Shown here: positions 1-64,000 of the stretch, in pieces
How the letters are laid out: the number at the start of each line of letters is the position of its first letter
Position numbering within the stretch: position 1 is the first letter of the stretch
Source of the DNA: Escherichia phage vB_EcoS_HdH2
DNA length: 64,000 bases
Sequence record: NC_048748.1
Direction: 5' to 3' (one strand)
Translations under genes and position numbers: made by a program
The notes under the pieces: generated by a model
Database searches by the model: none
The model's input: the letters and a program-made list of their open reading frames with translations, nothing else
What the model was told of the DNA's origin: nothing

Positions 1-624
1 GTTGAACCTAATCTTGCACACTTGCGTATTGGTGAATGGTATAAGAAATATCCGGGTCAAGTAGTAAATTTGACTACTAACGTTGATGACCTTATTGAGC
101 GTGCTGGTGTTCCGCATAGTGACATTTTGCATATTCATGGATATTTAAAAGAGGTTGTTGTAGCTGACAGCTACAATAGTAGCAATAAACGAGTTATTGA
201 TGTTGGGTATAGCTCTATTGACCCAGATGATTATAAATGGGCTAAACCTAATGTAATCTTCTTTGGTGAGCATGCTCCAGCGTACGCAGAAATGTACAAT
301 ATTTTTGATGGTATTACCAGTCAAGATATGATCGTTGTGGTTGGTTGCTCTAACCAAGTAATTAACTTCTACTGGGAATTATTTCCTGTTCTTAATTTGA
401 CTGCTGCCAAATTAATGGTAGTTAACTACTATGATAGTGCCCTAGCGACAGAGCCAGGCTATCAAGGTATGACTCGTAGTGAGATGTACCAGCTGGAAGA
501 ACGCGGTATCCCTTACTGGAGTAAAGGGGCTGTAGATGCCTTCAGTGACCCTGATTTTATTGCTCGTGTAGAAGCTCATCTAGAGGGTAGACCTTATATG
601 CCGGGGAAACAAATATGTCCATAA
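1..624 (+). CDS. Sir2-like (sirtuin-family) protein, 5'-partial; reading frame is open to the window start
   Basis: Sirtuin-like motifs in order: PNLAH, TTNVDDLIERAG (cf. TQNIDxLxxxAG), HIHGY (HG), VIFFGE (FGE), VVVGCSNQV (GTSLxV-like). No CxxC zinc-ribbon cysteines between HG and FGE. Confidence 0.5.
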   Translation, partial: VEPNLAHLRIGEWYKKYPGQVVNLTTNVDDLIERAGVPHSDILHIHGYLKEVVVADSYNSSNKRVIDVGYSSIDPDDYKWAKPNVIFFGEHAPAYAEMYNIFDGITSQDMIVVVGCSNQVINFYWELFPVLNLTAAKLMVVNYYDSALATEPGYQGMTRSEMYQLEERGIPYWSKGAVDAFSDPDFIARVEAHLEGRPYMPGKQICP

Positions 625-797
625 TTAAATCTGTGTATACACACCCTGATGATATATTTGTATGGGCGGACGGTAGTTGGTGCTATCGCTGTGAGTTGTG
701 GGAAATGGACTATAAATCCGATGACTATGGTGTTATATATGTGGATACGGTTGAGTATGATACGTTCTTAGAAAGGAACAAAAATGGAAATAAGTAA
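615..797 (+). CDS. hypothetical small protein
   Basis: 60-aa ORF overlapping the stops/starts of both neighbours; no recognisable motif. Confidence 0.35.
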   Translation: MSIIKSVYTHPDDIFVWADGSWCYRCELWEMDYKSDDYGVIYVDTVEYDTFLERNKNGNK

Positions 798-1290
798 TAC
801 TCCAATTATTTTTCTAGACATTGATGGGGTGCTCAATTCGAGCATCTCCCACCATCATGCACCTGATGATGAAAAGATTTTCTTTGGAAGTGACTGGGTT
901 TTCAAACCGCTTCTCAAGGCTTTTCAGGACTTTATTCGTCCTTCTCCGATAATGATTGTTGGAGTATCCTCATGGTTCTCTGTCAGGAATGAGATGGAGA
1001 ACGTTCAGATTATGACCGGATTAGGTCTTATCGATCGTTTTCTTGGTACAACGGATTTTACTGGTGGTGGGCTATCTAGGGGTAATTCTGTTCTTCGCTT
1101 CGTTGAAAAGCATAAGCTCAAACATTGGTGTGTGCTGGATGATGCCGGTGCTATGATGTATCAGTATCCAACGGTTATAGTCAATGGTAGAACAGGAATA
1201 AATCTTCAGGATTTAAAAGCTGTTAGCTATATGCTAGAATTTAGCCCAGATCTTGAAATGTGTAAATCCTTACAACAATTTAAGGTGTAA
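784..1290 (+). CDS. HAD-superfamily hydrolase-like protein
   Basis: N-terminal IIFLDIDGVLNS (HAD motif I, DxDG) and later VLDDAG; 168 aa. Confidence 0.5.
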   Translation: MEISNTPIIFLDIDGVLNSSISHHHAPDDEKIFFGSDWVFKPLLKAFQDFIRPSPIMIVGVSSWFSVRNEMENVQIMTGLGLIDRFLGTTDFTGGGLSRGNSVLRFVEKHKLKHWCVLDDAGAMMYQYPTVIVNGRTGINLQDLKAVSYMLEFSPDLEMCKSLQQFKV

Positions 1291-1292
1291 AT

Positions 1293-1721
1293 ATGTTCAA
1301 TAATGTATTCTCTAAAGAAGCTAACCCAATTTTGGTTAACTTTTGGCGTACTCTCCCGGCTAGCCTGTATAATGAGGCTATTAACTCCTTGAAAATATGG
1401 TGTGAGAATAACGAAATCTCCTTTGCTTTTAAAGATGATATTGATGAGGCCCCCTGTATTGGTTTAATTGTTCAGGTAGAGGAGGGTCTTGAAGAAATTG
1501 TCGGCTGGAAAGAGTTAGATGAAATGGGCTTAGTTTTTGCGTTAAACTATAAGCTGTTTATGCCTGCTAAGCATCGCCTCGTTGTTAACTATAAAACCAG
1601 TGAATCTCCTGGCTTTCAAGTTAATGAACATTACGGTTGGTCTTACTCACCGGAAGAAGTAAATGAGGGGATTCAGAAACTTCGACGTTTCGGGTATATG
1701 ATCCCAGGTTTAACCGCCTAA
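1293..1721 (+). CDS. hypothetical protein, tandem paralogue A
   Basis: 142 aa; shares PCIG, EL(D/S)xMGL(V/I)(F/V)ALN(Y/F) and G(Y/I)(M/Y)(I/V)PGL blocks with the next ORF. Confidence 0.65.
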   Translation: MFNNVFSKEANPILVNFWRTLPASLYNEAINSLKIWCENNEISFAFKDDIDEAPCIGLIVQVEEGLEEIVGWKELDEMGLVFALNYKLFMPAKHRLVVNYKTSESPGFQVNEHYGWSYSPEEVNEGIQKLRRFGYMIPGLTA

Positions 1722-1730
1722 GGGGGCACA

Positions 1731-2123
1731 ATGGAACAAGTATATTGGCGTCAGATTGATCCTAGTTTGGTGAAGCGTGCGGAGAAGCTGCTACAACGTT
1801 GGTTGGTGGTAAGACAAGCCTCCTTCACTTTTCCGGAGCAGCAAACGGATGATCCATGCATTGGCGTTTTCCTGTCTGGATATGCCGGGGAGTGGGAATT
1901 GGATTGGAATGAATTGTCTGCTATGGGCTTGATTGTTGCCCTAAACTTCTCTATATTCCATCCACGTGGTTTGGCCATATGTCGTGTGCCTGATGACGGT
2001 TGTTCGCCCCATCTTTTACAGGTGGAAGATGATATTTGGGAGTACACTCCAGGTATTCTCAAAGAAGCTAAAGAACAATTAAATCGTGTTGGGATCTATG
2101 TTCCGGGGCTAAATGATGAATGA
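1731..2123 (+). CDS. hypothetical protein, tandem paralogue B
   Basis: 130 aa; paralogous to 1293..1721; followed by hairpin plus T-run. Confidence 0.65.
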   Translation: MEQVYWRQIDPSLVKRAEKLLQRWLVVRQASFTFPEQQTDDPCIGVFLSGYAGEWELDWNELSAMGLIVALNFSIFHPRGLAICRVPDDGCSPHLLQVEDDIWEYTPGILKEAKEQLNRVGIYVPGLNDE

Positions 2124-2146
2124 GTTTTATTAGCTGAACTCTGATT

Positions 2147-2171
2147 ACCGAGTCATTTTGGCTCGGTTTTA
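2147..2171 (+). terminator. intrinsic terminator
   Basis: accgag/ctcggt stem followed by tttt, directly after stop of 1731..2123. Confidence 0.55.
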
Positions 2172-2214
2172 TCCGTACTCAAGACCAGTGATAGCATCTT
2201 TGGAAAAAATTTAC

Positions 2215-2243
2215 TTGCATGATGCTCAAAATCTTGATATAAT
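2215..2243 (+). promoter_or_regulatory. sigma70-type promoter
   Basis: TTGCAT, 17-bp spacer, TATAAT. Confidence 0.65.
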
Positions 2244-2740
2244 ATTTATATTGAATCGAGAGACATTAGTAAAAATTAATTTTGCTAATTTTTCTTGTTT
2301 ACAATCCGCGATACGGAACAGTTAGGCTGCCCCATTAAGGGTTGTTTTAACTATTACTAGTGTTTATATTGCATTAGTTAATCTTCAATTAAGTGATCTG
2401 TGTACCCTGAATTCGGAAAGGTAAATCCAAACCGTGCATATTTAGCTCGTTATATAGGCAGAGTTTTATATGGGGGTGCGAACGAAAAGAGCAGCGAATG
2501 GCGGCACGTACAGTAGTCACCTACCAATAGGATAGTGAGGACAAATAGAATCGGCTTAGCGGCCAATGACCTAGGTTCTATTCTGTATATGAGCGAAGAG
2601 AGCACAGCACTGAGATATGATAACTTATTCATATTGTTTGATGATAATTGATGTTTACGTAAATAGTAGTAATAGTTGTTCTATTCTTTCTGAATAGTCC
2701 TAAAGAAAAGATTTCGATTAACCAACACAGGAGTATTGTT

Positions 2741-5530
2741 GTGTTTTCTATCCTCCAAGGTCACGCTGGGTTTTCTCGTGATTTAGCAACAGGTATTTGG
2801 CGAGAAATCAAAGCGGAAGATTATACCTTTGCCAAGCGATTCTCGAAAGAGCATCCAGAAGGTAAACCAGCTTCTATGCCCTTCAAATTTGATGTAATAG
2901 AAGAGCACGACCCTCAAAGCCTTGCCGAAATGTTACCACTTATGAGACGTTTAACGTCTGACCCTCATATCGTTGCGGTACGAGGTCGGTGTCTTGCACC
3001 TAAAAATAACGTGCGACGTAAGAAAGGTAACTTTAATGTATCTAATCCTAGTAATATTATTGCTATGGACGTGGATGGTATCCTAGATACCGGTGGGTAT
3101 GACAAGTTTAACCTTGTTGGTATGGCCCGCCACATTATTAAGATGTTGAATAGTATTAGTGAGGACATGTTCCCTCTTGATGCAGGCTTTATAGCTCATG
3201 CATCGTCTTCGGCTGGGCTAAAACCAGGTATCCGAATGCACTTAATGCTAGAATCTAACGTCAAGGTAACTCAGGGTCAGTTAAAGTTCTTATTTACATC
3301 TATCAACGATAGTAGTAAGCAAAAATTTGGTTTTGATATTGCCGACTTAGCTTATTATTCATCTGTCCAGCTCCACTATTTTGCCGACCCCTTATTTAGT
3401 GATGGTATTGTTGATCCGTTTAAAGCGGAGAGTAAGCCACGTCTGGTGTATGTTAAAGGTTCGAAAGTAAATTTGCCCAATAATCTGGTTGACTATGAAA
3501 CAACTAGAGGGGAGTTTAAGGAAGAGTTTTATTCTTTACTTGATCAAATTAAAGGCAAAAAGATCGCGTCTGATAAAGTAGAAGAAACCATCAGCGAATT
3601 GGAAGAAGCTGAGGATGGGGTGTACCTGCGTATTATCCCCAAACTCTACCATAGAGCATTAGAGGATGGTGTTGATTTTGCATGGCTAGAACGTGAGATT
3701 AAACCCGCTTTATCTGAATATATTGCAACTAAAGATAACAGTCGTAATATTCAAGATTACTTTAATAACGGTCGTAAGCAGGCTCTCAAAGCGTTTGTTA
3801 ATAATTCTAAACGTGAGATTCCATTAAATCTGAAAGGTGTTCCGCTCAAGAAATTAGAAGTGGATTCTCCACCAGAAGTTCCGTACCTGAAGATTAACAT
3901 TGTGCCTCCAAAAGGCCATATAACATTTGTTAAAGCAAGTCTTGGTACTGGTAAGACTACGGCAGTAACTAAATGGCTGGACGCAGGTGTTCTTCCTGGC
4001 AACTTTTTAGCAGTTACAAATACTAGAGCACTGGTATCTTCAAACGCTAAGAAATTTAGCGCAGGACAATATGATAAGTCTGTAGATATGCTCAACTTTA
4101 AACGTGGAGCTATTGATCGTATGTCCACGACTATTCACTCTTTGCATAAGTTCAAAAGTTTTATTGGTCAAATAGATACCATTTTTATTGATGAATGTGA
4201 TGCTGTAATGAATGATCTATTATTCGCACCTGTTGTTAAGCAACGTCGCGAATGTATTCAAGTTCTACGTGACATCCTCATGACAGCTAAAACTGTAATT
4301 CTATCAGATGGTGATATTAGTGCCGAAACTATTGAAGCATATGGTTCTCTAATTGATTTTGATAAACCAGTAGCATTTTATAATCATCACCGTAAGATGC
4401 TGTCAAAAGCTCATGCTTATGAGTTCCCTGATGAATCCAGTATTTGGGTTGCACTTCAGACTTCCCTGGAGATGGGTGAGAAATCTATCCTAGTATCTGA
4501 CTGTGGGCCAGATGAACTGAATGAGAAGGGCATGGCGTTGCGTCGTAATACGGGTGCGTTAGTTAAGGAAATCCACTCAAACTCTACGTCTGATGTAGAT
4601 ATTAGACGTATTCTGGATTACACAACTAATGAACTAATTGATCAACAAATTGATTGCTTATTATGTAGTCCATCCGTAACGAGTGGTGTTGACTTTAACT
4701 ATTTTGATAACGTATTTGTTATTACTAGAACTAGTAATCAAGCGCCAAACATGCGCTTTCAAGCAATCAGGCGCGACCGTGGTGCTCAGAATATCTATTA
4801 TTTTATTGATAAATCCACTAGTGGATTCTCCGCAGGTTCTGAACAGTATAATATTGATGAAGGTTGGCTGGAGTTAGCACAGCAATTATACGCACGTCGC
4901 AGGGAGCTGGAATCTAGGAACTATACTAGTACTTTACGTTATTACTTGCTTGATCAAGGTGCAACTATTGATATTTTCAGCGAAAGCTGGGGAACTATTG
5001 AAGGTGCTGGTAAAGAATATACAGAAGAGCGAATCAAAGCCATTCTGCATTCAACTCCGGATTATTGTGCTCCACGTCATGCGGATGCGTATGAAGCTAA
5101 ACTACTTCTTGTTCGCTATTATCATCTTGAGTCTATTAAAGATGTAACAGTTGAGCATGTTGAACAATATATCAAAGATAAACCGAATGATCGAGCCGCC
5201 TTCTTCCATAAGATGCACGAGATGTTTTGGGAAGATATTAAGAAGTGTTCAAATGTAACCATTAAACCATTCATAGAAGCTCTGAAAGGTAAGAAAAAGG
5301 ACTTCTTCCTTAAAACAGGTCAAAGTGCTAACCCAAAATATGCTAGAATGTATCTTGGTATGATGGGTATTGGTAAGGATATGAACACTGAAAATATCGT
5401 AGACTGGTATAGAACCTATTGTAAAATCGAGTGTATGCCAATCCCTTATAAGTTCATGACTGACGAGGAAAGACATATGCACGATGAAGCAATGGCAGAG
5501 CTAGGTGCTAGAAATGACAGTGAAGAATAA
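2741..5530 (+). CDS. SF2 helicase-like ATPase, replication-origin-binding-protein type
   Basis: 929 aa; Walker A KASLGTGKTTAV and Walker B IFIDECD; GTG start 6 nt after AGGAG. Confidence 0.6.
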   Translation: MFSILQGHAGFSRDLATGIWREIKAEDYTFAKRFSKEHPEGKPASMPFKFDVIEEHDPQSLAEMLPLMRRLTSDPHIVAVRGRCLAPKNNVRRKKGNFNVSNPSNIIAMDVDGILDTGGYDKFNLVGMARHIIKMLNSISEDMFPLDAGFIAHASSSAGLKPGIRMHLMLESNVKVTQGQLKFLFTSINDSSKQKFGFDIADLAYYSSVQLHYFADPLFSDGIVDPFKAESKPRLVYVKGSKVNLPNNLVDYETTRGEFKEEFYSLLDQIKGKKIASDKVEETISELEEAEDGVYLRIIPKLYHRALEDGVDFAWLEREIKPALSEYIATKDNSRNIQDYFNNGRKQALKAFVNNSKREIPLNLKGVPLKKLEVDSPPEVPYLKINIVPPKGHITFVKASLGTGKTTAVTKWLDAGVLPGNFLAVTNTRALVSSNAKKFSAGQYDKSVDMLNFKRGAIDRMSTTIHSLHKFKSFIGQIDTIFIDECDAVMNDLLFAPVVKQRRECIQVLRDILMTAKTVILSDGDISAETIEAYGSLIDFDKPVAFYNHHRKMLSKAHAYEFPDESSIWVALQTSLEMGEKSILVSDCGPDELNEKGMALRRNTGALVKEIHSNSTSDVDIRRILDYTTNELIDQQIDCLLCSPSVTSGVDFNYFDNVFVITRTSNQAPNMRFQAIRRDRGAQNIYYFIDKSTSGFSAGSEQYNIDEGWLELAQQLYARRRELESRNYTSTLRYYLLDQGATIDIFSESWGTIEGAGKEYTEERIKAILHSTPDYCAPRHADAYEAKLLLVRYYHLESIKDVTVEHVEQYIKDKPNDRAAFFHKMHEMFWEDIKKCSNVTIKPFIEALKGKKKDFFLKTGQSANPKYARMYLGMMGIGKDMNTENIVDWYRTYCKIECMPIPYKFMTDEERHMHDEAMAELGARNDSEE

Positions 5531-5747
5531 AAAATGGGAAACAAGGAAGTTTCCAGTAAAAGAACGTAAAGTTCCTGTTTACGATACTTCGGAAAAGCTA
5601 TGTAGGGTGGTACCGCACAGATTAGCTGGCATCCCTAACATATCCGAATGGTTACTTAAACAACGGAGGACTAACGTATCTCTTCGCATAGGGTTTGAGT
5701 TAGATAAAGTATATGCTGAACTTTCTTCTTTGCTCAAAGAATCATAA
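5505..5747 (+). CDS. hypothetical small protein (start uncertain, GTG 5505 or ATG 5514)
   Basis: 80-aa ORF overlapping end of upstream gene; no motif. Confidence 0.3.
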   Translation: MLEMTVKNKKWETRKFPVKERKVPVYDTSEKLCRVVPHRLAGIPNISEWLLKQRRTNVSLRIGFELDKVYAELSSLLKES

Positions 5748-5756
5748 AAAATTTAT

Positions 5757-5785
5757 TTGCTTTCAGGAAAATTTTTCTGTATAAT
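5757..5785 (+). promoter_or_regulatory. T5 PN25-type early promoter
   Basis: TTGCTT, 17-bp spacer, TATAAT, then AGATTCATAAATTTGAGAGAGAGGAG; matches the classic PN25 promoter sequence from memory. Confidence 0.8.
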
Positions 5786-5818
5786 AGATTCATAAATTTG
5801 AGAGAGAGGAGTTTAAAT

Positions 5819-6523
5819 ATGGCTGGTTCTCGCAGAAAGAAACATATCCATGAAATCCCGGATGAAGTCTTTAAAAAAGTTATAGAGCATCTGGAGAACG
5901 GTGGTACTAAGAAAGCAGCATGTGAAATGCTCGGCGTATCATCCAACCCAACTATGGAAAGGATGATAGAAGAGTGGCAAGATCGCCAAATTCAAGTTGC
6001 CGAGATGAAGAAAAAGAAACGTGGCACACTCATTGAAGGCATTGAGTTAGCTAACGTTATTGAGCAGTATTTATCTGGTGATTCTTTTGAAGAAATTGCC
6101 GATCGTAATTACCGCTCTGTAGCAATGGTTAAATCTGTTCTGGAACGATATGGTGCTCTACTTCGTTTGAACGATATTGTAGATCCATTGAATCCTCCAA
6201 TTATTCCTGATGATGCTGTAGCAGAAGAATTTGCAGTTGGTGAGCTTGTTTGGGTTCCTGGGTACCAGTGTATCGGTGAAATCAAAAAAGCAATGGATAA
6301 TCCTGTTGGCTGTTATCGAGTCTGGTTACTATCGGAAGGCAAACAACAGAACGTTCATTATATGAATTACGAGCTGGCCTCTGTTAAACATCTGGAAAAG
6401 TTAGGGGTTGATGTAAAGTCTCTGGGGTATAAATGGACTCGGGAAGAAGTCATTACGTTGATTAACGAAGCTGTTAAGGCCGCCTTGAAACTTGATAAAG
6501 AAAAAGGAAAACGCCGTGAGTAG
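5819..6523 (+). CDS. putative DNA-binding protein with N-terminal helix-turn-helix
   Basis: ATG 5819 preceded by GAGAGAGGAG; the ORF-track TTG at 5798 lies only ~12 nt from the -10 hexamer. HTH-like segment GGTKKAACEMLGVSSNPTMERMIEEW. Confidence 0.65.
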   Translation: MAGSRRKKHIHEIPDEVFKKVIEHLENGGTKKAACEMLGVSSNPTMERMIEEWQDRQIQVAEMKKKKRGTLIEGIELANVIEQYLSGDSFEEIADRNYRSVAMVKSVLERYGALLRLNDIVDPLNPPIIPDDAVAEEFAVGELVWVPGYQCIGEIKKAMDNPVGCYRVWLLSEGKQQNVHYMNYELASVKHLEKLGVDVKSLGYKWTREEVITLINEAVKAALKLDKEKGKRRE

Positions 6524-6767
6524 ACTAACTGATTTACTTAAAGATGGGGAAGTAAAAACACTATATCGTAGAAGCTGGGATAACGATAATAACGGCTTAG
6601 TGTTACTAACTTTAGATGCTGACTCGGATGTAGCTACTCAGCATACCTGGGTAGCCGGTAACTATCCATACAGCGAGGTTGTTTCATTAACAGTATGCGA
6701 AGCTATTGCAGACGATTGGGAGGTTGCCAGCATCGAGGATATGCTCGCTGTTGGCCTGGTGGAGTAA
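6516..6767 (+). CDS. hypothetical protein
   Basis: Likely GTG start at 6516 after AAAGGAAAA (ORF track extends to 6492). Confidence 0.45.
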   Translation: MSRLTDLLKDGEVKTLYRRSWDNDNNGLVLLTLDADSDVATQHTWVAGNYPYSEVVSLTVCEAIADDWEVASIEDMLAVGLVE

Positions 6768-6784
6768 CTACTTAAAAATTTCAG

Positions 6785-6813
6785 TTGCTTAATCCTACAA
6801 TTCTTGATATAAT
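6785..6813 (+). promoter_or_regulatory. sigma70-type early promoter
   Basis: TTGCTT, 17-bp spacer, TATAAT. Confidence 0.7.
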
Positions 6814-6870
6814 ATTCTCATAGTTTGAAAGAACTATTCTGTTTAATTCTTAATTAAGGAAATATAAAAT

Positions 6871-7281
6871 ATGACTACTCCAACTCAGTGGACTGATGAA
6901 CTGTTCGAAAAAATGTCTTCCGAATACGTTGCTCGTATGGAGCAATTCCCAGAGGATGAACGTCCGGGTGTTAGCATGGAAATTGTTAGCGAAATTGCCC
7001 AGGAAAACGGCGTAACTCCGAACGGTTTTCGTATGAAGCTGACTAAAGCAGGTTTGTATATCAAGAAAGCTGCTGGCTCTGCTTCTAAATCTAGCGCATC
7101 TACTGGAGAAAAAGCTTCCAGTGGTTCTCGTACCTCCAAAGCCCAGGCTCATGCCGACCTTCGTTCAGCATTCTCTGATGCTGGCCTAGCACCAGATTTT
7201 CTGGATGATGCAATTATCGACAAACTGACCGGCAAAGCGGCTGCTCATCTGGCAGAAGCAATCCGAGCTATCACTAAGTAA
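6871..7281 (+). CDS. hypothetical early protein with host-optimal codon usage
   Basis: 136 aa; GC3-rich codon choice (ctg, cgt, ggt, gct, ccg); segment EIVSEIAQENGVTPNGFRMKLTKAGL resembles the repeat modules of 10183..10950. Confidence 0.75.
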   Translation: MTTPTQWTDELFEKMSSEYVARMEQFPEDERPGVSMEIVSEIAQENGVTPNGFRMKLTKAGLYIKKAAGSASKSSASTGEKASSGSRTSKAQAHADLRSAFSDAGLAPDFLDDAIIDKLTGKAAAHLAEAIRAITK

Positions 7282-7317
7282 TTTTTAGATAAATCCACCA
7301 ACAAAAGGAACACAGTT

Positions 7318-7614
7318 ATGACCAAAGCTGAAATTATTGCACAATGTGAAAAATTTGGTGAGTTTTATCTTCATTACGAGAAACTTCGTCAGAAAGGAAC
7401 CACATACCTTCAGGGTACGATGGAATTTGATCCAGCCCAGGATAAATATCTGGCTGAGCGTATTAAACGTGAACGTATTCGTAAAGCGAAAGATGATGAA
7501 ATCCTTGTCTTCTCTCGTACTAATGATAGTTTCCGTTTTATTCCTGTCGAGAAAGTCCGTCGTGTGACTAGCCTCCAATCAGAGTTAGATCGTGCCTCTC
7601 CAGTAGGCCGATAA
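7318..7614 (+). CDS. hypothetical protein
   Basis: 98-aa ORF with AAAGGAA upstream; followed by terminator. Confidence 0.6.
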   Translation: MTKAEIIAQCEKFGEFYLHYEKLRQKGTTYLQGTMEFDPAQDKYLAERIKRERIRKAKDDEILVFSRTNDSFRFIPVEKVRRVTSLQSELDRASPVGR

Positions 7615-7624
7615 GAAACCAATT

Positions 7625-7648
7625 AGCCCCTATATGGGGCTTTTTGTG
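7625..7648 (+). terminator. intrinsic terminator
   Basis: agcccc-tatat-ggggct followed by ttttt. Confidence 0.7.
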
Positions 7649-7664
7649 TATTTGGGATATGTAA

Positions 7665-7973
7665 ATGAGCGAACAGGTAAATCAAAACTATGAAGGACAC
7701 GTTGATGACCAGTCCATCATACTTTGGGAGAAGGAGGGAGAACAAGTAAGATTAACAGTATCTGAATTTCGTGGGAATCTATACATGGGTATTCGTTACT
7801 GGCTTCTTGATATTAATGATGAATGGTTTCCAACGAAATCTGGCTTCTCTTTTCCTTACACTCTAGAAACAACATCACAGCTTTTCTATGCGTTTACACA
7901 GATTCTTAGCGAATCTGAGGTTTTACATGAAGTACAGAAACGAGCTGAAGAACTCAAAGCCAAGAATGCCTAG
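7665..7973 (+). CDS. hypothetical protein
   Basis: 102-aa ORF; terminator immediately downstream. Confidence 0.6.
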   Translation: MSEQVNQNYEGHVDDQSIILWEKEGEQVRLTVSEFRGNLYMGIRYWLLDINDEWFPTKSGFSFPYTLETTSQLFYAFTQILSESEVLHEVQKRAEELKAKNA

Positions 7974-7990
7974 TTCTTGGCTTTTTCTTT
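7958..7990 (+). terminator. intrinsic terminator
   Basis: agccaagaa / ttcttggct stem followed by ttttcttt; the stop codon sits in the loop. Confidence 0.65.
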
Positions 7991-8000
7991 ATAAATGTAT

Positions 8001-8029
8001 TTGCTTTCAACTCAGTTTTGTTATATAAT
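8001..8029 (+). promoter_or_regulatory. sigma70-type early promoter
   Basis: TTGCTT, 17-bp spacer, TATAAT, then ATTTATATAAATTGATAAG box. Confidence 0.7.
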
Positions 8030-8058
8030 ATTTATATAAATTGATAAGAGGATCAATT

Positions 8059-8247
8059 ATGAAAGTAACACTTCCAAAAATTCAAGCAAAGCTAAATCTA
8101 GTATCGAATGCTAGAAATAACTATCTAGATAACTTTGGTGGAATCAACGATAAAGCGTACAAAGATGCGTGGTTGAAAGAAGCGCAAGAGTTAGCCGATC
8201 TCATTGCTCAGTATAATAAAGAACTACGGGTAGAAATGAATGACTAA
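8059..8247 (+). CDS. hypothetical small protein
   Basis: ATG 8059 after AAGAGGA; ORF track begins at an upstream TTG. Confidence 0.5.
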   Translation: MKVTLPKIQAKLNLVSNARNNYLDNFGGINDKAYKDAWLKEAQELADLIAQYNKELRVEMND

Positions 8248-9211
8248 TGTAAAAGACTTTATTAAACGCTGTCAAGAAGCATATTATCAAGGCATGTCTT
8301 TAATCTCTGATGAAGAATATGATCGCCTGGTAAAACGCTTCCCATTAGAAGAAGAGATTGGGCCTAAGGGTGATATTCCACATCTGTACCGTATGTATTC
8401 TTTACAGAAAGTTTATTATAATCGTGGAGATAAACCTCCGTTTAACCCATTAGGTCAGGTAGAAACTGATAAGTTAGATGGTTGTGCGATTTCTCTGCTA
8501 TATATTAATGGCGAATTTGTTCAAGCACTAACTCGTGGTAATGGTATTCTAGGAAATGATGTCACAAGCAACGTAAGATTGCTGAACATCCCCAAAAAGA
8601 TTTCCCAAAAAGTACCTACTCAAATCACTGGTGAAGTTCTAATTACAAAAGAAGTAGAAAATAAACGTAACTTTGCCTCTGGTGCTATTAACCTCAAAGA
8701 TAGCGATGATTTCGTACAACGTATCGGGGAAGGTGGTTTAATCTTCGTTGCATATGGTATCCAGTGTTCTGCTGAATCTGTAGGTATTACAGAAGCGTAT
8801 TTAAAAGATATGCTTTGGCTGGAGAATGAGAACTTCTTAACAGTTGTTAATGTGCGTTCCTTCTTTAAATGGATTCCTACTGATGGTAAAGTTGTTCGTA
8901 TTAATGACAACAACAAATTCTTCCGAGAAGGCTGGACTAATAAATTCCCTCGTGGAGCATTCGCTATTAAAGAGGATGAAGAAGGCGAGATTACAACTCT
9001 TACTAAAGTTGAGTGGCAGGTAGGGGCTTCTGGTAAAGTAACTCCAGTTGGTTATTTCGAACCGGTAATTATTGATGATGCTACGATTGTTAAAGCGACT
9101 CTCAATAACGTTGATTATATTAACTCTCTCGATCTAGAGATCGGTTGCCAGATTCGAGTGATTCGTGCTGGTGGTGTAATCCCGTGCATAGTAGAGCGAG
9201 TATACGATTAA
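8240..9211 (+). CDS. ligA: NAD-dependent DNA ligase, subunit A (adenylation/OB part)
   Basis: KxDG adenylation motif in ETDKLDGCAISLLY; 323 aa, equivalent to the N-terminal two-thirds of bacterial LigA. Confidence 0.85.
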   Translation: MTNVKDFIKRCQEAYYQGMSLISDEEYDRLVKRFPLEEEIGPKGDIPHLYRMYSLQKVYYNRGDKPPFNPLGQVETDKLDGCAISLLYINGEFVQALTRGNGILGNDVTSNVRLLNIPKKISQKVPTQITGEVLITKEVENKRNFASGAINLKDSDDFVQRIGEGGLIFVAYGIQCSAESVGITEAYLKDMLWLENENFLTVVNVRSFFKWIPTDGKVVRINDNNKFFREGWTNKFPRGAFAIKEDEEGEITTLTKVEWQVGASGKVTPVGYFEPVIIDDATIVKATLNNVDYINSLDLEIGCQIRVIRAGGVIPCIVERVYD

Positions 9212-9261
9212 TACATAACCCTTTGCTACCCATCTACCATATCGGAATTATAAAGTGGTTA

Positions 9262-9290
9262 TTGACATTTTCGCCGCTTAGGTATATACT
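9262..9290 (+). promoter_or_regulatory. sigma70-type promoter between the ligase halves
   Basis: TTGACA, 17-bp spacer, TATACT. Confidence 0.6.
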
Positions 9291-9354
9291 ATTATCATTC
9301 AGTTGAGGGATAGAAAGTTATGGCGAGGGTAAGCAAAGTTAATTAAAATTGTAG

Positions 9355-9383
9355 TTGCTAAATGCTTAAATACTTGCTATAAT
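9355..9383 (+). promoter_or_regulatory. sigma70-type early promoter
   Basis: TTGCTA, 17-bp spacer, TATAAT, then ATTTATATAAATTGATAAGGAAG. Confidence 0.7.
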
Positions 9384-9413
9384 ATTTATATAAATTGATA
9401 AGGAAGAAATTTG

Positions 9414-10190
9414 ATGAAAATCGAAATTCCAACACAATGTCCCTCTTGTGGTTCTAAGCTAGATCTTGTCAACGGACAATTATTCTGTCGTAATAAGTCC
9501 AACTGTCCAGCGCAATCAAGTAAGTTAATTGAGAACTTCTGTACAAAAATGAAGTTAAAGGGCTTTGGCCCGAAAACTATTGAGAAGCTGGAGCTGACGA
9601 AGATTTCAGAACTATTTTACCTAACCGAAGAAGATTTGGTTAGAGCCGTGGGTAGCAAGGTTGCCGCTAAGTTAATTAGCGAATTAAATACTAAAGTTCG
9701 CGGAGACATTGACTTTGGTTCAGTTCTCGGTTCTTTAGGAATCCCTCTAATTGGAGAGGTTGCAGCAAAGAAATTATCCCAAAATTGCACTAGCTTTCAA
9801 GATGTGAGAGCTGACGGCAAGGCTGGAGAAAACTATAAAGCCTGGCTAAATTCCCCACAAGGCAAGGATGTTATCGAATTACCGTGGAAATTCTCAAATG
9901 GTATTAAGGGTGCTAAAGCTGAGGTCATCACTGATGGTCTAGTAGCCCAACCAAACGGAATAACGGTATGTATTACCGGATCTTTGCAAGATTTTGCAAA
10001 TCGAACGGATGCAACAAACTATTTAGAAGGTCTAGGATATACGGTTAAGAAATCCGTTACTAAAGACGTCAAATACCTAATCTGTGAGGATGAATCGAAG
10101 CGTTCTTCCTCATCTTATAAGAAAGCCGAAACGAATGGGATAGAAATCCTGTCGATTAAAGAACTATTGGAGAAAAATAATAATGTCTAA
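9414..10190 (+). CDS. ligB: NAD-dependent DNA ligase, subunit B (Zn-finger/HhH/BRCT part)
   Basis: Cys4 zinc finger CPSCGSKL...CRNKSNCPAQ typical of LigA C-terminal half; 259 aa. Confidence 0.85.
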   Translation: MKIEIPTQCPSCGSKLDLVNGQLFCRNKSNCPAQSSKLIENFCTKMKLKGFGPKTIEKLELTKISELFYLTEEDLVRAVGSKVAAKLISELNTKVRGDIDFGSVLGSLGIPLIGEVAAKKLSQNCTSFQDVRADGKAGENYKAWLNSPQGKDVIELPWKFSNGIKGAKAEVITDGLVAQPNGITVCITGSLQDFANRTDATNYLEGLGYTVKKSVTKDVKYLICEDESKRSSSSYKKAETNGIEILSIKELLEKNNNV

Positions 10191-10950
10191 ACTGAACTGG
10201 AACGTAGAAGGTGTAACCGAGTCTCTGAAAGCAAAAGCCACTGCTCTGGGTGTTGATGTAATCTCTCAAGAACAAGTAGCTGCTATCGCCGCTGAACTGG
10301 CTGCTGAAACTGGCAAAGACGTTACCGCTCGCTCTGTTGGCTCTAAGCTGCGTAAAGAAGGTTTCGAAGTACAGAAAGCTAACGAAGTACAGAAATCCCC
10401 GTGGACTCCTGAGCAGGAAGCTGAACTGGTTGATTTCCTGAACGCTCATGCTGGTCAGTATACTTATGCTGAAATCGCTGCTGCTGTAGCTGGTGGTCAG
10501 TTCGGTGCTAAACAGGTACAGGGTAAGATCCTGAGTCTGGAAATGACCGCTTCTGTTAAACCAACTGAAAAAGCTGCTGCTGTTCGTTCCTTCACTCCTG
10601 ATGAAGAAACTGATTTTGTTAATCAGGTTGTTGCTGGGGCTACTATTGAAGCTATCGCTGCTCACTTCGGTCGTAATATCAAACAGATCCGTGGTAAAGC
10701 TCTGAGTCTGCTCCGTGAAGGTCGTATCGCTGCTATGCCGGTACAGGAAACTTCAAGTGCTAAAACTCGTGAAGATCTGCTAGAAGGTCTGGATCTGGTT
10801 AACATGACCGTTGCTGAGATCGCTGAGAAAACTGGTAAGTCTGAGCGTGGTGTTAAATCTATGCTGTCTCGTCGTGGTCTGGTTGCTAAGGACTATGATG
10901 GTGCCGCTAAGCGTGCTAAACTGGATGCAAAAGCTGCGGCTGCTGAATAA
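10183..10950 (+). CDS. hypothetical abundant early protein with four tandem ~55-aa HTH-like repeats
   Basis: 255 aa; four modules of pattern (I/V)AxxxGxxxxxxxxKLxxxG; strongly host-optimal codon usage unlike neighbours. Confidence 0.8.
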   Translation: MSKLNWNVEGVTESLKAKATALGVDVISQEQVAAIAAELAAETGKDVTARSVGSKLRKEGFEVQKANEVQKSPWTPEQEAELVDFLNAHAGQYTYAEIAAAVAGGQFGAKQVQGKILSLEMTASVKPTEKAAAVRSFTPDEETDFVNQVVAGATIEAIAAHFGRNIKQIRGKALSLLREGRIAAMPVQETSSAKTREDLLEGLDLVNMTVAEIAEKTGKSERGVKSMLSRRGLVAKDYDGAAKRAKLDAKAAAAE

Positions 10951-10967
10951 TCTGGTAAATTAAACCT

Positions 10968-10999
10968 AAGGGGAGGGGGCTATGCTCCTTCCCCTTTTT
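10968..10999 (+). terminator. intrinsic terminator
   Basis: aaggggaggg / ccttcccctt stem followed by ttttt. Confidence 0.7.
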
Positions 11000-11032
11000 G
11001 CATTTAGAAGGCACGAAAGCGTGCAAAGGAGA

Positions 11033-12505
11033 ATGACCTTGTTTAACGTGCAAGCTGTAGTGTTGAAGATGCTTCTAGCTTCCGAACAGAAGCAAATAGC
11101 ATTGGAAACATTCTCAAAACTGCATAAAGATCATTTTAATGACGCTTTCTCCTCAATTTACCAAGCCGTCCAGAATTATTATAAAAAATATAACACAATG
11201 CCGTCCATTGACGCACTTATGCTTGAAGCTAATAGGAACGCCCGCCTTTCTCAAGCTCTAGTCGTCTTAGCTAACACTCAAATTCCAGAAGTGAGCATGG
11301 AACAGGCACTTGAAGTCCTAGAAGCCGAATATACACAGGATTTATTCCTGAAGCTTCTAGAAACAGACGTGCTTCAAGATTTAACAATGCTGGATCAGGG
11401 AGAAATTCTCAACCGAGTTGCCTCCCTTCACTTAAAATTAGAAGAGAAAGTAACGAATACTGGAAAAGTATTCAACGCAGATAACATGCGTATTTTCCAG
11501 AGAGAAGAAGATACCAAACTGAACTTAATCGCTCTTGGTATTTGTAATGAGTTCGACGCTCAAATCGGTTTAGCTCGCACAGAAACGTTACTGCTTGGTG
11601 GTTGGCGTGGTACTGGTAAATCCATTATCTGTTCAAACATACAGGTTCAGCAATATTTGAATGGGGATATTGCTCCATACTTCTCAATTGAGATGAAAGA
11701 ACATGAAGTATTTAGACGTAATCTAGCCATGTTAGCTGGTGTATCAGCATTAGCAATGCGTAATAATACTCTAGAAGGTGCACCTCTATTGAGATTAGCC
11801 AGAACTAGAGCTAGAATGTTTAATGGGGGTGAAGAGCTTTTCGACAACTTCGTTAAACAGTACACAATGGCTAAGATGAGTGATTTCTACGATATGGAAA
11901 GTAAGCTAATAGAAGGGTATGAGCTACATACTCCTATGATTATTGTTTATGATCCTGAGCTGTCTATTACAACAGTTGACGTAGAATTAAATAAATTAGT
12001 TGCTAGATATGGGGATAAAGTTACAGTAGCTTTATTGGACTATATTAACCAAACCCGACTTCCAGATTCTAAAACCATTGATATGTATGACTGGAAAGAA
12101 CAGATGGTTGTTAGCTCGTCTTTCAAATCTATCTGTCAGAAACATAACGTGGCTGGTGTAGCTCCTTACCAGATCGATCAAGATGGTAGAACACGTATGT
12201 CAAAAGGGATTCTTGATTCCGCAGACATGGCTGCTAATCTTAATGCTGCAAAAGCTGATAATGGTCAAGGTGCTATTATGTTTGACTTCGTTAAGACCCG
12301 TTCTTCTGATAGCGTGAAGTTTATGCCTAAAATGAACTGGGAAACCCTGCGGATGGATAACACTACCAACCTAGCAATGGAAGATATATCTCAAATGGAA
12401 GCTGAGTTCGTTATCCCTATTGAGAAGGATAAGCCAGCTCAATCTAAACGTGCTAAGAAAGACAAAGCTGAAAATTCAACAGGTGAACAGGCCAGCGATA
12501 TATGA
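11033..12505 (+). CDS. DnaB-like (RecA-fold) replicative helicase; start uncertain
   Basis: Walker A LLLGGWRGTGKS about 190 aa from N-terminus; ORF-track start 10982 lies inside the upstream terminator hairpin, so ATG 11033 (after AAGGAG) is preferred. Confidence 0.6.
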   Translation: MTLFNVQAVVLKMLLASEQKQIALETFSKLHKDHFNDAFSSIYQAVQNYYKKYNTMPSIDALMLEANRNARLSQALVVLANTQIPEVSMEQALEVLEAEYTQDLFLKLLETDVLQDLTMLDQGEILNRVASLHLKLEEKVTNTGKVFNADNMRIFQREEDTKLNLIALGICNEFDAQIGLARTETLLLGGWRGTGKSIICSNIQVQQYLNGDIAPYFSIEMKEHEVFRRNLAMLAGVSALAMRNNTLEGAPLLRLARTRARMFNGGEELFDNFVKQYTMAKMSDFYDMESKLIEGYELHTPMIIVYDPELSITTVDVELNKLVARYGDKVTVALLDYINQTRLPDSKTIDMYDWKEQMVVSSSFKSICQKHNVAGVAPYQIDQDGRTRMSKGILDSADMAANLNAAKADNGQGAIMFDFVKTRSSDSVKFMPKMNWETLRMDNTTNLAMEDISQMEAEFVIPIEKDKPAQSKRAKKDKAENSTGEQASDI

Positions 12506-13035
12506 TAACACAGGAACGACTAAAAGAACTGTTTGACTACTCCCCAGAGACTGGGGAGTTTATTAGAAAAGTATCTAGAGGCAGCCAGAAAGCCGGGAGT
12601 ATAGTAACTAGAAAGGATTCAAACGGTTATATAATTATCGGTATAGATGGTAGGGATTATAAAGCCCATCGTATGGCCTTCCTATTTATGGAAAACACGT
12701 TACCTGAAAAAGTAGACCATGTAAATAGAATACCCTTTGATAACCGATGGTGTAATCTAAGAGACGCCACAGCCCAGGAAAATAGTAGAAATAAAACCGC
12801 ATGTAGTAAGTCTGGATATTTGGGAGTTGCTTGGGATATAGAAAAACAAAGATGGAGAGTTCAAGTAAGAGACTCTAATAGCACTCTTAAAAATGGTGGC
12901 AGATTTAAGTATGAAGAGCTAGAGCTAGCTGTAAATTCAGCAAATATATTAAGGGCTAAGTTACATGGAGAACGTGCTGTTATAGAAATTTTTGATACAT
13001 CTAATTATCCTTCGCTGGAGGAGTTAAATTCATGA
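12502..13035 (+). CDS. free-standing HNH homing endonuclease with AP2-like DNA-binding domain
   Basis: HNH motif AHRMAFLF...DHVNRIPFDNRWCNLRDAT; AP2-like YLGVAWDIEKQRWRVQVR; ATGA overlaps at both ends. Confidence 0.8.
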   Translation: MITQERLKELFDYSPETGEFIRKVSRGSQKAGSIVTRKDSNGYIIIGIDGRDYKAHRMAFLFMENTLPEKVDHVNRIPFDNRWCNLRDATAQENSRNKTACSKSGYLGVAWDIEKQRWRVQVRDSNSTLKNGGRFKYEELELAVNSANILRAKLHGERAVIEIFDTSNYPSLEELNS

Positions 13036-13922
13036 GTAGAATAACAGAGTTACTTGATCTAAAAGGAATTGAGTACAAGGATACAGGCGGGGATATTCTT
13101 ATATGCTGTCTCAATCCAGATCATGACGATAAACACCCGAGTTTGCGTATTGACCCTGAAACAGGTATTATGCACTGCTTGAGTTGTGGCTTCGGTAAAG
13201 GTATACCGAGCATTTACCATTATTTTAATGAGACTCAGTACAGACAGTCCCCAAGGCTATCGCAAGTACGTAAAAAGATTTCAGAGATTAGGAATGGATC
13301 AACGAATCTTGCAATTCCTGAATCTGCTTACCTTTTCGAAGGTGATTTCCGAGGTATAAGTTCTAAGACCTTGAAGAAATATTTTGCTTTCCAACATCAA
13401 GCAGACTGGGAAGGCAGAATTGTATTCCCAATCACAGATGCTGTTGGACGCAATATCCTATTTTTGGGTCGTTCTATAAACAGTTCTGCCCCTCCTAAAT
13501 ACTTAGTAAAACCAAAACAAGTTTCACCACCAATTTTTCCTGTACGATATAATACTCCAGTTCTTATTCTAGTTGAAGGCATCTTTGATATGCTGAACCT
13601 AGAGGATAATGGTATAGACTATGCTTCTTGCTGCTTTGGTACACATCAGTTTACTTCGGATAACATTGCAGATAAGTTCAGTCCTTACATTATTGCCGGT
13701 GTAAAAGTTGTTGTTATCTTACTAGATAATGATGCTTCTGGTAATAAAGCTGCACAAGCACTGGCCAAGCTAATTCGTACAAAAACGCGTTTAACACCTG
13801 TAGTTGCTAACTTTCTTCTGCCTGAAGGTAAGGACCCTGGTGACTTAAATAAAGAAGAGATTGATATGTTAGCAAAACGTATTGAAATTTTAGTTGCTGA
13901 ATCGCTTAAAGATTTGGTATAA
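13032..13922 (+). CDS. DNA primase (zinc-finger plus Toprim)
   Basis: Zinc finger CCLNPDHDDKHPS...HCLSCG; Toprim-like LVEGIFD and LLDNDASG. Confidence 0.75.
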   Translation: MSRITELLDLKGIEYKDTGGDILICCLNPDHDDKHPSLRIDPETGIMHCLSCGFGKGIPSIYHYFNETQYRQSPRLSQVRKKISEIRNGSTNLAIPESAYLFEGDFRGISSKTLKKYFAFQHQADWEGRIVFPITDAVGRNILFLGRSINSSAPPKYLVKPKQVSPPIFPVRYNTPVLILVEGIFDMLNLEDNGIDYASCCFGTHQFTSDNIADKFSPYIIAGVKVVVILLDNDASGNKAAQALAKLIRTKTRLTPVVANFLLPEGKDPGDLNKEEIDMLAKRIEILVAESLKDLV

Positions 13923-13984
13923 TATATTGGTAAGTTAGAGAAGAAACACTGAAGTTATACTTACTTACCAAGAGGAGATTAAAT

Positions 13985-16552
13985 TTGAAAATCGCAGTAG
14001 TTGATAAAGCTCTAAATAATACTCGTTATGATAAACATTTCCAGCTATACGGCGAGGAAGTTGATGTATTCCATATGTGTAACGAGAAGTTATCTGGTCG
14101 TTTGCTTAAAAAGCACATTACTATTGGAACACCAGAAAACCCATTTGATCCGAATGATTATGATTTTGTTATACTAGTAGGTGCTGAACCTTTCCTGTAC
14201 TTTGCAGGTAAGAAAGGTATTGGTGATTATACCGGTAAACGTGTAGAGTATAATGGATATGCTAACTGGATTGCGAGTATCAGCCCAGCCCAGTTACACT
14301 TTAAACCTGAAATGAAACCAGTTTTTGATGCAACAGTAGAGAATATCCACGATATTATCAATGGTCGTGAGAAGATTGCAAAAGCTGGTGATTACCGTCC
14401 TATTACTGACCCTGATGAGGCAGAAGAATATATCAAGATGGTGTATAATATGGTTATCGGACCTGTCGCATTCGACTCCGAAACCTCAGCACTATACTGT
14501 CGAGATGGTTATCTGCTTGGTGTTTCTATGTCTCACCAAGAGTATCAGGGTGTATATATCGATTCTGATTGTCTCACAGAGGTTGCAGTATATTATCTCC
14601 AGAAAATTCTAGATAGTGAAAACCACACTATTGTTTTTCACAACTTGAAGTTTGATATGCACTTTTATAAGTACCATCTGGGACTTACTTTTGATAAAGC
14701 ACATAAAGAACGCAGGCTCCATGATACCATGTTGCAGCACTATGTTCTAGATGAACGTCGTGGTACTCATGGCTTGAAATCTCTAGCAATGAAGTATACC
14801 GATATGGGTGACTACGACTTCGAACTAGATAAGTTCAAAGATGATTACTGCAAAGCACATAAAATCAAGAAAGAAGATTTCACCTATGATTTAATTCCAT
14901 TTGATATTATGTGGCCGTATGCTGCGAAAGATACAGATGCTACCCTACGTTTACACAACTTCTTTTTACCAAAAATTGAGAAGAATGAAAAACTTTGCAG
15001 TCTGTATTACGATGTTCTAATGCCTGGTTGTGTATTCCTACAGCGTGTCGAAGATCGTGGAGTACCTATATCTATTGATCGTTTGAAAGAAGCTCAGTAT
15101 CAGTTAACTCATAACCTGAATAAAGCCCGTGAGAAACTGTATACTTATCCAGAAGTTAAACAGCTAGAACAAGATCAGAATGAAGCATTTAACCCGAATT
15201 CTGTTAAGCAACTTCGTGTTCTTCTGTTCGATTATGTTGGTTTGACTCCAACTGGTAAGTTAACGGATACTGGTGCAGATTCTACAAACGCAGAAGCTCT
15301 GAATGAACTGGCTACGCAGCATCCGATTGCTAAAACTCTTCTAGAGATTCGTAAACTGACTAAGCTGATCTCTACTTATGTTGAGAAGATTCTACTGAGT
15401 ATTGATGCAGATGGTTGCATTCGTACTGGTTTCCATGAACATATGACTACTTCTGGTCGTCTAAGTTCTTCTGGTAAACTGAACCTGCAACAGTTACCTC
15501 GTGATGAATCTATCATTAAGGGTTGTGTAGTTGCACCACCTGGATACCGTGTAATCGCATGGGACTTAACAACTGCGGAAGTTTATTATGCTGCTGTTCT
15601 ATCTGGTGATAGAAATATGCAACAAGTATTTATCAACATGAGAAATGAACCTGATAAATACCCTGACTTCCACTCTAACATCGCCCACATGGTATTTAAA
15701 TTGCAATGTGAACCCCGTGATGTTAAAAAGTTGTTCCCAGCTCTGCGTCAGGCTGCTAAGGCAATTACCTTCGGTATTCTGTATGGCTCTGGCCCGGCTA
15801 AAGTAGCTCATTCTGTTAATGAAGCTCTTCTGGAACAGGCTGCTAAGACAGGAGAACCGTTTGTTGAATGTACTGTTGCGGATGCGAAGGACTATATCGA
15901 AACTTACTTCGGTCAGTTCCCACAGCTTAAGCGTTGGATTGATAAGTGCCACGATCAAATCAAGAATCATGGGTTTATCTATAGTCACTTTGGTCGTAAA
16001 CGTCGTCTGCATAATATCCATTCCGAAGACCGTGGCGTTCAGGGTGAAGAAATTCGTTCTGGATTTAACGCAATCATTCAGTCTGCTTCTTCTGATAGTC
16101 TCCTTTTAGGTGCTGTAGATGCAGATAATGAAATCATTTCTCTTGGTTTAGAACAAGAGATGAAGATTGTTATGCTGGTTCATGACTCCGTAGTTGCTAT
16201 TGTTCGTGAGGATTTGATCGACCAATACAATGAAATCCTGATTCGTAATATTCAGAAAGACCGTGGTATCAGTATTCCTGGCTGTCCGATTGGTATTGAT
16301 TCAGATTCTGAAGCTGGAGGTTCTCGTGACTATTCTTGTGGTAAGATGAAGAAACAGCACCCATCAATCGCTTGTATTGATGATGATGAATATACTCGTT
16401 ATGTCAAGGGTGTATTACTTGATGCAGATTTCGAGTATAAGAAATTAGCTGCAATGGATAAAGAGCATCCAGACCACAGCAAGTACAAGGATGATAAGTT
16501 TATTGCTGTATGCAAAGATCTGGATAACGTGAAAAGGATTCTCGGTGCTTAA
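13985..16552 (+). CDS. DNA polymerase, family A, with 3'-5' exonuclease domain
   Basis: 855 aa; exo motif VAFDSETSAL; motif B RQAAKAITFGILYG; motif C LVHDS; TTG start 8 nt after GAGGAG. Confidence 0.95.
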   Translation: MKIAVVDKALNNTRYDKHFQLYGEEVDVFHMCNEKLSGRLLKKHITIGTPENPFDPNDYDFVILVGAEPFLYFAGKKGIGDYTGKRVEYNGYANWIASISPAQLHFKPEMKPVFDATVENIHDIINGREKIAKAGDYRPITDPDEAEEYIKMVYNMVIGPVAFDSETSALYCRDGYLLGVSMSHQEYQGVYIDSDCLTEVAVYYLQKILDSENHTIVFHNLKFDMHFYKYHLGLTFDKAHKERRLHDTMLQHYVLDERRGTHGLKSLAMKYTDMGDYDFELDKFKDDYCKAHKIKKEDFTYDLIPFDIMWPYAAKDTDATLRLHNFFLPKIEKNEKLCSLYYDVLMPGCVFLQRVEDRGVPISIDRLKEAQYQLTHNLNKAREKLYTYPEVKQLEQDQNEAFNPNSVKQLRVLLFDYVGLTPTGKLTDTGADSTNAEALNELATQHPIAKTLLEIRKLTKLISTYVEKILLSIDADGCIRTGFHEHMTTSGRLSSSGKLNLQQLPRDESIIKGCVVAPPGYRVIAWDLTTAEVYYAAVLSGDRNMQQVFINMRNEPDKYPDFHSNIAHMVFKLQCEPRDVKKLFPALRQAAKAITFGILYGSGPAKVAHSVNEALLEQAAKTGEPFVECTVADAKDYIETYFGQFPQLKRWIDKCHDQIKNHGFIYSHFGRKRRLHNIHSEDRGVQGEEIRSGFNAIIQSASSDSLLLGAVDADNEIISLGLEQEMKIVMLVHDSVVAIVREDLIDQYNEILIRNIQKDRGISIPGCPIGIDSDSEAGGSRDYSCGKMKKQHPSIACIDDDEYTRYVKGVLLDADFEYKKLAAMDKEHPDHSKYKDDKFIAVCKDLDNVKRILGA

Positions 16553-17042
16553 TTTCAAATTGCCCGTCTATGCGTTACGGGCGTTTGTATCAATTGAGCA
16601 AGAAGGTGATTATTCCGTAATTACAACAAGATATAATAAATATGTGCTAGATAACAGGAAGTTGCCTGGCACGTTTTCTCAACGTAGGCTTATTCTATTT
16701 GAGAAACGGAAAGAATTACCATACAAGCTCTATCCTATTAGGGGTAGAATATCAATGTTGTCTCAATTAGTTGGGTCAAAGCGTAACCAATTTATAGATT
16801 CTGATGGAAATCTTATTAATTGGAAGAAAACTACGTTCTATGATGTTGTCACCTCTAAAGTTTTGCATTCAGCTAGAATTTATAATGGAAAATACCAATG
16901 CTATGTGGCTAAAGTCCCTTATCCGTTTGTATTATCCTATGTTCCAGCTTATATAAGCTATATTCTGGTAAATAATAGCCCTGTTATTTATCAAGTCCAT
17001 CAAGAGGAGCCTGAAATTCCTAGACTTAGAATAAAATTATGA
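16545..17042 (+). CDS. hypothetical protein (start uncertain, GTG)
   Basis: 165-aa ORF between polymerase and helicase; no in-frame ATG near the 5' end. Confidence 0.4.
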   Translation: MLNFKLPVYALRAFVSIEQEGDYSVITTRYNKYVLDNRKLPGTFSQRRLILFEKRKELPYKLYPIRGRISMLSQLVGSKRNQFIDSDGNLINWKKTTFYDVVTSKVLHSARIYNGKYQCYVAKVPYPFVLSYVPAYISYILVNNSPVIYQVHQEEPEIPRLRIKL

Positions 17043-18391
17043 AGGTTGTTATATCTAATAAAGCCTATTTCAAGCCCGATGATGAACTTTGGGATTATTG
17101 TAGTAAGCAAACCACTTATCACATAGAGACAATGACTAGTAAATACCCTATTATGTATAAGAATAGTGGTGTTGTTGCCAAAGAGATTAAGTGGATTCCT
17201 ATTACGCGTCTGGACTTACTAGATGCTAAAGGAGTAAAATACGAATTAGTCGATAAACGCACATTAGCTCCGGTAGATATACCAAAACCTAAGTTCAAAC
17301 TGCGTGAAGAAGATCAGCTTCCAATATACGAAGAATGCGATGATACTTGTATTATTAATGGTAAGCCTGGATTTGGTAAAACTATCCTAGCCCTTGCACT
17401 TGCGTATAAATTTGGCCAGAAAACTCTGGTAATTTGTACGAATACATCCATTCGTGAAATGTGGGCGGCAGAAGTTCGTAAATGGTTTGGGTTTGAACCA
17501 GGCATCATAGGTTCTGGGAAATACAATATCGATCCACCAATTGTAGTCAGTAATATTCAAACAGTGAATAAACATGCGAATAATCTTTCTAAAGTATTCG
17601 GTACTGTTATAGTTGATGAAGTTCACCATTGTGTGGCTACAACTTTCACTAACTTCCTAGAAATATCATGTGCTCGCTATAAAATTGGACTATCCGGTAC
17701 ACTAAAACGAAAAGATGGTTTGCAAGTTATGTTCAAAGATTTCTTTGGGTATAAAATCTTTAGTCCTCCAGTTAATAATACTGTTGCTCCTACAATCCAC
17801 AGGTACTCAGTACCAGTTGAATTGTCTGGAAACCAAAACGTACCGTGGGCATTACGTGCTAACGATGTGTATAATCATCCTGAATATCGAGAGACTATTA
17901 TAAACCTAGCACATTTATATGTGAATATGGGACATAAAGTACTCATTGTAAGTGATAGAACAGAGTTAATCCAAACAGTACTAGAAGCACTATCTCAGAG
18001 AGGAATCACAACCTATGAAATTATAGGAGCAACCCACTTAGATGACCGATTAAAAATTCAGGAAGATATAGCAAAAGGTGGGCCTTGTGTACTTGCAGCA
18101 GCTCAAAGTATCTTCTCTGAAGGTATTTCCCTTAATGAGCTGTCTTGTTTAATAATGGGAAGCCTCATTAATAATGAATCTCTCATTGAACAGCTTGCAG
18201 GCCGTGTTCAACGTATTGTCGAGGGCAAACTCGACCCTATTGTTGTAGATCTAATTATGAAAGGTGGTACTGGTCTAAGACAGGCTTCTGGACGTATGGC
18301 AGTATATCGTAACAACGGGTGGAAAACTATTACCATGACTCCTGAGAAAGCAGTTCAATTAGCTAAAATTGCATTTGGCAACAGCTCATAA
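17039..18391 (+). CDS. SF2 DEAH-type helicase (T5 D10-like)
   Basis: 450 aa; Walker A NGKPGFGKT, DEAH box VIVDEVHH; ATGA overlap with upstream ORF. Confidence 0.75.
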   Translation: MKVVISNKAYFKPDDELWDYCSKQTTYHIETMTSKYPIMYKNSGVVAKEIKWIPITRLDLLDAKGVKYELVDKRTLAPVDIPKPKFKLREEDQLPIYEECDDTCIINGKPGFGKTILALALAYKFGQKTLVICTNTSIREMWAAEVRKWFGFEPGIIGSGKYNIDPPIVVSNIQTVNKHANNLSKVFGTVIVDEVHHCVATTFTNFLEISCARYKIGLSGTLKRKDGLQVMFKDFFGYKIFSPPVNNTVAPTIHRYSVPVELSGNQNVPWALRANDVYNHPEYRETIINLAHLYVNMGHKVLIVSDRTELIQTVLEALSQRGITTYEIIGATHLDDRLKIQEDIAKGGPCVLAAAQSIFSEGISLNELSCLIMGSLINNESLIEQLAGRVQRIVEGKLDPIVVDLIMKGGTGLRQASGRMAVYRNNGWKTITMTPEKAVQLAKIAFGNSS

Positions 18392-18403
18392 ATGATGTAT
18401 AAT
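18375..18403 (+). promoter_or_regulatory. sigma70-type early promoter
   Basis: TTGGCA, 17-bp spacer, TATAAT, then ATATACATAAATTTGAGAGAG. Confidence 0.6.
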
Positions 18404-18474
18404 ATATACATAAATTTGAGAGAGAAAGTTTCGGATTGATAAGAAAGTCCGAAGCAGAAAAATAAAAATTTTAG

Positions 18475-18504
18475 TTGCTAAATTCTCTCGAAATCTAGTA
18501 TAAT
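18475..18504 (+). promoter_or_regulatory. sigma70-type early promoter
   Basis: TTGCTA, 18-bp spacer, TATAAT, then ATATATATACATAAATTCGAGGAG. Confidence 0.65.
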
Positions 18505-18615
18505 ATATATATACATAAATTCGAGGAGAAAACAAAAATTAAATTCTTCGATTATGAAAAGCTATACTTACTAGCTAGAGGAAATTCCGACCTAATTATT
18601 AAGCTCTTCAAAAGA

Positions 18616-18900
18616 ATGCTTACAGAGCCTGATGCTCACCAATTATTGGTCGGTTCCTCATTCATTTTAAATGAATCAACAATAGTTAATAATCCAAATA
18701 AATTGTCTAATAGACAACTGGCAGAATATCTAGGAATTTTAAGTCTACGAAATTATGCCGAATACAAGTTTACAAACGATCCTAGTTTGGACATGCAATA
18801 TGTTCCAGTATGGATACCACGTTTAGTAATCGACACTAACCCACTAATCGCAATTAACAAATCGAAATTAATCTTTAAAGAGGAAATAAAATATGGCTAA
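18616..18900 (+). CDS. hypothetical protein (may begin upstream at a non-ATG codon, see findings)
   Basis: 94-aa ORF from ATG 18616 with no SD; frame is open upstream to 18538, which has a strong SD. Confidence 0.5.
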   Translation: MLTEPDAHQLLVGSSFILNESTIVNNPNKLSNRQLAEYLGILSLRNYAEYKFTNDPSLDMQYVPVWIPRLVIDTNPLIAINKSKLIFKEEIKYG

Positions 18901-19666
18901 GTCTTGGGGCGAAACTACTGGCGGTTCTAACGATAAAATCGAATTCCTGAAGTTCAACAACGGTATCACTCGTGTCCGTATCGTTTCTGGTGTTCTTCCA
19001 CGTTATGTCTATTGGCTGACTAATAAAGAGGGTAGCGTAGCTCCTTTCGAATGTCTTCGTTTCAACCGTGACAAAGAGAGCTTTGTTCGTGGTAAAGCTG
19101 ATCCGGTTCATGAGATGGGTTTCTTCGAGAAAGAGCTGGATAAAGATGGTAATCGTGTTCCGCTGAAACCGAAGAAAAACTATATCGCTTTTGTTATCGA
19201 CCGTTCTGATAACAAACTGAAAGTAATGGAAGTCAAAGCTACTATTCTGAAAGGCATCCAGTCTATCATGAAGCAGTTGAATCTGGCAACTCCGTTTGAT
19301 ATTGATATTTCTATCGAGAAAAAAGGCAAAGGTTTCGATACTGAGTATGATGTACAGCAGATTGCTGCTATGCAGTTCCAGATTAAGCTGCAAGATCCTA
19401 ACAGTGCAGAATCTAAGCAATATGCTGCGGATGTAGATCTGATTGGTGAAGCTATGTGTGATGAAGATGGCGACATCATTAAGTTCGAAAAAGTTCCTTC
19501 TCTGGAACAAACCTATCCGGTTCCTACCTATGAAGAGCAGAAAGAAGCAATTCTAGCCTTCATGGAGGGTCGCGAGAATAAAGATGATGATGCCAAATCT
19601 GGTAATAGCAATGCAGGCTCCCAGAAAGGTATTGACTCAGAAGCTGCAAGCGATCTGGATGACTAA
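18893..19666 (+). CDS. abundant early protein with acidic C-terminal tail; candidate ssDNA-binding protein (D11 position)
   Basis: 257 aa; host-optimal codons; SD AAAGAGGAA; C-terminus DSEAASDLDD; terminator downstream. Confidence 0.6.
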   Translation: MAKSWGETTGGSNDKIEFLKFNNGITRVRIVSGVLPRYVYWLTNKEGSVAPFECLRFNRDKESFVRGKADPVHEMGFFEKELDKDGNRVPLKPKKNYIAFVIDRSDNKLKVMEVKATILKGIQSIMKQLNLATPFDIDISIEKKGKGFDTEYDVQQIAAMQFQIKLQDPNSAESKQYAADVDLIGEAMCDEDGDIIKFEKVPSLEQTYPVPTYEEQKEAILAFMEGRENKDDDAKSGNSNAGSQKGIDSEAASDLDD

Positions 19667-19672
19667 TAGATA

Positions 19673-19698
19673 GAGGGGCTTCGGCCCCTTTCTTTTTA
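19673..19698 (+). terminator. intrinsic terminator
   Basis: aggggc-ttcg-gcccct followed by ttctttttaa. Confidence 0.75.
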
Positions 19699-19702
19699 AC
19701 TT

Positions 19703-20680
19703 ATGAGAATATTATTTAGTGCTGATCATCATATCAAACTAGGACAAGATAAAGTTCCAAAGGAATGGCAGAAGCGTCGCTTCCTGATGCTAGGAGAACG
19801 GTTAAATGATATATTCCATAATCATAACTGTGATCTTCATATTGCTGGTGGTGATATACTTGACGTTGCCGACCCGTCGTCAGAAGAAATAGAACTGCTT
19901 GAACAGTTCATGTCAAGACTCGACCATCCAGGCAAAATCTTTACTGGAAATCATGAAATGTTAACTAAAACCATTTCATGTCTATATCATTATGCAGGAG
20001 TTATTAATAAAGTAACGAGTGGTAAGTGGGAAGTAATTACTAAACCATATCGTTCCCCTGAATTTGATATTGTTCCATATGACGAAATCCATAAATCTAA
20101 GTGGAAACCATCTGAATCAAAACTATGTTTCACACATGTTCGTGGTGAAATCCCTCCACATGTAAAACCAGAAATTGATCTAACTAAGTATAACTGTTAT
20201 GATACTGTAATTGCTGGCGATTTACATTCTTATACTAATAGCCAGACTATCGGATCTACTAGACTTCTCTACCCAGGGTCTCCATTAACTACATCGTTCC
20301 ATAGAGAACGCACAAAAGGTACAAATGGTTGCTTTATCATTGATACCGACACATTAAAAGTAGAATGGATTGAACTAGGGGATTTACCACAACTGATTCG
20401 TAAAACAATCGGAGCTGGTGAAGAGATGGAACCTAGTGATTATGATCGTGTAGTCTATGAAGTTACTGGTGACGTTGTTCAATTAAAGTCTATTAAAGAC
20501 TCTGATTTATTAGATAAGAAGATTAACCATCGAGTTACTAAAGATGCTAAGTTAAATCTTGTTGATCTTGATATGTTAGGTGAACTTGAACTTTACTTCC
20601 GTGAAGTCGAGAAGCTATCTCAAGGCGACATTGATAGAATCTTGGCTAGAGCTGCGAAATATGTCAAAGATTACAATTAA
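19703..20680 (+). CDS. SbcD/Mre11-like nuclease subunit (T5 D12-like)
   Basis: Calcineurin-type motifs FSADHH, IAGGDILD, GNHE; 325 aa. Confidence 0.8.
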   Translation: MRILFSADHHIKLGQDKVPKEWQKRRFLMLGERLNDIFHNHNCDLHIAGGDILDVADPSSEEIELLEQFMSRLDHPGKIFTGNHEMLTKTISCLYHYAGVINKVTSGKWEVITKPYRSPEFDIVPYDEIHKSKWKPSESKLCFTHVRGEIPPHVKPEIDLTKYNCYDTVIAGDLHSYTNSQTIGSTRLLYPGSPLTTSFHRERTKGTNGCFIIDTDTLKVEWIELGDLPQLIRKTIGAGEEMEPSDYDRVVYEVTGDVVQLKSIKDSDLLDKKINHRVTKDAKLNLVDLDMLGELELYFREVEKLSQGDIDRILARAAKYVKDYN

Positions 20681-22499
20681 GACACTAAAATTTAGTAACG
20701 TTATGTCTTACGGTAAGGACATCGTAATTCATTTCGATAAGAATCCAGTTACTCAACTAATTGGTGGCAATGGGCTAGGGAAATCCACCATCGCTACGGT
20801 TATCGAGGAATTGTTTTATAACAAGAACTCACGTGGTATTAAGAAAGATGCTCTGTTCTCTTGGAATGCCCCTAAGAAAGAATACGATATGCACGCTTAC
20901 TTTTCAAAAGATGATGATGAGTATGAGCTGCATAAAGTAGTTAAGTCAACTGCTAAAGTAACGTTGATTAAGAATGGGGAAGATATTAGTGGACATACGG
21001 CAACCCAAACATACAAGATAATTGAAGAGATTATGGGTGGTGACTTTCAAACATTCACCAAACTGATTTATCAATCAGTGGGTTCCAACCTAGATTTTCT
21101 AAAAGCAACAGATGCAACACGTAAGGCTTTTCTTGTTAACTTGTTCAATCAAGAGCAATACAAAGAAATGTCGGAAACTGTTAAGGCTGACCGTAAAGAA
21201 ATAGCAAATACCTTAAATAATTTGCAGGGCCAGATGGCTGTAATTACGAAAATCCTTAATGGGAAAAATAATCTCGGGAGTTTACAGGAACCGGTTGAAG
21301 TTCCTGAGTTTGATGAAGAACCATTAGCACAAGAACTTACTGAATCGAAAATTAAGGCGGCATTAGCCAAGTCTCAAGAGGCTAATATTACTAAATTGCG
21401 TAATTTGGACAAAGCTGTACAAGTTGCCGAACAATCTTTCGAGCCTTTCAAAAATTTGCCCGCGCCCACTGACCAAAACGAAGAGATCTCAAGTGTTACG
21501 CGTGACCTAACGATTGTGACCTCACGTGCGGGCGAAGTTAAGAAACGTTATCAGAAGTTCAAGCAAGAAGCTTCAAATACTGAATGCCCTACTTGTGGTA
21601 CTCATCTGGATACAACTGCTGCTCAAAAAGCAATGGATATGGCTAGAATAGAATATGATCCTCTGTTCAAAGAGAAGCAATCTCTTGAAGCTAAGCTAGA
21701 ACAGTTGAAGAAAGAACAACTTGAGTACGTTGCGTATACTAGAGCAAAGGATGCTTTGGATAAAGCGGTGGTAGCTAGAGACGAGTTCAAAAATTCAATG
21801 AGTGATGCTTCTTTTGAAGAACTCAATGTGCAAATCCTACAGGTGCAAATCCGACAATTAGAACAGGCAATCGCTGATGGACGTTCTAAGGTTGCAATTG
21901 CCAAAGAGCATAATGCAAATGTCGAATTAGCTAATGCAAAATATAAAGCGAAAATAGAACAGATTGAGAAAGCTGAAGCAGAAATGTCTGAGATTACTTC
22001 CAAACTGAATGGAGTATCAGAAGCTGTAGCTGATCTTGATATTCTAATTGCTGCTTTGAAAAATCTGGTGGGATATAAATTAGAGCATAGTGTGAAAGTA
22101 TTTGAAGAACTAATTAATAAATACCTTTCCATTATGACTGGAGGTAAATTCGCACTTGGATTTGAACTTGATGAAACAAAATTACAAGTAGTAATCTTCA
22201 ATGATGGAAACCGTACCAGTATGGAGAACTGCTCTACTGGTCAGCAAAGTCGAATTAATCTAGCAACATTGTTAGCGATTCGTATGCTGTTAACATCTAT
22301 TAGTAAAGTTAATATTAATCTTCTATTCCTTGATGAAGTAATTAGCTTTATTGATACGAAAGGACTTGATACTCTCGTTGAACTATTAAATGAGGAAGAA
22401 AGTCTAAATTCTATCATTGTTTCTCATGGGCATACGCATCCATTAGCTCATAAGATTACTGTCAAAAAAGATGCAGAAGGATTTTCCTACTTAGAATAA
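20661..22499 (+). CDS. SbcC/Rad50-like ATPase subunit (T5 D13-like)
   Basis: Start moved to ATG 20661 (MSKITIKTLKFSNV, typical Rad50 N-terminus); Walker A GGNGLGKST, zinc-hook-like CPTCG in coiled-coil, LLFLDEV near C-terminus. Confidence 0.8.
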   Translation: MSKITIKTLKFSNVMSYGKDIVIHFDKNPVTQLIGGNGLGKSTIATVIEELFYNKNSRGIKKDALFSWNAPKKEYDMHAYFSKDDDEYELHKVVKSTAKVTLIKNGEDISGHTATQTYKIIEEIMGGDFQTFTKLIYQSVGSNLDFLKATDATRKAFLVNLFNQEQYKEMSETVKADRKEIANTLNNLQGQMAVITKILNGKNNLGSLQEPVEVPEFDEEPLAQELTESKIKAALAKSQEANITKLRNLDKAVQVAEQSFEPFKNLPAPTDQNEEISSVTRDLTIVTSRAGEVKKRYQKFKQEASNTECPTCGTHLDTTAAQKAMDMARIEYDPLFKEKQSLEAKLEQLKKEQLEYVAYTRAKDALDKAVVARDEFKNSMSDASFEELNVQILQVQIRQLEQAIADGRSKVAIAKEHNANVELANAKYKAKIEQIEKAEAEMSEITSKLNGVSEAVADLDILIAALKNLVGYKLEHSVKVFEELINKYLSIMTGGKFALGFELDETKLQVVIFNDGNRTSMENCSTGQQSRINLATLLAIRMLLTSISKVNINLLFLDEVISFIDTKGLDTLVELLNEEESLNSIIVSHGHTHPLAHKITVKKDAEGFSYLE

Positions 22500-22502
22500 A
22501 AC

Positions 22503-22985
22503 ATGGCTGTAGATAGTAGAGAGAAAGGTAAACGTGGTGAATATCAGGTAAGAGATATTCTACGTGAGCGTACAGGTCTTGAGTGGGAACGTGTTCCTGG
22601 CTCTGGTGCTTTTGGCCAGAGCCACGGACTGAAGGGTGACATCTACCTTCCACCACAAAGCGGACACATTAGTAAATACTGCTTCGAGGTTAAGTGGTAT
22701 AAAGATGATAATATATCAAGTAATTTATTTAATGTTGGTGAATCCACTCTAGAGAAGTGGTGGCAGCAGTGCTCACGTGAAGGTGAGCAGATGAACTCCA
22801 AACCTGCATTAATATTCAAGAAAGACAGAGGACAGTGGTTAATAGCTTTGGATAGCTCAGACCCGATGGTTGACAACTTAATGAGTCGTACCCATATGGT
22901 GTTAAATAAGAAAGACATGGAAATCGTAATTGGTTTATTTGAGCCATGGCTACATCATGCATCTGTTGAGGACTTAATTAAATAA
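22503..22985 (+). CDS. hypothetical protein (D14 position), possible nuclease fold
   Basis: 160 aa between the SbcC-like and flap endonuclease genes; function not readable from sequence. Confidence 0.5.
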   Translation: MAVDSREKGKRGEYQVRDILRERTGLEWERVPGSGAFGQSHGLKGDIYLPPQSGHISKYCFEVKWYKDDNISSNLFNVGESTLEKWWQQCSREGEQMNSKPALIFKKDRGQWLIALDSSDPMVDNLMSRTHMVLNKKDMEIVIGLFEPWLHHASVEDLIK

Positions 22986-23860
22986 TGAGTAAATCCTGGG
23001 GAAAATTTATTGAAGAAGAGGAAGCTGAAATGGCTTCCCGTCGTAACCTAATGATTGTCGATGGAACTAACTTAGGCTTTCGCTTCAAACATAACAACAG
23101 TAAAAAACCATTTGCCTCAAGTTATGTTTCCACTATTCAGTCTCTAGCAAAATCTTATTCTGCTAGAACTACAATAGTTTTAGGGGATAAAGGGAAGTCT
23201 GCATTCCGCTTAGAGCATCTCCCCGAGTATAAGGGAAATCGAGATGAGAAATACTCACAGCGTACGGAAGAGGAGAAAGCGCTAGATGAGCAGTTCTTTG
23301 AGTATTTAAAGGATGCTTTCGAATTATGTGAAACTACATTCCCAACTTTCACTATTCGTGGTGTAGAAGCAGACGACATGGCAGCTTATATTGTTAAGCT
23401 CATCGGGCATCTATATGATCACGTTTGGTTGATTTCTACTGACGGTGACTGGGATACCTTATTAACTGATAAAGTTTCTCGCTTCTCTTTCACAACACGT
23501 CGTGAATATCATCTTCGTGATATGTACGAGCATCATAATGTTGACGATGTAGAGCAGTTTATCTCTCTGAAAGCAATTATGGGTGATTTAGGGGATAATA
23601 TCCGAGGTGTTGAAGGTATTGGGGCAAAACGCGGTTATAACATTATTCGTGAATTCGGTAACGTTCTGGATATTATTGATCAGCTCCCATTGCCTGGAAA
23701 ACAGAAATATATACAAAATTTAAATGCTTCGGAAGAGTTGCTTTATCGAAACCTAATTCTGGTTGATTTACCTACCTACTGTGTGGATGCTATTGCTGCT
23801 GTAGGTCAAGATGTATTAGATAAGTTTACAAAAGATATTTTGGAGATTGCAGAACAATGA
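22985..23860 (+). CDS. D15: 5'-3' exonuclease / flap endonuclease (T5 D15-type)
   Basis: 291 aa; MIVDGTNLGFR, GDKGKSAFRLEHLPEYKGNR, H3TH LKAIMGDLGDNIRGVEGIGAKRG. Confidence 0.95.
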   Translation: MSKSWGKFIEEEEAEMASRRNLMIVDGTNLGFRFKHNNSKKPFASSYVSTIQSLAKSYSARTTIVLGDKGKSAFRLEHLPEYKGNRDEKYSQRTEEEKALDEQFFEYLKDAFELCETTFPTFTIRGVEADDMAAYIVKLIGHLYDHVWLISTDGDWDTLLTDKVSRFSFTTRREYHLRDMYEHHNVDDVEQFISLKAIMGDLGDNIRGVEGIGAKRGYNIIREFGNVLDIIDQLPLPGKQKYIQNLNASEELLYRNLILVDLPTYCVDAIAAVGQDVLDKFTKDILEIAEQ

Positions 23861-24303
23861 TTAAAATTAAATTAACTCATCCAGATTGTATGCCTAAGAT
23901 TGGTTCCGAGGATGCCGCAGGTATGGATCTGCGAGCATTCTTTGGTACTAACCCTGCTGCAGATTTACGAGCTATTGCACCAGGTAAATCTCTAATGATT
24001 GACACCGGTGTCGCGGTGGAAATTCCGCGAGGTTGGTTCGGTTTGGTAGTTCCACGTAGTTCTTTAGGTAAACGCCATCTGATAATTGCAAATACCGCAG
24101 GGGTGATCGACTCAGATTATCGTGGAACTATTAAGATGAACCTGTTTAACTACGGTTCTGAAATTCAAACATTAGAAAATTTCGAGAGACTTTGTCAACT
24201 AGTAGTAGTACCACACTACTCAACTCATAATTTTGAAATCGTTGATAAACTAGAGGAGACTGATCGTGGAGAAGGTGGATTTGGAAGCTCAGGAAGTAAG
24301 TAA
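23857..24303 (+). CDS. dut: dUTP pyrophosphatase
   Basis: AGMDLRA, VIDSDYRGTI, C-terminal RGEGGFGSSG; 148 aa. Confidence 0.9.
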   Translation: MIKIKLTHPDCMPKIGSEDAAGMDLRAFFGTNPAADLRAIAPGKSLMIDTGVAVEIPRGWFGLVVPRSSLGKRHLIIANTAGVIDSDYRGTIKMNLFNYGSEIQTLENFERLCQLVVVPHYSTHNFEIVDKLEETDRGEGGFGSSGSK

Positions 24304-24538
24304 TTTTACTGATCCTAATGGAGTAGGCCTAGACTTAGCTGAACCTACTAATTTCTATCATGTGGCTGTTGCTCAGCCTGATCTTAACAAAATTGTACTT
24401 AAAGTCGATATGTTTGGTAATGTGGAACAGTGGGATGAGGAAGGATTCTTGAACCTATGTAATGAGTCTCAAGATCCAACTCTCAAAGCCATGTTAGCCG
24501 TGTATAACTTAGGTATTATCAAAGGAAGTAAAGATTAA
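24266..24538 (+). CDS. hypothetical protein
   Basis: 90-aa ORF ending just before the convergent terminator. Confidence 0.4.
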   Translation: MEKVDLEAQEVSNFTDPNGVGLDLAEPTNFYHVAVAQPDLNKIVLKVDMFGNVEQWDEEGFLNLCNESQDPTLKAMLAVYNLGIIKGSKD

Positions 24539-24544
24539 TAAAAA

Positions 24545-24574
24545 CCCCAGTGGATTGTCCACTGGGGTTTTCTT
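24545..24574. terminator. bidirectional intrinsic terminator between convergent early and late modules
   Basis: ccccagtgga-ttgt-ccactgggg flanked by A-run upstream and T-run downstream. Confidence 0.75.
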
Positions 24575-26818
24575 TTACTTAGCCTTTAACTCAGCTATCT
24601 GAAGTTTTAGCTCCTCTATCTGATTGCTTAGATTTTGAATTGCCGCTAGAGCATCTAATAGAAGCACATTCTCATCTAGGGCCAGAGAAGTAGAACCGTC
24701 GGAAGATTCGTATTTTCTTACATATTGACTATCAATCTCCTCTAGTTGTTGCGCGATAAAACCTCTACGTACCTGATTCCCTTTATCATATATGTACTTA
24801 AATGAGGTATACTCCATCTGCTTAATATTCTCCAGAGCAATGGAAGTACTTAAGGATTCAATATCCTTTTTCTTATTACGATCTGAAACTGGGGACTTAC
24901 TAAATATATAGTTAACAGTACCTGCATTATCACCAAAAGTAATATCATAACTAGTACCATTAAAGATAGTATTTCTAACAGCGTTACCACTAGGGGATTC
25001 CCCCGTACTAAGATCGTAATCCCAGCATTGCGTAAGCATTGCATTTGGGTGGGCGTTAATATCACTCCCCATAGTAAGTGTACCTAGAGCCGTATAGCTT
25101 CTCCAAGCGCCTCCAGGCCCTCCTGTACCTCCACCAACAATAGGGACAAAAGCTCCATAGAGGGAAGTATTCCACCAATCTTGTGCTCTAAAAGGAGTGT
25201 ACCCATAAGCTAAAGGAGTTGCAGAACCCCCTGTAGCTCTTCCCAGTCTAATTGCACCGTCTAACCCGAAATTAAAGTGGGCCACATCTATCTCACTTAC
25301 TAATTGGTTTTCTACAGCTATAACACCCACTAAGTTTCGTGCATAGGCACCTTGAGCATACATACGCATCCTATAGGCATCTGTTGTACCCACTCTGTAT
25401 TGAGAGGTTAGTTTACCACCTAATACAGTTGTACTAACTGCAGGAGCCGAGGCATCAGCATTAATAGAAGAAAAGTCTGTATTAGCAGCATTAAAAGAAC
25501 CATTAGCACGGATAATCCAAATACCTGTTGCATGGTTAGGGTATAGGTCACCAATAGGGCCAGTACCGCCGGGGTCTGATTGGTAAGCAGGACCACGTCC
25601 ATATGTCTTGTTACTTCTAGAGGCCGAAAATCCTAAGTGGTCTCCCTTATCTGAACCTCCTACAGTAAAGGAACTACCTGTATCTTGAGCATTTAAATAA
25701 AAAGCCCCCATGGCATCTGCAGCATCAGCGTTACTACCATGAGTATAGAAAGTACCAGTAATATTGGGGGCAGTCTGATTCCACACCTGATTAGCAGACG
25801 GTTCATTAGTGGCTCCAGAACTACCAGATAAGAATAGATGCTTAATACTATTTAACTGTGTACCATTAAGATCAGGAACTCGGAAAGTAGTAGAACCATC
25901 ACCAGTAGAGTAGGAAGCTCTCCAAGCGCTAGGTCTATTAGGATCCCCACTATTAATCCATAAAGCGTCGGAAACAGCGTAAAATAGACCACTAGATACC
26001 GCAGACCATAGATCTGCTGTTTTAGCATCAGTACGGCTAACTAACTGACCATCTGCTGGTATATAGCCGGCTGGCAGGTTAGTACGGTTACCATTGAACC
26101 ATTCAACAGCACCAATACGGTTATTCATAACTCCACTCATGCTAGCACCACCTCCTCCTGAGATATTAGCTAGCTGACGAACAGTAACAGCATCATAAGG
26201 TGCTTGACCATCGGCGGCTAATGCTAGAGGTTTACCATCTAGCAGCTTAGTTAAGGCCTCCGCAGGAGTACTAGCACCGGTACCACCAGATTGAATAGGT
26301 AAAGGTATAAATGTACCAGAAGCTGTGCTATAAACTCCCCATGTAGTACCTTCACCAACAGTAAGATAGTTTGTCGCATAAGGACTATATACTAGAGTTT
26401 CACCGGGGAACTGCTTAAACCTATTAAGCTCTAAGTTAGCTCTAGCATTTTCCGCAGTGCTAGCCCCTGTACCACCCTGAGCAACCGTAATAGCCTTAGT
26501 AAGTGCGTTTAGTTCAGTAATATCGTTATTAGCACCTTTAGCAGCTTTAGTGTTAAGAGTACTATTAATACTACCAATTGCAGTATTAATATTCCCAATA
26601 GCATCAGTGTTACTTTTGATAGAGCTATCAATACCAGTTAAACGCGTATTAAGTTCTTGCTGATCTAAGTTATATTTAGAAATTTGTAGATATTTGGATG
26701 TTAGTACGACAGCACCAGCTTCTCCATCAACAGAGAAAACGCCGGCAACTGCGGCGTCTCTATTAACTACAACATAGGGGGCCATAGCCCCACTTTTTGG
26801 CATTAAATTACGTGACAT
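24575..26818 (-). CDS. ltfB: L-shaped tail fibre protein B-like (LtfB-like), with C-terminal intramolecular chaperone domain
   Basis: 747 aa; GGTGAST...AR.NL repeats (x2); C-terminal block NKKKDIESLS...RRGFIAQQLEEID...LLLDALAAIQNL typical of self-cleaving S74-type chaperone. Confidence 0.75.
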   Translation of the reverse strand: MSRNLMPKSGAMAPYVVVNRDAAVAGVFSVDGEAGAVVLTSKYLQISKYNLDQQELNTRLTGIDSSIKSNTDAIGNINTAIGSINSTLNTKAAKGANNDITELNALTKAITVAQGGTGASTAENARANLELNRFKQFPGETLVYSPYATNYLTVGEGTTWGVYSTASGTFIPLPIQSGGTGASTPAEALTKLLDGKPLALAADGQAPYDAVTVRQLANISGGGGASMSGVMNNRIGAVEWFNGNRTNLPAGYIPADGQLVSRTDAKTADLWSAVSSGLFYAVSDALWINSGDPNRPSAWRASYSTGDGSTTFRVPDLNGTQLNSIKHLFLSGSSGATNEPSANQVWNQTAPNITGTFYTHGSNADAADAMGAFYLNAQDTGSSFTVGGSDKGDHLGFSASRSNKTYGRGPAYQSDPGGTGPIGDLYPNHATGIWIIRANGSFNAANTDFSSINADASAPAVSTTVLGGKLTSQYRVGTTDAYRMRMYAQGAYARNLVGVIAVENQLVSEIDVAHFNFGLDGAIRLGRATGGSATPLAYGYTPFRAQDWWNTSLYGAFVPIVGGGTGGPGGAWRSYTALGTLTMGSDINAHPNAMLTQCWDYDLSTGESPSGNAVRNTIFNGTSYDITFGDNAGTVNYIFSKSPVSDRNKKKDIESLSTSIALENIKQMEYTSFKYIYDKGNQVRRGFIAQQLEEIDSQYVRKYESSDGSTSLALDENVLLLDALAAIQNLSNQIEELKLQIAELKAK

Positions 26819-29800
26819 TAACTAGTACCTTTCATTTTGTCTAACTCTGCTTCTATATTTGATAATCTAGTCATCAAATCAAGCTTTTCGTTAATGTTGT
26901 CAATAACAGTGGACATCTCCTGTAATTTAGTCTCAAGAGACTTATTTCTTTCAGATAATACTTTAATAGCAGCTAAAGCATCCATTAATAATGGGTTGGT
27001 ATCTAGAGTTAAAGTAATATCGTCAGTTTCAGGGTTGCCAACAGATTTAACATATTGAGGATCAATCAACTCTAATTGTTGTGCAATAACACCACGTCTA
27101 ATATTCTTTTTCTTATCAAACTTATATGTGAATTTCTTGAACTCCATTTTTTCAATATTTTCAAGAGATTCTTCACCCGATACGTCCTGAATATTATCTT
27201 TTAAATTGATATCAGATACCGCATTTTTAGTATAAGTAAAGTTAAAGACAACGTTATCATAGTCTGATCCCCATCCGTTAATATCCCCTGACATGTGGAA
27301 CTGGTAGGTGCATGCCCAATTAGAGTCCCCGCGCAGTCTAAATACATAGGCAGGCCAAGCAGTAGGGCCACTGGCTATTAATCCAGTAGTAGCCCTCATC
27401 GGGTAACCACCTGTAGATTGAGTTCTGGCACTAATAATAGGCACAAACCCGTGATCATTATCTACTACATCAGAAGCTTGAAAAGGAGCGAAGAAACCAA
27501 ATGAATCCCCATCCCAGGGTTTCTGGTATCCTTGAGTATGCATGCGCTCTGCATTCCAAGCCCCGGAATCCATATACAGATTAGCATATTTAGTAGCAGT
27601 AAAGGAACCGTCTGCAGTACGTCTATAGGCAGCTATCGTAGCTCTTTCAGTAAGAGATTGGCCATAATTACCTTCTGAGTAAAATAGCGCTTCTAAACGA
27701 GGTGTGTCTGGATCCACCGAGTTATCCAACTGGACTTGTGCAGAAAAAACCTCCGATCCTATGTAAGATCCCGCCGAAGGAACCGCGTGGTATTTACGGG
27801 AAATAACACCACCATTCTTAATATTAATAGGCCAACCTTCCAGATTACGTAGCTGAGTAATATCGAAGTTAATACCAGCACTTGCAGCCTCTAGGTTTTT
27901 TCTAGCTTGAGCTGGCTCAGTAGCTCCAGTACCCCCATGCTCAACAGGTAAAGATACCCACTTGTTCTCAGAATGGTCGTATACTCCCCAGTTTTTAGTG
28001 TCTTGGACCATAAACACTATATTTTGATCCTGAGAGGTTATATGTGTTCCTCCTTCTAGCTGCTTTACTCTATCCACTTCTAGGTTAGTTTTGGCGGAAC
28101 TAACTGTAGAAGCTCCTGTCCCTCCTTTAGCTAGACTTAAGACACCTTGAGTATCACCATTTAGATCTGGCTTGTTAACAGTACCATAAAGAATATTAGT
28201 ATGAACAATAGGGTTTTCACTATCTAAACCAGCATCATTGATTGCAGCTACAAATACTGCGGCACTACCATACCCAGCACAGATAAATGAATTAGTATCT
28301 GCTACCCTAGAGTAGAAACCTGCAGAATACGAGGGCAAGCCCTCAACTCCAGTATCATTGCGATAATATCCAGAACCAAAAGCTCTCATAGCTTTAAAGA
28401 AGGATACTAGATCTGGCTCATTTAACGTAATACCAGCACCACCTAAGCCAAAAGCACCGCGAAGTAGAACTTCCCCATCAGTACCATTCCAAGCATTCTT
28501 AGTAACAACGTTACCTAGTGCTAGGTTACCATTCTCGTCTGGTATAATAGTTCCATTAACCATAGCCACGTAAGGGAGCTTAATAGCTCCAGTATCGTCA
28601 GCAGGACTAATCCCATTCACAGTGGTAATATAAGGAATTTGTTCTTTGATAGCACCAGCATCTTCTTCACCCTTAGTTGGTGCACGGAATGCCTGTCCCT
28701 GCATCATATCTGGTAGACGGAAAGTAGTAGTACCATTACCAGTGGAGAAATAGAGAGTTGCACCTGCTTGCCATTGTTCTTCGGTAACAGAAGGGATTAA
28801 GCCAGCCTCAATAGCTTCCCAAGTATCTGGGTAGTCTACACGAAGAACTTCACGACCATCAGCAGGAAGAACACCAGGGTAGCCAACACCTGAATCTTTA
28901 TCATAAGGGAACCAAGTAACTTCACCCAGCCATAAAGAGGGGTTACCACCAGGAAGAGTAATCTGTACGTTACCTGCGTCATCTGCACGAACGTTGTTAA
29001 TAGAAACTAGCTTTTGCTCTGTCTCTACTAACTCTAATACTGGAGTCTCAGCAGTTCCAGCTACTTTGTACCAACCGTACTTTGAATCAGTTTGATTCCA
29101 TACTAAAATCTTTTCACCTAATACACGACTAGATACATCTGCATCAGCTTCAGCTTTAGTTTTATATACTTTGATAAATCCAGAAATATCTTCTTTATCA
29201 AGTTTAGTGTCTACTATTTGAGCAGCACGATCAGCTTCTGCTTTAGCGCGATTAGCCTCAGTAGTTGCATTTCCTGCCTGATTAGTGGCTTCACCCTCAG
29301 ATGCAGCAGCATTAATCTCAGACGTTTTAGCATTTAATTCCGATTGCTTAGCAGCAGCAGCATGTTCTCCAGCAGTTGTAGCAGAATTAGCAGCTTTTAT
29401 TTCGGAAGAGGCGGTTCTTTTCTCAGCAGCTTCTGCACCAGTTTGGGCTGTCTGTGCAGCTATTTTAGCCTGTTCAGCTAATAAACGACTTTGTTCAGCA
29501 TTCTGCGCTGCCAATTCGGCAGAGTCTCTAAATCCCTTTGATTCTTGCGCAGAAGCTGCAGAATTATCTGCACTGCTTTGGGCTAATCCCGCCTGTTTTT
29601 CTGACTCAGTAGCAGAGGCAGCAGATTGAGTTGCTGAAGCTTCGGAAGCACCAGCATGAATACCTGCCTGAATCTCTGAATCTTTAGCTTTATTTTCAGA
29701 GTCTTTAGCTGCTATTTCAGAACCTTTAGCAGCAGCAGCGGATCCTGCAGCGGCCTCTACAGCAGCAGTTAATTCACCAGCAGTAATAGAACTAATAGAA

Positions 29801-29901
29801 TTACCTAAAACTACTGTATATTTAGGATACTTACTAGCAGTAGTTGTAGTATCATCTATGTTCAGAATCTGCTGTACAATAATTTTAGTTTTAAGTGCCA
29901 T
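26818..29901 (-). CDS. ltfA: L-shaped tail fibre protein A-like (LtfA-like), with C-terminal intramolecular chaperone domain
   Basis: 1027 aa; Ala/Ser/Glu-rich repetitive N-terminus; GGTGAST repeats; C-terminal block NLKDNIQDVS...RRGVIAQQLELID...LLMDALAAIKVL. Confidence 0.75.
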   Translation of the reverse strand: MALKTKIIVQQILNIDDTTTTASKYPKYTVVLGNSISSITAGELTAAVEAAAGSAAAAKGSEIAAKDSENKAKDSEIQAGIHAGASEASATQSAASATESEKQAGLAQSSADNSAASAQESKGFRDSAELAAQNAEQSRLLAEQAKIAAQTAQTGAEAAEKRTASSEIKAANSATTAGEHAAAAKQSELNAKTSEINAAASEGEATNQAGNATTEANRAKAEADRAAQIVDTKLDKEDISGFIKVYKTKAEADADVSSRVLGEKILVWNQTDSKYGWYKVAGTAETPVLELVETEQKLVSINNVRADDAGNVQITLPGGNPSLWLGEVTWFPYDKDSGVGYPGVLPADGREVLRVDYPDTWEAIEAGLIPSVTEEQWQAGATLYFSTGNGTTTFRLPDMMQGQAFRAPTKGEEDAGAIKEQIPYITTVNGISPADDTGAIKLPYVAMVNGTIIPDENGNLALGNVVTKNAWNGTDGEVLLRGAFGLGGAGITLNEPDLVSFFKAMRAFGSGYYRNDTGVEGLPSYSAGFYSRVADTNSFICAGYGSAAVFVAAINDAGLDSENPIVHTNILYGTVNKPDLNGDTQGVLSLAKGGTGASTVSSAKTNLEVDRVKQLEGGTHITSQDQNIVFMVQDTKNWGVYDHSENKWVSLPVEHGGTGATEPAQARKNLEAASAGINFDITQLRNLEGWPINIKNGGVISRKYHAVPSAGSYIGSEVFSAQVQLDNSVDPDTPRLEALFYSEGNYGQSLTERATIAAYRRTADGSFTATKYANLYMDSGAWNAERMHTQGYQKPWDGDSFGFFAPFQASDVVDNDHGFVPIISARTQSTGGYPMRATTGLIASGPTAWPAYVFRLRGDSNWACTYQFHMSGDINGWGSDYDNVVFNFTYTKNAVSDINLKDNIQDVSGEESLENIEKMEFKKFTYKFDKKKNIRRGVIAQQLELIDPQYVKSVGNPETDDITLTLDTNPLLMDALAAIKVLSERNKSLETKLQEMSTVIDNINEKLDLMTRLSNIEAELDKMKGTS

Positions 29902-30323
29902 TATTGAGTTACTCCATCGCTGATGTATACTTTACCTTCCATAATACGGAAAGAACTGACTTCAGAGCCAATTACATCACGAGTCATTAGGATATCATAA
30001 TAACCAGCAAAGCGTTGTCTTGGGTTATACTTATCACGTTCTTTAGATGCTTTTTCACCAATATTAGTAACGTCTGCAACGGAAAGACTAATTGCAGCAG
30101 CACCTTGAGCAGCATCAATAACGCGAGTTTTAAAGTTAGCTAGAACTTCGGCGTTCTCGTCTAAGCTAGACTTAATAGTTCCTCGGAGTGAATATCCGGT
30201 TAAGTTAACAGGAACTTCTGTTGGTGGATACACACTATCATCAACATCCATAAATTGCATGATAAGACCATAAGGTACTTTTTCATCAATAACAATATCA
30301 ATAACTCTATTTTCAGTACTCAT
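29901..30323 (-). CDS. tail collar protein (T5 p132 position)
   Basis: 140 aa, between straight-fibre gene and ltf genes; call by size and synteny. Confidence 0.45.
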
Positions 30324-30329
30324 TATTTA

Positions 30330-32402
30330 TTACCTTATATGAATATACCCGCTATTTAGGTCTATCTTCATCTTGTAGTATGCCTCAGGGTTTCCTGATA
30401 ACGCAGCGTTCCTATCATAAATGATGTTAACACCGATCTGAGATAAGAAAGCATTTCCTGCTACAATTTTATCTGCCGTCACCGTCCCATTAACAATCAT
30501 GTTTCCGTGGAGAACCATTGCAGGGTTAACCCAACCAGACCCATTCCATTGTCTTGTAAATGCTGATTGTGGAGCATTACTATTAAATTCGGTTAATACA
30601 TCATATCTAACAGGAGGACTACCAAAGTTATTCTGGAAGAAGGCATTAGCCTGCCCATCATCCCAACCCCCAAGACCAGGAATACCTAAGGAGTACATTC
30701 CAGGACCACGTTGTCCATCATGTCCTATAGTACCTTCAGTACCACTCCACTGAACTACATCAGACCAGCTAGTACCTTCAAGAAGTTTGTTAGTAACGGG
30801 ATCAAGCGTACCTGTAGTGGCATAGATATTTTGTGTCATATCTGTACGGTTAGGTGGAGTTTTTGACCAACCAGGAGGCGGATAATCTTGTTCTAGTGGT
30901 TTAGCAGGTAGAGATGTTGCTAACTTATAAACAAATACTGTTTGCTTACCTTGCATACCAGTACCTAGATCTACATCGCCATTAGGAGTTCCAATAACTA
31001 CTCCACTAGAAATACGTAGCACATCACCATCATAACGAATCCACTGTGTGGCATTACCAATGTCTAGTTTTGCTTTGGCTGAAGTATTATCCATACCCAT
31101 CCAAATACCAGAGTTATTATCCCCCCAGGATTTACCTTGTGTGTAGATTGCTGGATTATCTTTACCAGATAAGTTAGTCATGATAAAGTTAGCAGCATTG
31201 ATATCTCTAGTAATTACTTTACCATCAACGTTAACAACACGGTTTATAGGGTCAAAAGAAATGGGTGCTTTCCCTTCTTCATCTAGTAGACCAATGTTAA
31301 TAGCACCAGTAGCTGCGTCGATTAAGAATGTCTGTCTCCAGATTTCTCCATCTTTCATACTACCCTTAATAAAGGCATAGTTAACATCAATACCCGTCTC
31401 ATTGACAAAGCTGTTGTCTAGAGGAGTATCTTCATTCAATATAAATGTTACAGGAGCTGATTCTGTTATATCCTGTTTATTTGGTCCCCAGGCAATTGAC
31501 GAAACCTTAAAGGTATGTTCAACTTTCCACGGGAATGATATAATCGTTGCAGCTCTAGCAGCCCCAACGTTTATCTTTTGAGCTTTAGCCCAGCCAGTCT
31601 TAGCGTATTCTTCAGAGTTTATATAAGTAACCAGAAATTCACGGACATTAGCACCCGCACCACGTTCCCAGTCCCACTCTATTCTAACATCATATCGTTC
31701 CTTACCATCTGCGATTCGTGCAGCTTTAAAGGCAATATTAGTAGGTGCGGTAGGTGGTACGAAATTATAAGCTACAGTGAAAACGCTAGGATATTCATAA
31801 TAACCAGATGAGTCAACTGTAACACCATCTGGCATCGTAATTTGACCAGATATTCTGATCTTATAGTCGCCAACAGGAACACCACCAAATTTGATAGTAG
31901 GTCCCAGTGCGCCTATATAATATTTAACCCATTCACTATCTTCTGATGCAGTACTTTTTAATTCAATAGTGCAGTAACTAGCTTCACCAGCCGTCTCTAC
32001 AACAACTATTGGAGCACCAACACCAACGTCAACGGGTTCTGATTCAGATCTTGCTGCAGTAATTATTGGCTTTTCCTTTGTTCTAAAGTTAGTTTCATTA
32101 GAGAGGTTGATACCAATCTTAGCTTCCAGTAACTCTGAGTCAATAATTGAGTCATAGAAAGCCCCCTGGATCTCATAGGAGGTAGAGGGGGTTAGATTAT
32201 TAATCATTACGAAGAAAGTATCTATACCGGTGTAATCACGTCTATCTATACTTTCTCCTATTTTTAACCAAAAAGATCTACCAATAACATCATAATCAGT
32301 ATAAATGGAGTGCTGGACATAAGCCAAAGTATATCCAGTCATTATACTATTTAAGACCATTTTGGCTGGTGCATTATTTGAAATCATTAAATGGATGCCC
32401 AC
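30330..32402 (-). CDS. central straight fibre / baseplate protein (T5 pb4-like)
   Basis: 690 aa, directly downstream of the hub gene; call by size and synteny. Confidence 0.6.
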   Translation of the reverse strand: MGIHLMISNNAPAKMVLNSIMTGYTLAYVQHSIYTDYDVIGRSFWLKIGESIDRRDYTGIDTFFVMINNLTPSTSYEIQGAFYDSIIDSELLEAKIGINLSNETNFRTKEKPIITAARSESEPVDVGVGAPIVVVETAGEASYCTIELKSTASEDSEWVKYYIGALGPTIKFGGVPVGDYKIRISGQITMPDGVTVDSSGYYEYPSVFTVAYNFVPPTAPTNIAFKAARIADGKERYDVRIEWDWERGAGANVREFLVTYINSEEYAKTGWAKAQKINVGAARAATIISFPWKVEHTFKVSSIAWGPNKQDITESAPVTFILNEDTPLDNSFVNETGIDVNYAFIKGSMKDGEIWRQTFLIDAATGAINIGLLDEEGKAPISFDPINRVVNVDGKVITRDINAANFIMTNLSGKDNPAIYTQGKSWGDNNSGIWMGMDNTSAKAKLDIGNATQWIRYDGDVLRISSGVVIGTPNGDVDLGTGMQGKQTVFVYKLATSLPAKPLEQDYPPPGWSKTPPNRTDMTQNIYATTGTLDPVTNKLLEGTSWSDVVQWSGTEGTIGHDGQRGPGMYSLGIPGLGGWDDGQANAFFQNNFGSPPVRYDVLTEFNSNAPQSAFTRQWNGSGWVNPAMVLHGNMIVNGTVTADKIVAGNAFLSQIGVNIIYDRNAALSGNPEAYYKMKIDLNSGYIHIR

Positions 32403-35236
32403 TCCACAGACTGTTCTCCATCATCCCCTTCTGCCCTAATACGAAAATACAATTTTCTATTTATACCTAGAGCACCGCTGTTCTGGAGAGCAAAGTCTGC
32501 CTTATTATATGTTAATAAATAGTCATAAGTATACTGATTTTCAATACGTACACTTCTTAACATCCTATTTTGCGAATCGTGTATTTCAAGGGTATAAAAT
32601 ATACTCTCTATTATATCTTCTTCAGGTATTCTATCCCAGGCTAGTTTCACATCTGGGCCAACAAACTCAGTTACATCTCCAGAGGCAGTATTAGTTACCC
32701 TAAAATTAGATACTACGCTTAGGTTTTTAGCAGAGTTAAGTTCTATAGATAATGTTACTGGAGAACTTCTTCTACCATTAATATCTACTGCCCTTATTTC
32801 AAATATTGCTAAACCTGCAGGCTCTCCAATTATCTCTTGGATCATGCGTTCATTGGGATTTGTTTCTAGTTGCTGCACAATATAAGGTTCAGCATGACCG
32901 GAATGCACAATAGAGTAGTAAACTACATTATTGGTTAGACTCGGAAGCCAGGATAACTCACCATTTTTACCTATAGAGCCTACTAAACCGCTAGGAGTAG
33001 GAGTATATTTAAAGTCTCTAGGAGGAAGGACATTGTTACTAATATCAGGAATATCATTACCGCTATTATCAACCTGCTCAGAGTTGATGAATACATCCTC
33101 TCCATACTCCTGTAAGGTAACATTTATCTTTCCTTCTCTAGAGTTTTCCACTTCGTCTACTAGGAAATACTTTTTGTCCCATCCATAACGATCATATGTG
33201 AATGCAATAGCATCATTAGGCTCAATACCAATGAATTGATATGGCAATGAGAAAGAAAGTGTTCTTGAGTATCTGGATTTCTTAAGTTCTCTATCCGCAA
33301 AACTTCTTGCAGTATAGTAATTAGTAATATTAGCAAAAGATAGTTGTAATTTTTTATCTAGGTTCTTGTCCTGTTCCTTATACTTAGAGTTATAGAATGT
33401 AATGGAATTAGTTTTCCAGCTAAGGGCTGGATCTACGATAGATGCTTGAACTGAGTTGAATTTATTTCTACCAGTAGTATCTGATAGCTCCAAATCACCG
33501 TAAGTATCTAGAAAATTAATCTCTAATGGAGTATTAGAGTATTTTTCTACAGTAACCCTGTACTGGCCAGATAAGTTGTTAATAGCCCCACCGTAGGACT
33601 CTAATAAACCTTGCACATTTTTAAATACTGATTCAGATGTATCCAGAATAGTATTCATTTGTACTATTTGTCTATTTTCTGCTAGTGGATCAGTCCACCC
33701 AACGTATCTCCAATATGGCTGCCAAGATACCTGATAGGATTCATCTATAATATCTAAAATAGCTGCTTCCTGTATTAATTGCTGAAGGGGGAACTGATCA
33801 ATGGTAATATTAGCGCCGTATCTATCAGAGGTTAAGTAATCAAGTGTTTGCCAAATACCATTTAAACTAGTACTATTAGCAGTTACTCTACCATCAGAAT
33901 GGTAAATTTTTATCTTCTTACCCTGAATCTCAGCACTAACTTCAGGAATCTCAGTCCTATTTTCATTAATAGTGAAGCGCACCACTGCGTATGCAGTATC
34001 TAGTAGTTTATACCTAGCATCCCAGTACTCCGGTCCATTGCCATTCATATTCTGAAGGTAGAACCCACGTTCTTTAGCTATATCTACTAGTACTTCAGAA
34101 GCCGTTTGGTCAGGTTTTCCATGATACGTCCAAATTCTTATGTCACCATTACCATCATTATACTTATACTCCTGCCCATGCACGGAAGGGCTACTAGAGG
34201 AGGTTCCGGATGCTATCCTCTGCATTGTATCTCCTGCTATTTTTTTAGTACCAAAGCAGGTTCTAGCAGAGCTATCATTAGCATCTACACAAATCATAGG
34301 GTTATCACCAAAGGAGAAATCAAGAAAACCATCAATCTCTCCCTCAGCAAAAGCGTATACGACATAAACTATATTGGGATTGTGTAGTTCTGTATCAGCA
34401 AAAATGGGTATTCCAGGAATTTTTTGAACTCCATAAACCACCGGTATGTATTTAGCAGCAAGGTTAAAATCTATATCCACTTCTTTAGTGACAGTTTCAT
34501 AGTATTTTTTAAGGCTGTAGCTTCTAGATAAACCGAATAATTTTTTCTTTGATTTTAGCTTGTATCTTTCTTCCTGAACCTGATATTTTGCTAGGATAGA
34601 GATACTTTTATTAGAGTGGAAGAAGCCGTAGTCTTCTTGATACTCTGGTCTTTTAGCACCATTAGATGGTACTAACTGTCCAGCTACAACTTCAAGCCCC
34701 CTATGGGAAGCGTCATCAGTATATCTACCATTAACTCTATCAAAGTCATAGAATTGGTTAGAACAATTCCAGGTAATTGTAGAGGTTCCCACTCCAGAGG
34801 TACTAATGTTATCTTTAATACCCCCTCCAGTAATCCTCCCCCTAAAATATAGTAAAGGACCATTTGTATCTGGGTCTACTGGCAGAATAGAACCATCTTC
34901 AGTAATAATTGCTTGATGAATTGATACGGTTCTATCTAAGAAGGACACACCATTTTGTACTAGTTTTAGTACTTCATCCTGTGCTGTACCAGTAATAGTA
35001 AAAGATAGACTACCAATAGATAAATCTCTATTTTGTTTGTGTGAGCTAATAGACTTAACTTTACCCGCCTGGTATAAGATGCCATTATATAGTACATCCC
35101 TAAAATAATCAGTTAAATAAATAAAAGCAGTACTAGTACCAGTAGAGCCAGGTAACTCTAGAGAAATTAGACTAGCAGTTTTTATTCTGCTATTATTTTT
35201 TAAGTAGTTTCTAGCACTATCTAGTATTTTTTTCAT
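32387..35236 (-). CDS. baseplate hub protein (T5 pb3-like)
   Basis: 949 aa; position after distal tail protein and tape measure. Confidence 0.7.
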   Translation of the reverse strand: MKKILDSARNYLKNNSRIKTASLISLELPGSTGTSTAFIYLTDYFRDVLYNGILYQAGKVKSISSHKQNRDLSIGSLSFTITGTAQDEVLKLVQNGVSFLDRTVSIHQAIITEDGSILPVDPDTNGPLLYFRGRITGGGIKDNISTSGVGTSTITWNCSNQFYDFDRVNGRYTDDASHRGLEVVAGQLVPSNGAKRPEYQEDYGFFHSNKSISILAKYQVQEERYKLKSKKKLFGLSRSYSLKKYYETVTKEVDIDFNLAAKYIPVVYGVQKIPGIPIFADTELHNPNIVYVVYAFAEGEIDGFLDFSFGDNPMICVDANDSSARTCFGTKKIAGDTMQRIASGTSSSSPSVHGQEYKYNDGNGDIRIWTYHGKPDQTASEVLVDIAKERGFYLQNMNGNGPEYWDARYKLLDTAYAVVRFTINENRTEIPEVSAEIQGKKIKIYHSDGRVTANSTSLNGIWQTLDYLTSDRYGANITIDQFPLQQLIQEAAILDIIDESYQVSWQPYWRYVGWTDPLAENRQIVQMNTILDTSESVFKNVQGLLESYGGAINNLSGQYRVTVEKYSNTPLEINFLDTYGDLELSDTTGRNKFNSVQASIVDPALSWKTNSITFYNSKYKEQDKNLDKKLQLSFANITNYYTARSFADRELKKSRYSRTLSFSLPYQFIGIEPNDAIAFTYDRYGWDKKYFLVDEVENSREGKINVTLQEYGEDVFINSEQVDNSGNDIPDISNNVLPPRDFKYTPTPSGLVGSIGKNGELSWLPSLTNNVVYYSIVHSGHAEPYIVQQLETNPNERMIQEIIGEPAGLAIFEIRAVDINGRRSSPVTLSIELNSAKNLSVVSNFRVTNTASGDVTEFVGPDVKLAWDRIPEEDIIESIFYTLEIHDSQNRMLRSVRIENQYTYDYLLTYNKADFALQNSGALGINRKLYFRIRAEGDDGEQSVEWASI

Positions 35237-35847
35237 AAACTTTCCCGTAAATTTAATGAGATGCCGGAATATGTTCCGTTATTATTTAATGTAGATCCGA
35301 AAGCATCACCATTCATGAGTTTTGTTCTAAATAGTATCCCATTAAATACTGGTTTTTCAGCTCCAGTAGTAGTTACAAATAAATCAGGATATATGTTAAT
35401 AGACCATGAATTACCAGATCTATTAAATGATGTTATTTTATAAACTTTTGGGTGATTGGATAATTTAAATAAATCACCTGGTTTAGGGATACCGGTAAGA
35501 ACACCTTTTGTATCCATAGTAATATTGGAACCTTTTTGTCCTGCTGGTATATTTACTAAGTTAGTATTACCCCTAACCCTAAAAGCCTCATACTGAGGTA
35601 ATATAACATCAATGTAACCTCCTGTCCTCTTATACTCTAGAATAAAGGAATCTAGAACACTATATTCATCAGGAAACAATTCTGGGTAAGAAATATTTAT
35701 ACCCCAGTACTGAGCAGATACCTTAACTTCGTTAACTTTACCATTAGGTAACTCATCACGAATTACTGGGTCATTATCAATCAGGTTAACACTTTCGAAT
35801 CCTAATCCTGAAAGTTCTGGATTCGTGTATGGGTCTGGTAATCTCAT
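35233..35847 (-). CDS. distal tail protein (T5 pb9-like)
   Basis: 204 aa, immediately downstream of tape measure gene. Confidence 0.6.
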   Translation of the reverse strand: MRLPDPYTNPELSGLGFESVNLIDNDPVIRDELPNGKVNEVKVSAQYWGINISYPELFPDEYSVLDSFILEYKRTGGYIDVILPQYEAFRVRGNTNLVNIPAGQKGSNITMDTKGVLTGIPKPGDLFKLSNHPKVYKITSFNRSGNSWSINIYPDLFVTTTGAEKPVFNGILFRTKLMNGDAFGSTLNNNGTYSGISLNLRESL

Positions 35848-35956
35848 AGTTAATTTCTCCTCTTAGATACAATTATTATAATAGTATTAGAAAATTTTAT
35901 CAAGAAATTTTTATTTTTCCATAAAGAAAAGGAGGACTCAAAGTCCTCCTCCAGTT

Positions 35957-38900
35957 TTAAGAATTTCCTAGTGTTTTTAGGCTAGCACCGTTCTCATTCA
36001 GAGCTAATTCTACTGCGTCTCTTAGAGCACCACTATTACTAGAAGCAAACTCTCTAAAACTTGCAGCATCCATAGCACTAATATTCAAGATGATAGGTCT
36101 TCCTGAAGTTGAGTTAGATGAGGTTTTTAGCTCATCATTAGGCGTAGCTTTCATAGGAACCATAGGGGTAACTACTTCTGTACCATGCTCACCCATTTGA
36201 TAGCTAACCCCAGGGTACATATTACCACCCTCAGCACGAGGAACGAAAGAGTTAGCACTACCTATACCTTGATCGCCACGAATATAAGATAGTTCACCTG
36301 CATTAGCAGACATGGACACATCTATATTCTTTTGACGCTCTCCTAAGGTTAAGTAACTAGTTGTATCCGCTCCAGAATCTGCAATAGAAGACATACCAGA
36401 TGCAGAAGATGCTTGAGCAAGAGCTAAGGCACCTGCCAAACCTGCTGCCACCATCAAAGGAATAGAGAATGGGTACGGTACAGCTGTCGCCGCCTGCATT
36501 ACAGCTACTGCAGTTTGGATGATGATCTGCTTCTTAGCTGCGTCTTGTTGAATCTTCAACTTTTCAGCTTCCAACTTCTTCAACTTAGCTTTAGATGCTT
36601 CTGATTTACCATCACGTTTCTGTTCTGCTGCAATAGCCTGATCAATTGCACTAACCTGTTGACTAGTACTATATTGAATCATAGAGGCTACGGTCTGCAT
36701 ACCGGAAGCAATCATAGATGTAGTATCTAAAGATCCCTGAGAGAATTGAATCATAGCATTAGTTAGGTTACCCATGCTTTGAGCTACAGCGGTTGCTTCA
36801 GAGTTTAGCTCAGATAGTTTAGAGATTGCCTGATCATAGGAGGCCATTCTATTTTGCATATCAGCAAAATCTTTATCCTCCCCAGATAGTCCAGTTGTAG
36901 GAGTATATACAGCACCTACAGAAGATCCCACCTGTTGCTGCATCTGGGTATCTCTCTGTTTTCTAAGCTGCTCTAAGGCCGCCGAAGTTTTATAAATCTC
37001 ATTACGATATTTAATTTCTTCCTCAGTATTGCCCTTAGACAGCTCCAGCTGTTGCTGCAGAATGGATAATCTTTCAGTAAGAATTTGAGATTGACCAGTA
37101 ACATTCCTCTGCGTTTGGCTGACCTCTAGCGCATCCATGAGAGCTGATACATGTGAGGCAGTTGCCTGTTTCTCCGCTTCCCATATTTCTCTACTTATTT
37201 GTGCTTGAGCACGTCTAGACTGTTCTGCCTCTTTCTGTTTGTCCGCTTGTTTTGTATACCATTCGTACTTCTCTTTCTCTATAGTTAGTTCTAGTTTTAG
37301 CTGAGCTAATCTATATTGAGTAGTAGTCATAGTGCGGTCATTCAGAAGAGCTATCTCACGATCTACACCAAGAATTTTATCTGTGTAATCTTTAACCTTC
37401 TTCTGGGCTTCCATACCCTGATTAGTAAGTTTAAGCTTCTCCAGCTGAATTTTTTCAATTTCTTTTTCAACAGCTTTATTTCCCTGGTTTGTTTGAAGAA
37501 CACGGCGTAAAGCAGCTTCTTGCTCTTCTAACTGTTGCAACTCTAAACGTCTACCAGCTTCCTGAGCCTTTTCCTTATCCTTAGTTTGATTATACACATC
37601 GGCTATTTTCTGTTGAACTGCTAACTGATTTTTAGTTTCATTACCAGTTAGTTTAACATACTCGGACAAGGCCTGAGAAGCAGTTTTCATCTCAGATAAC
37701 GTATTATAGCCTAAATTAAGATTTTTAACATACTCATCTGCACTTTTACCAGTACCTAGAGATAGAGATTCTATGTTTTTTATAGCATCTGCTAAAGTAG
37801 CACTAGTTTTAGCAGCAGTATCTGTATTCTGAGCAACGTTCTGTATATCATTAGCTAAGTCACTAGCAGTTTTCTTAGTCTGATTGTACGCTTTCTGCTG
37901 CTCGGTTAGTCCTTTTAATACAGTAGAGTTAAAATCGTATACAGCACCAGGATCAGTAGTATCTCTCTGTAGATTAATTTGCTTCTGAAACTCGGGGTTA
38001 GCTTTTGCAGCAGCAGCTCCAGCAGCTTGATACGCTGATTTCCAGGCATTAAGGTTTTCAGTAGAATCCTCTACTTCCTTACCAAGTCTAGTTACTTGTA
38101 GACCCATAGCTGCAGTTTCTGCTACAAATTGCTTATTGGCCTCCGAAGCACCTGCTGCTGCAAGACCAACAGGAATACCTTCACCAACTTGACGTATAGC
38201 TAGTTTTGTATAGAAATCTGCTTGTTCCATTCGTTTATCGAACTCAGATTTTAGCTTATTACGCTTATCAAGAGATTCCTTATACATATCTAGAGCTTTA
38301 TTATAGCCTTCTTCAGAAGCAGCTAAACTTAAAGCAACAGCACCAACGTTGGTAGGGTCTATCTGTCTATTGGTTTTTTCTTGAGCTCTAGCTGCCTCCG
38401 CAGATACAGAAGCCTGAGAAGTATAAAATACTGTGTTGATAGCATCAATTACTGGCCCTAAGTACTTAGCAGCAGCCTGCTGAATCTTTCTCAGTGCGGC
38501 ATCAGCATTAGCGGCAAACTGCTCCCACGGAGTAGCACGTAAAACTTCATCTAAGTAACCAAAACGTTTAGTAGACTCTGCTATAACAGCATTAGCATAC
38601 GCTTGCTGTTTCTGGAAGGTAGTAAGGCTATTAATATTATATGTTATACCTGTGTTTGCAGCATTTAACTGTTTAACGTAATCAGCATAAGCATCGTTAA
38701 GACGAATAGTAACACCAAGCTCATCCAGAAGTTCGATTTCCTGTTTAGATACACCCTTAATTACACGGTTAAGTGCATCGGTCATATCAACGCCAAGAAC
38801 AGCAGCAGCACGACGAGCTACTAGACCAAATTTATTAAGTTGTTCAGCATCAAATCCGTACGCAGAAGCTGAGGATGCTTGTCTCATTGCTTCTTCAAAG

Positions 38901-39637
38901 GAGATTGCATAGCCAGCTGCCTCTTGTAGTGATCTAGCAAGGGACTGAACAGGAGTACCTGTCTGAGTACCCACTATAACACCAAATTTTTCTAGACGAT
39001 TTAGCTGATCACCTAGTTTGAGTTGTTCGAATGCAGATTGCAAAACGAAGATGTTAGAAGCAATAGCAGCGTATAATAATGGTAAACCACCACCAACTTT
39101 AGCCATTGCAGCAAAATCACGGGTAGCACCACGAGCTGAACCAGAAGTATTACCAATGGCTCTAGACGCTCTGCCAGCGGCACCAGCAGTATCATTAAAG
39201 CCTCTAGTTGTACCGCCTAAAACTCTATTGGTGTCATACAATCTATCTTGAACTTTCTCTGTTGCAGCTGCAACATCATTACCCATTGCTTTAACAGATC
39301 TAGAAACTCCATCGAATCCAATTTCTAGTTTATCTGTTACTTCAATAAGTTGGATAGCCAGGTAATCTAGCTTATCACCAATACCATCAATGGATTTAGT
39401 GATGCCAGCCATACCCCTACTAGCTTGCATTTTAGTAAGACTTTTTGCTGCTCTGTCTGCTGCCCTCTCAATGGAATATAGAGTTTTGGGCATTTTACCT
39501 AACTGTTCATTTGTCAGTTCGGAAGCAGCAGCAGCATTTTCTAATGCATCAGATACGTTTTCAATAGACTTTGCAGTACGGGTTGCCCCCTTCTGTTTAA
39601 CGTCTATTAGTAATTCTCGTATTAGCTTATCAGTCAT
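35957..39637 (-). CDS. tape measure protein (T5 pb2-like)
   Basis: 1226 aa, long coiled-coil-type sequence, hydrophobic C-terminal segment (AVPYPFSIPLMVAAGLAGALALA). Confidence 0.9.
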   Translation of the reverse strand: MTDKLIRELLIDVKQKGATRTAKSIENVSDALENAAAASELTNEQLGKMPKTLYSIERAADRAAKSLTKMQASRGMAGITKSIDGIGDKLDYLAIQLIEVTDKLEIGFDGVSRSVKAMGNDVAAATEKVQDRLYDTNRVLGGTTRGFNDTAGAAGRASRAIGNTSGSARGATRDFAAMAKVGGGLPLLYAAIASNIFVLQSAFEQLKLGDQLNRLEKFGVIVGTQTGTPVQSLARSLQEAAGYAISFEEAMRQASSASAYGFDAEQLNKFGLVARRAAAVLGVDMTDALNRVIKGVSKQEIELLDELGVTIRLNDAYADYVKQLNAANTGITYNINSLTTFQKQQAYANAVIAESTKRFGYLDEVLRATPWEQFAANADAALRKIQQAAAKYLGPVIDAINTVFYTSQASVSAEAARAQEKTNRQIDPTNVGAVALSLAASEEGYNKALDMYKESLDKRNKLKSEFDKRMEQADFYTKLAIRQVGEGIPVGLAAAGASEANKQFVAETAAMGLQVTRLGKEVEDSTENLNAWKSAYQAAGAAAAKANPEFQKQINLQRDTTDPGAVYDFNSTVLKGLTEQQKAYNQTKKTASDLANDIQNVAQNTDTAAKTSATLADAIKNIESLSLGTGKSADEYVKNLNLGYNTLSEMKTASQALSEYVKLTGNETKNQLAVQQKIADVYNQTKDKEKAQEAGRRLELQQLEEQEAALRRVLQTNQGNKAVEKEIEKIQLEKLKLTNQGMEAQKKVKDYTDKILGVDREIALLNDRTMTTTQYRLAQLKLELTIEKEKYEWYTKQADKQKEAEQSRRAQAQISREIWEAEKQATASHVSALMDALEVSQTQRNVTGQSQILTERLSILQQQLELSKGNTEEEIKYRNEIYKTSAALEQLRKQRDTQMQQQVGSSVGAVYTPTTGLSGEDKDFADMQNRMASYDQAISKLSELNSEATAVAQSMGNLTNAMIQFSQGSLDTTSMIASGMQTVASMIQYSTSQQVSAIDQAIAAEQKRDGKSEASKAKLKKLEAEKLKIQQDAAKKQIIIQTAVAVMQAATAVPYPFSIPLMVAAGLAGALALAQASSASGMSSIADSGADTTSYLTLGERQKNIDVSMSANAGELSYIRGDQGIGSANSFVPRAEGGNMYPGVSYQMGEHGTEVVTPMVPMKATPNDELKTSSNSTSGRPIILNISAMDAASFREFASSNSGALRDAVELALNENGASLKTLGNS

Positions 39638-39654
39638 ATTTTATTTTTCCCAAT

Positions 39655-39685
39655 AAAAAAGGCTCTGGGCAAATCACCCAGAGCC
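39655..39685 (-). terminator. intrinsic terminator upstream of tape measure gene
   Basis: Minus-strand ggctctggg-tgatttg-cccagagcc followed by tttttt. Confidence 0.65.
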
Positions 39686-39720
39686 AAGCCTCATCGTGGA
39701 ACGCCCATTGGAGGAAACTT

Positions 39721-40089
39721 TTACCGTGCTCGAGATTTGGCGTGCGGCTTAACGTTAGGTATTCTACCGTTTTGCGGCTTATGCTTCTCAGCACGTTTAC
39801 GTGCAGCGTCTACAGCTTTAGCATCAAATATATTGATAATGTGTAGAACAAATTCTTTTTCTATAGGATCAGTAATCCCATAAATATCAAATAAAACACC
39901 TAAAGCAGCTTTGTCTTTACCTATAAAGATAGGGAAGTCACCAGGTATGAAACAGTCAACTAGACTATTATAAATATTCATACTAATAGCTACAATAGGT
40001 GGAAAGTCTTCAAGTTCAACAGGCATAGCCTTAGGATCAGGTTCTATACCCATTGACTCACAGAGTATTAAATATTGTTGTTTAGTCAT
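39721..40089 (-). CDS. putative tail assembly chaperone
   Basis: 122 aa; position between tail tube and tape measure genes. Confidence 0.35.
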   Translation of the reverse strand: MTKQQYLILCESMGIEPDPKAMPVELEDFPPIVAISMNIYNSLVDCFIPGDFPIFIGKDKAALGVLFDIYGITDPIEKEFVLHIINIFDAKAVDAARKRAEKHKPQNGRIPNVKPHAKSRAR

Positions 40090-40150
40090 TTTAGATGCTG
40101 AGCTTTTAATACACTTATCTGCAAAATCAGCAACAGCATCTAGTAGTTCT

Positions 40151-40570
40151 TTACGCTTTTGAGCTACGAAAAGTGTCTAAATGGAACACTGTCTGGTTGA
40201 TCCAAGAATCAAACGCAGCAGAGTTCTGCATAAGCATTACAGCATTATCACGACTAAAGGGAACTTCAGTAGCAGGATCAGCATCTGTTTCAATCAGCAT
40301 GAGTTTTTCAACGTCACCCACAGTCAAACCAGTCCAACCTTTAATAGCAGCATCAACAAATGCTTCAATGAACTTATCATCATCCTGTACCTGAATCAAA
40401 GTACCATTAACCCACTCGTCACGCTTAGCAGAGGTGATAACTCGTTTAGAAGTAGCACGAGACATATAATTAAGCTCTAGCTTAAAGTTTGGCATACCTG
40501 GGTATGAAAGAGTGACAGTACGAGTATCAAGAGTAATATCTTTTAAGTTAATCATTTTTAATTTCTCCAA
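40151..40570 (-). CDS. putative tail assembly chaperone / tail protein
   Basis: 139 aa; position only. Confidence 0.35.
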   Translation of the reverse strand: MEKLKMINLKDITLDTRTVTLSYPGMPNFKLELNYMSRATSKRVITSAKRDEWVNGTLIQVQDDDKFIEAFVDAAIKGWTGLTVGDVEKLMLIETDADPATEVPFSRDNAVMLMQNSAAFDSWINQTVFHLDTFRSSKA

Positions 40571-41450
40571 AGAAATCTATTCTCACTGGGTCTGAAGAAG
40601 CAGTAGGTATAATATCCCACTCAACTTTATACACATCTGAGAAATCTAGGCGTTTTGTAATACGTGCTAAAGGAAAATCTATAGAAATATTATTATTTCT
40701 TATATTTAAAGGTACATCGGTCTCTGGTTCGATATTGTAAACCATATCTCCAGCAAAACGTTTTAAGTAATATAGAGAAATGGTTGCTGAAGCATTCATT
40801 TCATTTACATAGGCTCTTTTATTATTATAGATTTTATTTATGTCAAAAACACTCTTATCTTCTCTCCAAGAGCATTGCTGTTGAAAAGATAAAGAAGCGG
40901 AAATAAGGCCAGGTAAGATGCTACCGTTAGTAGAAGCTATTACTGGGCTATAAGATATTACTTCACCCTGTATAATAGAAGCTGCTTCTCTATATGTAGA
41001 TACTTCGGAGAATTTCCCTGACTCAATACCAACATTAAGAATTGGTATATTCTTATCTAAAGAAAAATCTACTGTAGATACATAGCAGTTCTCAAAGTAT
41101 ACACAGTTATTATCTTTATTTACTATATAGATATTAAACATAATAGGTTCAATATTGTTACTATATAGTGGTAGTAAGAAAGTATTACCTTTTCTATCAA
41201 AACCTAGCCATTCAAAGAAGTTAGCTTCAGTAAGAGTATTACTAAAATTTATTGCTAATGATATAGAAGAAGGAGTTTGAGCATTTATAATAGAGTCTGC
41301 ATAGTTAGTTCTACGATGAATAGTCCTACGAAGGGTCTTAAATTCTTCGTAGGAGGTTTGTACATCATAGTTTGATAGGGCATCAAAATGAAATGCCCTA
41401 CCATCATACTCAACTATAACTTTTGACTCTCGCATTAGAGAGTAGTACAT
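40548..41450 (-). CDS. tail protein (p140/p141-type position)
   Basis: 300 aa, directly downstream of tail tube gene. Confidence 0.4.
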   Translation of the reverse strand: MYYSLMRESKVIVEYDGRAFHFDALSNYDVQTSYEEFKTLRRTIHRRTNYADSIINAQTPSSISLAINFSNTLTEANFFEWLGFDRKGNTFLLPLYSNNIEPIMFNIYIVNKDNNCVYFENCYVSTVDFSLDKNIPILNVGIESGKFSEVSTYREAASIIQGEVISYSPVIASTNGSILPGLISASLSFQQQCSWREDKSVFDINKIYNNKRAYVNEMNASATISLYYLKRFAGDMVYNIEPETDVPLNIRNNNISIDFPLARITKRLDFSDVYKVEWDIIPTASSDPVRIDFFGEIKND

Positions 41451-41454
41451 TTAT

Positions 41455-42861
41455 TTAACCACCAGCACTAACTGTGATAGTTTTAGTACCTTCTACACCA
41501 GAACCATCTTTAGCTACAGCCTTCACAGTAACTGCACCAGTTCTAGAAGCATCGGCTGTTAATAGTCCAGATTCTGCATCAATCGTAGCTGCATTACCAC
41601 TAGAAATAGACCAAGTTACAGCCTTATTAGTAGCTTCTGGAGGTGTTACCTCAACAGACATCTGTAAAGTATTACTATTTGTTACAGAAACAGCCTCACC
41701 TGCCGATTTAACTGTAATGGATTTAACGGGAACTGGAGGAGTTTTAGCACCATCCCCCGTAGCAATCAGATTAGCCACAGTAGTTTTTGTATACTTGTTA
41801 GAAAATCCAAGATAACCTTCGTCACCAGTATCCAAATCTGTAGGAATAGCTTTAAACTCTACTGAAGTACCAAGTACATCATCAGTCTCAATAGTAGGGA
41901 TGTTAACGTGCGCCTGTTTAGCAACTAACACAGCTGCCGGTCGCTCATCATCGTATTCACCACCCAAAATAAGTGCAATTTCAAAACGGTTAACTACCTT
42001 AAGGGTTTTGACAAGATCTTTGTACAGTTCCATGGAACCAAGAGACTTATCATTAAGGTATGCTGTCAAAGAACCTGTTAACTCAAACGCACCAGTAAAT
42101 GAACCGATAGGAATATTTACACGTGACATAATATTCGGGGTTAGGTACGTGATGTTGTTATTAATGGTAAAAGTACCACCAGTAATAGGAATATCATATG
42201 CCTTATCAGAATCCATATCCTTAATTTTTAGGATAGTTAACTTGTTCTTAATGTAAGAACTCTGAATAGTCATATAGGTTTCATCATCAATACCTAATGC
42301 ATCTGGATCAAATGGTTGGCTATCTAACGGGATGAGCTGATTACCATTACCAGACCAGGTTACACGACCAATATCCTCAATATCAACGTTAACTTCTGCC
42401 TGGTTGATCTGGCAAGAGTCAATGTAACTCCACGCATTGTCAGTCAGAATGTAGATATGCAGCATAGCTAACTCATGGTAAGAATTATCTTTGAAGTTAA
42501 CCATGAAGTTAGTAGCATTATTATGTGCTCCAGTATCTCCGTCAAGATTAATAGCTTTACCACTAGAAAGTGCATGCCATAACATATAGTCAGGAACAAT
42601 TTGTTTGCTAGTAGTTTTATCCTTGTATGGCAGGATATATGTGGAGAAGCTCCACTCAGCCGCGTTCAAGGAATCGTTAAAACGTTTAGAACCACGAGTA
42701 GGACGCGGACCAGCTTCGTTAACAGTAATATCTGTTGAGTTACTGTCCTGACCCCAAGAAATATCATCCTGAACTAGAATCTCTTGCGTGTTGGTCTTAT
42801 CGTGACCAGTCTTAACCGTAGACACGAAGATTCGAGTATTACGTAATAGTTGTAAAGACAT
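41455..42861 (-). CDS. major tail tube protein (T5 pb6-like) with C-terminal Ig-like domain
   Basis: 468 aa; C-terminal Big_2-like segment ITVKSAGEAVSVTNSNTLQMSVEVTPPEATNKAVTWSISS...VTVKAVAKDGSG. Confidence 0.8.
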   Translation of the reverse strand: MSLQLLRNTRIFVSTVKTGHDKTNTQEILVQDDISWGQDSNSTDITVNEAGPRPTRGSKRFNDSLNAAEWSFSTYILPYKDKTTSKQIVPDYMLWHALSSGKAINLDGDTGAHNNATNFMVNFKDNSYHELAMLHIYILTDNAWSYIDSCQINQAEVNVDIEDIGRVTWSGNGNQLIPLDSQPFDPDALGIDDETYMTIQSSYIKNKLTILKIKDMDSDKAYDIPITGGTFTINNNITYLTPNIMSRVNIPIGSFTGAFELTGSLTAYLNDKSLGSMELYKDLVKTLKVVNRFEIALILGGEYDDERPAAVLVAKQAHVNIPTIETDDVLGTSVEFKAIPTDLDTGDEGYLGFSNKYTKTTVANLIATGDGAKTPPVPVKSITVKSAGEAVSVTNSNTLQMSVEVTPPEATNKAVTWSISSGNAATIDAESGLLTADASRTGAVTVKAVAKDGSGVEGTKTITVSAGG

Positions 42862-42887
42862 TTAATTATTTTCTCCTAATCTGTAAC

Positions 42888-43373
42888 TTATCTGCGAAGT
42901 GACCTACGTGGAGGCTGATACCTCACTGTTACATTTATTTCTGCTAAACCATATGGGGCCAGTAGACCCTCATCTGTACTAACTGATGTAATGCTCATAT
43001 CAGTCGCCTCACATGGGAAGGTCGATCCATTAGGTTTACTAACAGTATATTCTAAATTTCCACCTGTGTCAATAACGGTTTTTATATCCGCTACGAGTTT
43101 TTCAAGTTGCTCTTGAATGTCTGTTTTCTCTTTATCATACACCAGGATAGGAAGTTCTAAAAACATCCACTGTTGACCTGAGGGAAGATACTGCCCAGTT
43201 TCAGTTCCGATATGAACTGCAACATAAGGAAACTCTCGTATCTCCTCAAACTTATAAGTTTGACGTGAGACGTTTCCATACAAGTTATTAAAATATTCAT
43301 CTGGTTGAGAGCCATCCATTTGTTTGGCTATTCGGTCAACCAGAGCTTGTGCTATACTTGTTCTGTGATCCAT
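42888..43373 (-). CDS. head-tail joining / tail completion protein (by position)
   Basis: 161 aa between capsid and tail tube genes. Confidence 0.35.
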   Translation of the reverse strand: MDHRTSIAQALVDRIAKQMDGSQPDEYFNNLYGNVSRQTYKFEEIREFPYVAVHIGTETGQYLPSGQQWMFLELPILVYDKEKTDIQEQLEKLVADIKTVIDTGGNLEYTVSKPNGSTFPCEATDMSITSVSTDEGLLAPYGLAEINVTVRYQPPRRSLRR

Positions 43374-43376
43374 TTA

Positions 43377-44144
43377 TTAGGTTCCTTGATTAACCTTAAT
43401 TTTGTACCTGGAGTGAATTAAGTCTCTTGCAGCTTTAGCTATCGCCTCTCCAATTAGTCTTTGGGGGTTTCTAGCACCTGGGTAGGGTCGTAATGACAAT
43501 CTTCGATATGTAGATACTGCAGGATTAAATACTGAATATGGACGTACCATATAATTATATGTAACATTTAATTCAGGAGCACCTTTGCTAGTTCCAGCAT
43601 CTCTAAGCATAACATCTTTAACTTTTAGAGAATTTGCAAAACGACCTGTTCTAAATTTAAGGGGAGCTCCTGCTTTTTTCATATCCTTTATTAAGTATTC
43701 TTTAGCAACCAACTCCAGAATAACCTTCATATTACTATTTGATACAAAACGACCAGAAGCACCTGTTACTGCACCAGAATATCCATCTTCTACGTCTCTA
43801 GGATCCCCAAAGTTTACTTGAACTCTACCAGTAGAACGTTTTTTACCTATAGAGGATTTTTTACCGGCGGTTGCTTGAATAAGACTTTCTAAAGCCCCTA
43901 AGTCTCCTGTTAGATCTAAGCTAGAAGAAACTGCTTTTAGAATAGAAGCGGTCCTAACATTAAGGAGATCTTGGGATACAGGTTTTGAGAACTTAAAAGA
44001 TACCTGAGCAACAGTACCATCCCTAGTAGGATCTTTTAGTCCTGTTTCAACAGAATATACAACAGTATTCTTATTGTTCTCGGAACGCCCAACATTATCT
44101 AGCTGCTCCTTAATAATTTGTGTAGCTAAATCAGAAAGAGACAT
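43377..44144 (-). CDS. head-tail joining protein (by position)
   Basis: 255 aa; position only. Confidence 0.35.
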   Translation of the reverse strand: MSLSDLATQIIKEQLDNVGRSENNKNTVVYSVETGLKDPTRDGTVAQVSFKFSKPVSQDLLNVRTASILKAVSSSLDLTGDLGALESLIQATAGKKSSIGKKRSTGRVQVNFGDPRDVEDGYSGAVTGASGRFVSNSNMKVILELVAKEYLIKDMKKAGAPLKFRTGRFANSLKVKDVMLRDAGTSKGAPELNVTYNYMVRPYSVFNPAVSTYRRLSLRPYPGARNPQRLIGEAIAKAARDLIHSRYKIKVNQGT

Positions 44145-44656
44145 TATACTCTCCTGTAAACTTCAATAATAGTACGAATATGTTCTGGAATACCAGACTT
44201 AGTATTATTAAAAGTAACTGTTTCTCCACCAATTGTTTTAGCTTGACGGTAATCCTGTTTATGCCAATGATCTACTAGCATACATGCTGCAAGTTTGAGA
44301 TCTTCAGGAATTGGGTTAAATCCACCTTGTGTGTACTCTACATCCATATAACCTTCTGGAGGACTAAATTTAAGAAGTATAACCCCATCAGAATACAACT
44401 TATACTGTTCAGGATCTATCTCCTTGTCGTTAATAGTCATTTTGGTTACTGAAGTAGCCGAGGGAGAACTTAAGAAGTATTTTTTACGAGTAGGTTTTGT
44501 ATTGATTAACTGGTCTACCGCATCAGCATCATCCATACCCAGGAGGCTGGTAATCAGCGCGTTGGCAGCAGTAATCATCATTTCTACACCAGATTCTAGT
44601 TCAGGTCGTTTTAACCCGCCGTATAATCTATAGTCTTCAGCTGTGATTATTTGCAT
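44144..44656 (-). CDS. head completion protein (by position)
   Basis: 170 aa; first gene after the post-capsid terminator. Confidence 0.35.
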   Translation of the reverse strand: MQIITAEDYRLYGGLKRPELESGVEMMITAANALITSLLGMDDADAVDQLINTKPTRKKYFLSSPSATSVTKMTINDKEIDPEQYKLYSDGVILLKFSPPEGYMDVEYTQGGFNPIPEDLKLAACMLVDHWHKQDYRQAKTIGGETVTFNNTKSGIPEHIRTIIEVYRRV

Positions 44657-44670
44657 TTATTTTTCCCAAT

Positions 44671-44696
44671 AAAAAAGGAGAGCCGAAGCTCTCCTT
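44671..44696 (-). terminator. intrinsic terminator after major capsid gene
   Basis: Minus-strand ggagagc-ttcg-gctctcc followed by tttttt. Confidence 0.7.
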
Positions 44697-44715
44697 ATCG
44701 GCTGAAAAGCCTGTA

Positions 44716-46092
44716 TTAAGCGGTAGCGTAAGCACCGGATACAACACCATTACTAAAGTAACGTTGCAGGTTAACACGCTGAGTAACGTAGTATGCATCA
44801 CGCTGTTTACCAGCTTGGCGCTCACGTTCAACAGTAACAGCACGCTGACGTGGCATTACGAAGTTATCTTTATAAACAATAACTGCGAACTCTTTCTCAG
44901 CCGCTTTAGCTGGGAAGTACTCAGAAACCACAACCGGCAGACCATAAATACGACCAACCTGACCTTGCAGTTTAACAGCATCGTTACCAACCTGTGCAAC
45001 ATCCTGCCATTCTTCATCTTCCAGAAGATCATAATAAGCATCCATAGATACGATAAGTACCAGTTTGCTCAGTTTCAGACCATGACGGCCCAGTTTACGA
45101 CGCAGTTTAGAGATAGTTTTAGCAGTTACCAGAACAGAACCATCAGCTTTAGCTTCAGTAGTAACTTTAGCACCATCATCTTCAGCCAGTTTCAACAGAC
45201 CTTTCGGCTTACCAGTACCATCACCAGTCATAAAAGCTTCTTCGATAGAAACAGCGTGTGCTTCAATCAGACGCTTACGCAGCAGCGGCAGCAGGGAGAA
45301 GATTGCATCTTCTTCAGTTTCATCAGTAATGAAGGACTTAGCAGCCAGTTTGTAGGTTTTAAAACTAATTTCAGTTAATGTACCTTTAACTTCGTTACCA
45401 ACAGTAGCATCAGTACCGTAGGAACCAGCATCTACCCAAGTAGCTTTTCCAGCTTCAGGCTCAACCAGCATAGTAAGAATTTTGCTGGACATTGGCAGTT
45501 CATCGAACAGTGCACCAACTACTAACTCTTTCTGCAGGTCACGAAGGATACGGGTAGAGAAAATAGTTTCGTAGTTTTCACTGGAAACCTGTACAGAGGA
45601 AGAAGTATTAACAGCTTTAACGTGGGCTTTACCATGTTCAGTTTCAAATACGTCCTTCTCCATCATATAAGACAGGAGAACTAGTTTTTCAACTTCATCT
45701 TCAAAAGCTTCCTGAGTACCATACAGTGCTTTAGCTACACTATCACCGACGAAGGAACGACCTTCACGAGCTGCTAGCAGAGATTTAATTTCATCCTGAA
45801 GACCAACAATGGTTTCCTGCTGCTTTTCTACAGTCTGTGCGAACAGTTCTGCGCTCTTTTTAGATTTTTCATCCAGGGACTTAACCAGTTCCAGAGCTTG
45901 TTCCAGTTTCTGACGATCTTCGCCAACTGCTTTAGAAACCAGGTCATTCATACGAGCCAGTTCTTTTTCTTCCTGCTCTTTACGCATACGTTCAGCTTCC
46001 TGAGCTTTCTGAGCAGCGGTCAGACCTTCCAGAGATTTAGCCAGATCACCCAGACCAAGTTCTTCTTTCAGCTTATTAATATCAATAGTCAT
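44716..46092 (-). CDS. major capsid protein precursor (T5 pb8-like, HK97 fold)
   Basis: 458 aa; host-optimal codon usage; N-terminal coiled-coil scaffold-like region. Confidence 0.9.
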   Translation of the reverse strand: MTIDINKLKEELGLGDLAKSLEGLTAAQKAQEAERMRKEQEEKELARMNDLVSKAVGEDRQKLEQALELVKSLDEKSKKSAELFAQTVEKQQETIVGLQDEIKSLLAAREGRSFVGDSVAKALYGTQEAFEDEVEKLVLLSYMMEKDVFETEHGKAHVKAVNTSSSVQVSSENYETIFSTRILRDLQKELVVGALFDELPMSSKILTMLVEPEAGKATWVDAGSYGTDATVGNEVKGTLTEISFKTYKLAAKSFITDETEEDAIFSLLPLLRKRLIEAHAVSIEEAFMTGDGTGKPKGLLKLAEDDGAKVTTEAKADGSVLVTAKTISKLRRKLGRHGLKLSKLVLIVSMDAYYDLLEDEEWQDVAQVGNDAVKLQGQVGRIYGLPVVVSEYFPAKAAEKEFAVIVYKDNFVMPRQRAVTVERERQAGKQRDAYYVTQRVNLQRYFSNGVVSGAYATA

Positions 46093-46109
46093 TTTTAAAT
46101 AATTCTCCG

Positions 46110-46742
46110 TTATTCTTTAACGTAGCCTAAAGCTATCGCAAGTTTTTCTAGTTCAGAAAGATTACGTTCTTGAGCTGGGACAGCTTTAGAACTTATTGCA
46201 GTAAAAGATTTACGCCATTCAGTATAATCGTGACCATTCATGCTCTTAGCGAGATTGAACGTTGAGTCCTGATTACAAGGTACAGAAACTACCGAAACTT
46301 CGTATAGTTCTAAATCTTTAATAATAAATATATCAGTAGCTTCATCCCACTCTGCATCTAGGCAGCGGAATCCGATACTAAAAGTTTTCAGTACACCGTT
46401 TTTAATTAGTGAAAAGATAGCCGGATCAGAACTTTCATAGATCTCGCATTCGATTTCGAGACCCATTTCAGTAGGGTTAAGATCAATACACTTGCCGATT
46501 GGACGACGATGATCGTGTCCGAAAAGAATAATCGGGTTTTTCATGTAGTTAGCAAGTGCATTAGATGTTTTCCATGCCGAAGCAGGAATTACATCACCAG
46601 CACGATCTTTACTAATTGTATTAGCAAATCCACGGATTTTTACAACACCCTCTTTGGATTCGCTATCAATAGATTTAATATAAGCATCTAAATGAACGGG
46701 TGCTGATTTTAACTTGTTATAGTCAATAGCAGCTTGTGTCAT
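46110..46742 (-). CDS. prohead maturation protease (T5 pb11-like)
   Basis: 210 aa, between decoration/portal and capsid genes. Confidence 0.7.
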   Translation of the reverse strand: MTQAAIDYNKLKSAPVHLDAYIKSIDSESKEGVVKIRGFANTISKDRAGDVIPASAWKTSNALANYMKNPIILFGHDHRRPIGKCIDLNPTEMGLEIECEIYESSDPAIFSLIKNGVLKTFSIGFRCLDAEWDEATDIFIIKDLELYEVSVVSVPCNQDSTFNLAKSMNGHDYTEWRKSFTAISSKAVPAQERNLSELEKLAIALGYVKE

Positions 46743-46745
46743 TTA

Positions 46746-47237
46746 TTAGCCTCCAACCCCAGGGTTAACTGTCACAGTACACGCAGTAGAATCCTTACTT
46801 ACTCGCTTACTATCTGTTACAGTTACTTTATAAGAGCCAGCATCCTCAGCTGCTGCTATAGGCTTAGTATAGGTAGCCCCTGAAGCACCAGGAATAGCAG
46901 AACCATCTTTAGTCCATGCATAAGTATATGGACCAGTACCACCAGTTGCAGTAACAGAAAGAGTTAACGTTGCTCCAGTATCAACTGACATGCTCGCAGT
47001 TAAATCTTTAGAAAGAGTTAATGGTGGGGCCGGTGGAGCAGGAGGAACTGCTTTACCATAAGCCTCTACAAATTTCTTCCATACTTTACGGTTAGTATGC
47101 GCAGATGAAAGCCCTAGTTCTCTACGCAGAAAAGCATAGCTAGGAACATATTTATGCGCAGCAACCGTAGCAAAGAAGATATGAGATTCTGGCAGTTTTT
47201 CACCAAAAATGGTCTTTAGACCACTATAATCAATCAT
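46746..47237 (-). CDS. head decoration protein (T5 pb10-like), capsid-binding domain plus Ig-like domain
   Basis: 163 aa; Pro-rich linker PPAPPAPP; Ig-like ATLTLSVTATGGTGPYTYAWTKDGSAIPGASGATYT...AGSYKVTVTD. Confidence 0.7.
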   Translation of the reverse strand: MIDYSGLKTIFGEKLPESHIFFATVAAHKYVPSYAFLRRELGLSSAHTNRKVWKKFVEAYGKAVPPAPPAPPLTLSKDLTASMSVDTGATLTLSVTATGGTGPYTYAWTKDGSAIPGASGATYTKPIAAAEDAGSYKVTVTDSKRVSKDSTACTVTVNPGVGG

Positions 47238-48451
47238 TCTTTATCTCCCTCGGTGGAACCTTGAGGTCTACCACCTTCTTGACCAGATACACCTGTTGCA
47301 GAACCAGCAACGTTAGCAGGAATACGAATCCTATCCATCTGCTCATCATCTAAAGGTTCAAGGTTCAGCTCTAAACGAGCTTCGTTACCAGTCATAATAC
47401 CATTATTAACCAATGAGGTTAAATGTTTAGCCTCAGCTTCTTTATCTGGTGTTAATGCAGCTACTTCCTTAGTATTAGGAGTAATCTTATAACCAAAAAA
47501 GAAAGTAAGAGAACTAGTCAGTTTGTTCAGCATAGGAATGATAGTCATATAATAGAACAGTTCGATGTTTGGTCGAATATTCGCATTATTACCACCATCA
47601 AGCAGTACTTGCGGAACTCCAAAGGCTAGACAAATAGATTTATTAAACCCTTCGATGTCTTCCTTAAAGTCTAGATCTTTAAAAGAGGATATTTGGGAGT
47701 ACGGTTTAGCTTTCATACCACCATCTAGAATCAGGACAGAAGACTGACCCGTACTAGGATTATAATCGAGTTGTAATTCTTCTTGTTTACGCTCACGCAA
47801 TTTCTTGTTCAGGATTTCATCCGTTTCAAGAATAAGACCAATCACGGTTCCGTTATCGAGGAACTTCTCTTTAAAGTTAAGCATCTTAGAACGCTTCTCA
47901 AGAGAATCAATAACAGTAGCAACACGAGATTGTCCAGAAATTTGAGAATTTGTGCCACACACGTAACTGTTATCCTTTATAAAGATAATCTCATCTACGC
48001 GATAGTCTATCTGATTATTAAATATAAATTTTTTGATAAACTTATTGGCATCTGCCTCGACCTGCATAAGAGCAGCCGGGACGTGGTAAAGCGATGTGCC
48101 ATCCCAATAGATGTATGCACAGCCTTCAAAAAGTAGGTCAGTGACTACAAGTCTACGGAATGTGCTTATATCCATGAATGGATTAGGTCGTACATTTAAG
48201 AGAGTGTCTAGAGTCTTTGTTTTGACGCCATTAGCGTACGTAACAATATTATATTTATCTCCGACAGTATAAGAACACTCCGCCGCACTATCTATAACCA
48301 TATTGGCAGTTCGATTGAGAATCTCAATCTTGCTATAGGCTTGTCCAGTGGTAAAAGGCTTACGGTTAGTGCGATGACTAACTGGTTCCATGTCTCTTAT
48401 AATACGTTGACCCGGATTTAACTTTTCAGTAATCCAGCTTTTTAAACCCAT
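47234..48451 (-). CDS. portal protein (T5 pb7-like)
   Basis: 405 aa; position between terminase and protease. Confidence 0.8.
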   Translation of the reverse strand: MGLKSWITEKLNPGQRIIRDMEPVSHRTNRKPFTTGQAYSKIEILNRTANMVIDSAAECSYTVGDKYNIVTYANGVKTKTLDTLLNVRPNPFMDISTFRRLVVTDLLFEGCAYIYWDGTSLYHVPAALMQVEADANKFIKKFIFNNQIDYRVDEIIFIKDNSYVCGTNSQISGQSRVATVIDSLEKRSKMLNFKEKFLDNGTVIGLILETDEILNKKLRERKQEELQLDYNPSTGQSSVLILDGGMKAKPYSQISSFKDLDFKEDIEGFNKSICLAFGVPQVLLDGGNNANIRPNIELFYYMTIIPMLNKLTSSLTFFFGYKITPNTKEVAALTPDKEAEAKHLTSLVNNGIMTGNEARLELNLEPLDDEQMDRIRIPANVAGSATGVSGQEGGRPQGSTEGDKE

Positions 48452-48975
48452 TATAAGAACCTTGCGAATCCTGATTTTATTTCAGTCTTGACTTGTGTCT
48501 TTTCTTGAGGATTCTGTAATTTGTCTTTCTGCTTTTGAACCCATGCTTTCTGTTTATTAGCAGAAAATAATGGAGGTTCTTTCGTGTAAACCTTATGTAA
48601 TAGTTGGTGATGGTGTACACAAAGGGTAACAGTGTCTTCTACTAGCTCATGCCTATATCGATCATAGAATGCCGTCCTATTTGAAAGGACTATTTCTTCG
48701 TCAGTGAAATCCAATTGGAGTTCTTTAGCAAATTTTTTAACTAGTAGAGACACCGTATGGTAATGATGAAGCTCTAATTCTTCAGCACAACCGCAGATAG
48801 CACATTGAGAGTCTTTTTTATATTGACTTTTTATTCCGTCTCTCATAAGGGATATAGCATCGCGTTTATATTTTATATTGCTTGCCATAGTGTTCTCCTC
48901 AACTGTATGAATATAGTATACATAATCGTATCGAATTTGTAAAGGGGATTTTAAAATACAGGAATGGGATACCAA
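48451..48975 (-). CDS. HNH endonuclease (zinc-binding)
   Basis: CAICGCAEELELHHYH...CVHHHQLLH; between terminase large subunit and portal genes. Confidence 0.6.
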   Translation of the reverse strand: MVSHSCILKSPLQIRYDYVYYIHTVEENTMASNIKYKRDAISLMRDGIKSQYKKDSQCAICGCAEELELHHYHTVSLLVKKFAKELQLDFTDEEIVLSNRTAFYDRYRHELVEDTVTLCVHHHQLLHKVYTKEPPLFSANKQKAWVQKQKDKLQNPQEKTQVKTEIKSGFARFL

Positions 48976-49003
48976 CTCAGTTGGTATCCCATCCTATATT
49001 TAT

Positions 49004-50320
49004 TTATTTACCACGGGAAATAGAATAAATTCCATAGCGGAGCGCATCACAAAGGTGAGAGTTAGCATCATGACGTGGTTTTTCACGTGATAATTTCTCT
49101 TCGCCTTCTTGGAAGTCCCACTTATAGTTCTGCAATGCATGAATTAAGGAGGAACATGAGGCATCCACAATAATTTTCCCTTGCTGAAATAACGCTTGCA
49201 AACATGCTAGGCCATCTAGGACAGATTTTTTAGCTGGAGCTGATGCAATTTCGTGCTCATAAGCTAAGTCCTGGCGGAACTGAGCGGCGGCAGAGTCAAC
49301 AAAAATACGATCAACTTTATAACGATTTATACAATGCTGAATATAAGCAGCATGCTGGGCTGTAGTTTTTTCCGCCTGCTGGTACTCTTCTAATACATAG
49401 TAAGTATCCGTATCGTAATGATATTTAATAGTAAGAACTGCTGTAGGATCACGATAACCAACGTCAATACCAAGCAATGTTTCGAATGCTTCATCATCTT
49501 TAAAGAAGTGACGCATACCTTTGAGGTCTTTAACATGATCGATAGCATTAAAGGTATCGAAGATCTGACCTTCGAATACAGAGAAGTCAGCCTCGTATTC
49601 TTGGCGGAAGTAGTTTTTACTAACAGTACGACGTGCTTCCTCAATATCATTCAGGTCAGCACGTGGATTATCACGATATGTACCATGAATAGATACCCAG
49701 TTAGGTAATGTATCATCAAATCCATAGGCATAAAACTCTTTAAACCAGTTACCACCACGAGGAGTAGAGATAAATAGAGCCTTAGAATTAGGCTTATCTA
49801 GAGTAGGACGCAGCTGAACTCTAAAGGCATCACCACCTACATCGGAAATTGCCGCCTCGTCAAAAATGATAAAGTCATATGAACGTCCAACTGCGGAGTC
49901 AGCCTGAGCAGCGGAAGCTAGTTTAAACAGAGAACCATTAGCTAACTCAATTTCCTTATCTTTAGCGTTCTCACGTTCAGTTTGTAGGCCATATTTTTTA
50001 ATAAGACCACGAATCTGAGACCATCCGATGTTGGCCAGTGAATAGTTAGGAGCAACTACTAACACCTTCACATTAGGTTCCAGCAATTTTAGGAACCCAA
50101 GAGTATATGCGATGAAGGATTTACCTACACGGCGTGATACACACGCCGTTACAAAACGATGTCTAGGGTCCTCTAGAGCATTAATAATCGCTATTTGAGG
50201 ACCATTAGGTGTAATACCTTCTTGTGCTAGTATTCCCGAAACAGGTAGACGAAAGAAACGTTTATCTATTCCGAAATCAATAACATCTACTGTATTAACG
50301 TAAGGTCTTGATACTTCCAT
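49004..50320 (-). CDS. terminase large subunit
   Basis: 438 aa; Walker A CVSRRVGKSF, Walker B YDFIIFDEAA. Confidence 0.9.
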   Translation of the reverse strand: MEVSRPYVNTVDVIDFGIDKRFFRLPVSGILAQEGITPNGPQIAIINALEDPRHRFVTACVSRRVGKSFIAYTLGFLKLLEPNVKVLVVAPNYSLANIGWSQIRGLIKKYGLQTERENAKDKEIELANGSLFKLASAAQADSAVGRSYDFIIFDEAAISDVGGDAFRVQLRPTLDKPNSKALFISTPRGGNWFKEFYAYGFDDTLPNWVSIHGTYRDNPRADLNDIEEARRTVSKNYFRQEYEADFSVFEGQIFDTFNAIDHVKDLKGMRHFFKDDEAFETLLGIDVGYRDPTAVLTIKYHYDTDTYYVLEEYQQAEKTTAQHAAYIQHCINRYKVDRIFVDSAAAQFRQDLAYEHEIASAPAKKSVLDGLACLQALFQQGKIIVDASCSSLIHALQNYKWDFQEGEEKLSREKPRHDANSHLCDALRYGIYSISRGK

Positions 50321-50802
50321 TACTTCTTACCTCCAGTAGCTAGGGAAGTAATTAAGTCCATGTAGTTTTGATCCCCAGCTCCAGCAATAATATTATTCTG
50401 GATGTTGGTCTGATTGGCTGGAGTACGGGCTGCTGCCTTCACTTTCTCCAGTTCTACCATCATTTTCATTTCTTCCATCTTCATCTTGTGTGCCTTCCAG
50501 AGAATGTCCATAATATCCTGGTCAGAACCCATGCCGGTTTCTTCTAGTTCCTCCAGCTTACGCTTGATAACTTCATCCAGAACACCAAATAAACGATCCC
50601 TATTACGGAAACCACTCTCCATAAAAATATCGTTTAAGTAGTTTTTAACTTCACTACGATTCATAATATCTCGGAAAGCAATTTCAGACATTCCAAGACT
50701 ACGTGCCGCAGAAGGCACATCGCTACCACACTGTAAATAAGCTTCAATCACATCCATCCCTTCAGGGGACATAAGATCTGGTACTAATACATCATTTGCC
50801 AT
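50320..50802 (-). CDS. terminase small subunit (by position)
   Basis: 160 aa immediately upstream of large subunit; AGGAGG SD. Confidence 0.5.
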
Positions 50803-50812
50803 ATTTCCTCCT

Positions 50813-52600
50813 TTAGGTAAGGCGTTGAACTGTTACTCTTAATCTCGGTAGGAAAATAGCTGCAGCCTCATCAGCGTGAATAATTACGCCCAATTCAGCA
50901 TTACCATTTCCTAGATTTTTAATAGTATAAATATATCCGTTTCTTCTAAATGTTAACTCATCAGGTCTACTTGCCCAAGTTTGAGTATAACTGTATGCAG
51001 TAGTGGAGTGATAAGGGACTAAGTATCCAGGAGGTAAGGTTAATATTTGATGGAATATTCCATCACCTTCCGTGTAACTATGCTGTCTTCTTCCTTGTAC
51101 TTGCCAAGCAACACCACCATATGTGCGTATAGCTCCTCCTGCGGTATTAATATTCCCCATGATAACTTCAGTAGTTAATATTACTGTTGCGTTAGCATTA
51201 GGCAATCCTAATCCTATGGTGGCCAAAGCTCTATAGTAGTTACCTGCTCCAGGATATGTTGGAGTTATATCATCGCCAACGTAAGTGCTAGCAACATTAT
51301 TAGGAAATAGTCTTAAGGGTACAGTACTAGGACTCCACACAGCTCCATGCTCATTACCTATAGTGTTATTACTTGAGTTTACGTACCATTGTTTACCCGC
51401 TCCGAATTTGTAAATACTAATTTGAGACTTAGCCCCTCCATAATCTACGGGAGACCATAAAGATCCATTACTAGATCCTACAATTTCACAGCGCGCAGTA
51501 GTATCCCCGAAGGCTCCAGTGTACGCTGCGTTATTTCCAATGTACTCCATATCTGGCCTATAGCCTAAGTTACCAAAAGCATTTTGGTTGATAAACTTAT
51601 ATCCAGTATTTGGTAAACTAACCCCTTTTATAGTAAAATTAGATGGAGTTATAAGTATATCTGACCCAGTAAATGGATTACCGGATACGCCCATATTACC
51701 ATTAGAGTACCTTAGATTAAGTACATACCAAATAACTTTGGTAGGTGTAATATTATAACCATCCTGCACATATACTTTCTTAGCGGCCTGTGCCGCTAAA
51801 TTAGATGTTGAACCTTTGCATATGTAAACCTTATCAGGGTAAGTAGGAGATTGATACAATAAGTTAACATTAGCCGGTACTGTGCCCTTTTTACCTACAT
51901 AACCTCGTATATTAGAGTTACAAACGTAAAACCAATTATGCCCTCTATGGGCGGCCCCTATAGGAGCTTGCCAATTAGGGTGCCAGTAGTCAGCATTACC
52001 ACCATCTATAGGTACTGTAGACGCTCCTGCTGGAAATCCTGCTAAAGTCCATGCCCTACCTATAGCCTCACCAGCATATGCTCCTCCCGGTCTATATAAA
52101 TTAAACCCAGAGGCTTGAGATATGGTACCACCTGTACCCTGCCTAGCAATTGATTCTTCATGCCCTAAACCAGAGTTATAAATATAGGTGCCATGTGCTA
52201 AACTATTACCGGATGCAAAAGCTGACGTAAGACCTACTTCTGCACCTGCCCTACCAATAGGCGGATCTTCAAAAAATGCAGTAAATTGACCAACTTGAGA
52301 TTGAGTACCATTAAGAAAAGCTCTGTGAGTACCATTTATCTCAATAGCAGTTAGTATAACTCTACCTGGGTCGTTGGATTTAATATTTATTATGTCAGAG
52401 GGCATTTGACATACAAAAAACCCATTCCCGGCATTACCTAATGCAGCCTCATAAGTACCATCAACTAGGACAAATGGCATATCACTATGAAAAATACTAT
52501 TGGCATTTGGACTATAGTGACGATTAATGTCACCACCAGATTCAGTATTTAAAGATAGTACGGTCTTACCATCGCTATATTTTCCAGCGAAAAAACCCAT
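50813..52600 (-). CDS. receptor-binding tail protein (T5 pb5/oad-type)
   Basis: 595 aa; divergently adjacent to a lipoprotein gene as in T5 oad-llp; Gly/Asn/Tyr-rich. Confidence 0.6.
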
Positions 52601-52625
52601 ATAATCTCCTATTATAAAAATGTAT

Positions 52626-52654
52626 TTGCTTTCATCCCTCTATTTTGCTATAAT
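52626..52654 (+). promoter_or_regulatory. sigma70-type early promoter for llp
   Basis: TTGCTT, 17-bp spacer, TATAAT, then AGATTCATAAATTAGAAATGGAGAG. Confidence 0.7.
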
Positions 52655-52685
52655 AGATTCATAAATTAGAAATGGAGAGATAAAT

Positions 52686-52952
52686 ATGAAAAAGTTTGTG
52701 ATTGCACTAGTTGCCGCAGTTATGTTGTCTGGTTGTGCACCTACCCCCAAACCATTTTGTACGGGATTTGTAAAATCTTTTGGCGGTGCTGGGGAGGAGC
52801 ATTACGGCCTCAAGGTTCAAAAAGTTCGTATTAAGGGAGATCGCTTCCCAGTAGTACAGCTCCGTACTAAGTTTGGGTGGTGGGATCTCAGTCAGTTTGA
52901 CCTTAAATACGGTGATTGTAAATTTAAACTAGAGCAATCTAACTACCTGTAA
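52686..52952 (+). CDS. llp: lytic-conversion (superinfection exclusion) lipoprotein, Llp-like
   Basis: Signal peptide plus lipobox MKKFVIALVAAVMLSGC; 88 aa; divergent from receptor-binding protein gene. Confidence 0.7.
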   Translation: MKKFVIALVAAVMLSGCAPTPKPFCTGFVKSFGGAGEEHYGLKVQKVRIKGDRFPVVQLRTKFGWWDLSQFDLKYGDCKFKLEQSNYL

Positions 52953-53128
52953 TTAGTATAAAGCAAAAAGACATCCAAGTAAACTAAATTTTTTATTTCT
53001 TGGATGGTGTACTGGCAGAAACCACTATATAAGAAAAGTAGAAGTCCTTCTAGGAGTTCACAGGCACGGTTGGTTGTACACAAATTATAGAATATTTCAA
53101 AAATCACATTTATAGGAGTATGAAAGAT

Positions 53129-53257
53129 ATGTCAAACAAAAGAAAGAGCAGACGCGGAGAAGTGTACGATAGCTGGATTAATAGTTTTGGACTTGGTACT
53201 ATCCTATTCTTTATTTTCGTAGGTTTTTGGTTAGCAGCTATGGCGGGGTGGATTTAA
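53129..53257 (+). CDS. small membrane protein (42 aa)
   Basis: AGGAG 9 nt upstream; MSNKRKSRRGEVYDSWINSFGLGTILFFIFVGFWLAAMAGWI; not in ORF track (below its size cutoff). Confidence 0.5.
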   Translation: MSNKRKSRRGEVYDSWINSFGLGTILFFIFVGFWLAAMAGWI

Positions 53258-53364
53258 TGGAATGGGTAATTATTGCACTACTAGGGATTGTGATTATCGG
53301 GCAATGTATTTTAGATAATCACTTAGCTAGAATTGAAACCTTATTAACGGAGAAGCGTAAATGA
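53257..53364 (+). CDS. small membrane protein (35 aa)
   Basis: TAATG overlap with previous ORF; MEWVIIALLGIVIIGQCILDNHLARIETLLTEKRK. Confidence 0.45.
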   Translation: MEWVIIALLGIVIIGQCILDNHLARIETLLTEKRK

Positions 53365-53555
53365 TGGAAGTAGTAGCTACACTAATAGTAATACTAGTAT
53401 GGGCAACTTTCATTGTTTCTTATAACGCGTATGTTCGCCTAAAAACTCTAGAAGCTCAAGTAAAACAACAACAAGTTACTCTAGAAAAGCTAGTACTACT
53501 GCAACGTTGTGATAGCACCCGTATTCTGCAAATTGAGAGGGAATTAGATGTTTAG
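53361..53555 (+). CDS. small membrane protein (64 aa)
   Basis: ATGA overlap; N-terminal hydrophobic helix VVATLIVILVWATFIVSY. Confidence 0.5.
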   Translation: MMEVVATLIVILVWATFIVSYNAYVRLKTLEAQVKQQQVTLEKLVLLQRCDSTRILQIERELDV

Positions 53556-53793
53556 TATTATAATTGCTTTTATTATAGGGGTATTTGCGGGAGTTTTCGG
53601 GATGACTGCGGCTATTAACAAGCATCGTAAATATATTGCGGAAGTATCGCGGGAGATTGCGGAAAGGGAGCGGAAGTTTGACGAGAAACGTGCGGAGTTT
53701 GAGCGGGAGTGGTCGGATGGATCTCGGGCGTCGCGGAAGAGATTCCGTGAGTTTAGACCAGAACACAGGTTCGATGGCCCTTCTATGCGCTAA
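53548..53793 (+). CDS. small membrane-anchored protein with charged tail (81 aa)
   Basis: Hydrophobic IIIAFIIGVFAGVFGMTAAI then Arg/Glu-rich tail. Confidence 0.5.
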   Translation: MFSIIIAFIIGVFAGVFGMTAAINKHRKYIAEVSREIAERERKFDEKRAEFEREWSDGSRASRKRFREFRPEHRFDGPSMR

Positions 53794-53898
53794 TTGGGAA
53801 ATCTCGAAATTTCATAAGATTACACATGGAGGTGTGTCCAGTGGCCCCCCAGATGAGAATGAGTCTCATTACCGCCCGTTACTATTACCATGCTAACT

Positions 53899-53935
53899 GT
53901 TTCACCCTGCAACCATTTTAATTGCAAGGTGAAAC
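53899..53935. other. 13-bp-stem hairpin between convergent genes
   Basis: gtttcaccctgcaa / ttgcaaggtgaaac (one mismatch); no flanking U-run. Confidence 0.4.
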
Positions 53936-53952
53936 AATATCAACTTTAATTA

Positions 53953-54687
53953 TTACGCAACTTTTAATTTCTCGATATATTGTTGCGGGCTGCAACTATA
54001 TTCTGCGCGTTCTTCTTCTGTCATACTTTCCCAACATAATTGCAAGCGATCGGCTAGGAACTGATAATCATTATCATCCTCAAGAGATTCATCAATAAAG
54101 GTTTCACCTATCAATGTGACGCCGATTGATAGAATATCGTTAATAGCTTGCGCGTCCAGCGTTTTAAATCCATATGATGCCGCCGCTGATAGCACGCCTT
54201 TATGATCGTCGATCATCGTGAAATCAGCGTTCGGGTATAGCTGTTTGAATAGCTCAAAATAATGGCTTTTATAAATAGCGTCCTTACTGTGGTATATTTC
54301 GCTAACTTTATCAGCCGTAAAATATTTGTGAAGTGTATCGCGGGAAAATACACGGATATTACTATCCCCACGCCCTCGCAATCCTTGCTTGCGCAAATAA
54401 TAATAGTCCGACTTGCTCATCAGTCGAGCGGTACAAATAATGTTTAACGTGTTGGCGTCATTCATGCACTGGCGCATATATGTAACAAGCGGCAATAAAG
54501 TATCCTGCATTATTAAATCATGTTTACATGCTTCATTTTTATACTTATTTAAATCTAAATTCCCATCGCTATCAAAGCAAGGCGCTACGCGATGAAATGA
54601 ATTGATGATTGTTCCGTCCAGATCCCAAATCATGACGCGGGAAATATGCGGGAAATTACGGGTAATATTCGTTTTAACTTGATTCAT
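53953..54687 (-). CDS. dmp: HAD-family phosphatase, candidate 5'-deoxyribonucleotidase (dmp-like)
   Basis: 244 aa; HAD motif I MIWDLDGTIINS; located in pre-early-type block with A1-like gene. Confidence 0.5.
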   Translation of the reverse strand: MNQVKTNITRNFPHISRVMIWDLDGTIINSFHRVAPCFDSDGNLDLNKYKNEACKHDLIMQDTLLPLVTYMRQCMNDANTLNIICTARLMSKSDYYYLRKQGLRGRGDSNIRVFSRDTLHKYFTADKVSEIYHSKDAIYKSHYFELFKQLYPNADFTMIDDHKGVLSAAASYGFKTLDAQAINDILSIGVTLIGETFIDESLEDDNDYQFLADRLQLCWESMTEEERAEYSCSPQQYIEKLKVA

Positions 54688-54761
54688 TTTGTTACGTTCT
54701 CCGTTTAAGGGATTAAATTAAATTAATCCAGCCCACTGGATGGGCCGGACTATTCCAGCTA

Positions 54762-55154
54762 TTAAAGACCATAAGCCAACGCATCAGCGATAAAACTAAT
54801 ATCCTCACCTGATACATCGGAACGGATGCCCGCGCATGTAAATACCTTCGCGCTCATTAGCTGATCATCAAGGCAAGCGGGGCAAGGGGCAACTACTGCG
54901 AAAGCTAACCCCGATTTCACCGCGTCGATGATAGTCGTTTCTTGTTTCATCGTGTCAATATAAACGCCTTTCGCCTTGATGCGGCTGGATAGTTTGCCCG
55001 TGGTATAGGCAAAGGTAGTAACCTGCAAAGCGTCATTAAAATCTAATAGGTCATCAACAACGTGCCCCGCCTCAACGTGATACCGCTCACCATTAGAATA
55101 AACTAGGACGATGGAAGAATGAGCGCGATCGAATGGAATATTTTGCTTTTTCAT
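54762..55154 (-). CDS. hypothetical pre-early protein (A2 position)
   Basis: 130 aa, downstream of A1-like gene. Confidence 0.4.
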   Translation of the reverse strand: MKKQNIPFDRAHSSIVLVYSNGERYHVEAGHVVDDLLDFNDALQVTTFAYTTGKLSSRIKAKGVYIDTMKQETTIIDAVKSGLAFAVVAPCPACLDDQLMSAKVFTCAGIRSDVSGEDISFIADALAYGL

Positions 55155-55175
55155 ATTTATAAAACTCCAATTAGT

Positions 55176-55685
55176 TTAATAAGGGATATTAAATTCTTTA
55201 CACTTTGATTTAACCCATTCTAAAAGAATAGATAAATCATAATTGCCTTTTGAAACATATTTATTTGTTATAGGGTTTTTAATTTTTGCCCTGTAATATT
55301 CTCCCGCTATGGGATCAACTTTATCAAGATAAATATATTTCGGTAGTTTATTACGCCTTTTATAATCACTCTTATTTGTCATATTAACCGCATGAGTAAC
55401 TAGGCGTAAATTATTTATATCGTTGTTAACGGGGTAAGAAATTATTTTATGATCTATATCTAAATCAGGGTTAATTTCTTTATTAAATAAAACCCAAATT
55501 AAACGATGAGCTTTATATAATTCACCATTAATCATTACATCATAATAGCCTGTCTGATTTAATGTTCCCGCTACACTTCCAGCTTTCACACCGGGCTTAC
55601 TTATTTTCCATCGTAAAAATGATGGGCTAGATTCATCATAATAAACATTCTCGTTAACTTCATTAAAATCTATTTCTTTTGCCAT
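55176..55685 (-). CDS. free-standing HNH homing endonuclease
   Basis: YKAHRLIWVLF...DIDHKIISYPVNNDINNLRLVTHAVN; paralogue of 59474..59821. Confidence 0.75.
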   Translation of the reverse strand: MAKEIDFNEVNENVYYDESSPSFLRWKISKPGVKAGSVAGTLNQTGYYDVMINGELYKAHRLIWVLFNKEINPDLDIDHKIISYPVNNDINNLRLVTHAVNMTNKSDYKRRNKLPKYIYLDKVDPIAGEYYRAKIKNPITNKYVSKGNYDLSILLEWVKSKCKEFNIPY

Positions 55686-55755
55686 TTATATTCCTCCAAT
55701 TAATATTATCTCATTAATTGGAGGATTTAGGCAAATAAGGTTTTAATTTATCGGC

Positions 55756-57429
55756 TTACTGTACAAAGAATTTACCGTTCTTAAAGTCGATCAAAGTACG
55801 CTGGCCGTTCGCATAGGTAATAACATGCGTTTGCGTCCAGCTTGACGCGCCAACGTTGTAACCCATATCCAGACTACCAGACACGCCGGCAGTGTATACG
55901 CCGCCGTAAATGCTGGCGGTGTGAGTGTGCCCCGTGTTTAATTTGCCCAATTTCTTAAATTGCTTCGGATTGCCACGGCTCCCGTTAATGCCATTGTGAC
56001 CGTGTACGCCGCATTCAATGCCTGCAATTTTAAATGATTGGTCAGTGGTCAGGAAAATAGCGTTAAATTCACAACCTGCAACCTTGCGCAGCGCATAATC
56101 TAGCACGTTGAAAGTATCGTCTTTTTCTGCAATAGCTCCGTAAATCGCAGCATTAAGGCGGTGATATAGTTCCGCGTTGGCTGGATCGTCTTTAATGTTA
56201 GCATTACGATCATCAAGCCAACGGGATAACGCCAGATCATGGTTAGATTCAACAATGATCGTTTGAGCAAAATCGCGCTCCATTGATTCCAGTACGCGCC
56301 CGGTATCGATCAAATCATCAATAACCTTATCACGTCCGGCGGCGTATTGTTTTGCTAGGAATACACCAGACGCACGATTATGATGATTGCGTGATGTAAA
56401 ATCATGCACGTCATGCACAAACTGATATTTTGGCTTCAGAATATCAACAAGCCCGTAGGTGTCACCATGCCCCCACGACGCAGCGGCGCACTCCTCATCT
56501 AATTTTTCAGCGTGAATATCGCCATATTGTAAACCTAAAACGTGCCCCGTTGTTTCATAGCATCCGGCGGGAGTGGCGCAAATATTCAAATCGTAAAACA
56601 TGCCGCTTTCGTCCATCGTTTCAAGCTGGCGAACAAAAAATTCCCCGTCCTCGTCGAACTCAACGACAAGCGCACCAAAGTTATGTAGCGCCTCGGCCTT
56701 TTGCCCTGCTTTCTGCTGGATGTAGTTTTTAAGCGTTGCCGTGCCCGTTGAATACATGCGGCGCACTACTTCACCTTTTAAAGCTGGCACGCTTTCGGCG
56801 GTGATTTTAGCCGCCCCGATTGCCAGACCTTCCAGATTAAGCGCCGTTGCAGTTTCAGCGAATCCAGAAAGCGGATAATCTGCGGTAGGTAACACGTTAA
56901 TCTCCGCCATGAAAGCAAAACGGCGATTATTTAAAAACACGTTTTTGCTGCAAATATATTTATCAAATGCAGAATCATATTTGATTCCGTCCGCGCCCTC
57001 ACCATTTTGGAATCCGTTTTTATTATAAATATACTTAGAAACAAGCAAATCAGCGCCGATAAACTGGGCATATTGTTCAAGCGAGGCTAAAAAGTTTTTA
57101 TGCGGGAAAGTATTATTCTGAATCGAGGTAATAATAAAGCGTTTGCCTTGTTTTACTTCCCAGCTTTCCACCGTGCTAGAAATAACTCCGGCGGCTTCAG
57201 GGCGGTCATCGTTTTTAATAGCTTTTACAGTTTTTGCCGCTTTTGGTTTCGCTGGTTTATTTGCTTCCAGCCAATCACAAATAGCGGTGGAATGCTTTGG
57301 AGTATCGTAAACCGCTTTCGAAATATCGTCGCATACTTCCAGTTTAGTAGCGCGCAGACGTTTACCATAGAAATTGAAGTCAGCGGCAAGGTTCAGGATA
57401 ACGGTTTGTTTTTCTGCGGAAATAATCAT
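55756..57429 (-). CDS. A1: A1-like pre-early protein, calcineurin-type metallophosphoesterase
   Basis: 557 aa; motifs GLQYGDIHAEK, VESNHD, GVHGHNG, GHTH. Confidence 0.7.
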   Translation of the reverse strand: MIISAEKQTVILNLAADFNFYGKRLRATKLEVCDDISKAVYDTPKHSTAICDWLEANKPAKPKAAKTVKAIKNDDRPEAAGVISSTVESWEVKQGKRFIITSIQNNTFPHKNFLASLEQYAQFIGADLLVSKYIYNKNGFQNGEGADGIKYDSAFDKYICSKNVFLNNRRFAFMAEINVLPTADYPLSGFAETATALNLEGLAIGAAKITAESVPALKGEVVRRMYSTGTATLKNYIQQKAGQKAEALHNFGALVVEFDEDGEFFVRQLETMDESGMFYDLNICATPAGCYETTGHVLGLQYGDIHAEKLDEECAAASWGHGDTYGLVDILKPKYQFVHDVHDFTSRNHHNRASGVFLAKQYAAGRDKVIDDLIDTGRVLESMERDFAQTIIVESNHDLALSRWLDDRNANIKDDPANAELYHRLNAAIYGAIAEKDDTFNVLDYALRKVAGCEFNAIFLTTDQSFKIAGIECGVHGHNGINGSRGNPKQFKKLGKLNTGHTHTASIYGGVYTAGVSGSLDMGYNVGASSWTQTHVITYANGQRTLIDFKNGKFFVQ

Positions 57430-57526
57430 AGTAATAAAGCTCCATTAAAGGGATTAAAAACGTTTGTTATTGGCAAATATTGCCAGATATAACGCCGCTT
57501 ATTTACAGCGTTATAACTTGCAATAT

Positions 57527-57772
57527 TTAACTAATCGGCATAAGGCTAGAACTAACACCACAAGCAACGGCGGCAATAAAGCAAAGTAAGCCCAACCGCT
57601 TTGCTAATTTAGATTTACGTTTAAAATAATATGAATCTAAATCATTTTGAAAATAAGCGAACAATAATGAGGCCGCTACAATAAATAAGCCTAAAATTAG
57701 CGATTCAGTGGGGTAAAAGATCATTTTAATAACTCCAGTCAAAGGGAAATTATAGTGGGGAATATTCCCCAC
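57527..57772 (-). CDS. small membrane protein
   Basis: 81 aa; two hydrophobic helices. Confidence 0.5.
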   Translation of the reverse strand: MGNIPHYNFPLTGVIKMIFYPTESLILGLFIVAASLLFAYFQNDLDSYYFKRKSKLAKRLGLLCFIAAVACGVSSSLMPIS

Positions 57773-57781
57773 TAATTAAAT

Positions 57782-58189
57782 TTATTCGCCTGCGGCTTGT
57801 TTTACTTCATCGGCAACGCCTAACAGCTGCGCCACGGCGTCCAACGTTTCTAATTTTGCGCTTTCCAGTGATGCCAGATCGTCAACGTCTTTGATAATGC
57901 CGGAATCAATGGCATGTTTAGCGATAACACGCACATAATGCGCTTTACGAATGGAACTGCCGCCGCCAACTTTACGCGGCTTATCGCTTTTCTGATACGC
58001 TTTCGCGCTGGTCAATTTTGAGCGAACGGACACGGGGGAGGCCGCACCTACTGCTTTCGCAATCTCTTTCAAGCCGTCGCTATTTGCGAAATCTAAACCG
58101 TTTTCATTGATTAGCTGCTGATACATGGAAACAGCCTGCTGGGTGTTTTCTTCATTCCAAGAAAATTTTGCGGTTTTAACGTTAGTCAT
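57782..58189 (-). CDS. hypothetical pre-early protein
   Basis: 135 aa; AGGAG SD. Confidence 0.55.
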   Translation of the reverse strand: MTNVKTAKFSWNEENTQQAVSMYQQLINENGLDFANSDGLKEIAKAVGAASPVSVRSKLTSAKAYQKSDKPRKVGGGSSIRKAHYVRVIAKHAIDSGIIKDVDDLASLESAKLETLDAVAQLLGVADEVKQAAGE

Positions 58190-58290
58190 GATTATAACTC
58201 CTATTGAATTAATTTAAGGGATAAGATTAACATAATGTTAATCGTTATATCCCCCGAACTACTGGGGGATATAAAAGTAACACTATAAAC

Positions 58291-58542
58291 TTATGCTACA
58301 GCTTCCCATTTTTCGTTACGCTGGATAACCTTTACAGCGTCGCCGGATTTAACCCGAACGCTATAAATAGTTTTTCCGTTGTTACTCCGTTCCGTTTCAG
58401 CGTATACCGCATCAATTACATCAAACGGCATAAGCGCCGCGCCTTTGATGCGTTCGGTTTTTCCGGTTGCCTCATCCGTTTTAGTAACGAAAGGAATAAA
58501 AACGGATTGACCAATTTTAGGCGCATTAGTAACGTTTTGCAT
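58291..58542 (-). CDS. hypothetical small protein
   Basis: 83-aa ORF. Confidence 0.45.
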   Translation of the reverse strand: MQNVTNAPKIGQSVFIPFVTKTDEATGKTERIKGAALMPFDVIDAVYAETERSNNGKTIYSVRVKSGDAVKVIQRNEKWEAVA

Positions 58543-58774
58543 AGTATAAACTCCAGTTTATTTAGTGGATTGTTCCGCATTACCTGCTGTAAAAGTAGTG
58601 GCAGGTAATAAGTAACAATCCGCTCGCCATTATAATCAATTTAAGGAACTCCACTCAGGCCGCTATATCCCAGTTAGGGGGCGGGGCACATTATGGCAAG
58701 TACCGGCCGTCAAATTTTATCAAGTTATCGCTCTCATCGAACTGGGTACATCTTAAAGCCTATCGGCTAGGGTG

Positions 58775-58978
58775 TCAAACAATTTTTTGCAGTTTTTTAT
58801 GATTCTCTTTCAAGTCAATCATAATATTGCGCCAGATCATTTCCAACCCTTGCTGGCGGCCTTTCTTGTACTGCGTGAATCTATATTTTACGGATTGCTG
58901 AGCTATTGTCAACAATTTTTTAGTAGTACCATCCAATTTTTTGGCTGGTTTACCAGTTATTAAAAGCGTTTGTTTCAT
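58775..58978 (-). CDS. hypothetical small basic protein, enclosed by 24-bp inverted repeats
   Basis: 67 aa, Lys-rich; AAGGA SD. Confidence 0.4.
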   Translation of the reverse strand: MKQTLLITGKPAKKLDGTTKKLLTIAQQSVKYRFTQYKKGRQQGLEMIWRNIMIDLKENHKKLQKIV

Positions 58979-59473
58979 ATCTGCGATTCCTTATATAATT
59001 GATAAGTTTACCGCCGATAGACTTTAAGATGTACCCAATTTTTAAAGAGCGCGGCGGTAAACTTTCCCGCCGTGTAGTTCGTCATTGCCGCCCTACGAGA
59101 TAAATAATAGGGGATACCCAAAAATGGCGCAACCTTATTTTTGTAAAGAAATGTAAAGAAGGCAACACGCCCGGCGCTCACATAAGTTTAAAGGAAACGG
59201 GCGCGCGGATACCACAAAACACAGCAGATAGGCAAGTAATTTTTTCATTTATATTTGCCTTGCCCTACTTGACAAAACTTAAAAAGCTCGTGGTAGCGAT
59301 AAACGAGGGTAGGCAATGCAATGGCATACCTGAAAATTTTACCGCTTTCTAGGGCGTTTTAGGCGGCCTAAAATTGATTTAACAAATATTTAACAACTGC
59401 AAAATTGAAAAATAGTTGGAAAAGGTATTGACTTTTAAAAATCAAGACTAAATGAGTTATTTTATAAAATTAA

Positions 59474-59821
59474 TTAATTGACTTTCTTTTTATATTGTGA
59501 AGGCCGGTTTTTATTGTTTTCGGCCTGCGTTACTTGTCTAAGGTTATCCCCTTTATTATTTAGCTTGTTACGATCAATATGATCAATCATTAGATTACTA
59601 TCTATTTCACCATGTAATAGTAACCATACGACACGATGTACTAAATAACATTCTTTATTAAGTCGAACGATATAATAACCTTGTGAATAGTAAGTACCTG
59701 CAACTGTATCTTTCCTAACTCTTCCCTTATTGACTTTCCAGCGTAGTGACGTTTTCGATGTTTCATCATAATAAAAGTAATGATTAAACAAGTCATAATC
59801 CATTTCTTTATATTTACCCAT
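59474..59821 (-). CDS. free-standing HNH homing endonuclease
   Basis: YLVHRVVWLLLHG...DHIDRNKLNNKGDNLRQVTQAEN; N-terminus parallels 55176..55685. Confidence 0.75.
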   Translation of the reverse strand: MGKYKEMDYDLFNHYFYYDETSKTSLRWKVNKGRVRKDTVAGTYYSQGYYIVRLNKECYLVHRVVWLLLHGEIDSNLMIDHIDRNKLNNKGDNLRQVTQAENNKNRPSQYKKKVN

Positions 59822-59876
59822 TGTTATAGTTTCCTTATGTTATTAATTTAATCTCTATTATATTATATCAAAACCA

Positions 59877-59959
59877 TTAGCAGACTACCTAATGAGTTTT
59901 TCAAGTTTAATTAGCAGACTACTAATCCCGGAAAATCTCATTAGCCAACTAACTATTTC
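59877..59959 (+). repeat. three direct repeats of TTAGC(A/C)(G/A)ACTA(C/A)
   Basis: Copies at 59877, 59911, 59941 in the intergenic region upstream of the HNH gene start. Confidence 0.6.
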
Positions 59960-60085
59960 TTGAGTTATAATATAAATATAAATTAATGAGAAATAATCAC
60001 TATAAAAATAATCACTACGATAATAATAACAACAAGAAACTATCGGCCTAAGTGAGAACCACTATCATTTAAGTTATTCACAAAG

Positions 60086-60181
60086 TTATCCACAGCACAA
60101 AATGATTTGACACGATAGGCGGCGATATACGGGCTTATCCACAGACTTATCCACAGGTTATCCTACTGTATAAATATACAG
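60086..60181 (+). promoter_or_regulatory. left inverted-repeat module: three DnaA boxes plus a LexA-like SOS box
   Basis: TTATCCACA at 60086, 60135, 60147; CTGTATAAATATACAG at 60166..60181. Confidence 0.7.
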
Positions 60182-60448
60182 GGTAGAAAGGTAGTGTTAA
60201 CGACTGCAATCAATTTTATGCCGCCTAAAACGCTTTCTAACGAGCTAAATGCGGTGGGGTAATATTAAAGTAAAGCCGCAACGCGTCGCCCTGGTGGCTT
60301 CGCCGTGTTTTGCTCTTTACTATGCCGCTGCGCGGTTAGCATAAAACTAGGTGTTAGGCAAGGAAAATAAAAAGGTAAAATAATATTTGCCCCTAGAAAG
60401 AAAATACCTTTATCATTCACTCACCGATTAACGAGGGAGGCCGAACAA

Positions 60449-61426
60449 ATGAGGCTTTATAAACCAGATAACGCAACCGTCTTAAAAGGTGCATTGCGCA
60501 ACCTGCTGGATGGTAGCAGAACAACCAGCATTAAACACTTTGTTAACAAGGCCGAAGATATTCACCAAAATTTTTTTGATGATTTCGACGCCTATGATAT
60601 GAGTAGCTTTTTGCAACTATATAAGCAAGGGGCAACGATTATCTTATATAATCGAGATAATCACCTGCTTACTAGCAGGGGGCCGGACACTGATTTCATA
60701 ATCGTAAAAGGTAACACAGTAAAAGCCTATGATACTGGGGCGGGCTTAGAAGTTTTTTCAATAGAAAACTATGAAGCCAACCCCAATGATCTTTATGACG
60801 TTGAAAACTTTCTTGATTCATTTTGGCGTTATTTATCCGTTGGCTGGAATCGGTCAATTGGTGACGGGTATCGTCTGGCGGCTGTAATGGCTTTTGATGA
60901 TAACGGTAATTTTTTGTTACCGTCGGAAGTATACCCATACGTATATGATGGGGATATAGAAAGCGCGGGCTTTTCTTTCTGGAAGGAGGAGGATCAGCCT
61001 ATTGACAACACGGAAAAACATGCTGTAAATTCTAACACTCAAACCATTGAAAACAAAGGAAAAAATGCCATGACCAAGATCGCTAATATCGTTGCCGCTA
61101 ATAAGTCCGCCGTTGTAAATGCTGCAAAACTGGAAGCGGGTAAAATTGCACTGACTCAAATTACGAAAGTAGCGGCTAAAAAAGCACCGTTTATTATCAA
61201 GGGTTATATTGATACGCCGATTGGTCGGGTAGTGATTGCCAACCTGCTGAGCGTAGCGGTTGACCAGTACTCCCCTAGCAACCAAAAGGCGAAAGCGGTA
61301 GCGGATGCAGCTATGGAAGCGGCTATGTTAGAAATGGTACAAAGTTTTAACATCGCTGAAATGATTGACGAAATGGTGAAAGGTATTGATATTTCTACTT
61401 TTACCGTTAACACCGAAAACGAGTAA
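60449..61426 (+). CDS. hypothetical protein
   Basis: 325 aa; GAGG SD; terminator downstream. Confidence 0.65.
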   Translation: MRLYKPDNATVLKGALRNLLDGSRTTSIKHFVNKAEDIHQNFFDDFDAYDMSSFLQLYKQGATIILYNRDNHLLTSRGPDTDFIIVKGNTVKAYDTGAGLEVFSIENYEANPNDLYDVENFLDSFWRYLSVGWNRSIGDGYRLAAVMAFDDNGNFLLPSEVYPYVYDGDIESAGFSFWKEEDQPIDNTEKHAVNSNTQTIENKGKNAMTKIANIVAANKSAVVNAAKLEAGKIALTQITKVAAKKAPFIIKGYIDTPIGRVVIANLLSVAVDQYSPSNQKAKAVADAAMEAAMLEMVQSFNIAEMIDEMVKGIDISTFTVNTENE

Positions 61427-61451
61427 TAGTTAACCTAGTGTAAAGTTTTGT

Positions 61452-61480
61452 AAAGGTCGCCATAATCGGCGACCTTTTTT
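61452..61480 (+). terminator. intrinsic terminator
   Basis: aaaggtcgcc-ataat-cggcgaccttt followed by tttttt. Confidence 0.7.
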
Positions 61481-61544
61481 GTTATAATGCCTTTACACCG
61501 TTCGAGGACGGTTGAAAATTTTCCCAAAAATTTGGAGGCTTAAA

Positions 61545-61775
61545 ATGGTTGCTTATTCTTCTTCTGACTCTCTTTTCACTGGAAAAGGTTGGGTGTCCAA
61601 TCGCTGGATCATTCAAGAAATGGTGCAAGAATACGGCATTGCTAAAACTTACACTACCATTCAGGCGCTTTATGATAATGATCAGATTGATCAGCAGACA
61701 GCTGGCTTTTTGCTGGATACCCTGAAGGCGGAACATTGTACTAAAAAACAAGCCGCCAAAATCGTTTTAATGTAA
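61545..61775 (+). CDS. hypothetical small protein
   Basis: 76 aa from ATG 61545 after TGGAGG. Confidence 0.5.
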   Translation: MVAYSSSDSLFTGKGWVSNRWIIQEMVQEYGIAKTYTTIQALYDNDQIDQQTAGFLLDTLKAEHCTKKQAAKIVLM

Positions 61776-61821
61776 TTAATAACGGGGCGTTATTTTCGCC
61801 CCACTAACTAGGAGAATGAAA

Positions 61822-61968
61822 ATGGTTATTTTTCGAGCTATTCTGGCGGGTATCTTGGGCGCTATTTTATCTTTGTTTGCAATAGCTTTCGACGTTCACG
61901 CGGTTATTATTGGCGCGGGTATCGCTGTTTTTTCTTATTTGCTGGGCTGCATGAATAAAGGAGAATAA
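61822..61968 (+). CDS. small membrane protein (48 aa)
   Basis: AGGAG upstream; MVIFRAILAGILGAILSLFAIAFDVHAVIIGAGIAVFSYLLGCMNKGE. Confidence 0.5.
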   Translation: MVIFRAILAGILGAILSLFAIAFDVHAVIIGAGIAVFSYLLGCMNKGE

Positions 61969-61970
61969 AA

Positions 61971-62183
61971 ATGATCCGCAACGTTTCTCTTGCTCGTTCA
62001 AAAGGTTTTAAGCTGGTGGACGTTAACACGTTCGAACGGGAAGATTGTAAAATCGAATATATAGCACGGAATAAAAACGCCTTCCGTGTTACAGAAAAGA
62101 AATTCGATAAACGGGGTAACGTGATAGCTGAAACGGTTAAATATTTTGCCACCTTTTACGCTGCGTTTCGTGGGGTACTATGA
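61971..62183 (+). CDS. hypothetical small protein
   Basis: 70 aa, AAAGGAG upstream. Confidence 0.5.
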   Translation: MIRNVSLARSKGFKLVDVNTFEREDCKIEYIARNKNAFRVTEKKFDKRGNVIAETVKYFATFYAAFRGVL

Positions 62184-62305
62184 AAAGCGTTATTGTTATT
62201 CTCCTTGCAATGGTTGGCGGTTTTACCGCCACCTTATTTAAGAATGATCCCCTTTTACTGGGGATTTTTATGCTTTTATCTGGTTATCTGATCGGGAGGT
62301 TATAA
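62180..62305 (+). CDS. small membrane protein (41 aa)
   Basis: ATGA overlap; MKSVIVILLAMVGGFTATLFKNDPLLLGIFMLLSGYLIGRL. Confidence 0.45.
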   Translation: MKSVIVILLAMVGGFTATLFKNDPLLLGIFMLLSGYLIGRL

Positions 62306-62306
62306 A

Positions 62307-62651
62307 ATGGTAATTTATGAGGGCAACCGCTTTGTTACTAATTGCCGCCCGGCATTATTAGCAAACTACTTAAACCAGCTTTCACCTGAATATAAGGGCG
62401 TTGTTAATATTTACGAGGGAAAAGCGCATTATAAGATTAATGCGGTCGTTGCCCGTGAACTAGCATTTCAATTTTTGACCTTCGCATCGTGTGATATTCA
62501 GGTCATGGGTGAAGCATTAATAGCAGAAAATGAAGACGATTTTATTAATATTTTCCGCAAGGTATGCACCGAGCGCCTGATCATGAAAGGTGTATATATT
62601 CAATCAACGGCGGAAAGTATTGAAACGGCTTTTCGAAAGGTGGCACAATGA
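62307..62651 (+). CDS. hypothetical protein
   Basis: 114 aa; GGGAGG SD. Confidence 0.55.
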   Translation: MVIYEGNRFVTNCRPALLANYLNQLSPEYKGVVNIYEGKAHYKINAVVARELAFQFLTFASCDIQVMGEALIAENEDDFINIFRKVCTERLIMKGVYIQSTAESIETAFRKVAQ

Positions 62652-62753
62652 GATTATATATTTTCGCGGGTAATGTTGAGGCTGCAAATGATTCCGCTGG
62701 TGGCGATAATGTTCGCCACTATTGGCAAAAATATATTTACTAGGAGCTATATA

Positions 62754-62948
62754 ATGGGCAAGAATATTATTGTGACCAAAATCAGTACAATGGTTGACGT
62801 TTTTTACGTGCCCGATACGCCAGAAAACCGGCAAGCGGTCGAGCGGGGCGATTATGGTAGCGTTATTTATGATCACGATGGCTATTATCGGCATTTGGTC
62901 GATTCCTATGGGGAGGAGGAGAAGATCACGCATCGACTACCAGACTAA
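62754..62948 (+). CDS. hypothetical small protein (start uncertain)
   Basis: ATG 62754 after AGGAG; ORF track extends the frame to 62673. Confidence 0.45.
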   Translation: MGKNIIVTKISTMVDVFYVPDTPENRQAVERGDYGSVIYDHDGYYRHLVDSYGEEEKITHRLPD

Positions 62949-63025
62949 TAATCACGGGGCGCAACTATCAGGGAGTGCCCCAATTCCCAAATGAGAATCA
63001 TTCTCATTTGACCGCGCCCGTGATG

Positions 63026-63093
63026 GTTAGCCCGCTAACGATTAGGGTGTTACGTGTTGCCTTGTGTGATCGTTAGCGGGCTAACTAATTTTT
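63026..63093 (+). terminator. large hairpin plus T-run after the small-gene operon
   Basis: gttagcccgctaacg ... cgttagcgggctaac (15-bp arms, ~30-nt loop) followed by taattttt. Confidence 0.45.
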
Positions 63094-63205
63094 AAGCCTC
63101 CTCCAATTTTGCCCTTGTTTTAGTATCCCCACCAAAATTAAACGCGTTAGAATGCGATTCAGGACGTTTTAGCGGTATATTAGAATTATTCACTACATAG
63201 GAATA

Positions 63206-63313
63206 CTGTATAAATATACAGTAGGATAAGCTGTGGATAAGTCTGTTAATAACGCCTCAAAATGGCTAGGATTCTGTCAAGTCAAATCGTGCTGTTAATA
63301 AGTCTGTGGATAA
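63206..63313 (-). promoter_or_regulatory. right inverted-repeat module: LexA-like SOS box plus two DnaA boxes
   Basis: TACTGTATAAATATACAGTA (19/20 to LexA consensus); TGTGGATAA at 63232 and 63305 (TTATCCACA on minus strand). Confidence 0.7.
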
Positions 63314-63511
63314 CTTAAATAACAGTGTTTCTCACTTCCATTCTTAAACGAGAATGATTCTCATTTGCATTCCACTGTCTAACCGATAATCATTTCCTTT
63401 CTTAAATGAGAATCATTTCACTTTTTGAATAGTTCTCATTTCACTTCTTAAATGAGAATCATTATCATTCGCATTCCACTTCTTAAATGATAATGATTCT
63501 CATTCAAAGTC

Positions 63512-63536
63512 GCAGGGCAATTGCCCTGCGCTTTTG
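63512..63536 (+). terminator. palindromic hairpin plus T-run
   Basis: gcagggcaattgccctgc followed by gcttttg. Confidence 0.5.
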
Positions 63537-63755
63537 TGCAAATCCGACATGTGCTCCAAGGGTTACGTGCTGGCGTGTATGTGCAAATCCGACAATTTTT
63601 GGTAGTGTGCAAATCCGACCCGAAAAATTTATAAATTCGTGAGAGTGACGAATCTGTCTCCTAAAAACTCCAGCAATCACGAACTGCGTTCGAATCCTGT
63701 GGAATTAGCTAGAGTATGTGCAAATCCGACATGTGTTGAGCTGTGCGAATCCGAT
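63536..63755 (+). repeat. five direct repeats of GTGC(A/G)AATCCGA(C/T)
   Basis: Copies at 63536, 63581, 63607, 63718, 63743 with irregular spacing. Confidence 0.7.
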
Positions 63756-63779
63756 GAAATTTTTGTGACTTCGATGAGA

Positions 63780-63940
63780 GGGTGTGTGATTGTATAGGTT
63801 TGAGGAGAAGATGAGAGAGCGAGAAAAATTTGGGAGGCTAGAAGGATGTGGGTGCAGGATTGGTGCGGAGCACCTGATTTGCGGGGATTTTGGGGAAGAG
63901 TTGAGAAGATTTGGGAAGATTTGAGATAGGTGCAGAAAAA
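63780..63940 (+). repeat. purine-rich strand-asymmetric tract with GATTTGGGAAG-type repeats
   Basis: About 160 bp almost devoid of C on the plus strand; repeated gagaagat and tttggg(g)aag units; no ORF. Confidence 0.6.
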
Positions 63941-64000
63941 GCGAAATTTTATTAGCTAAATGGGGCAAAATAGCTTGACAAGTGAAAATTCTTGTGGCTC

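Follow-up and report, generated by a model that had tools for sequence, protein, structure and literature searches.

RESULTS

Two neighboring genes encode the parts of one NAD+-dependent DNA ligase

The window, the whole 64,000-nucleotide stretch analyzed here, comes from Escherichia phage vB_EcoS_HdH2 (NC_048748.1), a T5-like phage of the Demerecviridae. It contains two genes, ligA and ligB, with the features listed in Table 1.

Table 1. Features in and around the ligase locus (positions in the window).
Feature	Position	Strand	Details
Terminator-like hairpin	7956..7984	+	Closes upstream unit (T5 ORF106 homologue); T5 rho-independent terminator at matching place
Putative promoter of the ligA unit	8001..8029	+	TTGCTT-17-TATAAT; equivalent to "putative early promoter T5P35"
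25-nt module, copy 1	8024..8048	+	TATAATATTTATATAAATTGATAAG; -10 hexamer and initial transcribed region; T5 "repeat b"
Accessory 62-aa ORF	8059..8247	+	phrog_8267 (unknown function); between promoter and ligA
ligA, ligase subunit A	8240..9211	+	323 aa; short domain Ia, adenylation, OB fold
Variable insertion slot	9212..9261	+	Directly 3' of ligA stop; empty in window
Putative promoter P1 (= T5P36)	9262-9290	+	TTGACA-17-TATACT, 11/12; sequence match, conservation
8-codon mini-ORF	9320..9346	+	MARVSKVN*; P1 leader, 3' of GAGGGA Shine-Dalgarno-like element
Putative promoter P2 (= T5P37)	9355-9383	+	TTGCTA-17-TATAAT, TG extension (TGcTATAAT), 10/12
25-nt module, copy 2	9378..9402	+	TATAATATTTATATAAATTGATAAG; identical -10/leader module
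ligB, ligase subunit B	9414..10190	+	258 aa; Cys4 Zn finger, HhH, BRCT
D5 homologue	10183..10950	+	DNA-binding protein/late-transcription factor
Strong terminator-like hairpin	10968..10996	+	13 pairs and T run; closes ligB-D5 unit

The ligA product matches the Pfam families DNA_ligase_aden (PF01653; 83.5 bits, cut-off 27, E = 2e-23) and DNA_ligase_OB (PF03120; 78.4 bits, cut-off 32.9, E = 4e-22). The OB fold lies C-terminal to the adenylation domain and aligns with residues 323 to 390 of E. coli LigA. The lysine of the KxDG motif is K78, in K78-L-D-G. This residue is unchanged in 32 homologues, down to 47% identity, as are D80, G81, E132, D215, G216, K244, and R309; an arginine (R220) stands where E. 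coli LigA has K290. At the N terminus, LigA has AYYqg...iSDEEYDrL, a probable counterpart of the NAD+-type domain Ia motif of bacterial LigA (Y15, Y16, D24, Y27, D28), in a segment whose HMMER alignment is weak (2.7 bits). Across the 32 homologues, Y15 and Y27 never vary and Y16 and D28 hardly do. The NMN-binding residues of domain Ia in E. coli LigA are Y22, H23, D32, Y35, and D36, and H23 is replaced by tyrosine (Y16) in the phage protein. The domain Ia/N-terminal region is about 37 residues shorter than that of E. coli LigA (K78 versus K115). An AF2 model of LigA had a pLDDT of 88.8 and TM scores of 0.82 to 0.84 against chains A of PDB entries 9hu3 and 9i5i, which are described below.

In the LigB alignment, four cysteines (C9, C12, C25, and C31) fall on the Zn finger of the T. 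filiformis and E. coli enzymes. The BRCT match (PF00533) scores 35.1 bits, above the Pfam cut-off of 21.3. The HHH_2 match, at 25.1 bits, is slightly below the curated cut-off of 27, and this region aligns with LigA residues 402 to 530. A Shine-Dalgarno sequence, AAGGAAG, precedes ligB at 9400-9406, and a TTG at 9411 is an alternative start. Together the two products have the domain set and order, the catalytic motifs, and the Cys4 Zn finger of bacterial single-chain LigA (E. coli, 2OWO; T. filiformis, 1DGS). However, the bacterial enzyme is one polypeptide instead of two, and identity to it is 24 to 28%. Thus, the preliminary description was right to place an adenylation/OB half with a KLDG motif and a Zn finger/HhH/BRCT half in separate ORFs.

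The alignment to bacterial LigA that had been proposed for finding the break point gave a clear position. Residue 320 of LigA aligns with E. coli LigA residue 390, and LigB residue 3 aligns with residue 402. LigA residue 323 corresponds to about residue 393 and LigB Met1 to about residue 400, so that, measured against E. coli LigA, the LigA C terminus stops about 7 residues early and the LigB start is exactly in place. The break sits in the linker between the OB fold and the Zn finger, and no part of LigA is lost. Because the cut falls exactly within this linker, the two proteins would jointly reconstitute the complete domain set of bacterial LigA. The spacer (9212-9413), first given as 200 bp, measures 202 bp from the ligA stop to the ligB ATG. 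The two genes are in different frames and every spacer frame holds 5 to 6 stop codons. Therefore, a single-base sequencing error, whose correction would have merged the two ORFs, is excluded.

The two-gene ligase is the T5 arrangement

The same genes, order, break point, two spacer promoters, and repeat b are found in T5 (AY587007, AY543070), where the tblastn gap between ligA and ligB is 205 nt, as in the window. The T5 record AY587007 annotates dnlj1, dnlj2, promoters T5P35, T5P36, and T5P37, and copies 4 and 5 of repeat b, and T5 ligA and ligB have been cited as AAU05253 and AAU05254 (PMC3632103). T5 differs in having no counterpart of the 62-aa ORF between the upstream promoter and ligA, the stop of which overlaps the ligA ATG in the window. 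We compared this ORF with the 64-aa ORF of phage bastian as a possible relative, and the two are unrelated. Window LigA is 100% and LigB 99% identical to the proteins of a T5-like 121,750-bp IMG/VR contig (L003).

The ligase of Providencia phage vB_PreS_PR1 is an orthologous two-chain enzyme with its domains divided as in the window. Two PDB entries, 9HU3 and 9I5I (released on 2026-01-14 and 2026-02-18), bear the title [quoted passage not shown] The window proteins align with them over their full length (chain A, 339 aa, E = 6e-104; chain B, 248 aa, E = 9e-80), and the subunit boundaries of chains A and B of 9hu3 match those of window LigA and LigB. Chain B is 100% identical to a protein of vB_PreS_PR1. 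The PR1 and window ligases are only about 52 to 54% identical (52 to 53% over subunit A), and PR1 chain A exceeds window LigA by 16 residues and contains small insertions. In the literature searched we found no publication for these entries and no biochemical work on the T5 ligase.

The split is already known: the T5 GenBank record annotates the two genes together with the spacer promoters, and a heterodimer structure exists for the PR1 orthologue. The two-gene ligase of the window is the well-known T5 ligA/ligB arrangement, which the preliminary description did not recognize, and is not new. We are highly confident that the two ORFs encode the heterodimeric NAD+-dependent DNA ligase usual in T5-like phages. 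No contradictions to this identification were met, and its weak points concern expression.

The split extends across the family

In a sample of 60 records drawn from the tblastn ranking, all Demerecviridae matches were two-piece, and single-piece phage ligases were at most 30% identical. The best 120 of 1,528 LigA homologues were 310 to 337 aa long with adenylation and OB domains only, the exception being one 240-aa partial entry; close homologues, down to 46% identity, were all about 320 aa. No fused close relative was found among these 120 protein matches or the sampled phage tblastn matches. The two-gene architecture was present in 428 near-identical records (at least 80% query coverage), and about 930 records had a LigB match. 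Of 54 diverse IMG/VR loci, 46 retained the order ligA-gap-ligB-D5, the gap measuring 82 to 2,920 bp. In the other 8, ligB was not found within the 1.1 to 5 kb of sequence available 3' of ligA, and cargo ORFs fill this stretch in the four longest. The window itself has the order of T5-type loci: ligA, slot, promoter(s), ligB, D5, and helicase. This distribution indicates that the ligase was already in two pieces before the enteric, Vibrio, and environmental lineages diverged.

Conserved putative promoters precede ligB

Matches to the two spacer promoters named in the preliminary description are both present, and the T5 GenBank record labels each of their equivalents "putative early promoter." A consensus scan of the whole region found 10 promoter matches versus 8.6 expected from shuffled sequence, which is no enrichment, and thus the hexamers by themselves prove little. 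What sets P1 and P2 apart from chance is that the same pair recurs at a constant distance from ligB across relatives: in all T5-like loci, Klebsiella phage Sugarland, Pectobacterium phage My1, and the Vibrio Thalassavirus phages. A tandem pair at about -157 and -62 from ligB is present in the enteric and most Vibrio Demerecviridae loci, and its positions hold even where two or three genes separate ligA from ligB. Environmental relatives have one promoter, matching 10 to 12 of 12 positions, at about -65 to -110. Overall, a near-consensus sigma-70 promoter lies directly 5' of ligB in every related locus examined, including uncultured relatives of about 45% identity. The bases 3' of each -10 hexamer resemble ATATT, the discriminator consensus of early promoters (PMC7472727).

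The 25-nt module occurs exactly twice in the 64 kb, where chance predicts no occurrence, and the T5 counterparts of the two copies are copies 4 and 5 of repeat b. The P1 leader occurs once in the window and is not a repeated module. The mini-ORF within it is conserved only in close T5-likes and is probably nonfunctional.

D5 overlaps the ligB stop by 8 nt and thus is expected to be cotranscribed with ligB. The Sugarland annotation has a terminator at the place matching the hairpin that follows D5. A hairpin scan found no terminator-like site between ligA and ligB, the nearest being the two in Table 1. Because the promoter stays at ligB even across kilobases of cargo, ligB and D5 appear to form their own transcription unit, promoter activity being deduced from sequence and conservation.

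The stretch after ligA receives inserted genes

In relatives, the slot empty in the window is taken up by a single gene (a 64-aa ORF, GIY-YIG, or NADAR) or by cargo that is kilobases long. Between the two halves it ranges from nothing to a measured 2.9 kb, and in one IMG/VR locus (L114) more than 4.7 kb of cargo lies 3' of ligA. Comparison of these loci marks the stretch just 3' of ligA as an insertion hot spot.

It had been suggested that relatives be checked for a homing endonuclease in the spacer. A 213-aa GIY-YIG ORF (Pfam PF01541, E = 1e-5) lies exactly there, unannotated, in Salmonella phages SP3 and vB_Sen_SG_WM_RUS_R2. This gene was found in only 3 of 50,697 phage records, which represent 2 distinct phages, and it looks recently acquired. 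Over its last ~210 nt, SP3 ligA shares only about 75% identity with the ligA tails of all other T5-likes, and the rest of the gene has 0 to 8 mismatches per 60 nt. The divergent tail has the typical appearance of a homing flank. A T5orf172-domain protein, from a family of the GIY-YIG clan, lies between ligA and ligB in environmental locus L110 (23.9 bits; cut-off 20) and, with a weak match, in L105. No nuclease domains were found in the slot genes of Vibrio phages, Proteus phages, or bastian. One of the intervening Vibrio genes is DprA-like and the others have no known function; the bastian 64-aa ORF had no Pfam or PHROG match.

DISCUSSION

In the proposed working of this enzyme, subunit A would be the catalytic core, with a shortened NMN-binding domain Ia, a nucleotidyltransferase domain adenylated on K78, and the OB fold. 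In subunit B, the Cys4 Zn finger, HhH, and BRCT would be the modules that clamp the DNA and serve in recruitment. The A-B heterodimer has been seen structurally for the PR1 orthologue, from which we infer that window LigA and LigB encircle nicked DNA as a noncovalent complex. For expression, ligA would be transcribed from its upstream promoter. With no terminator-like site after ligA, some read-through into ligB is likely. P1 and P2 would start additional early transcripts over ligB and the translationally coupled D5, ending at the hairpin after D5, and through these transcripts ligB and D5 would receive more transcription input than ligA. Sequence and conservation suggest both the read-through and this A:B:D5 stoichiometry. 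The main role of the tandem promoters is probably to provide D5, an abundant DNA-binding protein. The ~50 bp from the ligA stop to P1 would be a site of recombination and insertion, occupied in other phages by accessory or selfish genes.

The preliminary description offered two explanations of the locus. The first, a two-subunit ligase in which ligB has promoters of its own, is supported by the family-wide split, the PR1 heterodimer, and the promoter directly 5' of ligB in every related locus examined. The second, the scar of an excised mobile element, is unsupported for the window, since promoters and leaders fill nearly all of the 202 bp and, apart from these, the spacer contains only the mini-ORF, with no endonuclease gene or remnant.

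A wider version of the second explanation concerns how the split arose. A single-chain ligA may have been cut when a promoter-bearing mobile gene, a free-standing homing endonuclease or some other, inserted at the OB/Zn finger linker; most lineages would later have lost this gene and kept the promoter-bearing spacer as an ancient scar. The GIY-YIG ORF immediately 3' of the ligA stop in SP3 and vB_Sen_SG_WM_RUS_R2, the homing-type divergence of the SP3 ligA tail, the T5orf172-domain proteins, and the highly variable slot content all point this way. There is also a precedent. Friedrich et al. are said to have described in 2007 a ribonucleotide reductase gene in pieces, nrdA-a/mobE/nrdA-b, in Aeromonas phage Aeh1. 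As there, an essential phage DNA-metabolism enzyme is specified by two genes and would reassemble noncovalently, and an endonuclease gene lies in the gap in the two Salmonella phages. However, the gap of the window and of nearly all relatives holds promoters and no endonuclease, and the Aeh1 split is in one phage, whereas the ligase split is a fixed trait of an entire virus family. Moreover, the GIY-YIG gene is rare and apparently recent, whereas the split is older than the separation of the lineages. The Vibrio, Proteus, and bastian slot genes lack nuclease domains, the window spacer has no ORF remnant, and no fused close relative was found as a "before" state. We therefore regard this origin as unlikely. 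Equally doubtful is the broader suggestion that selfish nuclease genes have been landing at the ligA/ligB junction since ancient times and still do so, with the split and the ligB promoters descending from a homing-endonuclease cassette; the SP3 enzyme, putatively targeting the 3' end of ligA, would be its living example. No link between the T5 ligase split and a homing endonuclease appeared in the literature reached by our searches.

It is exceedingly improbable that the two ORFs reflect sequencing or assembly error or the remnants of a pseudogenized ligase. A normally single gene does show as two ORFs, and nothing else favors this explanation: beyond the differing frames and the spacer stops, the 428 near-identical and about 930 LigB-matching records show equal architecture, the catalytic residues are invariant in the 32 homologues, and the PR1 orthologue was crystallized as an active-site-engaged complex on nicked DNA.

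We also give next to no credence to a single polypeptide restored by a split intein, by RNA splicing of a spacer intron, or by ribosomal bypass as in T4 gene 60. Split inteins reportedly rejoin split replication genes of some phages and cyanobacteria (PMC2677866). However, the ends of LigA and LigB fit the E. coli LigA junction with no extra residues, so that intein halves, of about 100 and 35 aa, could not be accommodated; Pfam finds only ligase domains; an Rfam E-value search of 7900-10300 found no intron or RNA family, its sole match being a chance snoRNA inside ligA; in relatives, unrelated genes separate the halves by up to 2.9 kb, and L114 has its longer cargo after ligA; and the PDB entries contain two separate chains.

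The heterodimeric ligase was thus correctly observed and is known, and the -10/leader repeat is likewise in the T5 GenBank annotation. Three modest side results are absent from the annotations and papers that we reached: the conservation of the ligB promoter, the insertion hot spot after ligA, and the GIY-YIG gene of the Salmonella phages. The last of these, with the divergent flank beside it, gives a testable route to how the ligase gene may have been split.

Two separate ligase genes

The preliminary description had an NAD-dependent DNA ligase split into two genes around a spacer of about 200 bp with two promoters. We found all of these: both ORFs, their Pfam domains, and both hexamer pairs. 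The first gene, ligA, carries the adenylation motif K78-L-D-G. LigB, the product of the second, starts with a four-cysteine cluster (C9, C12, C25, and C31) and has a BRCT match above the Pfam cutoff and an HhH match slightly below it. From the ligA stop to the ligB ATG the spacer is 202 bp (9212-9413). A one-base sequencing error merging the two genes, raised earlier as what would undo the split, is excluded because the ligA and ligB reading frames differ and each frame of the spacer holds 5 to 6 stop codons. The split is real and more than chance.

Features of the ligase locus in the window and contents of the slot after ligA in related phages
Feature	Position	Strand	Description
Terminator-like hairpin	7956-7984		ahead of ligA promoter
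Predicted ligA promoter	8001-8029		single promoter
TATAATATTTATATAAATTGATAAG copy 1	8024-8048		before ligA unit; T5 'repeat b' copy 4
62-aa ORF	8059-8247		phrog_8267, function unknown; between ligA promoter module and ligA; stop overlaps ligA ATG
ligA	8240..9211	+	323 aa; DNA_ligase_aden 83.5 bits, DNA_ligase_OB 78.4 bits
Slot	9212-9261		between ligA stop and P1
P1	9262-9290	+	TTGACA-17-TATACT; T5P36
Mini-ORF	9320-9346		MARVSKVN and stop; 8 codons; 9 nt behind GAGGGA Shine-Dalgarno-like element in P1 leader
P2	9355-9383	+	TTGCTA-17-TATAAT with TG extension; T5P37
TATAATATTTATATAAATTGATAAG copy 2	9378-9402		before ligB; T5 'repeat b' copy 5
ligB	9414..10190	+	258 aa counted from ATG; TTG at 9411
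D5 homologue	10183-10950		gene after ligB
Terminator-like hairpin	10968-10996		downstream of D5
Slot, Salmonella phage bastian	L001 2605-2799		64-aa ORF; no Pfam or PHROG match
Slot, Salmonella phage SP3	L024 4965-5606; MG387042 64022-64660		GIY-YIG protein, 213 aa; named 'hypothetical protein' in the deposited record
Slot, Proteus phages	L067 5953-6609 (IMGVR_UViG_2974547928)		NADAR-domain protein; PF08719, E 2e-31
Slot, Vibrio phages			DprA-like and unknown genes
Slot, related locus L105	2920-5839		2.9 kb of cargo between ligA and ligB
Slot, related locus L110	5943-7461		1.5 kb of cargo between ligA and ligB
After ligA, related locus L114	5933-9057		more than 4.7 kb of cargo, ligB yet to appear

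The two subunits hold a complete set of ligase domains

The break point was located by alignment to bacterial LigA, as had been proposed. LigA residues 253 to 320 aligned to residues 323 to 390 of E. coli LigA (2owo/4glx numbering), and therefore the C terminus of the phage protein (residue 323) corresponds to about residue 393. LigB residues 3 to 60 aligned to 402 to 463, placing Met1 at about residue 400. The cut thus falls after the OB fold and before the Zn finger, within the short linker that joins them. About 6 linker residues are missing at the junction compared with E. coli LigA, no domain is lost, and LigA and LigB jointly hold all LigA domains. The alignment leaves no room for intein fragments at the junction. 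Among 32 aligned homologues (down to 47% identity), K78, D80, G81, E132, D215, G216, K244, and R309 were invariant, and the domain Ia motif (Y15, Y16, Y27, and D28) was invariant or nearly so. This conservation is consistent with an active NAD+-type enzyme.

A PDB sequence search matched 9hu3 and 9i5i, with chain A (339 aa) at E 6e-104 and LigB matching chain B ('DNA ligase subunit B', 248 aa) at E 9e-80. Foldseek with a LigA structure model (built from 32 homologues; pLDDT 88.8) found the same entries at TM 0.82-0.84. One entry, released 2026-01-14, is titled 'PR1 phage heterodimeric DNA ligase in complex with 21-mer nicked DNA containing phage nick sequence'; the second, released 2026-02-18, holds the same PR1 complex with a random sequence instead. 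By these titles, both entries are heterodimer complexes, and the two subunits of this orthologue have therefore been seen to come together on nicked DNA. Chain B is 100% identical to the protein of Providencia phage vB_PreS_PR1/PSTCR5, from the same virus family as the window. Our literature search found no paper describing 9hu3 or 9i5i.

The split is family-wide and ancient

A tblastn search with the LigA and LigB concatenate matched 1,157 phage records. In 60 records sampled across the ranking, the Demerecviridae matches (Tequintavirus, Epseptimavirus, Sugarlandvirus, Myunavirus, Thalassavirus, and other Vibrio phages) were all in two pieces; fused single-piece ligases were at most 30% identical and mostly from jumbo phages. 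In a collection of 5.8 billion proteins, LigA had 1,528 matches at E <= 1e-10, and the best 120 (to 46% identity) were 310 to 337 aa long with adenylation and OB domains only, apart from one partial entry of 240 aa. Of 54 diverse IMG/VR loci (43-100% identity), 46 had the order ligA-gap-ligB-D5, and the gap ranged from 82 to 2920 bp. In the other 8, ligB was not found within the 1.1 to 5 kb of sequence available downstream of ligA, and the four longest of these stretches, including that of L114, were full of unrelated cargo ORFs. In Vibrio Thalassavirus phages, ligA and ligB are separated by two or three unrelated genes. ligA and ligB are truly independent genes.

Conserved promoters upstream of ligB

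P1 and P2, the two spacer promoters, are at a fixed position in 29 of 29 close T5-like loci. Klebsiella phage Sugarland, Pectobacterium phage My1, and the Vibrio phages Bennett and Wyman have the pair too, with identical hexamers and 88-96 nt from P1 to P2; in the two Vibrio phages, it adjoins ligB, not the ligA end. All distinct related loci have a near-consensus sigma-70 promoter about 55-165 nt upstream of ligB (10-12 of 12, with a 17-nt spacer). Most cultured Demerecviridae have tandem promoters at about -157 and -62 from ligB, and environmental relatives have a single one at about -65 to -110. A region-wide promoter scan gave no enrichment (10 sites versus 8.6 expected from shuffles). It is thus conservation, and not the hexamer match alone, that argues for P1 and P2 being functional. 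The sequences that follow the -10 hexamers (TATAAT-ATT and TATACT-ATT) are near ATATT, the discriminator consensus of T5 early promoters (PMC7472727).

We found no terminator-like structure between ligA and ligB in the region scan, and ligB and D5 share 8 nt at the ligB stop. The promoter ahead of ligA would drive that gene, and ligB and D5 would be fed by ligA read-through plus P1 and P2. D5 of T5 is an abundant DNA-binding protein required for late transcription, and therefore the tandem promoters plausibly serve D5 no less than ligB. The D5 homologue has a Sigma70_r4_2 match at residues 204-230 (28.6 bits versus a Pfam cutoff of 25.7) and several weaker HTH matches, in keeping with a protein annotated as a late-gene transcription factor.

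The 25-nt string TATAATATTTATATAAATTGATAAG, a -10 hexamer with about 19 nt of leader, has exactly two copies in the 64-kb window. The core promoters of the two ligase units are therefore identical, as are their 5' leaders; the -35 regions are not alike. The shared module, already annotated in T5, would favor coordinate ligA and ligB expression. As direct repeats flanking ligA, the copies could also mediate its deletion or duplication. Some T5-like phages have the 62-aa ORF behind the first copy, at 61-100% identity, and T5 and bastian lack it; it is thus a small accessory-gene insertion polymorphism.

The slot after ligA and the origin of the split

The spacer consists, in order, of about 50 bp past the ligA stop, P1, the P1 leader, and P2 with its leader. 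The preliminary description had offered, besides a two-subunit enzyme, the scar of an excised mobile element. The first reading agrees with the PR1 heterodimer and with the conserved promoter upstream of ligB; the second does not hold for the window, where these parts take up the 202 bp. Neither Sugarland and My1 nor the Vibrio phages conserve the mini-ORF. In Vibrio phages, the P1-leader motif (ATTATCA..AGTTGAGGGA) stands before ligB itself, and thus the P1 leader resembles a promoter-leader cassette from which the gene has been lost.

The stretch of about 50 bp is a variable slot across relatives. Phages 1-23 and TrudiRoth have the enlarged ligA-to-ligB span of bastian and the same 64-aa ORF. 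In bastian, this ORF shares its insertion point with the SP3 endonuclease, and the two begin alike with ATGAATAG across the ligA stop. The Proteus gene puts an NAD/ADP-ribose-related enzyme beside an NAD+-consuming ligase. In the uncultured environmental relatives L105, L110, and L114, the cargo genes comprise, among others, those for T5orf172-domain proteins, a carbamoyltransferase, and a 2OG-Fe(II) oxygenase, together with DUF6552, DUF6071, and radical-SAM-like ORFs.

A check of relatives for a homing endonuclease in the spacer had also been suggested. In rare relatives, though not in the window, mobile elements do use the gap: SP3 combines a GIY-YIG gene with a divergent flank. In SP3 and vB_Sen_SG_WM_RUS_R2, the ATG of this gene overlaps the ligA stop. 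The last ~210 nt of SP3 ligA have 14-19 mismatches per 60 nt versus the window, against 0-8 elsewhere in the gene; this tail shares only about 75% identity with the ligA tails of all other T5-like phages, and the remainder is 97-99% identical. A divergent flank is the classical homing-endonuclease signature, in which donor sequence is brought along and the element's own allele is protected. We take the SP3 protein for a probable free-standing homing endonuclease, so far undescribed, whose target would be the ligA 3' end. Such an insertion might have created the split originally, as that of mobE reportedly did for Aeh1 nrdA, and the GIY-YIG gene of two Salmonella phages, with the divergent ligA flank of SP3, would favor this. 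However, the gene is rare (3 of 50,697 phage records, representing 2 distinct phages) and looks recent, whereas the split is ancient. We therefore consider a nuclease origin unlikely.

A known locus and its predicted function

The window region matched 473 phage records at up to 97% identity (megablast). Two records are 99-100% identical to its T5-like ligase: OR847187.1 (4.8 kb, under the name 'Listeria phage LM 4-11-1') and the partial protein P0012 from a 723-bp contig of 'Enterococcus faecalis'. Both are probably contamination or mislabeled. The T5 record AY587007 annotates the ligase genes as dnlj1 and dnlj2, 'putative early promoter T5P35' ahead of the first, 'T5P36' and 'T5P37' in the spacer, and 'repeat b copy 4' and 'copy 5'. 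Thus, every element in the preliminary description was already annotated for the type phage, whose subunits are ligA (AAU05253) and ligB (AAU05254) (PMC3632103; PMC4319617). This is the textbook T5 ligA/ligB locus.

In the mechanism we propose, subunit A would self-adenylate K78 from NAD+ through its short domain Ia, and subunit B would supply the BRCT module and the Zn-finger/HhH clamp closing the ring around the nick. The complex would seal nicks between Okazaki fragments as well as the strand-specific nicks that typify T5-like genomes, with expression of LigB (and D5) raised by its own tandem early promoters. We regard the promoter upstream of ligB in all examined loci, the hot spot for insertions, and the GIY-YIG gene, which lacks an annotation, with its divergent flank as leads rather than as evidence of a new kind of system.

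Follow-up and report, generated by a model that had tools for sequence, protein, structure and literature searches.

Comparative evidence for three free-standing HNH homing endonuclease genes and a conserved nicking endonuclease in a T5-like phage genome

Described homing endonucleases and the four genes of the window

I-HmuI is encoded within an intron and has a helix-turn-helix C-terminus. This HNH nicking homing endonuclease of Bacillus phage SPO1 (PDB 1U3E) has an N-terminal beta domain and a D-H...N...N HNH_3 core in common with three of the four genes studied here (genes 1, 3 and 4, listed below). It was the top structural match for the predicted folds of genes 1 and 3, whereas gene 4 matched it by sequence. 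In contrast to I-HmuI, these genes are free-standing; gene 1 carries an AP2 domain and gene 3 a domain that may be AP2-like, and gene 4 lacks a C-terminal domain.

The Seg/Mob homing endonuclease genes (HEGs) of T4-like phages and the HEGs of ICP1 are inserted between genes, next to essential ones, and are sporadically distributed, as are those described here; the target lies in the adjacent gene of a genome that has no HEG, and the flanks are co-converted (PMC10448857, PMC2330249). HNH-AP2 proteins are a recognised HEG family, to which the architecture of the ICP1 IPA-HNH genes and of gene 1 conforms, and HEGs are found clustered near the genes for replisome and terminase proteins (PMC10448857). 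The T4 HEGs, however, belong to different nuclease families, mostly GIY-YIG, and the evidence presented here is entirely comparative.

HEGs are the main variable element of T5-like genomes (PMC10644984), and nine are predicted in T5, three of which have been characterised (PMC3326045). Free-standing, site-specific H-N-H endonucleases from this same phage group were characterised in a 2004 study (cited in PMC3326045 and PMC10644984). Their genes lie in the tRNA gene region, which is outside our window, and no others have been characterised by experiment. A literature search found no published cleavage or homing data for T5 hegJ, hegG or their relatives.

The window, i.e., the whole stretch of 64,000 nt that we analysed, comes from a T5-like phage (Tequintavirus) and is 97 to 99% identical to phiAPCEc03 and T5. 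An earlier note on this DNA had read four of its open reading frames as free-standing HNH HEGs that mark probable insertion hot spots and gene-conversion activity. All four frames were found:

12502..13035, plus strand: gene 1, HEG with HNH_3 and AP2 domains, orthologue of T5 hegJ (T5.120, 'P-TflX'); from Pfam, sequence identity, empty sites and predicted fold
48451..48888, minus strand: gene 2, late gene conserved at the terL-portal interval, for a T5-type nicking endonuclease of 145 aa (annotated sciA); from a PDB match, annotation and near-universal presence
55176..55685, minus strand: gene 3, HNH_3 HEG between A1 and the T5.002 homologue; from Pfam, sporadic presence, a near-identity island and predicted fold
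59474..59821, minus strand: gene 4, HNH_3 gene of only 115 aa that codes for the nuclease part alone, at the T5 hegG (P-TflVII) site; from Pfam, alignment to I-HmuI and a near-identity island

The HEG reading held for genes 1, 3 and 4 and failed for gene 2, which is of the sciA type and nearly universal. The HNH_3 family (PF13392; gathering cut-off of 24.8 bits) was matched above the cut-off by gene 1 (32.6 bits), gene 3 (26.8 bits) and gene 4 (58.8 bits), and all three matched PHROG 99, 'HNH endonuclease' (E of 1e-35 to 1e-58). No further HNH_3 paralogue was found in the 64,000-nt window. The D-H...N...N motif was invariant in the family alignments and could be aligned to the I-HmuI core. Each of the three genes occurs in about 2 to 13% of related genomes, sporadically among close relatives and with clean, precise empty sites, as expected of HEGs at variable insertion sites. 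The flanking genes are intact, separate open reading frames with or without the HEG, and no intron or intein context was seen.

The suspected hot spots were also supported, as other HEG alleles or families fill the same sites in other phages; these occupants include the NG_A1 allele, T5 hegG, a GIY-YIG frame (L071) and a T5orf172 frame (TrudiRoth). Signatures of lateral spread and of probable target-site immunity were present as well. It is thus highly probable, in our view, that the window carries three free-standing I-HmuI-like HNH_3 HEGs together with a conserved T5 nicking endonuclease, and that gene 1 would act by the mechanism proposed below. All four genes are already annotated in relatives, and only the putative hegJ target tract seems to be new.

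The gene between portal and terminase

Gene 2 was matched over residues 1 to 145 by residues 4 to 148 of the PDB entries 9QGV and 9QGX, 'Nicking endonuclease', with an E of about 1e-80. About 20 substitutions separate the proteins, and all Cys/His motif residues of gene 2 are conserved. The PDB chains have Q or A at the second His of the LHHYH motif of the window, and these are presumably engineered active-site variants. The gene for this type of protein (sciA in Gostya9 and DT57C) has the same position between terL and portal, and both Gostya9 sciA and the TrudiRoth 'nicking endonuclease' gene are 438 nt long.

The earlier note had given gene 2 as 48451-48975. The open reading frame is present, but its likely start is ATG 48888, which follows a GAGGAG Shine-Dalgarno sequence at a distance of 7 nt and yields a protein of 145 aa; the TTG at 48975 falls within a terminator-like hairpin that follows terL. 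The region upstream of the gene is as follows:

48889..49003, minus strand: spacer between terL and sciA, in which a terminator-like hairpin (about 48961-48994) was read from the sequence; a HEG insertion site elsewhere, empty here

Several features could make gene 2 look like a fourth free-standing HEG, as the earlier note proposed. A CxxC...HH...CxHHH pattern in its protein resembles HNH, PHROG 8048, 'HNH endonuclease', was matched weakly (E of 9e-6), and the locus does take HEG insertions in other phages. TrudiRoth has a 224-aa frame with T5orf172, MUG113 and CapR domains in the terL-sciA spacer, and EH1, NR01, SHSML-45, H8, EC142 and SP01 have extra inserts of about 720 bp at the same locus. 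However, these inserts sit beside gene 2 and do not replace it. Gene 2 lies at the same position in 431 of 442 related records, as judged from coverage of 80% or more of a query with the gene in its middle. The earlier note itself had named such presence as contrary to its reading, and no empty site was seen among relatives. With the full-length match and the sciA/nicking endonuclease annotations, this makes it very unlikely that all four genes are HEGs. By these comparisons, gene 2 is not a HEG; it is a conserved late enzyme and not mobile. The real insertion hot spot there is the terL-sciA spacer, which holds a T5orf172/GIY-YIG-type HEG elsewhere and is empty in the window.

The names chosen by depositors and annotators suggest that gene 2 may make the site-specific single-strand nicks of T5 virion DNA. 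The loci sciA and sciB have reportedly been mapped within the late region (PMC3517423); our literature search found no paper describing the 9QGV/9QGX protein and no usable gene-level identification of sciA. The published nick consensus RGCGCRGG (R/GCGCRGG) was not enriched in the window, with 5 matches against 2.3 expected and as many in 12 of 100 shuffles, and the count is uninformative. We also considered a terminase-associated HNH packaging factor of the HK97 gp74 type, which has a canonical HNH domain (PF01844 type) and is needed for cos cleavage. Gene 2 does adjoin terL. However, the genomes of T5-type phages end in long terminal repeats and not in cos sites, and no Pfam family, HNH or other, matched gene 2; the comparison gave no support for this type. 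Gene 2 is best treated as a core late enzyme, and it should not be counted as mobile.

Genes 3 and 4 at the A1 junction and the hegG site

Gene 3 lies beside A1, as had been noted, whereas its other neighbour is not in the A2 position: the frame at 54762-55154 is the T5.002 homologue, and A2 is at 57782-58189. The cassette spans about 55192-55764, and a near-identity island covers 55163-55690. Gene 3 was found in 17 of 285 related records, and it is 99.2 to 99.8% identical in nucleotides to its counterparts in H8, LVR16A and SHSML-45, with flanks of 82 to 93%. The last codons of A1 (the last ~8 nt) change from FA-stop to FVQ-stop in all four gene 3 carriers compared and in none of 24 other genomes, as a target-site difference or co-conversion tract linked to gene 3 would; the A1 3' end, ...TTTGCGTAA, is a candidate target.

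The AlphaFold2 model of gene 3 (pLDDT of 90) had I-HmuI 1U3E as its top fold match (probability of 1.00, E of 1.4e-3), and D77, H78, N91 and N103 are invariant in the family. The alignment used for modelling came mostly from a search with the gene 4 protein, since the gene 3 search gave five relatives. In the model, the C-terminal domain consists of three strands and a helix, and it aligns with AP2-bearing relatives; on this topology and alignment we call it AP2-like. Foldseek gave only weak matches for this domain, and the hhalign alignment with an HNH-AP2 profile stopped after the nuclease domain.

T4 HEGs are known to have hairpins that sequester the ribosome-binding site. A comparable element precedes gene 3:

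55692..55725, minus strand: 14-bp stem-loop just upstream of gene 3, with the GGAGG Shine-Dalgarno sequence in its 3' arm; from RNA folding and conservation

The predicted folding energy was -22.9 kcal/mol (z of -4.9), a value that none of 200 shuffles reached, and the stem-loop is kept in three other carriers, with a G-U-compatible change. It may be a translational control element, in which the hairpin would sequester the ribosome-binding site of gene 3.

Genes 3 and 4 had been called paralogues, and they are indeed 45% identical over 110 aa (E of 3e-29). Gene 4 was found in about 10 of 521 related records and lies in a near-identity island of 620 bp (about 59338-59959); the gene is 99.7% and the island 99.2% identical in nucleotides to vB_Sen_I1, with flanks of 84 to 90%. 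By sequence alignment, gene 4 corresponds to I-HmuI residues 12 to 103 (E of 1.4e-5), and D79, H80, N87/88, N92 and N101 are invariant in its family. A promoter scan around the gene gave 9 sites against 6.4 in shuffles, which is not above expectation.

The T5 gene hegG (T5.010, in the terminal repeat) is related to both genes. It shares the site of gene 4, between the homologues of T5.008/009 and T5.011, yet its identity to gene 4 (57%) covers only the first 81 aa. In contrast, it resembles gene 3 over the full length, with about 54% identity, although its site differs from the A1/T5.002 junction, where T5 has the unrelated T5.003. T5.003 was considered as a remnant of gene 3 and rejected (BLASTP E of at least 0.13, no Pfam match).

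The short form of gene 4 could be a decaying hegG-type remnant that has lost its DNA-binding domain and no longer homes, in which case the island would come from ordinary recombination. It has 115 aa against 172 aa in T5 hegG, lacks the C-terminal ~57 aa of the latter, and is no longer similar to it after the HNH motif. No remnant of the hegG C-terminal domain was found downstream. However, gene 4 outscores genes 1 and 3 for HNH_3, and the 99.2% identity of the 620-bp island to vB_Sen_I1 within 84 to 90% flanks points to recent transfer of the cassette itself. Short forms (106 to 115 aa) also occur in two clusters that are about 50% identical to each other; because both clusters end at the same point, the nuclease-only architecture would seem to be maintained. 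We therefore consider decay possible, although doubtful. Site specificity is doubtful for gene 4, since it has no recognisable DNA-binding domain; such short forms might be guided to a target by a partner protein, or the N-terminal domain might suffice.

Genes 3 and 4 thus form islands of 99 to 100% identity in backgrounds of 82 to 93%, indicating recent lateral spread. Both are located in the terminal repeat, i.e., in the pre-early region of first-step transfer, and they would have spread recently and in the same general way as is proposed below for gene 1.

Gene 1 and the 5' end of the primase gene

Gene 1 had been described as wedged between helicase and primase with ATGA overlaps on both sides, and these overlaps are real: the helicase stop is at 12502-12505 and the primase start is at 13032-13035, as read from the sequence. 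The insert is 530 bp long (12502-13031), with a boundary that is ambiguous over the repeated ATGA. At the empty sites of chee24, DT571/2 and Sepoy, the alignment shows a gap of 530 bp and the ATGA overlap is kept directly between helicase and primase; the junction of HEG-less phages such as chee24 and DT571/2 includes ...GAACTACTTGATCTGAAAGGCATTGAATATAAAGACACAGGTGGGGACATCCTCATC.... Gene 1 was found in about 59 of 443 related records (about 13%). More distant relatives, with primases 36 to 72% identical, have no gene 1 homologue, and in those with 57 to 72% identical primases the helicase and primase genes are directly adjacent or within 30 nt of each other.

The assignment as an HNH/AP2-type gene was well founded in its HNH_3 part. 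The AP2 part scored 14.2 bits, short of the 33.3 that Pfam requires, yet it is supported by homologues that bear PF00847 and by the predicted fold. The AlphaFold2 model (pLDDT of 96) had I-HmuI 1U3E as its top match (Foldseek probability of 1.00, E of 5e-4), and the C-terminus of the model matched the AP2 domains 1GCC and 7ET5, with a TMt of 0.74 to 1GCC. H73 and N97 are invariant in the family, and D72, N81 and N85 are nearly so. A PDB sequence search gave no significant relative of gene 1.

T5 hegJ shares the site of gene 1, the ATGA overlaps with the D6 helicase and the primase, and the length of 177 aa. The two are 97% identical in amino acids and 92.6% in nucleotides, with 34 synonymous and 5 non-synonymous differences, whereas the silent-site haplotype of the linked primase is unlike that of the window. 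Gostya9 annotates its hegJ gene as 'HNH nicking homing endonuclease F-TflVIII'. The dN/dS of gene 1 against the T5 allele is 0.03, and all eight alleles are intact at 177 aa; gene 1 is under strong purifying selection. The alleles have a dS of 0.39 to 0.78 from each other, far above the flanks (97 to 99% identical). Because its alleles are far more diverged than the flanks, gene 1 is an old resident; it may still be mobile at the present day.

Two short features connect gene 1 with the primase gene:

13017..13023, plus strand: GGAGGAG, putative Shine-Dalgarno sequence of the primase gene, inside the 3' end of gene 1; read from the sequence
13049..13106, plus strand: silent-substitution tract over primase codons about 6 to 25; from SNP association, with a possible role in recognition and immunity or in co-conversion

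The GGAGGAG ends 8 nt before the primase ATG. It is missing at the empty sites, in which an ATGA couples the start of the primase gene to the end of the helicase gene. Gene 1 is inserted exactly at the helicase/primase border, where it would borrow the translational coupling of the primase to the helicase stop and supply the primase with a new ribosome-binding site.

Such integration might mean that gene 1 has been domesticated, i.e., that it is no longer mainly selfish and is kept by selection on the phage. The very low dN/dS, the intact alleles, their age relative to the flanks, and the ATGA coupling into the replication operon with provision of the primase Shine-Dalgarno sequence would all fit. 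However, only about 13% of related genomes carry gene 1, and the rest keep a functional direct helicase-primase junction; an actively homing HEG is also expected to show purifying selection. We regard domestication as improbable on these grounds, and equally so the roles that it might have, for example in replication or in excluding co-infecting relatives through damage to their primase gene. Exclusion of competitors and homing are two outcomes of one cleavage activity and are not exclusive.

A dense block of silent changes at primase nt +17 to +74 was present in all HEG-bearing and in no HEG-less genomes (9 and 18 genomes, respectively). Over about 3.3 kb there were 757 variable columns, and all those with Fisher p<1e-3 fell at primase +18 to +71; positions +50, +65 and +68 were perfectly linked to gene 1 (9 of 9 carriers against 0 of 18). 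The same SNP test gave no comparable HEG-linked tract on the helicase side. The changes are synonymous, save one exception in one genome, and form at least four haplotypes. The window has 14 differences in the 58 nt of the tract against 9 in 325 nt and then 14 in 488 nt further on.

The tract is likely the target and immunity tract of the gene 1 endonuclease. In a mixed infection, the enzyme would most likely recognise the naive primase 5' end (about +17 to +74) and would then nick or cut the gene, either a nick or a double-strand cut being conceivable. Recombinational repair off the HEG-bearing genome would copy the HEG together with the neighbouring silent block, and this block would make carriers immune to their own enzyme.

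The same tract could arise otherwise, through selection on mRNA folding and translation initiation once the primase had acquired its new start context, or as hitch-hiking donor DNA. The primase of carriers uses a Shine-Dalgarno sequence inside the HEG, so that its 5' mRNA context differs, and each HEG allele tends to come with its own haplotype, which linked donor DNA would also do. Against this, carriers have 8 to 14 changes in the 58 nt of the tract and about 3% beyond it, and the at least four haplotypes alter the same codons, with +50, +65 and +68 changed in every carrier. The HEG-less sequence, moreover, is almost invariant in 18 genomes, and the helicase side is without such a tract. Linkage over only about 75 nt amid free recombination is also what avoidance of self-cleavage predicts. 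We thus think it unlikely that the tract has nothing to do with target and immunity, although mRNA-structure selection at the re-engineered primase start could account for part of it. That the block at 13049-13106 marks the recognition site of a hegJ-type HNH-AP2 enzyme, together with the immunity mutations of its carriers, is the reading that we favour, with moderate confidence.

The main value of these results is the correct annotation of the four genes. As selfish HEGs, genes 1, 3 and 4 explain local mosaicism in the T5-like genomes that are used for phage therapy and biocontrol. A useful by-product is a prediction of where hegJ cuts and how its carriers escape. If it is true, the tract gives a ready pair of substrate and resistant allele for a hegJ-type endonuclease, and with it homing beyond the tRNA region could for the first time be demonstrated in T5-like phages, both biochemically and genetically. 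T5 could then become a second system, after T4 and ICP1, for the homing of free-standing HEGs beside replisome genes.

Presence and domain content of the four genes

The helicase-primase segment of the window matched 443 phage records, with 97 to 99% identity to the Escherichia phages phiAPCEc03 and T5. This identifies the window as a Tequintavirus-type genome; it spans replication genes, late genes and the pre-early region, which makes up the terminal repeat. All four open reading frames (ORFs) that the earlier note had read as free-standing HNH homing endonuclease genes (HEGs) were found where it had placed them. Each gene, with about 500 bp of flank per side, was searched against 50,697 phage records.

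Genes followed up, with carriage among the records matching each query
12502-13035, plus strand: gene 1, HNH_3 and AP2 gene between helicase and primase, orthologue of T5 hegJ; about 59 of 443 records
48451-48888, minus strand: gene 2, between terL and portal, annotated sciA in relatives; 431 of 442 records
55176-55685, minus strand: gene 3, HNH_3 gene; 17 of 285 records
59474-59821, minus strand: gene 4, HNH_3 gene; about 10 of 521 records

Genes 1, 3 and 4 reached the Pfam gathering score for HNH_3 (PF13392) and were assigned in PHROGs to phrog_99 ("HNH endonuclease"). Gene 2 had no match in the Pfam scan and fell into phrog_3497 (unknown function); its HNH match there was only weak. Genes 3 and 4 are indeed paralogues (45% identity, E = 3e-29), with gene 1 a more distant relative (30%, E = 3e-11), and phmmer over all six-frame ORFs recovered no further family members in the window.

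The AP2 match in gene 1 was below the Pfam threshold (14.2 bits); PF00847 occurs alongside PF13392 in many of its full-length homologues. The AlphaFold2 model (mean pLDDT 96) showed a nuclease domain followed by three strands and a long helix, and Foldseek returned I-HmuI (1U3E) first and AP2 domains next (WRINKLED1, TEM1 and AtERF1, the last with a target-normalised TM of 0.74). HNH proteins with a C-terminal AP2 domain are a recognised HEG family (PMC10448857). The gene 3 model was also good (pLDDT 90), with I-HmuI as first match; its C-terminal domain, three strands and a helix, could be aligned with AP2-bearing relatives, and neither hhalign nor Foldseek recovered it with useful significance. 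The gene 4 alignment covers I-HmuI residues 12-103, and the gene ends a few residues past the HNH motif.

The observation was thus partly confirmed and its interpretation partly supported: genes 1, 3 and 4 are HEGs, and gene 2, which matches nicking endonucleases and is nearly always present, is not. Neither the kind of finding nor its details are new: hegJ and hegG have been annotated in T5 since the genome publication, and for genes 1, 3 and 4 there are deposited proteins, either the same or with 97-99% identity, that are named HNH or homing endonucleases. HEGs have been described as the chief source of variation between T5-like genomes (PMC10644984).

Gene 2 and the terL-sciA spacer

The 145-aa product of gene 2, read from the ATG at 48888 with GAGGAG 7 nt upstream, matched PDB 9QGV and 9QGX end to end (E about 1e-80), both named "Nicking endonuclease". 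The earlier start, a TTG at 48975, lies inside a hairpin immediately after terL. The 438-nt gene at this position in Gostya9 is "sciA, nicking site-specific endonuclease", and the BASEL phages call the counterpart "nicking endonuclease". T5-type virion DNA carries site-specific nicks, for which sciA and sciB, mapped to the late region, are responsible (PMC3517423; PMC10644984). A literature search found no publication on the solved structure, and the function was therefore assigned through the names given by depositors and annotators, which make gene 2 a putative nicking endonuclease of T5-type DNA.

The earlier note treated gene 2 as a mobile insertion while naming universal presence at one position as an argument against that; with the gene in 431 of 442 records, this view fails. 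TrudiRoth has a 224-aa ORF between terL and the nicking endonuclease gene (L143 1229-1903; window equivalent 48889-49003), a putative HEG with T5orf172, MUG113 and CapR domains, and putative HEGs of this type occupy the site in several T5-like phages. Similar additional inserts of about 720 bp were seen in several other phages. The proposed portal-terminase hot spot therefore holds for the terL-sciA spacer, not for gene 2 itself; in the window the spacer is empty, with nothing but a terminator-like hairpin.

Genes 3 and 4 in the pre-early region

The annotated order in T5 is dmp, T5.002, T5.003, A1, T5.005, A2, T5.007-009, hegG, T5.011. Gene 3 lies between A1 and a T5.002 homologue, which had been mislabelled as the A2-position gene; A2 is at 57782-58189. 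The A1/T5.002 junction exists in at least four states: it is empty or holds gene 3, a T5.003-like insert or a different one of about 290 bp. T5.003 and gene 3 are not related. At the nucleotide level, gene 3 of the window and its counterparts in H8, LVR16A and SHSML-45 share 99.2-99.8% identity, compared with only 82-93% for the neighbouring homologues of A1 and T5.002. Its left junction is sharp, the difference being limited to the last ~8 nt of A1 (window 55756-55764), where FA-stop becomes FVQ-stop (...FFA versus ...FFVQ) in 4/4 gene 3 carriers and 0/24 others. A1 is an essential pre-early gene, and the insertion therefore replaced its final codons. Directly upstream of gene 3, a 14-bp stem-loop pairs the GGAGG Shine-Dalgarno (-22.9 kcal/mol, z = -4.9), a known restraint on HEG translation in T4.

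At the T5 hegG site the window has gene 4, which resembles hegG (57% identity) over its first 81 residues only and has 115 aa against 172. The 620-bp island containing it is 99.2% identical to vB_Sen_I1, the flanks 84-90%. Nuclease-only HNH_3 short forms of 106-115 aa (homologous proteins P0123-P0125, P0134, P0135 and P0139) fall into two clusters with about 50% identity between them, and in both the proteins end 7-10 residues past the ENNKN motif. This common endpoint suggests that the short forms are a maintained architecture, not independent truncations. Just upstream of gene 4, on the minus strand at about window 59870-59925, two direct-repeat copies of the 12-nt motif TAGTCTGCTAAT are present, and a consensus promoter scan of the region gave a count no higher than the shuffled expectation.

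In six relatives' loci (L086, L088, L091, L097, L116 and L117), a further HNH_3 paralogue with 34-38% identity to genes 3 and 4 lies on the opposite strand at about 5750-6100, just beyond dmp by the terminal-repeat boundary; nothing is present at this position in the window. Because genes 3 and 4 lie within the terminal repeat, as judged from the T5 annotation, each virion genome would contain two copies of each, which would enter the cell with the first-step-transfer DNA.

Gene 1 and the adjacent primase tract

The sequence bears out both overlaps claimed for gene 1: ATGA at 12502-12505 joins the helicase stop to its start, and ATGA at 13032-13035 joins its stop to the primase start. Its 3' end contains GGAGGAG 8 nt before the primase ATG. 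Against three empty-site T5-like genomes, the comparison proposed earlier, gene 1 corresponds to 530 inserted bp (12502-13031), and where these are missing, helicase and primase overlap each other by ATGA. The remaining gene 1-query records matched in two pieces spanning exactly 1006 bp in total, that is, the empty site. Elsewhere in the window, the NAD-dependent DNA ligase is split between two ORFs (8240-9211 and 9411-10190) that lie 200 bp apart; T5 ligA/ligB are arranged likewise, with annotated promoters in the spacer.

Among 78 IMG/VR loci collected via primase, 26 were close relatives, 8 of them with gene 1; the more distant ones (primase 36-72% identical) had no gene 1 homologue at the site. 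At 57-72% primase identity, helicase and primase were directly adjacent or at most 30 nt apart. In one metagenomic relative (L071, primase about 37% identical), a 253-aa GIY-YIG ORF (765-1526; PF01541, 22.7 bits, barely over threshold) lies directly upstream of primase, so that in a distant lineage the junction attracts another HEG family. In NG_A1 the gene 1 site holds an allele with 67.5% identity. The first ~21 nt of primase, ATGAGTAGAATAACAGAACTA, form the start of this allele (L006 803-830 versus window 13032-13055), whose 5' end was apparently exchanged by recombination with the primase start next to it. All eight alleles are intact, and gene 1 differs from the T5 allele by 34 synonymous and 5 non-synonymous changes (dN/dS 0.03); it is under strong purifying selection.

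We found no prior description of a hegJ-linked silent-site tract in primase. In an association test over 3.3 kb (757 variable columns) with 9 carriers (8 relatives and the window) and 18 non-carriers, columns with Fisher p<1e-3 were confined to primase nt +18 to +71, with perfect association at +50, +65 and +68 and none on the helicase side or past about +120. The tract changes are third-position and synonymous, except for E-to-D in one genome. At least four haplotypes go with the HEG allele, and the 18 naive genomes are nearly invariant over the tract. There, 14 of 58 nt are changed in the window, versus 9/325 and 14/488 further on. This pattern is expected if the gene 1 enzyme recognises the 5' end of the naive primase gene; silent changes travelling with the HEG would then keep carriers immune to it.

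Follow-up and report, generated by a model that had tools for sequence, protein, structure and literature searches.

Phage T5 carries a single lateral tail fiber gene, ltf, whose product pb1 is 1396 aa long (PDB 4UW7/4UW8). In the stretch of Escherichia phage vB_EcoS_HdH2 that we analyzed (NC_048748.1; 64,000 nt, hereafter the window), two consecutive large fiber genes were found, which raises the question of whether they are the remains of one fiber gene, successive parts of one fiber, or two fiber proteins with tips of their own. An earlier note made from the sequence alone had assigned them to the LtfA/LtfB type known from T5-like phages and had suggested dual polysaccharide specificity. 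Our analysis makes it very likely that the region encodes a T5-like two-protein LtfA/LtfB lateral fiber, which would be branched and bear two distinct chaperone-folded tips for presumably two polysaccharides. The locus is an already described two-protein side fiber with a new mix of receptor-binding tips, real but ordinary.

Both genes lie on the minus strand: ltfA, coding for the proximal or main lateral tail fiber protein (26818–29901, 1027 aa), is followed by ltfB, coding for the second (24575–26818, 747 aa). In the ORF list each starts with ATG and has zero internal stops, and at the junction (...ACT AGT TAA TG TCA...) the stop and start codons have one base in common (TAATG), in agreement with the gene sizes and the coupling given in the earlier note. 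Directly upstream of ltfA lies ltfC (29901–30323, minus strand, 140 aa), coding for the collar protein that anchors the lateral fibers (Pfam PF23926 LtfC, 57.8 bits); its stop overlaps the ltfA start, likewise as TAATG. At the other end, a bidirectional intrinsic terminator with a 15-bp stem (24540–24572) closes both the ltf operon and a convergent early-gene block; a terminator of this bidirectional kind is annotated at the corresponding place in T5. LtfA matches PDB 8hqz_d with an E-value of 3e-237, while LtfB has a full-length match to phrog_6921 (E 3e-152). Chance cannot account for ORFs of such length that have hundreds of homologues. The two-gene layout, with similar lengths, is also annotated in Sw2, HMD-P5, ECOP18, HZ_ZJUN2, and DT57C, and a protein identical to LtfB (P0001) is present on ENA contig ERZ23880358 NODE_17. 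An antisense ORF (29285–29629, plus strand) within the region coding for the Ala-rich coiled coil was regarded as a by-product of codon composition.

The LtfA/LtfB arrangement was described in 2016 for phages DT57C and DT571/2, together with a host-range switch via the C-terminal segment of LtfA, an ltfB opal phenotype, and a branched model (Golomidova et al. 2016, PMC4728585), and the LtfC/LtfA lasso structure of DT57C is available as PDB 8hqz (Ayala et al. 2023, PMC10713586). The locus studied here resembles that of DT57C in the order ltfC-ltfA-ltfB and in its site between pb4 and the dut/D15 block (upstream neighbors pb4, pb3, pb9, and pb2; downstream dut, D15, and D14). LtfC is 94% and LtfA residues 1–442 are 84% identical to their DT57C counterparts, and in both phages the two fibers end in a Peptidase_S74 domain with a Ser/Lys dyad. 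These alignments, the nearly identical LtfB N-terminus, and the LtfC collar upstream bear out the LtfA/LtfB-type assignment. In contrast, LtfA past aa 442 and most of LtfB show only ~20–40% identity to DT57C (37% for LtfB end to end), which points to other tip alleles. The 19-aa tandem repeats of DT57C are absent here, with two GGTGA motifs in LtfA instead, and the 38 nt that separate ltfA and ltfB in DT57C are replaced by the TAATG overlap.

The likeness to T5 is more limited. Comparison with pb1, which the earlier note had proposed as a check, gave N-terminal homology and an aligned chaperone dyad: pb1 has in common with LtfA the N-terminal attachment and coiled-coil region (~220 aa), a short stretch at LtfA 522–578, and the same kind of self-cleaving chaperone at the C-terminus, whereas it lacks the gp14-like module and the GGTGA motifs, and the sequence of its polymannose-binding tip shows no relation to the tips found here. 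Neither one gene of ~1400 aa nor the polymannose-binding C-terminal domain of pb1 was found at this locus. The fiber pairs of kuraviruses (phiEco32 gp14/gp15, SU10 gp12/gp13, EP335 gp12/gp13) supply the second set of relatives. LtfA 223–442 is ~42% identical to the middle module of gp14/gp12, the first 45 aa of LtfB show 71–75% identity to gp15/gp13, and the rest of LtfB is ~38–43% identical to the distal kuravirus fiber, including the chaperone. In the kuravirus proximal protein, the N-terminus serves to bind a podovirus adaptor; that of LtfA is of the T5 type, which binds LtfC, and SU10 gp12 (7z47_D) matches LtfA from residue 223 onward only. LtfA differs from its kuravirus counterpart also in that the common module is followed by a tip and a chaperone belonging to LtfA itself. 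Two-protein T5-like lateral fibers are widespread and have been described genetically and structurally, which leaves this locus little weight for basic biology: roughly 150 records of the phage collection are of the LtfA/LtfB type, versus about 465 that match the T5-like tail backbone.

Five parts could be told apart in LtfA. The first (aa 1–222; 29236–29901, minus strand, as are all parts of both genes) comprises T5-type N-terminal attachment strands (~aa 1–40) and, after them, a trimeric coiled coil rich in Ala, as judged from homology to DT57C and T5 pb1: DT57C LtfA agrees at every position of aa 1–50 (100% identity), the pb1 N-terminus can be aligned to the first 100 residues, and phrog_24369 matches residues 3–213. 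The tail-attachment role of this N-terminus comes from the DT57C cryo-EM study (PMC10713586). It is followed by a phiEco32 gp14/SU10 gp12-like module with a collar-like TTFRLPD motif (aa 223–442; 28576–29235), which matches residues 239–461 of PDB 7z47_D (SU10 gp12) with an E-value of 1e-41, corresponds to the gp14-like module of DT57C (aa 223–471), and is covered to at least 80% in 240 phage records of T5-likes and kuraviruses; docking of LtfB on this module was proposed in PMC4728585. A double GGTGA(S/T)...NLE module (aa 579–672; 27886–28167), with motifs at 593 and 656, borders the exchangeable tip. The beta-rich distal, presumed receptor-binding region (aa 673–895; 27217–27885) is of the HMD-P5/STP-SP2 type, has ~96% identity to Salmonella phage HMD-P5 versus 18–50% to ECOP18, and has homologues at 38–40% identity in fibers of T7-like Shigella phages; its beta strands were modeled by AF2 with a pLDDT of ~75–87. 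The protein ends in an intramolecular chaperone (Peptidase_S74; aa 896–1027; 26821–27216) with S896 and K901 and predicted cleavage before S896. Since LtfA past aa 442 has only ~22% identity to DT57C LtfA, the receptor-binding role presumed for its tip rests on its position, on the chaperone domain, and on its cassette-like exchange.

LtfB begins with a conserved phiEco32 gp15-like element (aa 1–62; 26633–26818) that presumably docks onto LtfA. These 62 residues are ~89% identical to DT57C LtfB, and the element occurs in 234 phage records, 142 of them at 80% identity or more and 92 at 60–80%; among the matches listed, the former group is T5-like and the latter kuravirus. Next comes a double GGTGAST module (aa 101–195; 26234–26518; motifs at 115 and 178), a module border for many Salmonella phages: in megablast searches the similarity of many records stops at query nt 3441–3466, that is, at LtfB aa 119–127, and that of HMD-P5 to ltfB stops at window position 26461. 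The conserved middle domain (aa 205–447; 25478–26206) contains a Pfam Collar motif (24.9 bits; TTFRVPD at 310) and ends in RANGSFNAANT. It holds most of the invariant columns of a 64-sequence alignment, reaches a pLDDT of 77–92 in AF2 at aa 231–330, and has an equivalent in EP335 gp13 that has been described as similar to the tip of T4 gp12 (PMC8217332). Distal to it lies a hypervariable stretch of the HZ_ZJUN2/Sw2 type (aa 448–644; 24887–25477), presumably the receptor-binding region, with only two invariant columns in that alignment, P459 and G468, both at its start. An intramolecular chaperone (Peptidase_S74; aa 645–747; 24578–24886) with S645 and K650 forms the end of the protein.

The conserved C-terminal chaperone block noted earlier in both proteins was corroborated by Pfam PF13884 (Peptidase_S74), which scored 48.2 bits at LtfA 896–951 and 50.0 bits at LtfB 645–700 against a gathering cut-off of 22 bits. 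The S-x4-K dyads S896/K901 and S645/K650 align with SDARLK of T5 pb1, whose dyad we take to be S1264/K1269, and with SGIEYK and SGRDFK of DT57C; in the 64-sequence alignment of LtfB, K650 is invariant and S645 nearly so. Structure prediction, also proposed in the earlier note for the distal domains, succeeded for the chaperones and gave no significant match for the tips. The monomer AF2 models were mediocre (mean pLDDT 61.8 and 71.2), with the LtfB chaperone at 80–90, and the predicted chaperone folds matched the MyRF ICA domain, the endoNF chaperone, and the GA-1 chaperone (for LtfB, Foldseek 7dc3, E 3.5e-6, and 3gw6, E 6e-4). The fold search with these monomer models found no significant structural match for the tip domains and hence no candidate sugar-binding site, and Pfam gave no hit to depolymerase or esterase domains in the tips. 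The phmmer PDB matches at E < 0.01 consisted of DT57C LtfA, SU10 gp12, a coiled-coil match, and MyRF only, with T5 pb1 (4UW7/4UW8) absent from them. A second large protein search, with LtfA aa 570–1027, missed the close relatives of its query, probably because chaperone domains filled up the list of word-sharing candidates; near homologues are therefore missing from the alignment on which the LtfA model is based.

How much do the two proteins resemble each other? The pattern GGTG[AS] occurs four times in the six frames of the window, always in ltfA or ltfB (LtfA 593 and 656; LtfB 115 and 178), and the spacing of the GGTGA(S/T) pair is 63 aa in both proteins, in keeping with the repeats reported before. 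LtfA and LtfB can be aligned in three places only, namely the double-GGTGA module (40% identity), the collar-like stretch (35%), and the last ~100 tip residues together with the chaperone (34%). Their remaining distal regions are unalignable, and the claim that the receptor-binding regions differ holds.

The tips are exchangeable cassettes, and the locus is a clean mosaic whose proximal parts are near-identical to those of E. coli phage ECOP18. In a profile of 50-aa identity, ECOP18 is ~100% identical to LtfA over aa 1–600 and drops to ~25% at aa 600, while aa 601–1027 have ~96% identity to Salmonella phage HMD-P5. When LtfA aa 451–750 were used as query, 40 of the 60 sampled records lost similarity, all 40 of them at aa 586–604. 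Against LtfB, ECOP18 shows ~95% identity over aa 1–450 and drops at aa 450 (~90% before, ~20% after), with its blastn similarity stopping at window position 25484; E. coli phage HZ_ZJUN2 is 94% identical overall and 90–100% past aa 450 (tip ~96%), with 90–98% kept where ECOP18 drops. The megablast endpoints place LtfB junctions at query nt 3441–3466 and 4418. Both tips have been replaced relative to ECOP18, with junctions exactly at GGTGAST...NLE in LtfA and at RANGSFNAANT in LtfB, and the identity profile shows the two tips to be exchanged independently of each other. This combination is found in no single record, the best full-length match to the locus being Sw2 (84% nt identity over 95%). 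The window backbone is closest to JLBYU40, SP15, and FFH1 (94.5% nt), and the fiber cassette of JLBYU40 is unrelated.

In the branched arrangement that we favor, trimers of LtfA would be anchored by N-terminal strands inserted in the LtfC collar, with a coiled coil pointing outward, and the gp14-like module of LtfA (aa 223–442) would hold the LtfB N-terminus (aa 1–62), giving a fiber with two different distal tips; both steps are modeled on the cryo-EM and genetics of DT57C. The C-terminal chaperone of each protein would assist in folding the tip of that protein and, judging by the domain family, would then cut itself off at S896 (LtfA) or S645 (LtfB) by means of the Ser/Lys dyad. The two unrelated tips may bind two surface polysaccharides, most likely O-antigens, and such binding would let the phage cross the O-antigen layer before a pb5-type protein binds the outer-membrane receptor. 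That these alleles confer dual polysaccharide specificity may reasonably be inferred from the DT57C genetics (PMC4728585). The LtfB N-terminus (234 records) and the LtfA module (240) occur in the same two groups, about 145 T5-like and about 92 kuravirus records, as counts of records rather than a record-by-record intersection. In the DT57C cryo-EM study, LtfB was visible only as weak density, and weak densities near the tail tip were read as LtfB ends touching the tip (PMC10713586). The latter observation would suit an LtfB that forms an independent fiber attached elsewhere on the tail tip (e.g. to pb3, pb4, or the collar) and not via LtfA. We hold this to be very improbable, since the LtfB N-terminus and the LtfA module are found in nearly equal record numbers and together across siphovirus T5-likes and podovirus kuraviruses, which have no other tail proteins in common. 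Moreover, a DT571/2 ltfA amber mutant fails on the LtfB-dependent host HS3-104, and a fused LtfA-B mutant regains growth.

A serial fiber, with LtfA as the proximal shaft and LtfB as the distal half at an elbow, as for SU10 gp12/gp13, would leave receptor binding to the LtfB tip only and give the distal part of LtfA a structural role. The SU10 paper indeed names the homologues as proximal and distal segments of one elbowed fiber with no branch, and for GFP-tagged EP335 gp12, the partner that resembles LtfA, no binding was seen to any of the strains tested (PMC8217332). This arrangement nevertheless seems improbable to us here: LtfA has a complete chaperone domain of its own and a cassette-like tip whose exchange among phages occurs at one fixed junction, its gp14/gp12 module lies mid-protein (aa 223–442) with ~450 mature residues beyond, and in DT57C and DT571/2 it is the C-terminal segment of LtfA that switches host range (PMC4728585). 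As to whether one gene is merely a broken piece of a single ltf, left by a frameshift, a faulty assembly, or the decay of a duplicate, we see practically no chance of it. The three short homologous stretches that LtfA and LtfB have in common are its sole hint, whereas both reading frames are unbroken, a conserved N-terminus and a chaperone domain are present in each protein, the same layout recurs in at least five isolated phages, an identical LtfB lies on an independent public contig, and T5 pb1 is homologous to LtfA mainly in the N-terminal ~220 residues. The frameshifted-fragment case, which the earlier note had set against its own reading, is excluded on these grounds.

The locus is a clean natural case in which both tips have been exchanged, each at a fixed junction marked by a motif (LtfA aa ~600, LtfB aa ~447). 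These junctions would be the sites of choice for re-targeting T5-like phages by cassette exchange, which is of modest practical value, and the mosaic suggests that host range in such phages is to be predicted per cassette, not per gene. A bolder proposal, which we find rather doubtful, is that GGTGAST...NLE and RANGSFNAANT are dedicated recombination linkers for a trade in tips that involves T7-like phages as well as the T5-like siphoviruses and the podoviruses of the kuravirus group. In that case the phage at hand would have arisen by recent recombination, with an LtfA tip of Salmonella-phage type and an LtfB tip of E. coli-phage type, and its host range would extend over two genera and be predictable from the cassettes. 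At the nucleotide level, no long direct repeats of the sort behind the deletion-fusions of DT57C were found between ltfA and ltfB, the longest being 40 nt with 83% identity around the collar motif, which makes the deletion-fusion instability reported for DT57C less likely in this phage.

The window belongs to a T5-like phage, with tail genes (pb4, pb3, pb9, pb2 and others) that share 94.5% nucleotide identity with Escherichia phages JLBYU40, SP15, phiAPCEc03 and FFH1, and with the same gene order as in T5 and in DT57C, an Escherichia phage with a published LtfA/LtfB/LtfC fibre. Both large fibre genes described in the earlier note were found in the ORF list exactly where it had placed them, each with an ATG start: ltfA (26818..29901, minus strand, 1027 aa) and ltfB (24575..26818, minus strand, 747 aa). 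Their junction, read directly as ACTAGTTAATGTCA, contains the reported TAATG, so that the stop and start codons have one base in common. A TAATG overlap at 29899-29903, absent from that note, which had only the ltfA/ltfB one, joins ltfA to the upstream collar protein gene ltfC (29901..30323, minus strand, 140 aa; Pfam LtfC match). Since the two overlaps are of the same type, ltfC, ltfA and ltfB are all three coupled in one chain. The fibre block is separated from a convergent 90-aa ORF (24266-24538; PHROG 5592, DUF7369) by a strong bidirectional intrinsic terminator (24540-24572; 15-bp stem, T-runs on both strands), and a bidirectional terminator is annotated at the corresponding place in T5 as well. 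An antisense ORF (29285-29629, plus strand, 114 aa, GTG start) lies within the stretch of ltfA that encodes the Ala-rich coiled coil and is most likely a by-product of codon composition; ARAGORN found no tRNA genes in the whole 64-kb window.

Homology to DT57C extends to all three proteins. LtfA is 84% identical to its DT57C counterpart over residues 1-442 (100% over 1-50) and matches the DT57C cryo-EM chain 8hqz_d with an E-value of 3e-237; LtfC is 94% identical, and LtfB is nearly identical over the first ~60 residues, with 37% identity end to end. The single fibre protein of T5, pb1, lacks the GGTGA motif and can be aligned with LtfA only over the first ~220 residues and across one short segment, 522-578. 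The LtfA/LtfB-type assignment is thus correct, as the earlier note had proposed. That note had also named a frameshifted fragment of a single ltf gene as the alternative; this reading is excluded, since a conserved N-terminus and a chaperone domain are present in each of the two genes separately. The same two-gene layout is annotated in Sw2, HMD-P5, ECOP18, HZ_ZJUN2 and DT57C, and an identical copy of the 747-aa LtfB is present on the ENA metagenome contig ERZ23880358 NODE_17.

The C-termini of LtfA and LtfB both match Peptidase_S74 ("chaperone of endosialidase") in Pfam, with 48.2 and 50.0 bits, respectively, against a cut-off of 22 bits. In a five-sequence alignment, the only invariant Ser/Lys columns near the domain start were S896/K901 in LtfA and S645/K650 in LtfB, aligned with SDARLK in T5 pb1 and, in DT57C, SGIEYK and SGRDFK; across 64 sequences of the LtfB family, K650 is invariant and S645 nearly so. 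The AlphaFold2 models of the chaperone segments (pLDDT 80-96) match known chaperone structures, including the endosialidase chaperone 3gw6 (E 6e-4). The claim of a chaperone domain at both C-termini is borne out by these matches, dyads and predicted folds, and cleavage would be expected to leave LtfA 1-895 and LtfB 1-644 as the mature proteins. Gene structure, homology to each defining DT57C element, catalytic dyads and chaperone folds are shown here, and the two-gene lateral fibre is real and had been correctly interpreted.

The GGTGA repeats were likewise recovered in both genes. A search of all six frames of the window for GGTG[AS] gave four occurrences, every one in ltfA or ltfB (LtfA 593 and 656; LtfB 115 and 178), spaced 63 aa apart in each protein. 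The two proteins can be aligned at three places only, namely the double-GGTGA module (40% identity), a collar-like stretch (35%) and the last ~100 tip residues with the chaperone (34%), in agreement with the proposed difference between their receptor-binding regions. At the nucleotide level, the longest repeat between ltfA and ltfB (24575-29901) measures 40 nt, with 83% identity, whereas DT57C carries long ltfA/ltfB repeats that lead to deletion-fusion; the present locus should therefore be genetically more stable.

A 50-residue identity profile combined with blastn resolved the two genes into four segments. LtfA 1-600 is closest to the E. coli O157 phage ECOP18 (~100% amino acid identity; 97.1% nucleotide identity over 30482-28067), and LtfA 601-1027 to Salmonella phage HMD-P5 (~96%, with ECOP18 at only 14-50%). 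LtfB 1-450 is again closest to ECOP18 (~95%), and LtfB 451-747 to the E. coli phage HZ_ZJUN2 (90-100%; Sw2 ~90%, ECOP18 14-32%). No record of the phage collection holds the complete combination, which is new to that collection; the best full-length match to the locus, Sw2, has 84% nucleotide identity. By these profiles, the two tips have been exchanged independently of each other. When LtfA 451-750 was used as a query, similarity was lost in 40 of 60 sampled records, in all 40 at query nt 407-461 (aa 586-604), spanning GGTGAST. For LtfB, many Salmonella-phage records end at query nt 3441-3466 (aa 119-127, GGTGAST...AR) and others at nt 4418 (aa 445), within RANGSFNAANT. Judged from these alignment ends, the mosaic junctions coincide with conserved motifs, a useful but incremental observation.

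Among distant homologues, the LtfA tip region (26821-28194, LtfA 570-1027) is best matched by fibres of the T7-like Shigella phages CT02 and ESh3 and metagenomic relatives, with 38-40% identity over two thirds of the query, a Phage_T7_tail N-terminus and genomes of ~39 kb; the tip cassette thus crosses phage families. LtfB overall has kuravirus relatives at about 38-43% identity. JLBYU40, the closest backbone relative (94.5% nucleotide identity from pb4 to pb2), carries an unrelated fibre cassette whose proteins measure 790, 92 and 589 aa (3146-7572 of the JLBYU40 locus), without GGTGA motifs and with a chaperone in the last protein only, so the whole ltf locus has been replaced between backbones that are almost identical. 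The locus thus behaves as a series of cassettes that can be swapped at fixed joints.

Structure prediction of the distal domains, suggested in the earlier note, was only partly informative: the chaperone folds were matched, and for the tip domains no significant structural similarity emerged. The LtfB model (mean pLDDT 61.8) is confident in a collar-type domain (aa 231-330, pLDDT 77-92), a beta-sandwich (aa ~430-520) and the chaperone; that of LtfA 570-1027 (mean 71.2) has its beta-rich tip at about 75-87. Because Pfam detected no enzymatic domain in the tips, they are more likely binders than depolymerases.

In DT57C, a dodecameric LtfC collar is threaded by the LtfA N-termini (PMC10713586), and the docking site proposed for LtfB is the "phiEco32 gp14-like" region of LtfA, corresponding to residues 223-442 here (Golomidova et al., PMC4728585); those residues also match the kuravirus SU10 gp12 chain 7z47_D with an E-value of 1e-41. 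The C-terminal segment of LtfA sets O-antigen specificity in DT57C and DT571/2, and its swap changes host range; DT571/2 that has lost LtfB does not grow on an LtfB-dependent host, and growth is regained with an LtfA-LtfB fusion (PMC4728585). By analogy, the fibre of the window phage would be branched and would end in two distinct tips, each binding polysaccharide. The principal alternative is a serial fibre with an elbow, which is how the SU10 authors described the homologous kuravirus pair. Against a serial arrangement, LtfA has a chaperone of its own and an exchangeable tip. In the branched fibre, tip binding to polysaccharide would precede binding by the pb5-type protein (50813-52600, minus strand), which at 595 aa is shorter than T5 pb5 (about 640 aa). 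It is 66% identical to DT57C Hrs, of the BtuB-binding type; BtuB, or a transporter related to it, is a possible terminal receptor.

The LtfA/LtfB arrangement is already published and widespread. Of 234 phage records that contain the 62-aa LtfB N-terminus, 142 have it at no less than 80% identity and 92 at 60-80%; among the matches listed, the former group is T5-like and the latter kuravirus. The LtfA 223-442 module was found in 240 records at coverage of at least 80% (about 149 T5-like, about 91 kuravirus). As these counts, compared as record totals, are nearly equal in both groups, whose tails are otherwise unrelated, they lend indirect support to the two elements functioning as a pair. A T5-like tail backbone query matched about 465 records, a ratio of roughly 1:3 for LtfA/LtfB-type records to backbone matches. 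Two entries with T5-like ltf are probably mislabelled or contaminated: PQ773600.1, "Corynebacterium phage CPphiVTCCBPA_418" (41 kb; 94% identity across LtfB 1-53), and MG065642.1, "Campylobacter phage A148" (113 kb; LtfA 86% identical). Many LtfB homologues from the protein search (P0009, P0021, P0040, P0045 and others) are catalogued as proteins of E. coli or Salmonella enterica, although their contigs, about 100-113 kb long, are probably whole T5-like phage genomes in bacterial assemblies, through a carrier state or contamination.

Follow-up and report, generated by a model that had tools for sequence, protein, structure and literature searches.

Intra-operon terminators that act as attenuators are known from phage T7, where T-phi follows the major capsid gene 10, and from E. 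coli, where an attenuator lies between rplL and rpoB; the internal terminator of rpsU-dnaG-rpoD, in which dnaG has a weak ribosome-binding site (RBS), is a further example. AU-rich, S1-dependent translational enhancers occur upstream of weak or absent Shine-Dalgarno (SD) sequences in E. coli and phage mRNAs. Operators of the T4 RegA type are AU-rich as well, overlap the ribosome sites of several genes and are bound by one repressor. T5-type sigma70 promoters have an A-rich -43 region (PMC3326045; PMC7472727), with an AAAAATT block upstream of the -35 hexamer (PMC3326045).

The DNA analysed here, referred to as the window, is a stretch of 64 kb (64,000 nucleotides, record NC_048748.1) from Escherichia phage vB_EcoS_HdH2, a T5-like Tequintavirus (Demerecviridae), whose late (virion) genes are on the minus strand of the window. 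A 701-nt query around the locus matched 443 phage records, the top one being Salmonella phage GEC_vB_N5 (98.3% identity). An earlier reading of the sequence alone had described an identical leader, preceded by a terminator and lacking an SD sequence, upstream of two late genes, and had proposed that it acts as an enhancer of translation, depends on read-through and tunes the stoichiometry of late proteins. The two genes encode the tape measure protein (site 1) and the head completion protein (site 2), and both of these genes for low-copy virion proteins stand right behind high-demand transcription units.

As in the intra-operon attenuators, at these sites a hairpin and a U-tract stand behind a high-demand gene, no promoter follows, and the low-copy genes downstream need read-through, while a weak ribosome site would cut their output further; unlike in those systems, the ribosome site abuts the U-tract without a spacer, and the same junction is found twice in one operon. 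The locus resembles the AU-rich S1 enhancers in having a weak SD with a U-rich tract on its 5' side and an A-rich spacer, but here a 4-nt SD core is conserved and the U-tract is primarily the tail of a terminator. As with T4 RegA operators, two genes have one and the same AU-rich sequence across their initiation regions; however, there are two sites only and no candidate repressor, and the sequence tolerates indels and is lost at one site of T5. Finally, a degenerate third copy of the motif (35932-35910) lies directly upstream of the -43 region (AAAAATTT) of a T5-type promoter, whereas sites 1 and 2 are not followed by -35 and -10 hexamers. The features concerned are the following.

35875..35951, minus: site 3, comprising a terminator (35951-35929), the motif copy TTTATGGAAAAATAAAAA and the promoter TTGATA-17-TATAAT (35903-35875)
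35957..39637, minus: ORF of 1226 aa, tape measure / pore-forming tail tip protein pb2
39638..39651, minus: site 1 RBS, GGGA (39651-39648) and the A-rich spacer AAAATAAAAT (39647-39638), followed by ATG (39637-39635)
39652..39660, minus: site 1 U-tract TTTTTTATT, identical with the first 9 nt of the leader as first described
39661..39685, minus: hairpin of the site 1 terminator, GGCTCTGGG-TGATTT(G)-CCCAGAGCC, between the chaperone ORF and the tape measure gene
39686..39720, minus: non-coding box AAGTTTCCTCCAATGGGCGTTCCACGATGAGGCTT, 35 nt, directly 3' of the chaperone stop codon
39723-39721, minus: chaperone stop codon, 5' of the tape measure gene
43044..43072, minus: intragenic sigma70-type promoter TTGACA-17-TATACT, in the 161-aa tail terminator gene
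44144..44656, minus: ORF of 170 aa, head completion protein (Pfam PF24163, E=4e-80)
44657..44667, minus: site 2 RBS, GGGA (44667-44664) and the spacer AAAATAA (44663-44657), followed by ATG (44656-44654)
44668..44676, minus: site 2 U-tract TTTTTTATT
44675..44696, minus: site 2 terminator hairpin (AA)GGAGAGC-TTCG-GCTCTCC(TT), UUCG tetraloop, 3' of the major capsid gene
44700..44711, minus: small hairpin GGC-TTTTCA-GCC, 3' of the capsid stop codon and 5' of the terminator
44718-44716, minus: stop codon of the major capsid gene

Copies of the repeated block

The block CTTTTTTATTGGGAAAAATAAA is present in exactly two copies in the window, both on the minus strand. The two sites share the same layout, that is, a GC-rich hairpin followed by TTTTTTATT, GGGAAAAATAA(A) and the ATG: site 1 reads GGCTCTGGGTGATTTGCCCAGAGCC TTTTTTATT GGGAAAAATAAAAT ATG (tape measure gene, start 39637) and site 2 reads GGAGAGCTTCGGCTCTCC TTTTTTATT GGGAAAAATAA ATG (head completion gene, start 44656). 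The exact block common to both is 22-23 nt long and was recovered independently by a repeat search (family D7, 23 nt). Letters, layout and coordinates of an identical leader behind a terminator were therefore confirmed for both genes. In the motif search, which the sequence-only reading had proposed for the whole genome as a check, the 17-mer had only two exact copies within the 64 kb, and no extra copy was found in a further 50 kb of a 98%-identical genome. Hits with 2-3 mismatches were found at 21256 and 62719 on the plus strand, both within coding sequence and at chance level (0.82 expected). A degenerate third copy, TTTATGGAAAAATAAAAA (83%), lies at 35910-35932 on the minus strand, 3' of the terminator that follows the tape measure gene (site 3). 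The repeat is real, non-random and confined to sites 1-3.

Similar sequences are also found outside the T5-like phages. In a marine siphovirus contig (L012 9511-9527 / L066 3128-3144), whose tape measure protein is about 30% identical to those of Pseudoalteromonas phages, a different terminator hairpin and TTTTTTATTGGGAAAAATAAATGAC precede a 639-aa tape measure gene, in a stretch identical to that of the window over 25 nt; a Firmicute prophage-like contig (L087) carries a terminator and the motif as well. The 19-mer has more than 120 copies in bacterial genomes of many phyla, and among 120 copies examined 12 are directly behind a perfect hairpin and 13 run into TG. Considering this abundance and the enrichment of T-runs at terminators, outside occurrences are expected from database size, and the marine and Firmicute copies were judged a coincidence and given no weight as signs of a wider, independent motif.

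Other repeats were observed in the window. Highly similar T5-type promoters, AAAAATTTA-TTGCTT-N17-TATAAT-A, were recovered as direct repeats on the plus strand (positions 2205, 5747, 6775, 7991, 9345, 13884, 18365, 18465 and 52616). The palindrome TACTGTATAAATATACAG, which has the CTGT-N8-ACAG form of a LexA (SOS) box, is present in two exact copies (60164-60181 and 63204-63221). Direct-repeat clusters occupy 62981-63504 and 63528-63738 in a non-coding stretch; the repeat ..AAATGAGAATCATTCTCATT has 5-6 copies and GTGCAAATCCGACA has 3-5, with two more at 21828-21859. These clusters are probably the repeat-rich non-coding region that has been described for T5 and BF23 (PMC10644984).

Terminators and ribosome-binding sites across Demerecviridae

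At both sites a GC-rich stem-loop followed by a U-rich tract was found on the transcribed strand, downstream of a stop codon, and both hairpins scored as terminator-like in a consensus scan. At site 1 the stem comprises 11 bp, 7 of them GC pairs (centroid structure, about -20 kcal/mol), and the site 2 hairpin has a stem of 7-9 bp and a UUCG loop, then TTTTTTATT. Orthologous loci were collected from IMG/VR and GenBank and comprised Epseptimavirus, Sugarlandvirus, Priunavirus PR1, contigs L153 and L154 (taken as the Pectobacterium My1/DU_PP_V group), contigs L161 and L163 (matching the Proteus phages Stubb and PM135), and three more distant lineages, with MCP matching Vibrio phages. Across genera, the site 1 stem shows compensatory changes in 5 of its 10 pairs, with 98% of the cells paired; the observed covariation values were reached by 0-1 of 500 shuffles, and slid controls came nowhere near them. 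An example of compensation is the change between genera from GGCTCTGGG/CCCAGAGCC to GGCCTAGGG/CCCTAGGCC. The site 1 U-tract is invariant from Tequintavirus to Priunavirus and Sugarlandvirus and lies within the terminator feature annotated in BB1.

The site 2 hairpin GGAGAGC-UUCG-GCUCUCC has the same letters in seven lineages, while the site 1 hairpin covaries freely in those genomes. In the three most distant (Vibrio-type) lineages, unrelated GC-rich hairpins with a T-tract occupy the site 2 position. The GGC...GCC stem of the small hairpin is retained with other loops in PR1, Uniso31 and DU_PP_V, and some relatives (contigs L109 and L111) have a differing sequence upstream of the site 2 terminator. 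The stems are thus kept up in evolution, by compensation at site 1 and by replacement hairpins at site 2, and the intrinsic terminators that had been noted upstream of both genes are borne out by the comparison across genera. Judging from these alignments, the hairpins are genuine terminator-type elements and functional RNA structures. Terminators are also annotated in public records, at all three sites in BB1 (hairpin and TTTTTTATT), at site 1 in PR1 and at site 2 in Sepoy. No Rfam 15 match was obtained at E<=1 over 39000-45500, and the literature searched contained neither a mapping of transcripts or termination for the T5 late genes nor a reference to the repeat.

The absence of an SD sequence, as originally claimed for the leader, is not supported. 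At both genes the GGGA that follows the U-tract can pair with the 3' end of 16S rRNA as a 4-bp SD core at -4.2 kcal/mol, as calculated by hybridisation, and is separated from the ATG by 10 nt at the tape measure gene and by 7 nt at the head completion gene. The complementarity therefore lies 5-10 nt 5' of the start codon, as in an SD-led RBS, and the leader does not lack usable anti-SD complementarity, although the match is weak: in SD strength the two genes rank 22-23 among 27 late genes. A site of like type, GGGAAAG (-4.3 kcal/mol), precedes the baseplate hub gene, and the sole truly SD-less late ORF is 39721..40089 (-0.1 kcal/mol). The RBS region is predicted to be largely unpaired. A stable UUUAUU-GGGAAA-AAUAAA hairpin that would present the SD was considered and rejected, being absent from the centroid and minimum-energy folds. 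Curated RBS annotations mark GGA in Sepoy (7 nt 5' of each ATG) and GGAA in phiR2-01.

In every terminator-bearing lineage a purine-rich SD comes immediately after the T-tract, and another 6-10 nt lead to the ATG. At the position of GGGA other genera have GGA, GGGT, GAGG, GGAG, AGAGG, AGGTG or AAGGAG, canonical SDs included; the GGGA position is therefore the SD position, and the term SD-less is untenable. The RBS variants across lineages are GGGAAAAATAAA, GGAAAAAATC, GGAAAAATATA, GGAAAAATT, TGAGGTAATAAA, AGGTGAAATTCAA and AGGTAAAAT at site 1, and GGGAAAAATAA, GGGTAAAAT(AA), AGAGGTATATA, TGGAGTAAAT, GGGGGCAAG, GGAGAACAAG and AAGGAGAGAAT at site 2. The site 1 spacer differs among strains in both length and sequence (TAAATG, TAAAACATG, TAAAATATG, TAAATTATG), and natural variants include A4/A5/A6, T5/T6/T13, GG/GGG/ATTAGG and a spacer insert of 0 or 3 nt. 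This tolerance of changes in run length and spacer fits a ribosome site and not a precise operator.

Phage T5 itself has a 249-aa ORF inserted at site 1 exactly between TTTTTTATT and the ribosome site (L148 5392-6232). The ORF has CapR-homology and treble-clef zinc-finger domains, and its equivalent is named a putative homing endonuclease in a related record. The T5 tape measure gene is preceded by ...ACAGGAAAACATTAG-ATG in place of GGGAAAAATAAA.., so that this viable and much studied phage has no leader directly behind the terminator at this gene. The insertion indicates that the two halves of the block are separable. What had been called a conserved leader is thus a real block, but one made of two fused things, 9 nt of terminator tail and a ribosome-binding site.

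On this evidence we consider it probable that the repeated block is the junction of a terminator U-tract with a weak but real ribosome-binding site. Curators of the records of BB1, Sepoy, PR1 and phiR2-01 had already divided the sequence in this way, into terminator and RBS, and elements of this kind are well known. That the two copies are identical is most readily accounted for by common ancestry or gene conversion, together with the same constraints acting on low-complexity sequence. It has to be considered, however, that the two ribosome sites are identical over 13-14 nt past the U-tract, which is more than a weak SD alone requires and counts against this explanation.

Alternative readings of the block

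Initiation independent of the SD, with the A/U-rich leader acting as an S1-dependent translational enhancer and GGGA irrelevant, is unlikely. The low hybridisation energy and rank of the SD would agree with it, as would the predicted lack of pairing in the RBS region and, by analogy, the U9-type tract and A-rich spacer that flank the site, since this is the composition of known AU-rich enhancers. On the other hand, a GG core is present in every lineage and natural variant, canonical SDs replace it in distant genera, and the A-tract itself varies (GGGTAAAAT, AGAGGTATATA, AGGTGAAATTCAA).

The conservation of the intergenic regions deserves consideration on its own. Both are nearly invariant over their whole length: 20-24 distinct sequences of Tequintavirus and Epseptimavirus have a mean pairwise identity of 0.985-1.0 there, as compared to 0.74-0.89 at neighbouring third codon positions. 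Absence of the motif in related phages had been named as a ground for giving up the leader; this ground falls away, as the motif is invariant in these 20-24 sequences. It is not more conserved than the remainder of the intergenic region. In the Providencia phage PR1 a 46-nt site 2 block is identical to that of the window, hairpin included, with flanking proteins only 57% (capsid) and 30% (head completion protein) identical. At site 1, the box AAGTTTCCTCCAATGGGCGTTCCACGATGAGGCTT is invariant in 35 of 35 columns in 20 distinct close relatives and is kept in six lineages, with one copy per genome and in Demerecviridae only; it contains the anti-SD-like UUUCCUCC and a conserved GAGG partner. The box is non-coding, because 1-nt indels across genera exclude coding. 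A coding cause for the conservation of site 1, through the +1-frame ORF 39630..39794, was likewise rejected, since 1-nt indels in the loop and the box break any common frame across genera.

Conservation beyond the apparent need of a terminator and a tolerant ribosome site makes an added sequence-specific constraint possible. Considering the PR1 46-nt block and the invariant UUUCCUCC box, there is a small chance that the near-invariant cassettes serve a sequence-specific post-transcriptional control through which production of the tape measure and head completion proteins is coordinated with the upstream genes. Such control could be exerted by an RNA-binding factor, or by anti-SD:SD pairing across the terminator that ties the tape measure gene to chaperone translation.

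The second of these mechanisms, taken by itself and for site 1 only, is improbable. It holds that UUUCCUCC pairs with the SD region of the tape measure gene across the terminator, so that translation of the tape measure protein would need a ribosome terminating on the chaperone ORF (long-range translational coupling). RNAalifold predicts a UUUCC:GGAAA helix around the intergenic region, with 94% of the cells paired and one compensatory pair, and the invariant box is able to form a duplex with each of the SD variants observed (-4.9 to -6.7 kcal/mol in all seven lineages). Nevertheless, this pairing is predicted with a probability of about 0 for the window, Epseptimavirus and Proteus sequences and of 0.3-0.4 for two lineages only, and local folding of the box with the conserved GAGG is more frequent. 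Moreover, the sequences are of low complexity, the structure was derived from the same alignment, and site 2 is left unexplained.

Slightly less probable still is a common operator, formed by the 22-mer or by the whole cassette, through which a trans-acting post-transcriptional factor would co-regulate both genes; candidates would be a phage translational repressor resembling RegA of T4, Hfq binding to the (ARN)3-like AAAAAUAAA, CsrA binding to GGA, or RNase E with an entry site. The perfect identity of the two sites, the near-invariance of the intergenic regions with respect to flanking synonymous sites, and the identical PR1 cassette between diverged proteins all speak for it. Against it, there are only two copies per genome, the sites diverge from each other elsewhere (as in DU_PP_V, GGAAAAATT vs AGAGGTATATA), homopolymer and spacer indels are tolerated, the motif is missing at the T5 tape measure gene, and no Rfam family matches.

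A role of the A-rich block as UP element (-43 region), in late promoters from which both genes would be transcribed, is very improbable. The AAAAATT block of T5-type promoters, which the repeat families D1, D2 and D4 represent in the window, and the degenerate third copy upstream of a strong promoter are in its favour. However, -35 and -10 hexamers spaced by 16-18 nt downstream of the A-rich block were found at site 3 and not at sites 1 and 2, where no acceptable pair follows and any start would fall inside coding sequence. When a promoter matrix was built from nine T5-type promoters of the window, sites 1 and 2 ranked 701 and 1623 among 128,000 positions and site 3 ranked 18.

A -1 programmed frameshift at GGGAAAA (G_GGA_AAA), comparable to the lambda G/GT site, has a formal X_XXY_YYZ fit and at site 1 is in register with the +1-frame ORF 39630..39794, but it is effectively refuted by the reading frames and has next to no likelihood, because site 2 is untranslated sequence behind stop codons, the 0 and -1 frames at site 1 stop within 3-6 codons, neither joins the tape measure frame so that no -1 frame is productive, and loop indels break the common frame across genera.

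A separate observation, unrelated to the motif and the most promising side lead, concerns the ORFs 40151..40570 and 39721..40089, located between the tail tube genes and the tape measure gene. They overlap in the +1 frame (40151-40176, minus strand), and an overlap of 14-56 nt is found in six Demerecviridae lineages. It always contains TTT CGT (40171-40166), where a slip of tRNA-Phe from UUU onto UUC would be possible. An SD is lacking at the second ORF (-0.1 kcal/mol), whose frame is conserved as amino acids upstream of the annotated ATG, at which Sugarlandvirus has Ile. The overlap suggests a candidate +1 programmed frameshift that would give a G/GT-like fusion. T5-like chaperones are said to lack a predicted frameshift signal (PMC6256483), and the overlap may be that supposedly missing signal. 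A naturally fused chaperone homologue was sought among the Vibrio-type relatives and not found: a long ORF there, considered as a single fused chaperone, proved to be an unrelated protein.

Read-through and the layout of the late region

In a consensus scan, no sigma70-type promoter was found between the terminator and the ATG at sites 1 and 2. It follows that either gene has to be expressed from read-through RNA, and in this respect the dependence on read-through that had been proposed holds. At site 3, instead, the promoter serves the distal tail protein gene, and the layout of terminator and promoter is retained in all genera examined. The intragenic promoter in the tail terminator gene lies 211 nt upstream of the tail tube gene in the window; hexamers and spacing are the same, at a distance of 204-211 nt, in the four genera Tequintavirus, Epseptimavirus, Priunavirus and Sugarlandvirus. 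This promoter would restore transcription past the site 2 terminator.

Under the preferred reading, the block would combine the U-tract of an intrinsic terminator (UUUUUUAUU) with a minimal RBS, consisting of GGGA, an unstructured A-rich spacer of 7-10 nt and AUG, at two attenuation points of the late operon, one between the capsid and head completion genes and the other between the chaperone ORFs and the tape measure gene. The host RNA polymerase would stop at the hairpin in some fraction of rounds, so that the low-copy genes downstream would be present only on read-through transcripts. Ribosomes would then start at the weak SD, kept single-stranded by the flanking U- and A-runs, and the U-tract may double as a landing site for S1. 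Together with the terminator and promoter of site 3 and the promoter before the tube gene, the junctions would split the late region into units with mRNA levels that match the stoichiometry of the virion.

The late region may thus be laid out as the capsid unit, a terminator, the neck genes (low), a promoter, the tube and chaperone genes, a terminator, the tape measure gene (low), a terminator with a promoter, and the baseplate genes. This arrangement of sites and promoters suggests a transcriptional tuning of stoichiometry. The tuning put forward by the sequence-only reading is plausible from the layout of terminators and promoters, but mainly at the transcriptional level.

The case calls for caution: when a conspicuous exact repeat turns up in the DNA of an AT-rich phage, it may be two mundane signals fused, and the lack of GGAGG is not equal to the lack of an SD sequence. 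If a dedicated regulator or a long-range coupling did exist, it would give a handle on how siphoviruses match tape measure with chaperone synthesis. The locus documents the placement, in T5-like phages, of terminators, weak ribosome sites and promoters that restart transcription, for an unequal output of capsid, neck, tube and tape measure proteins.
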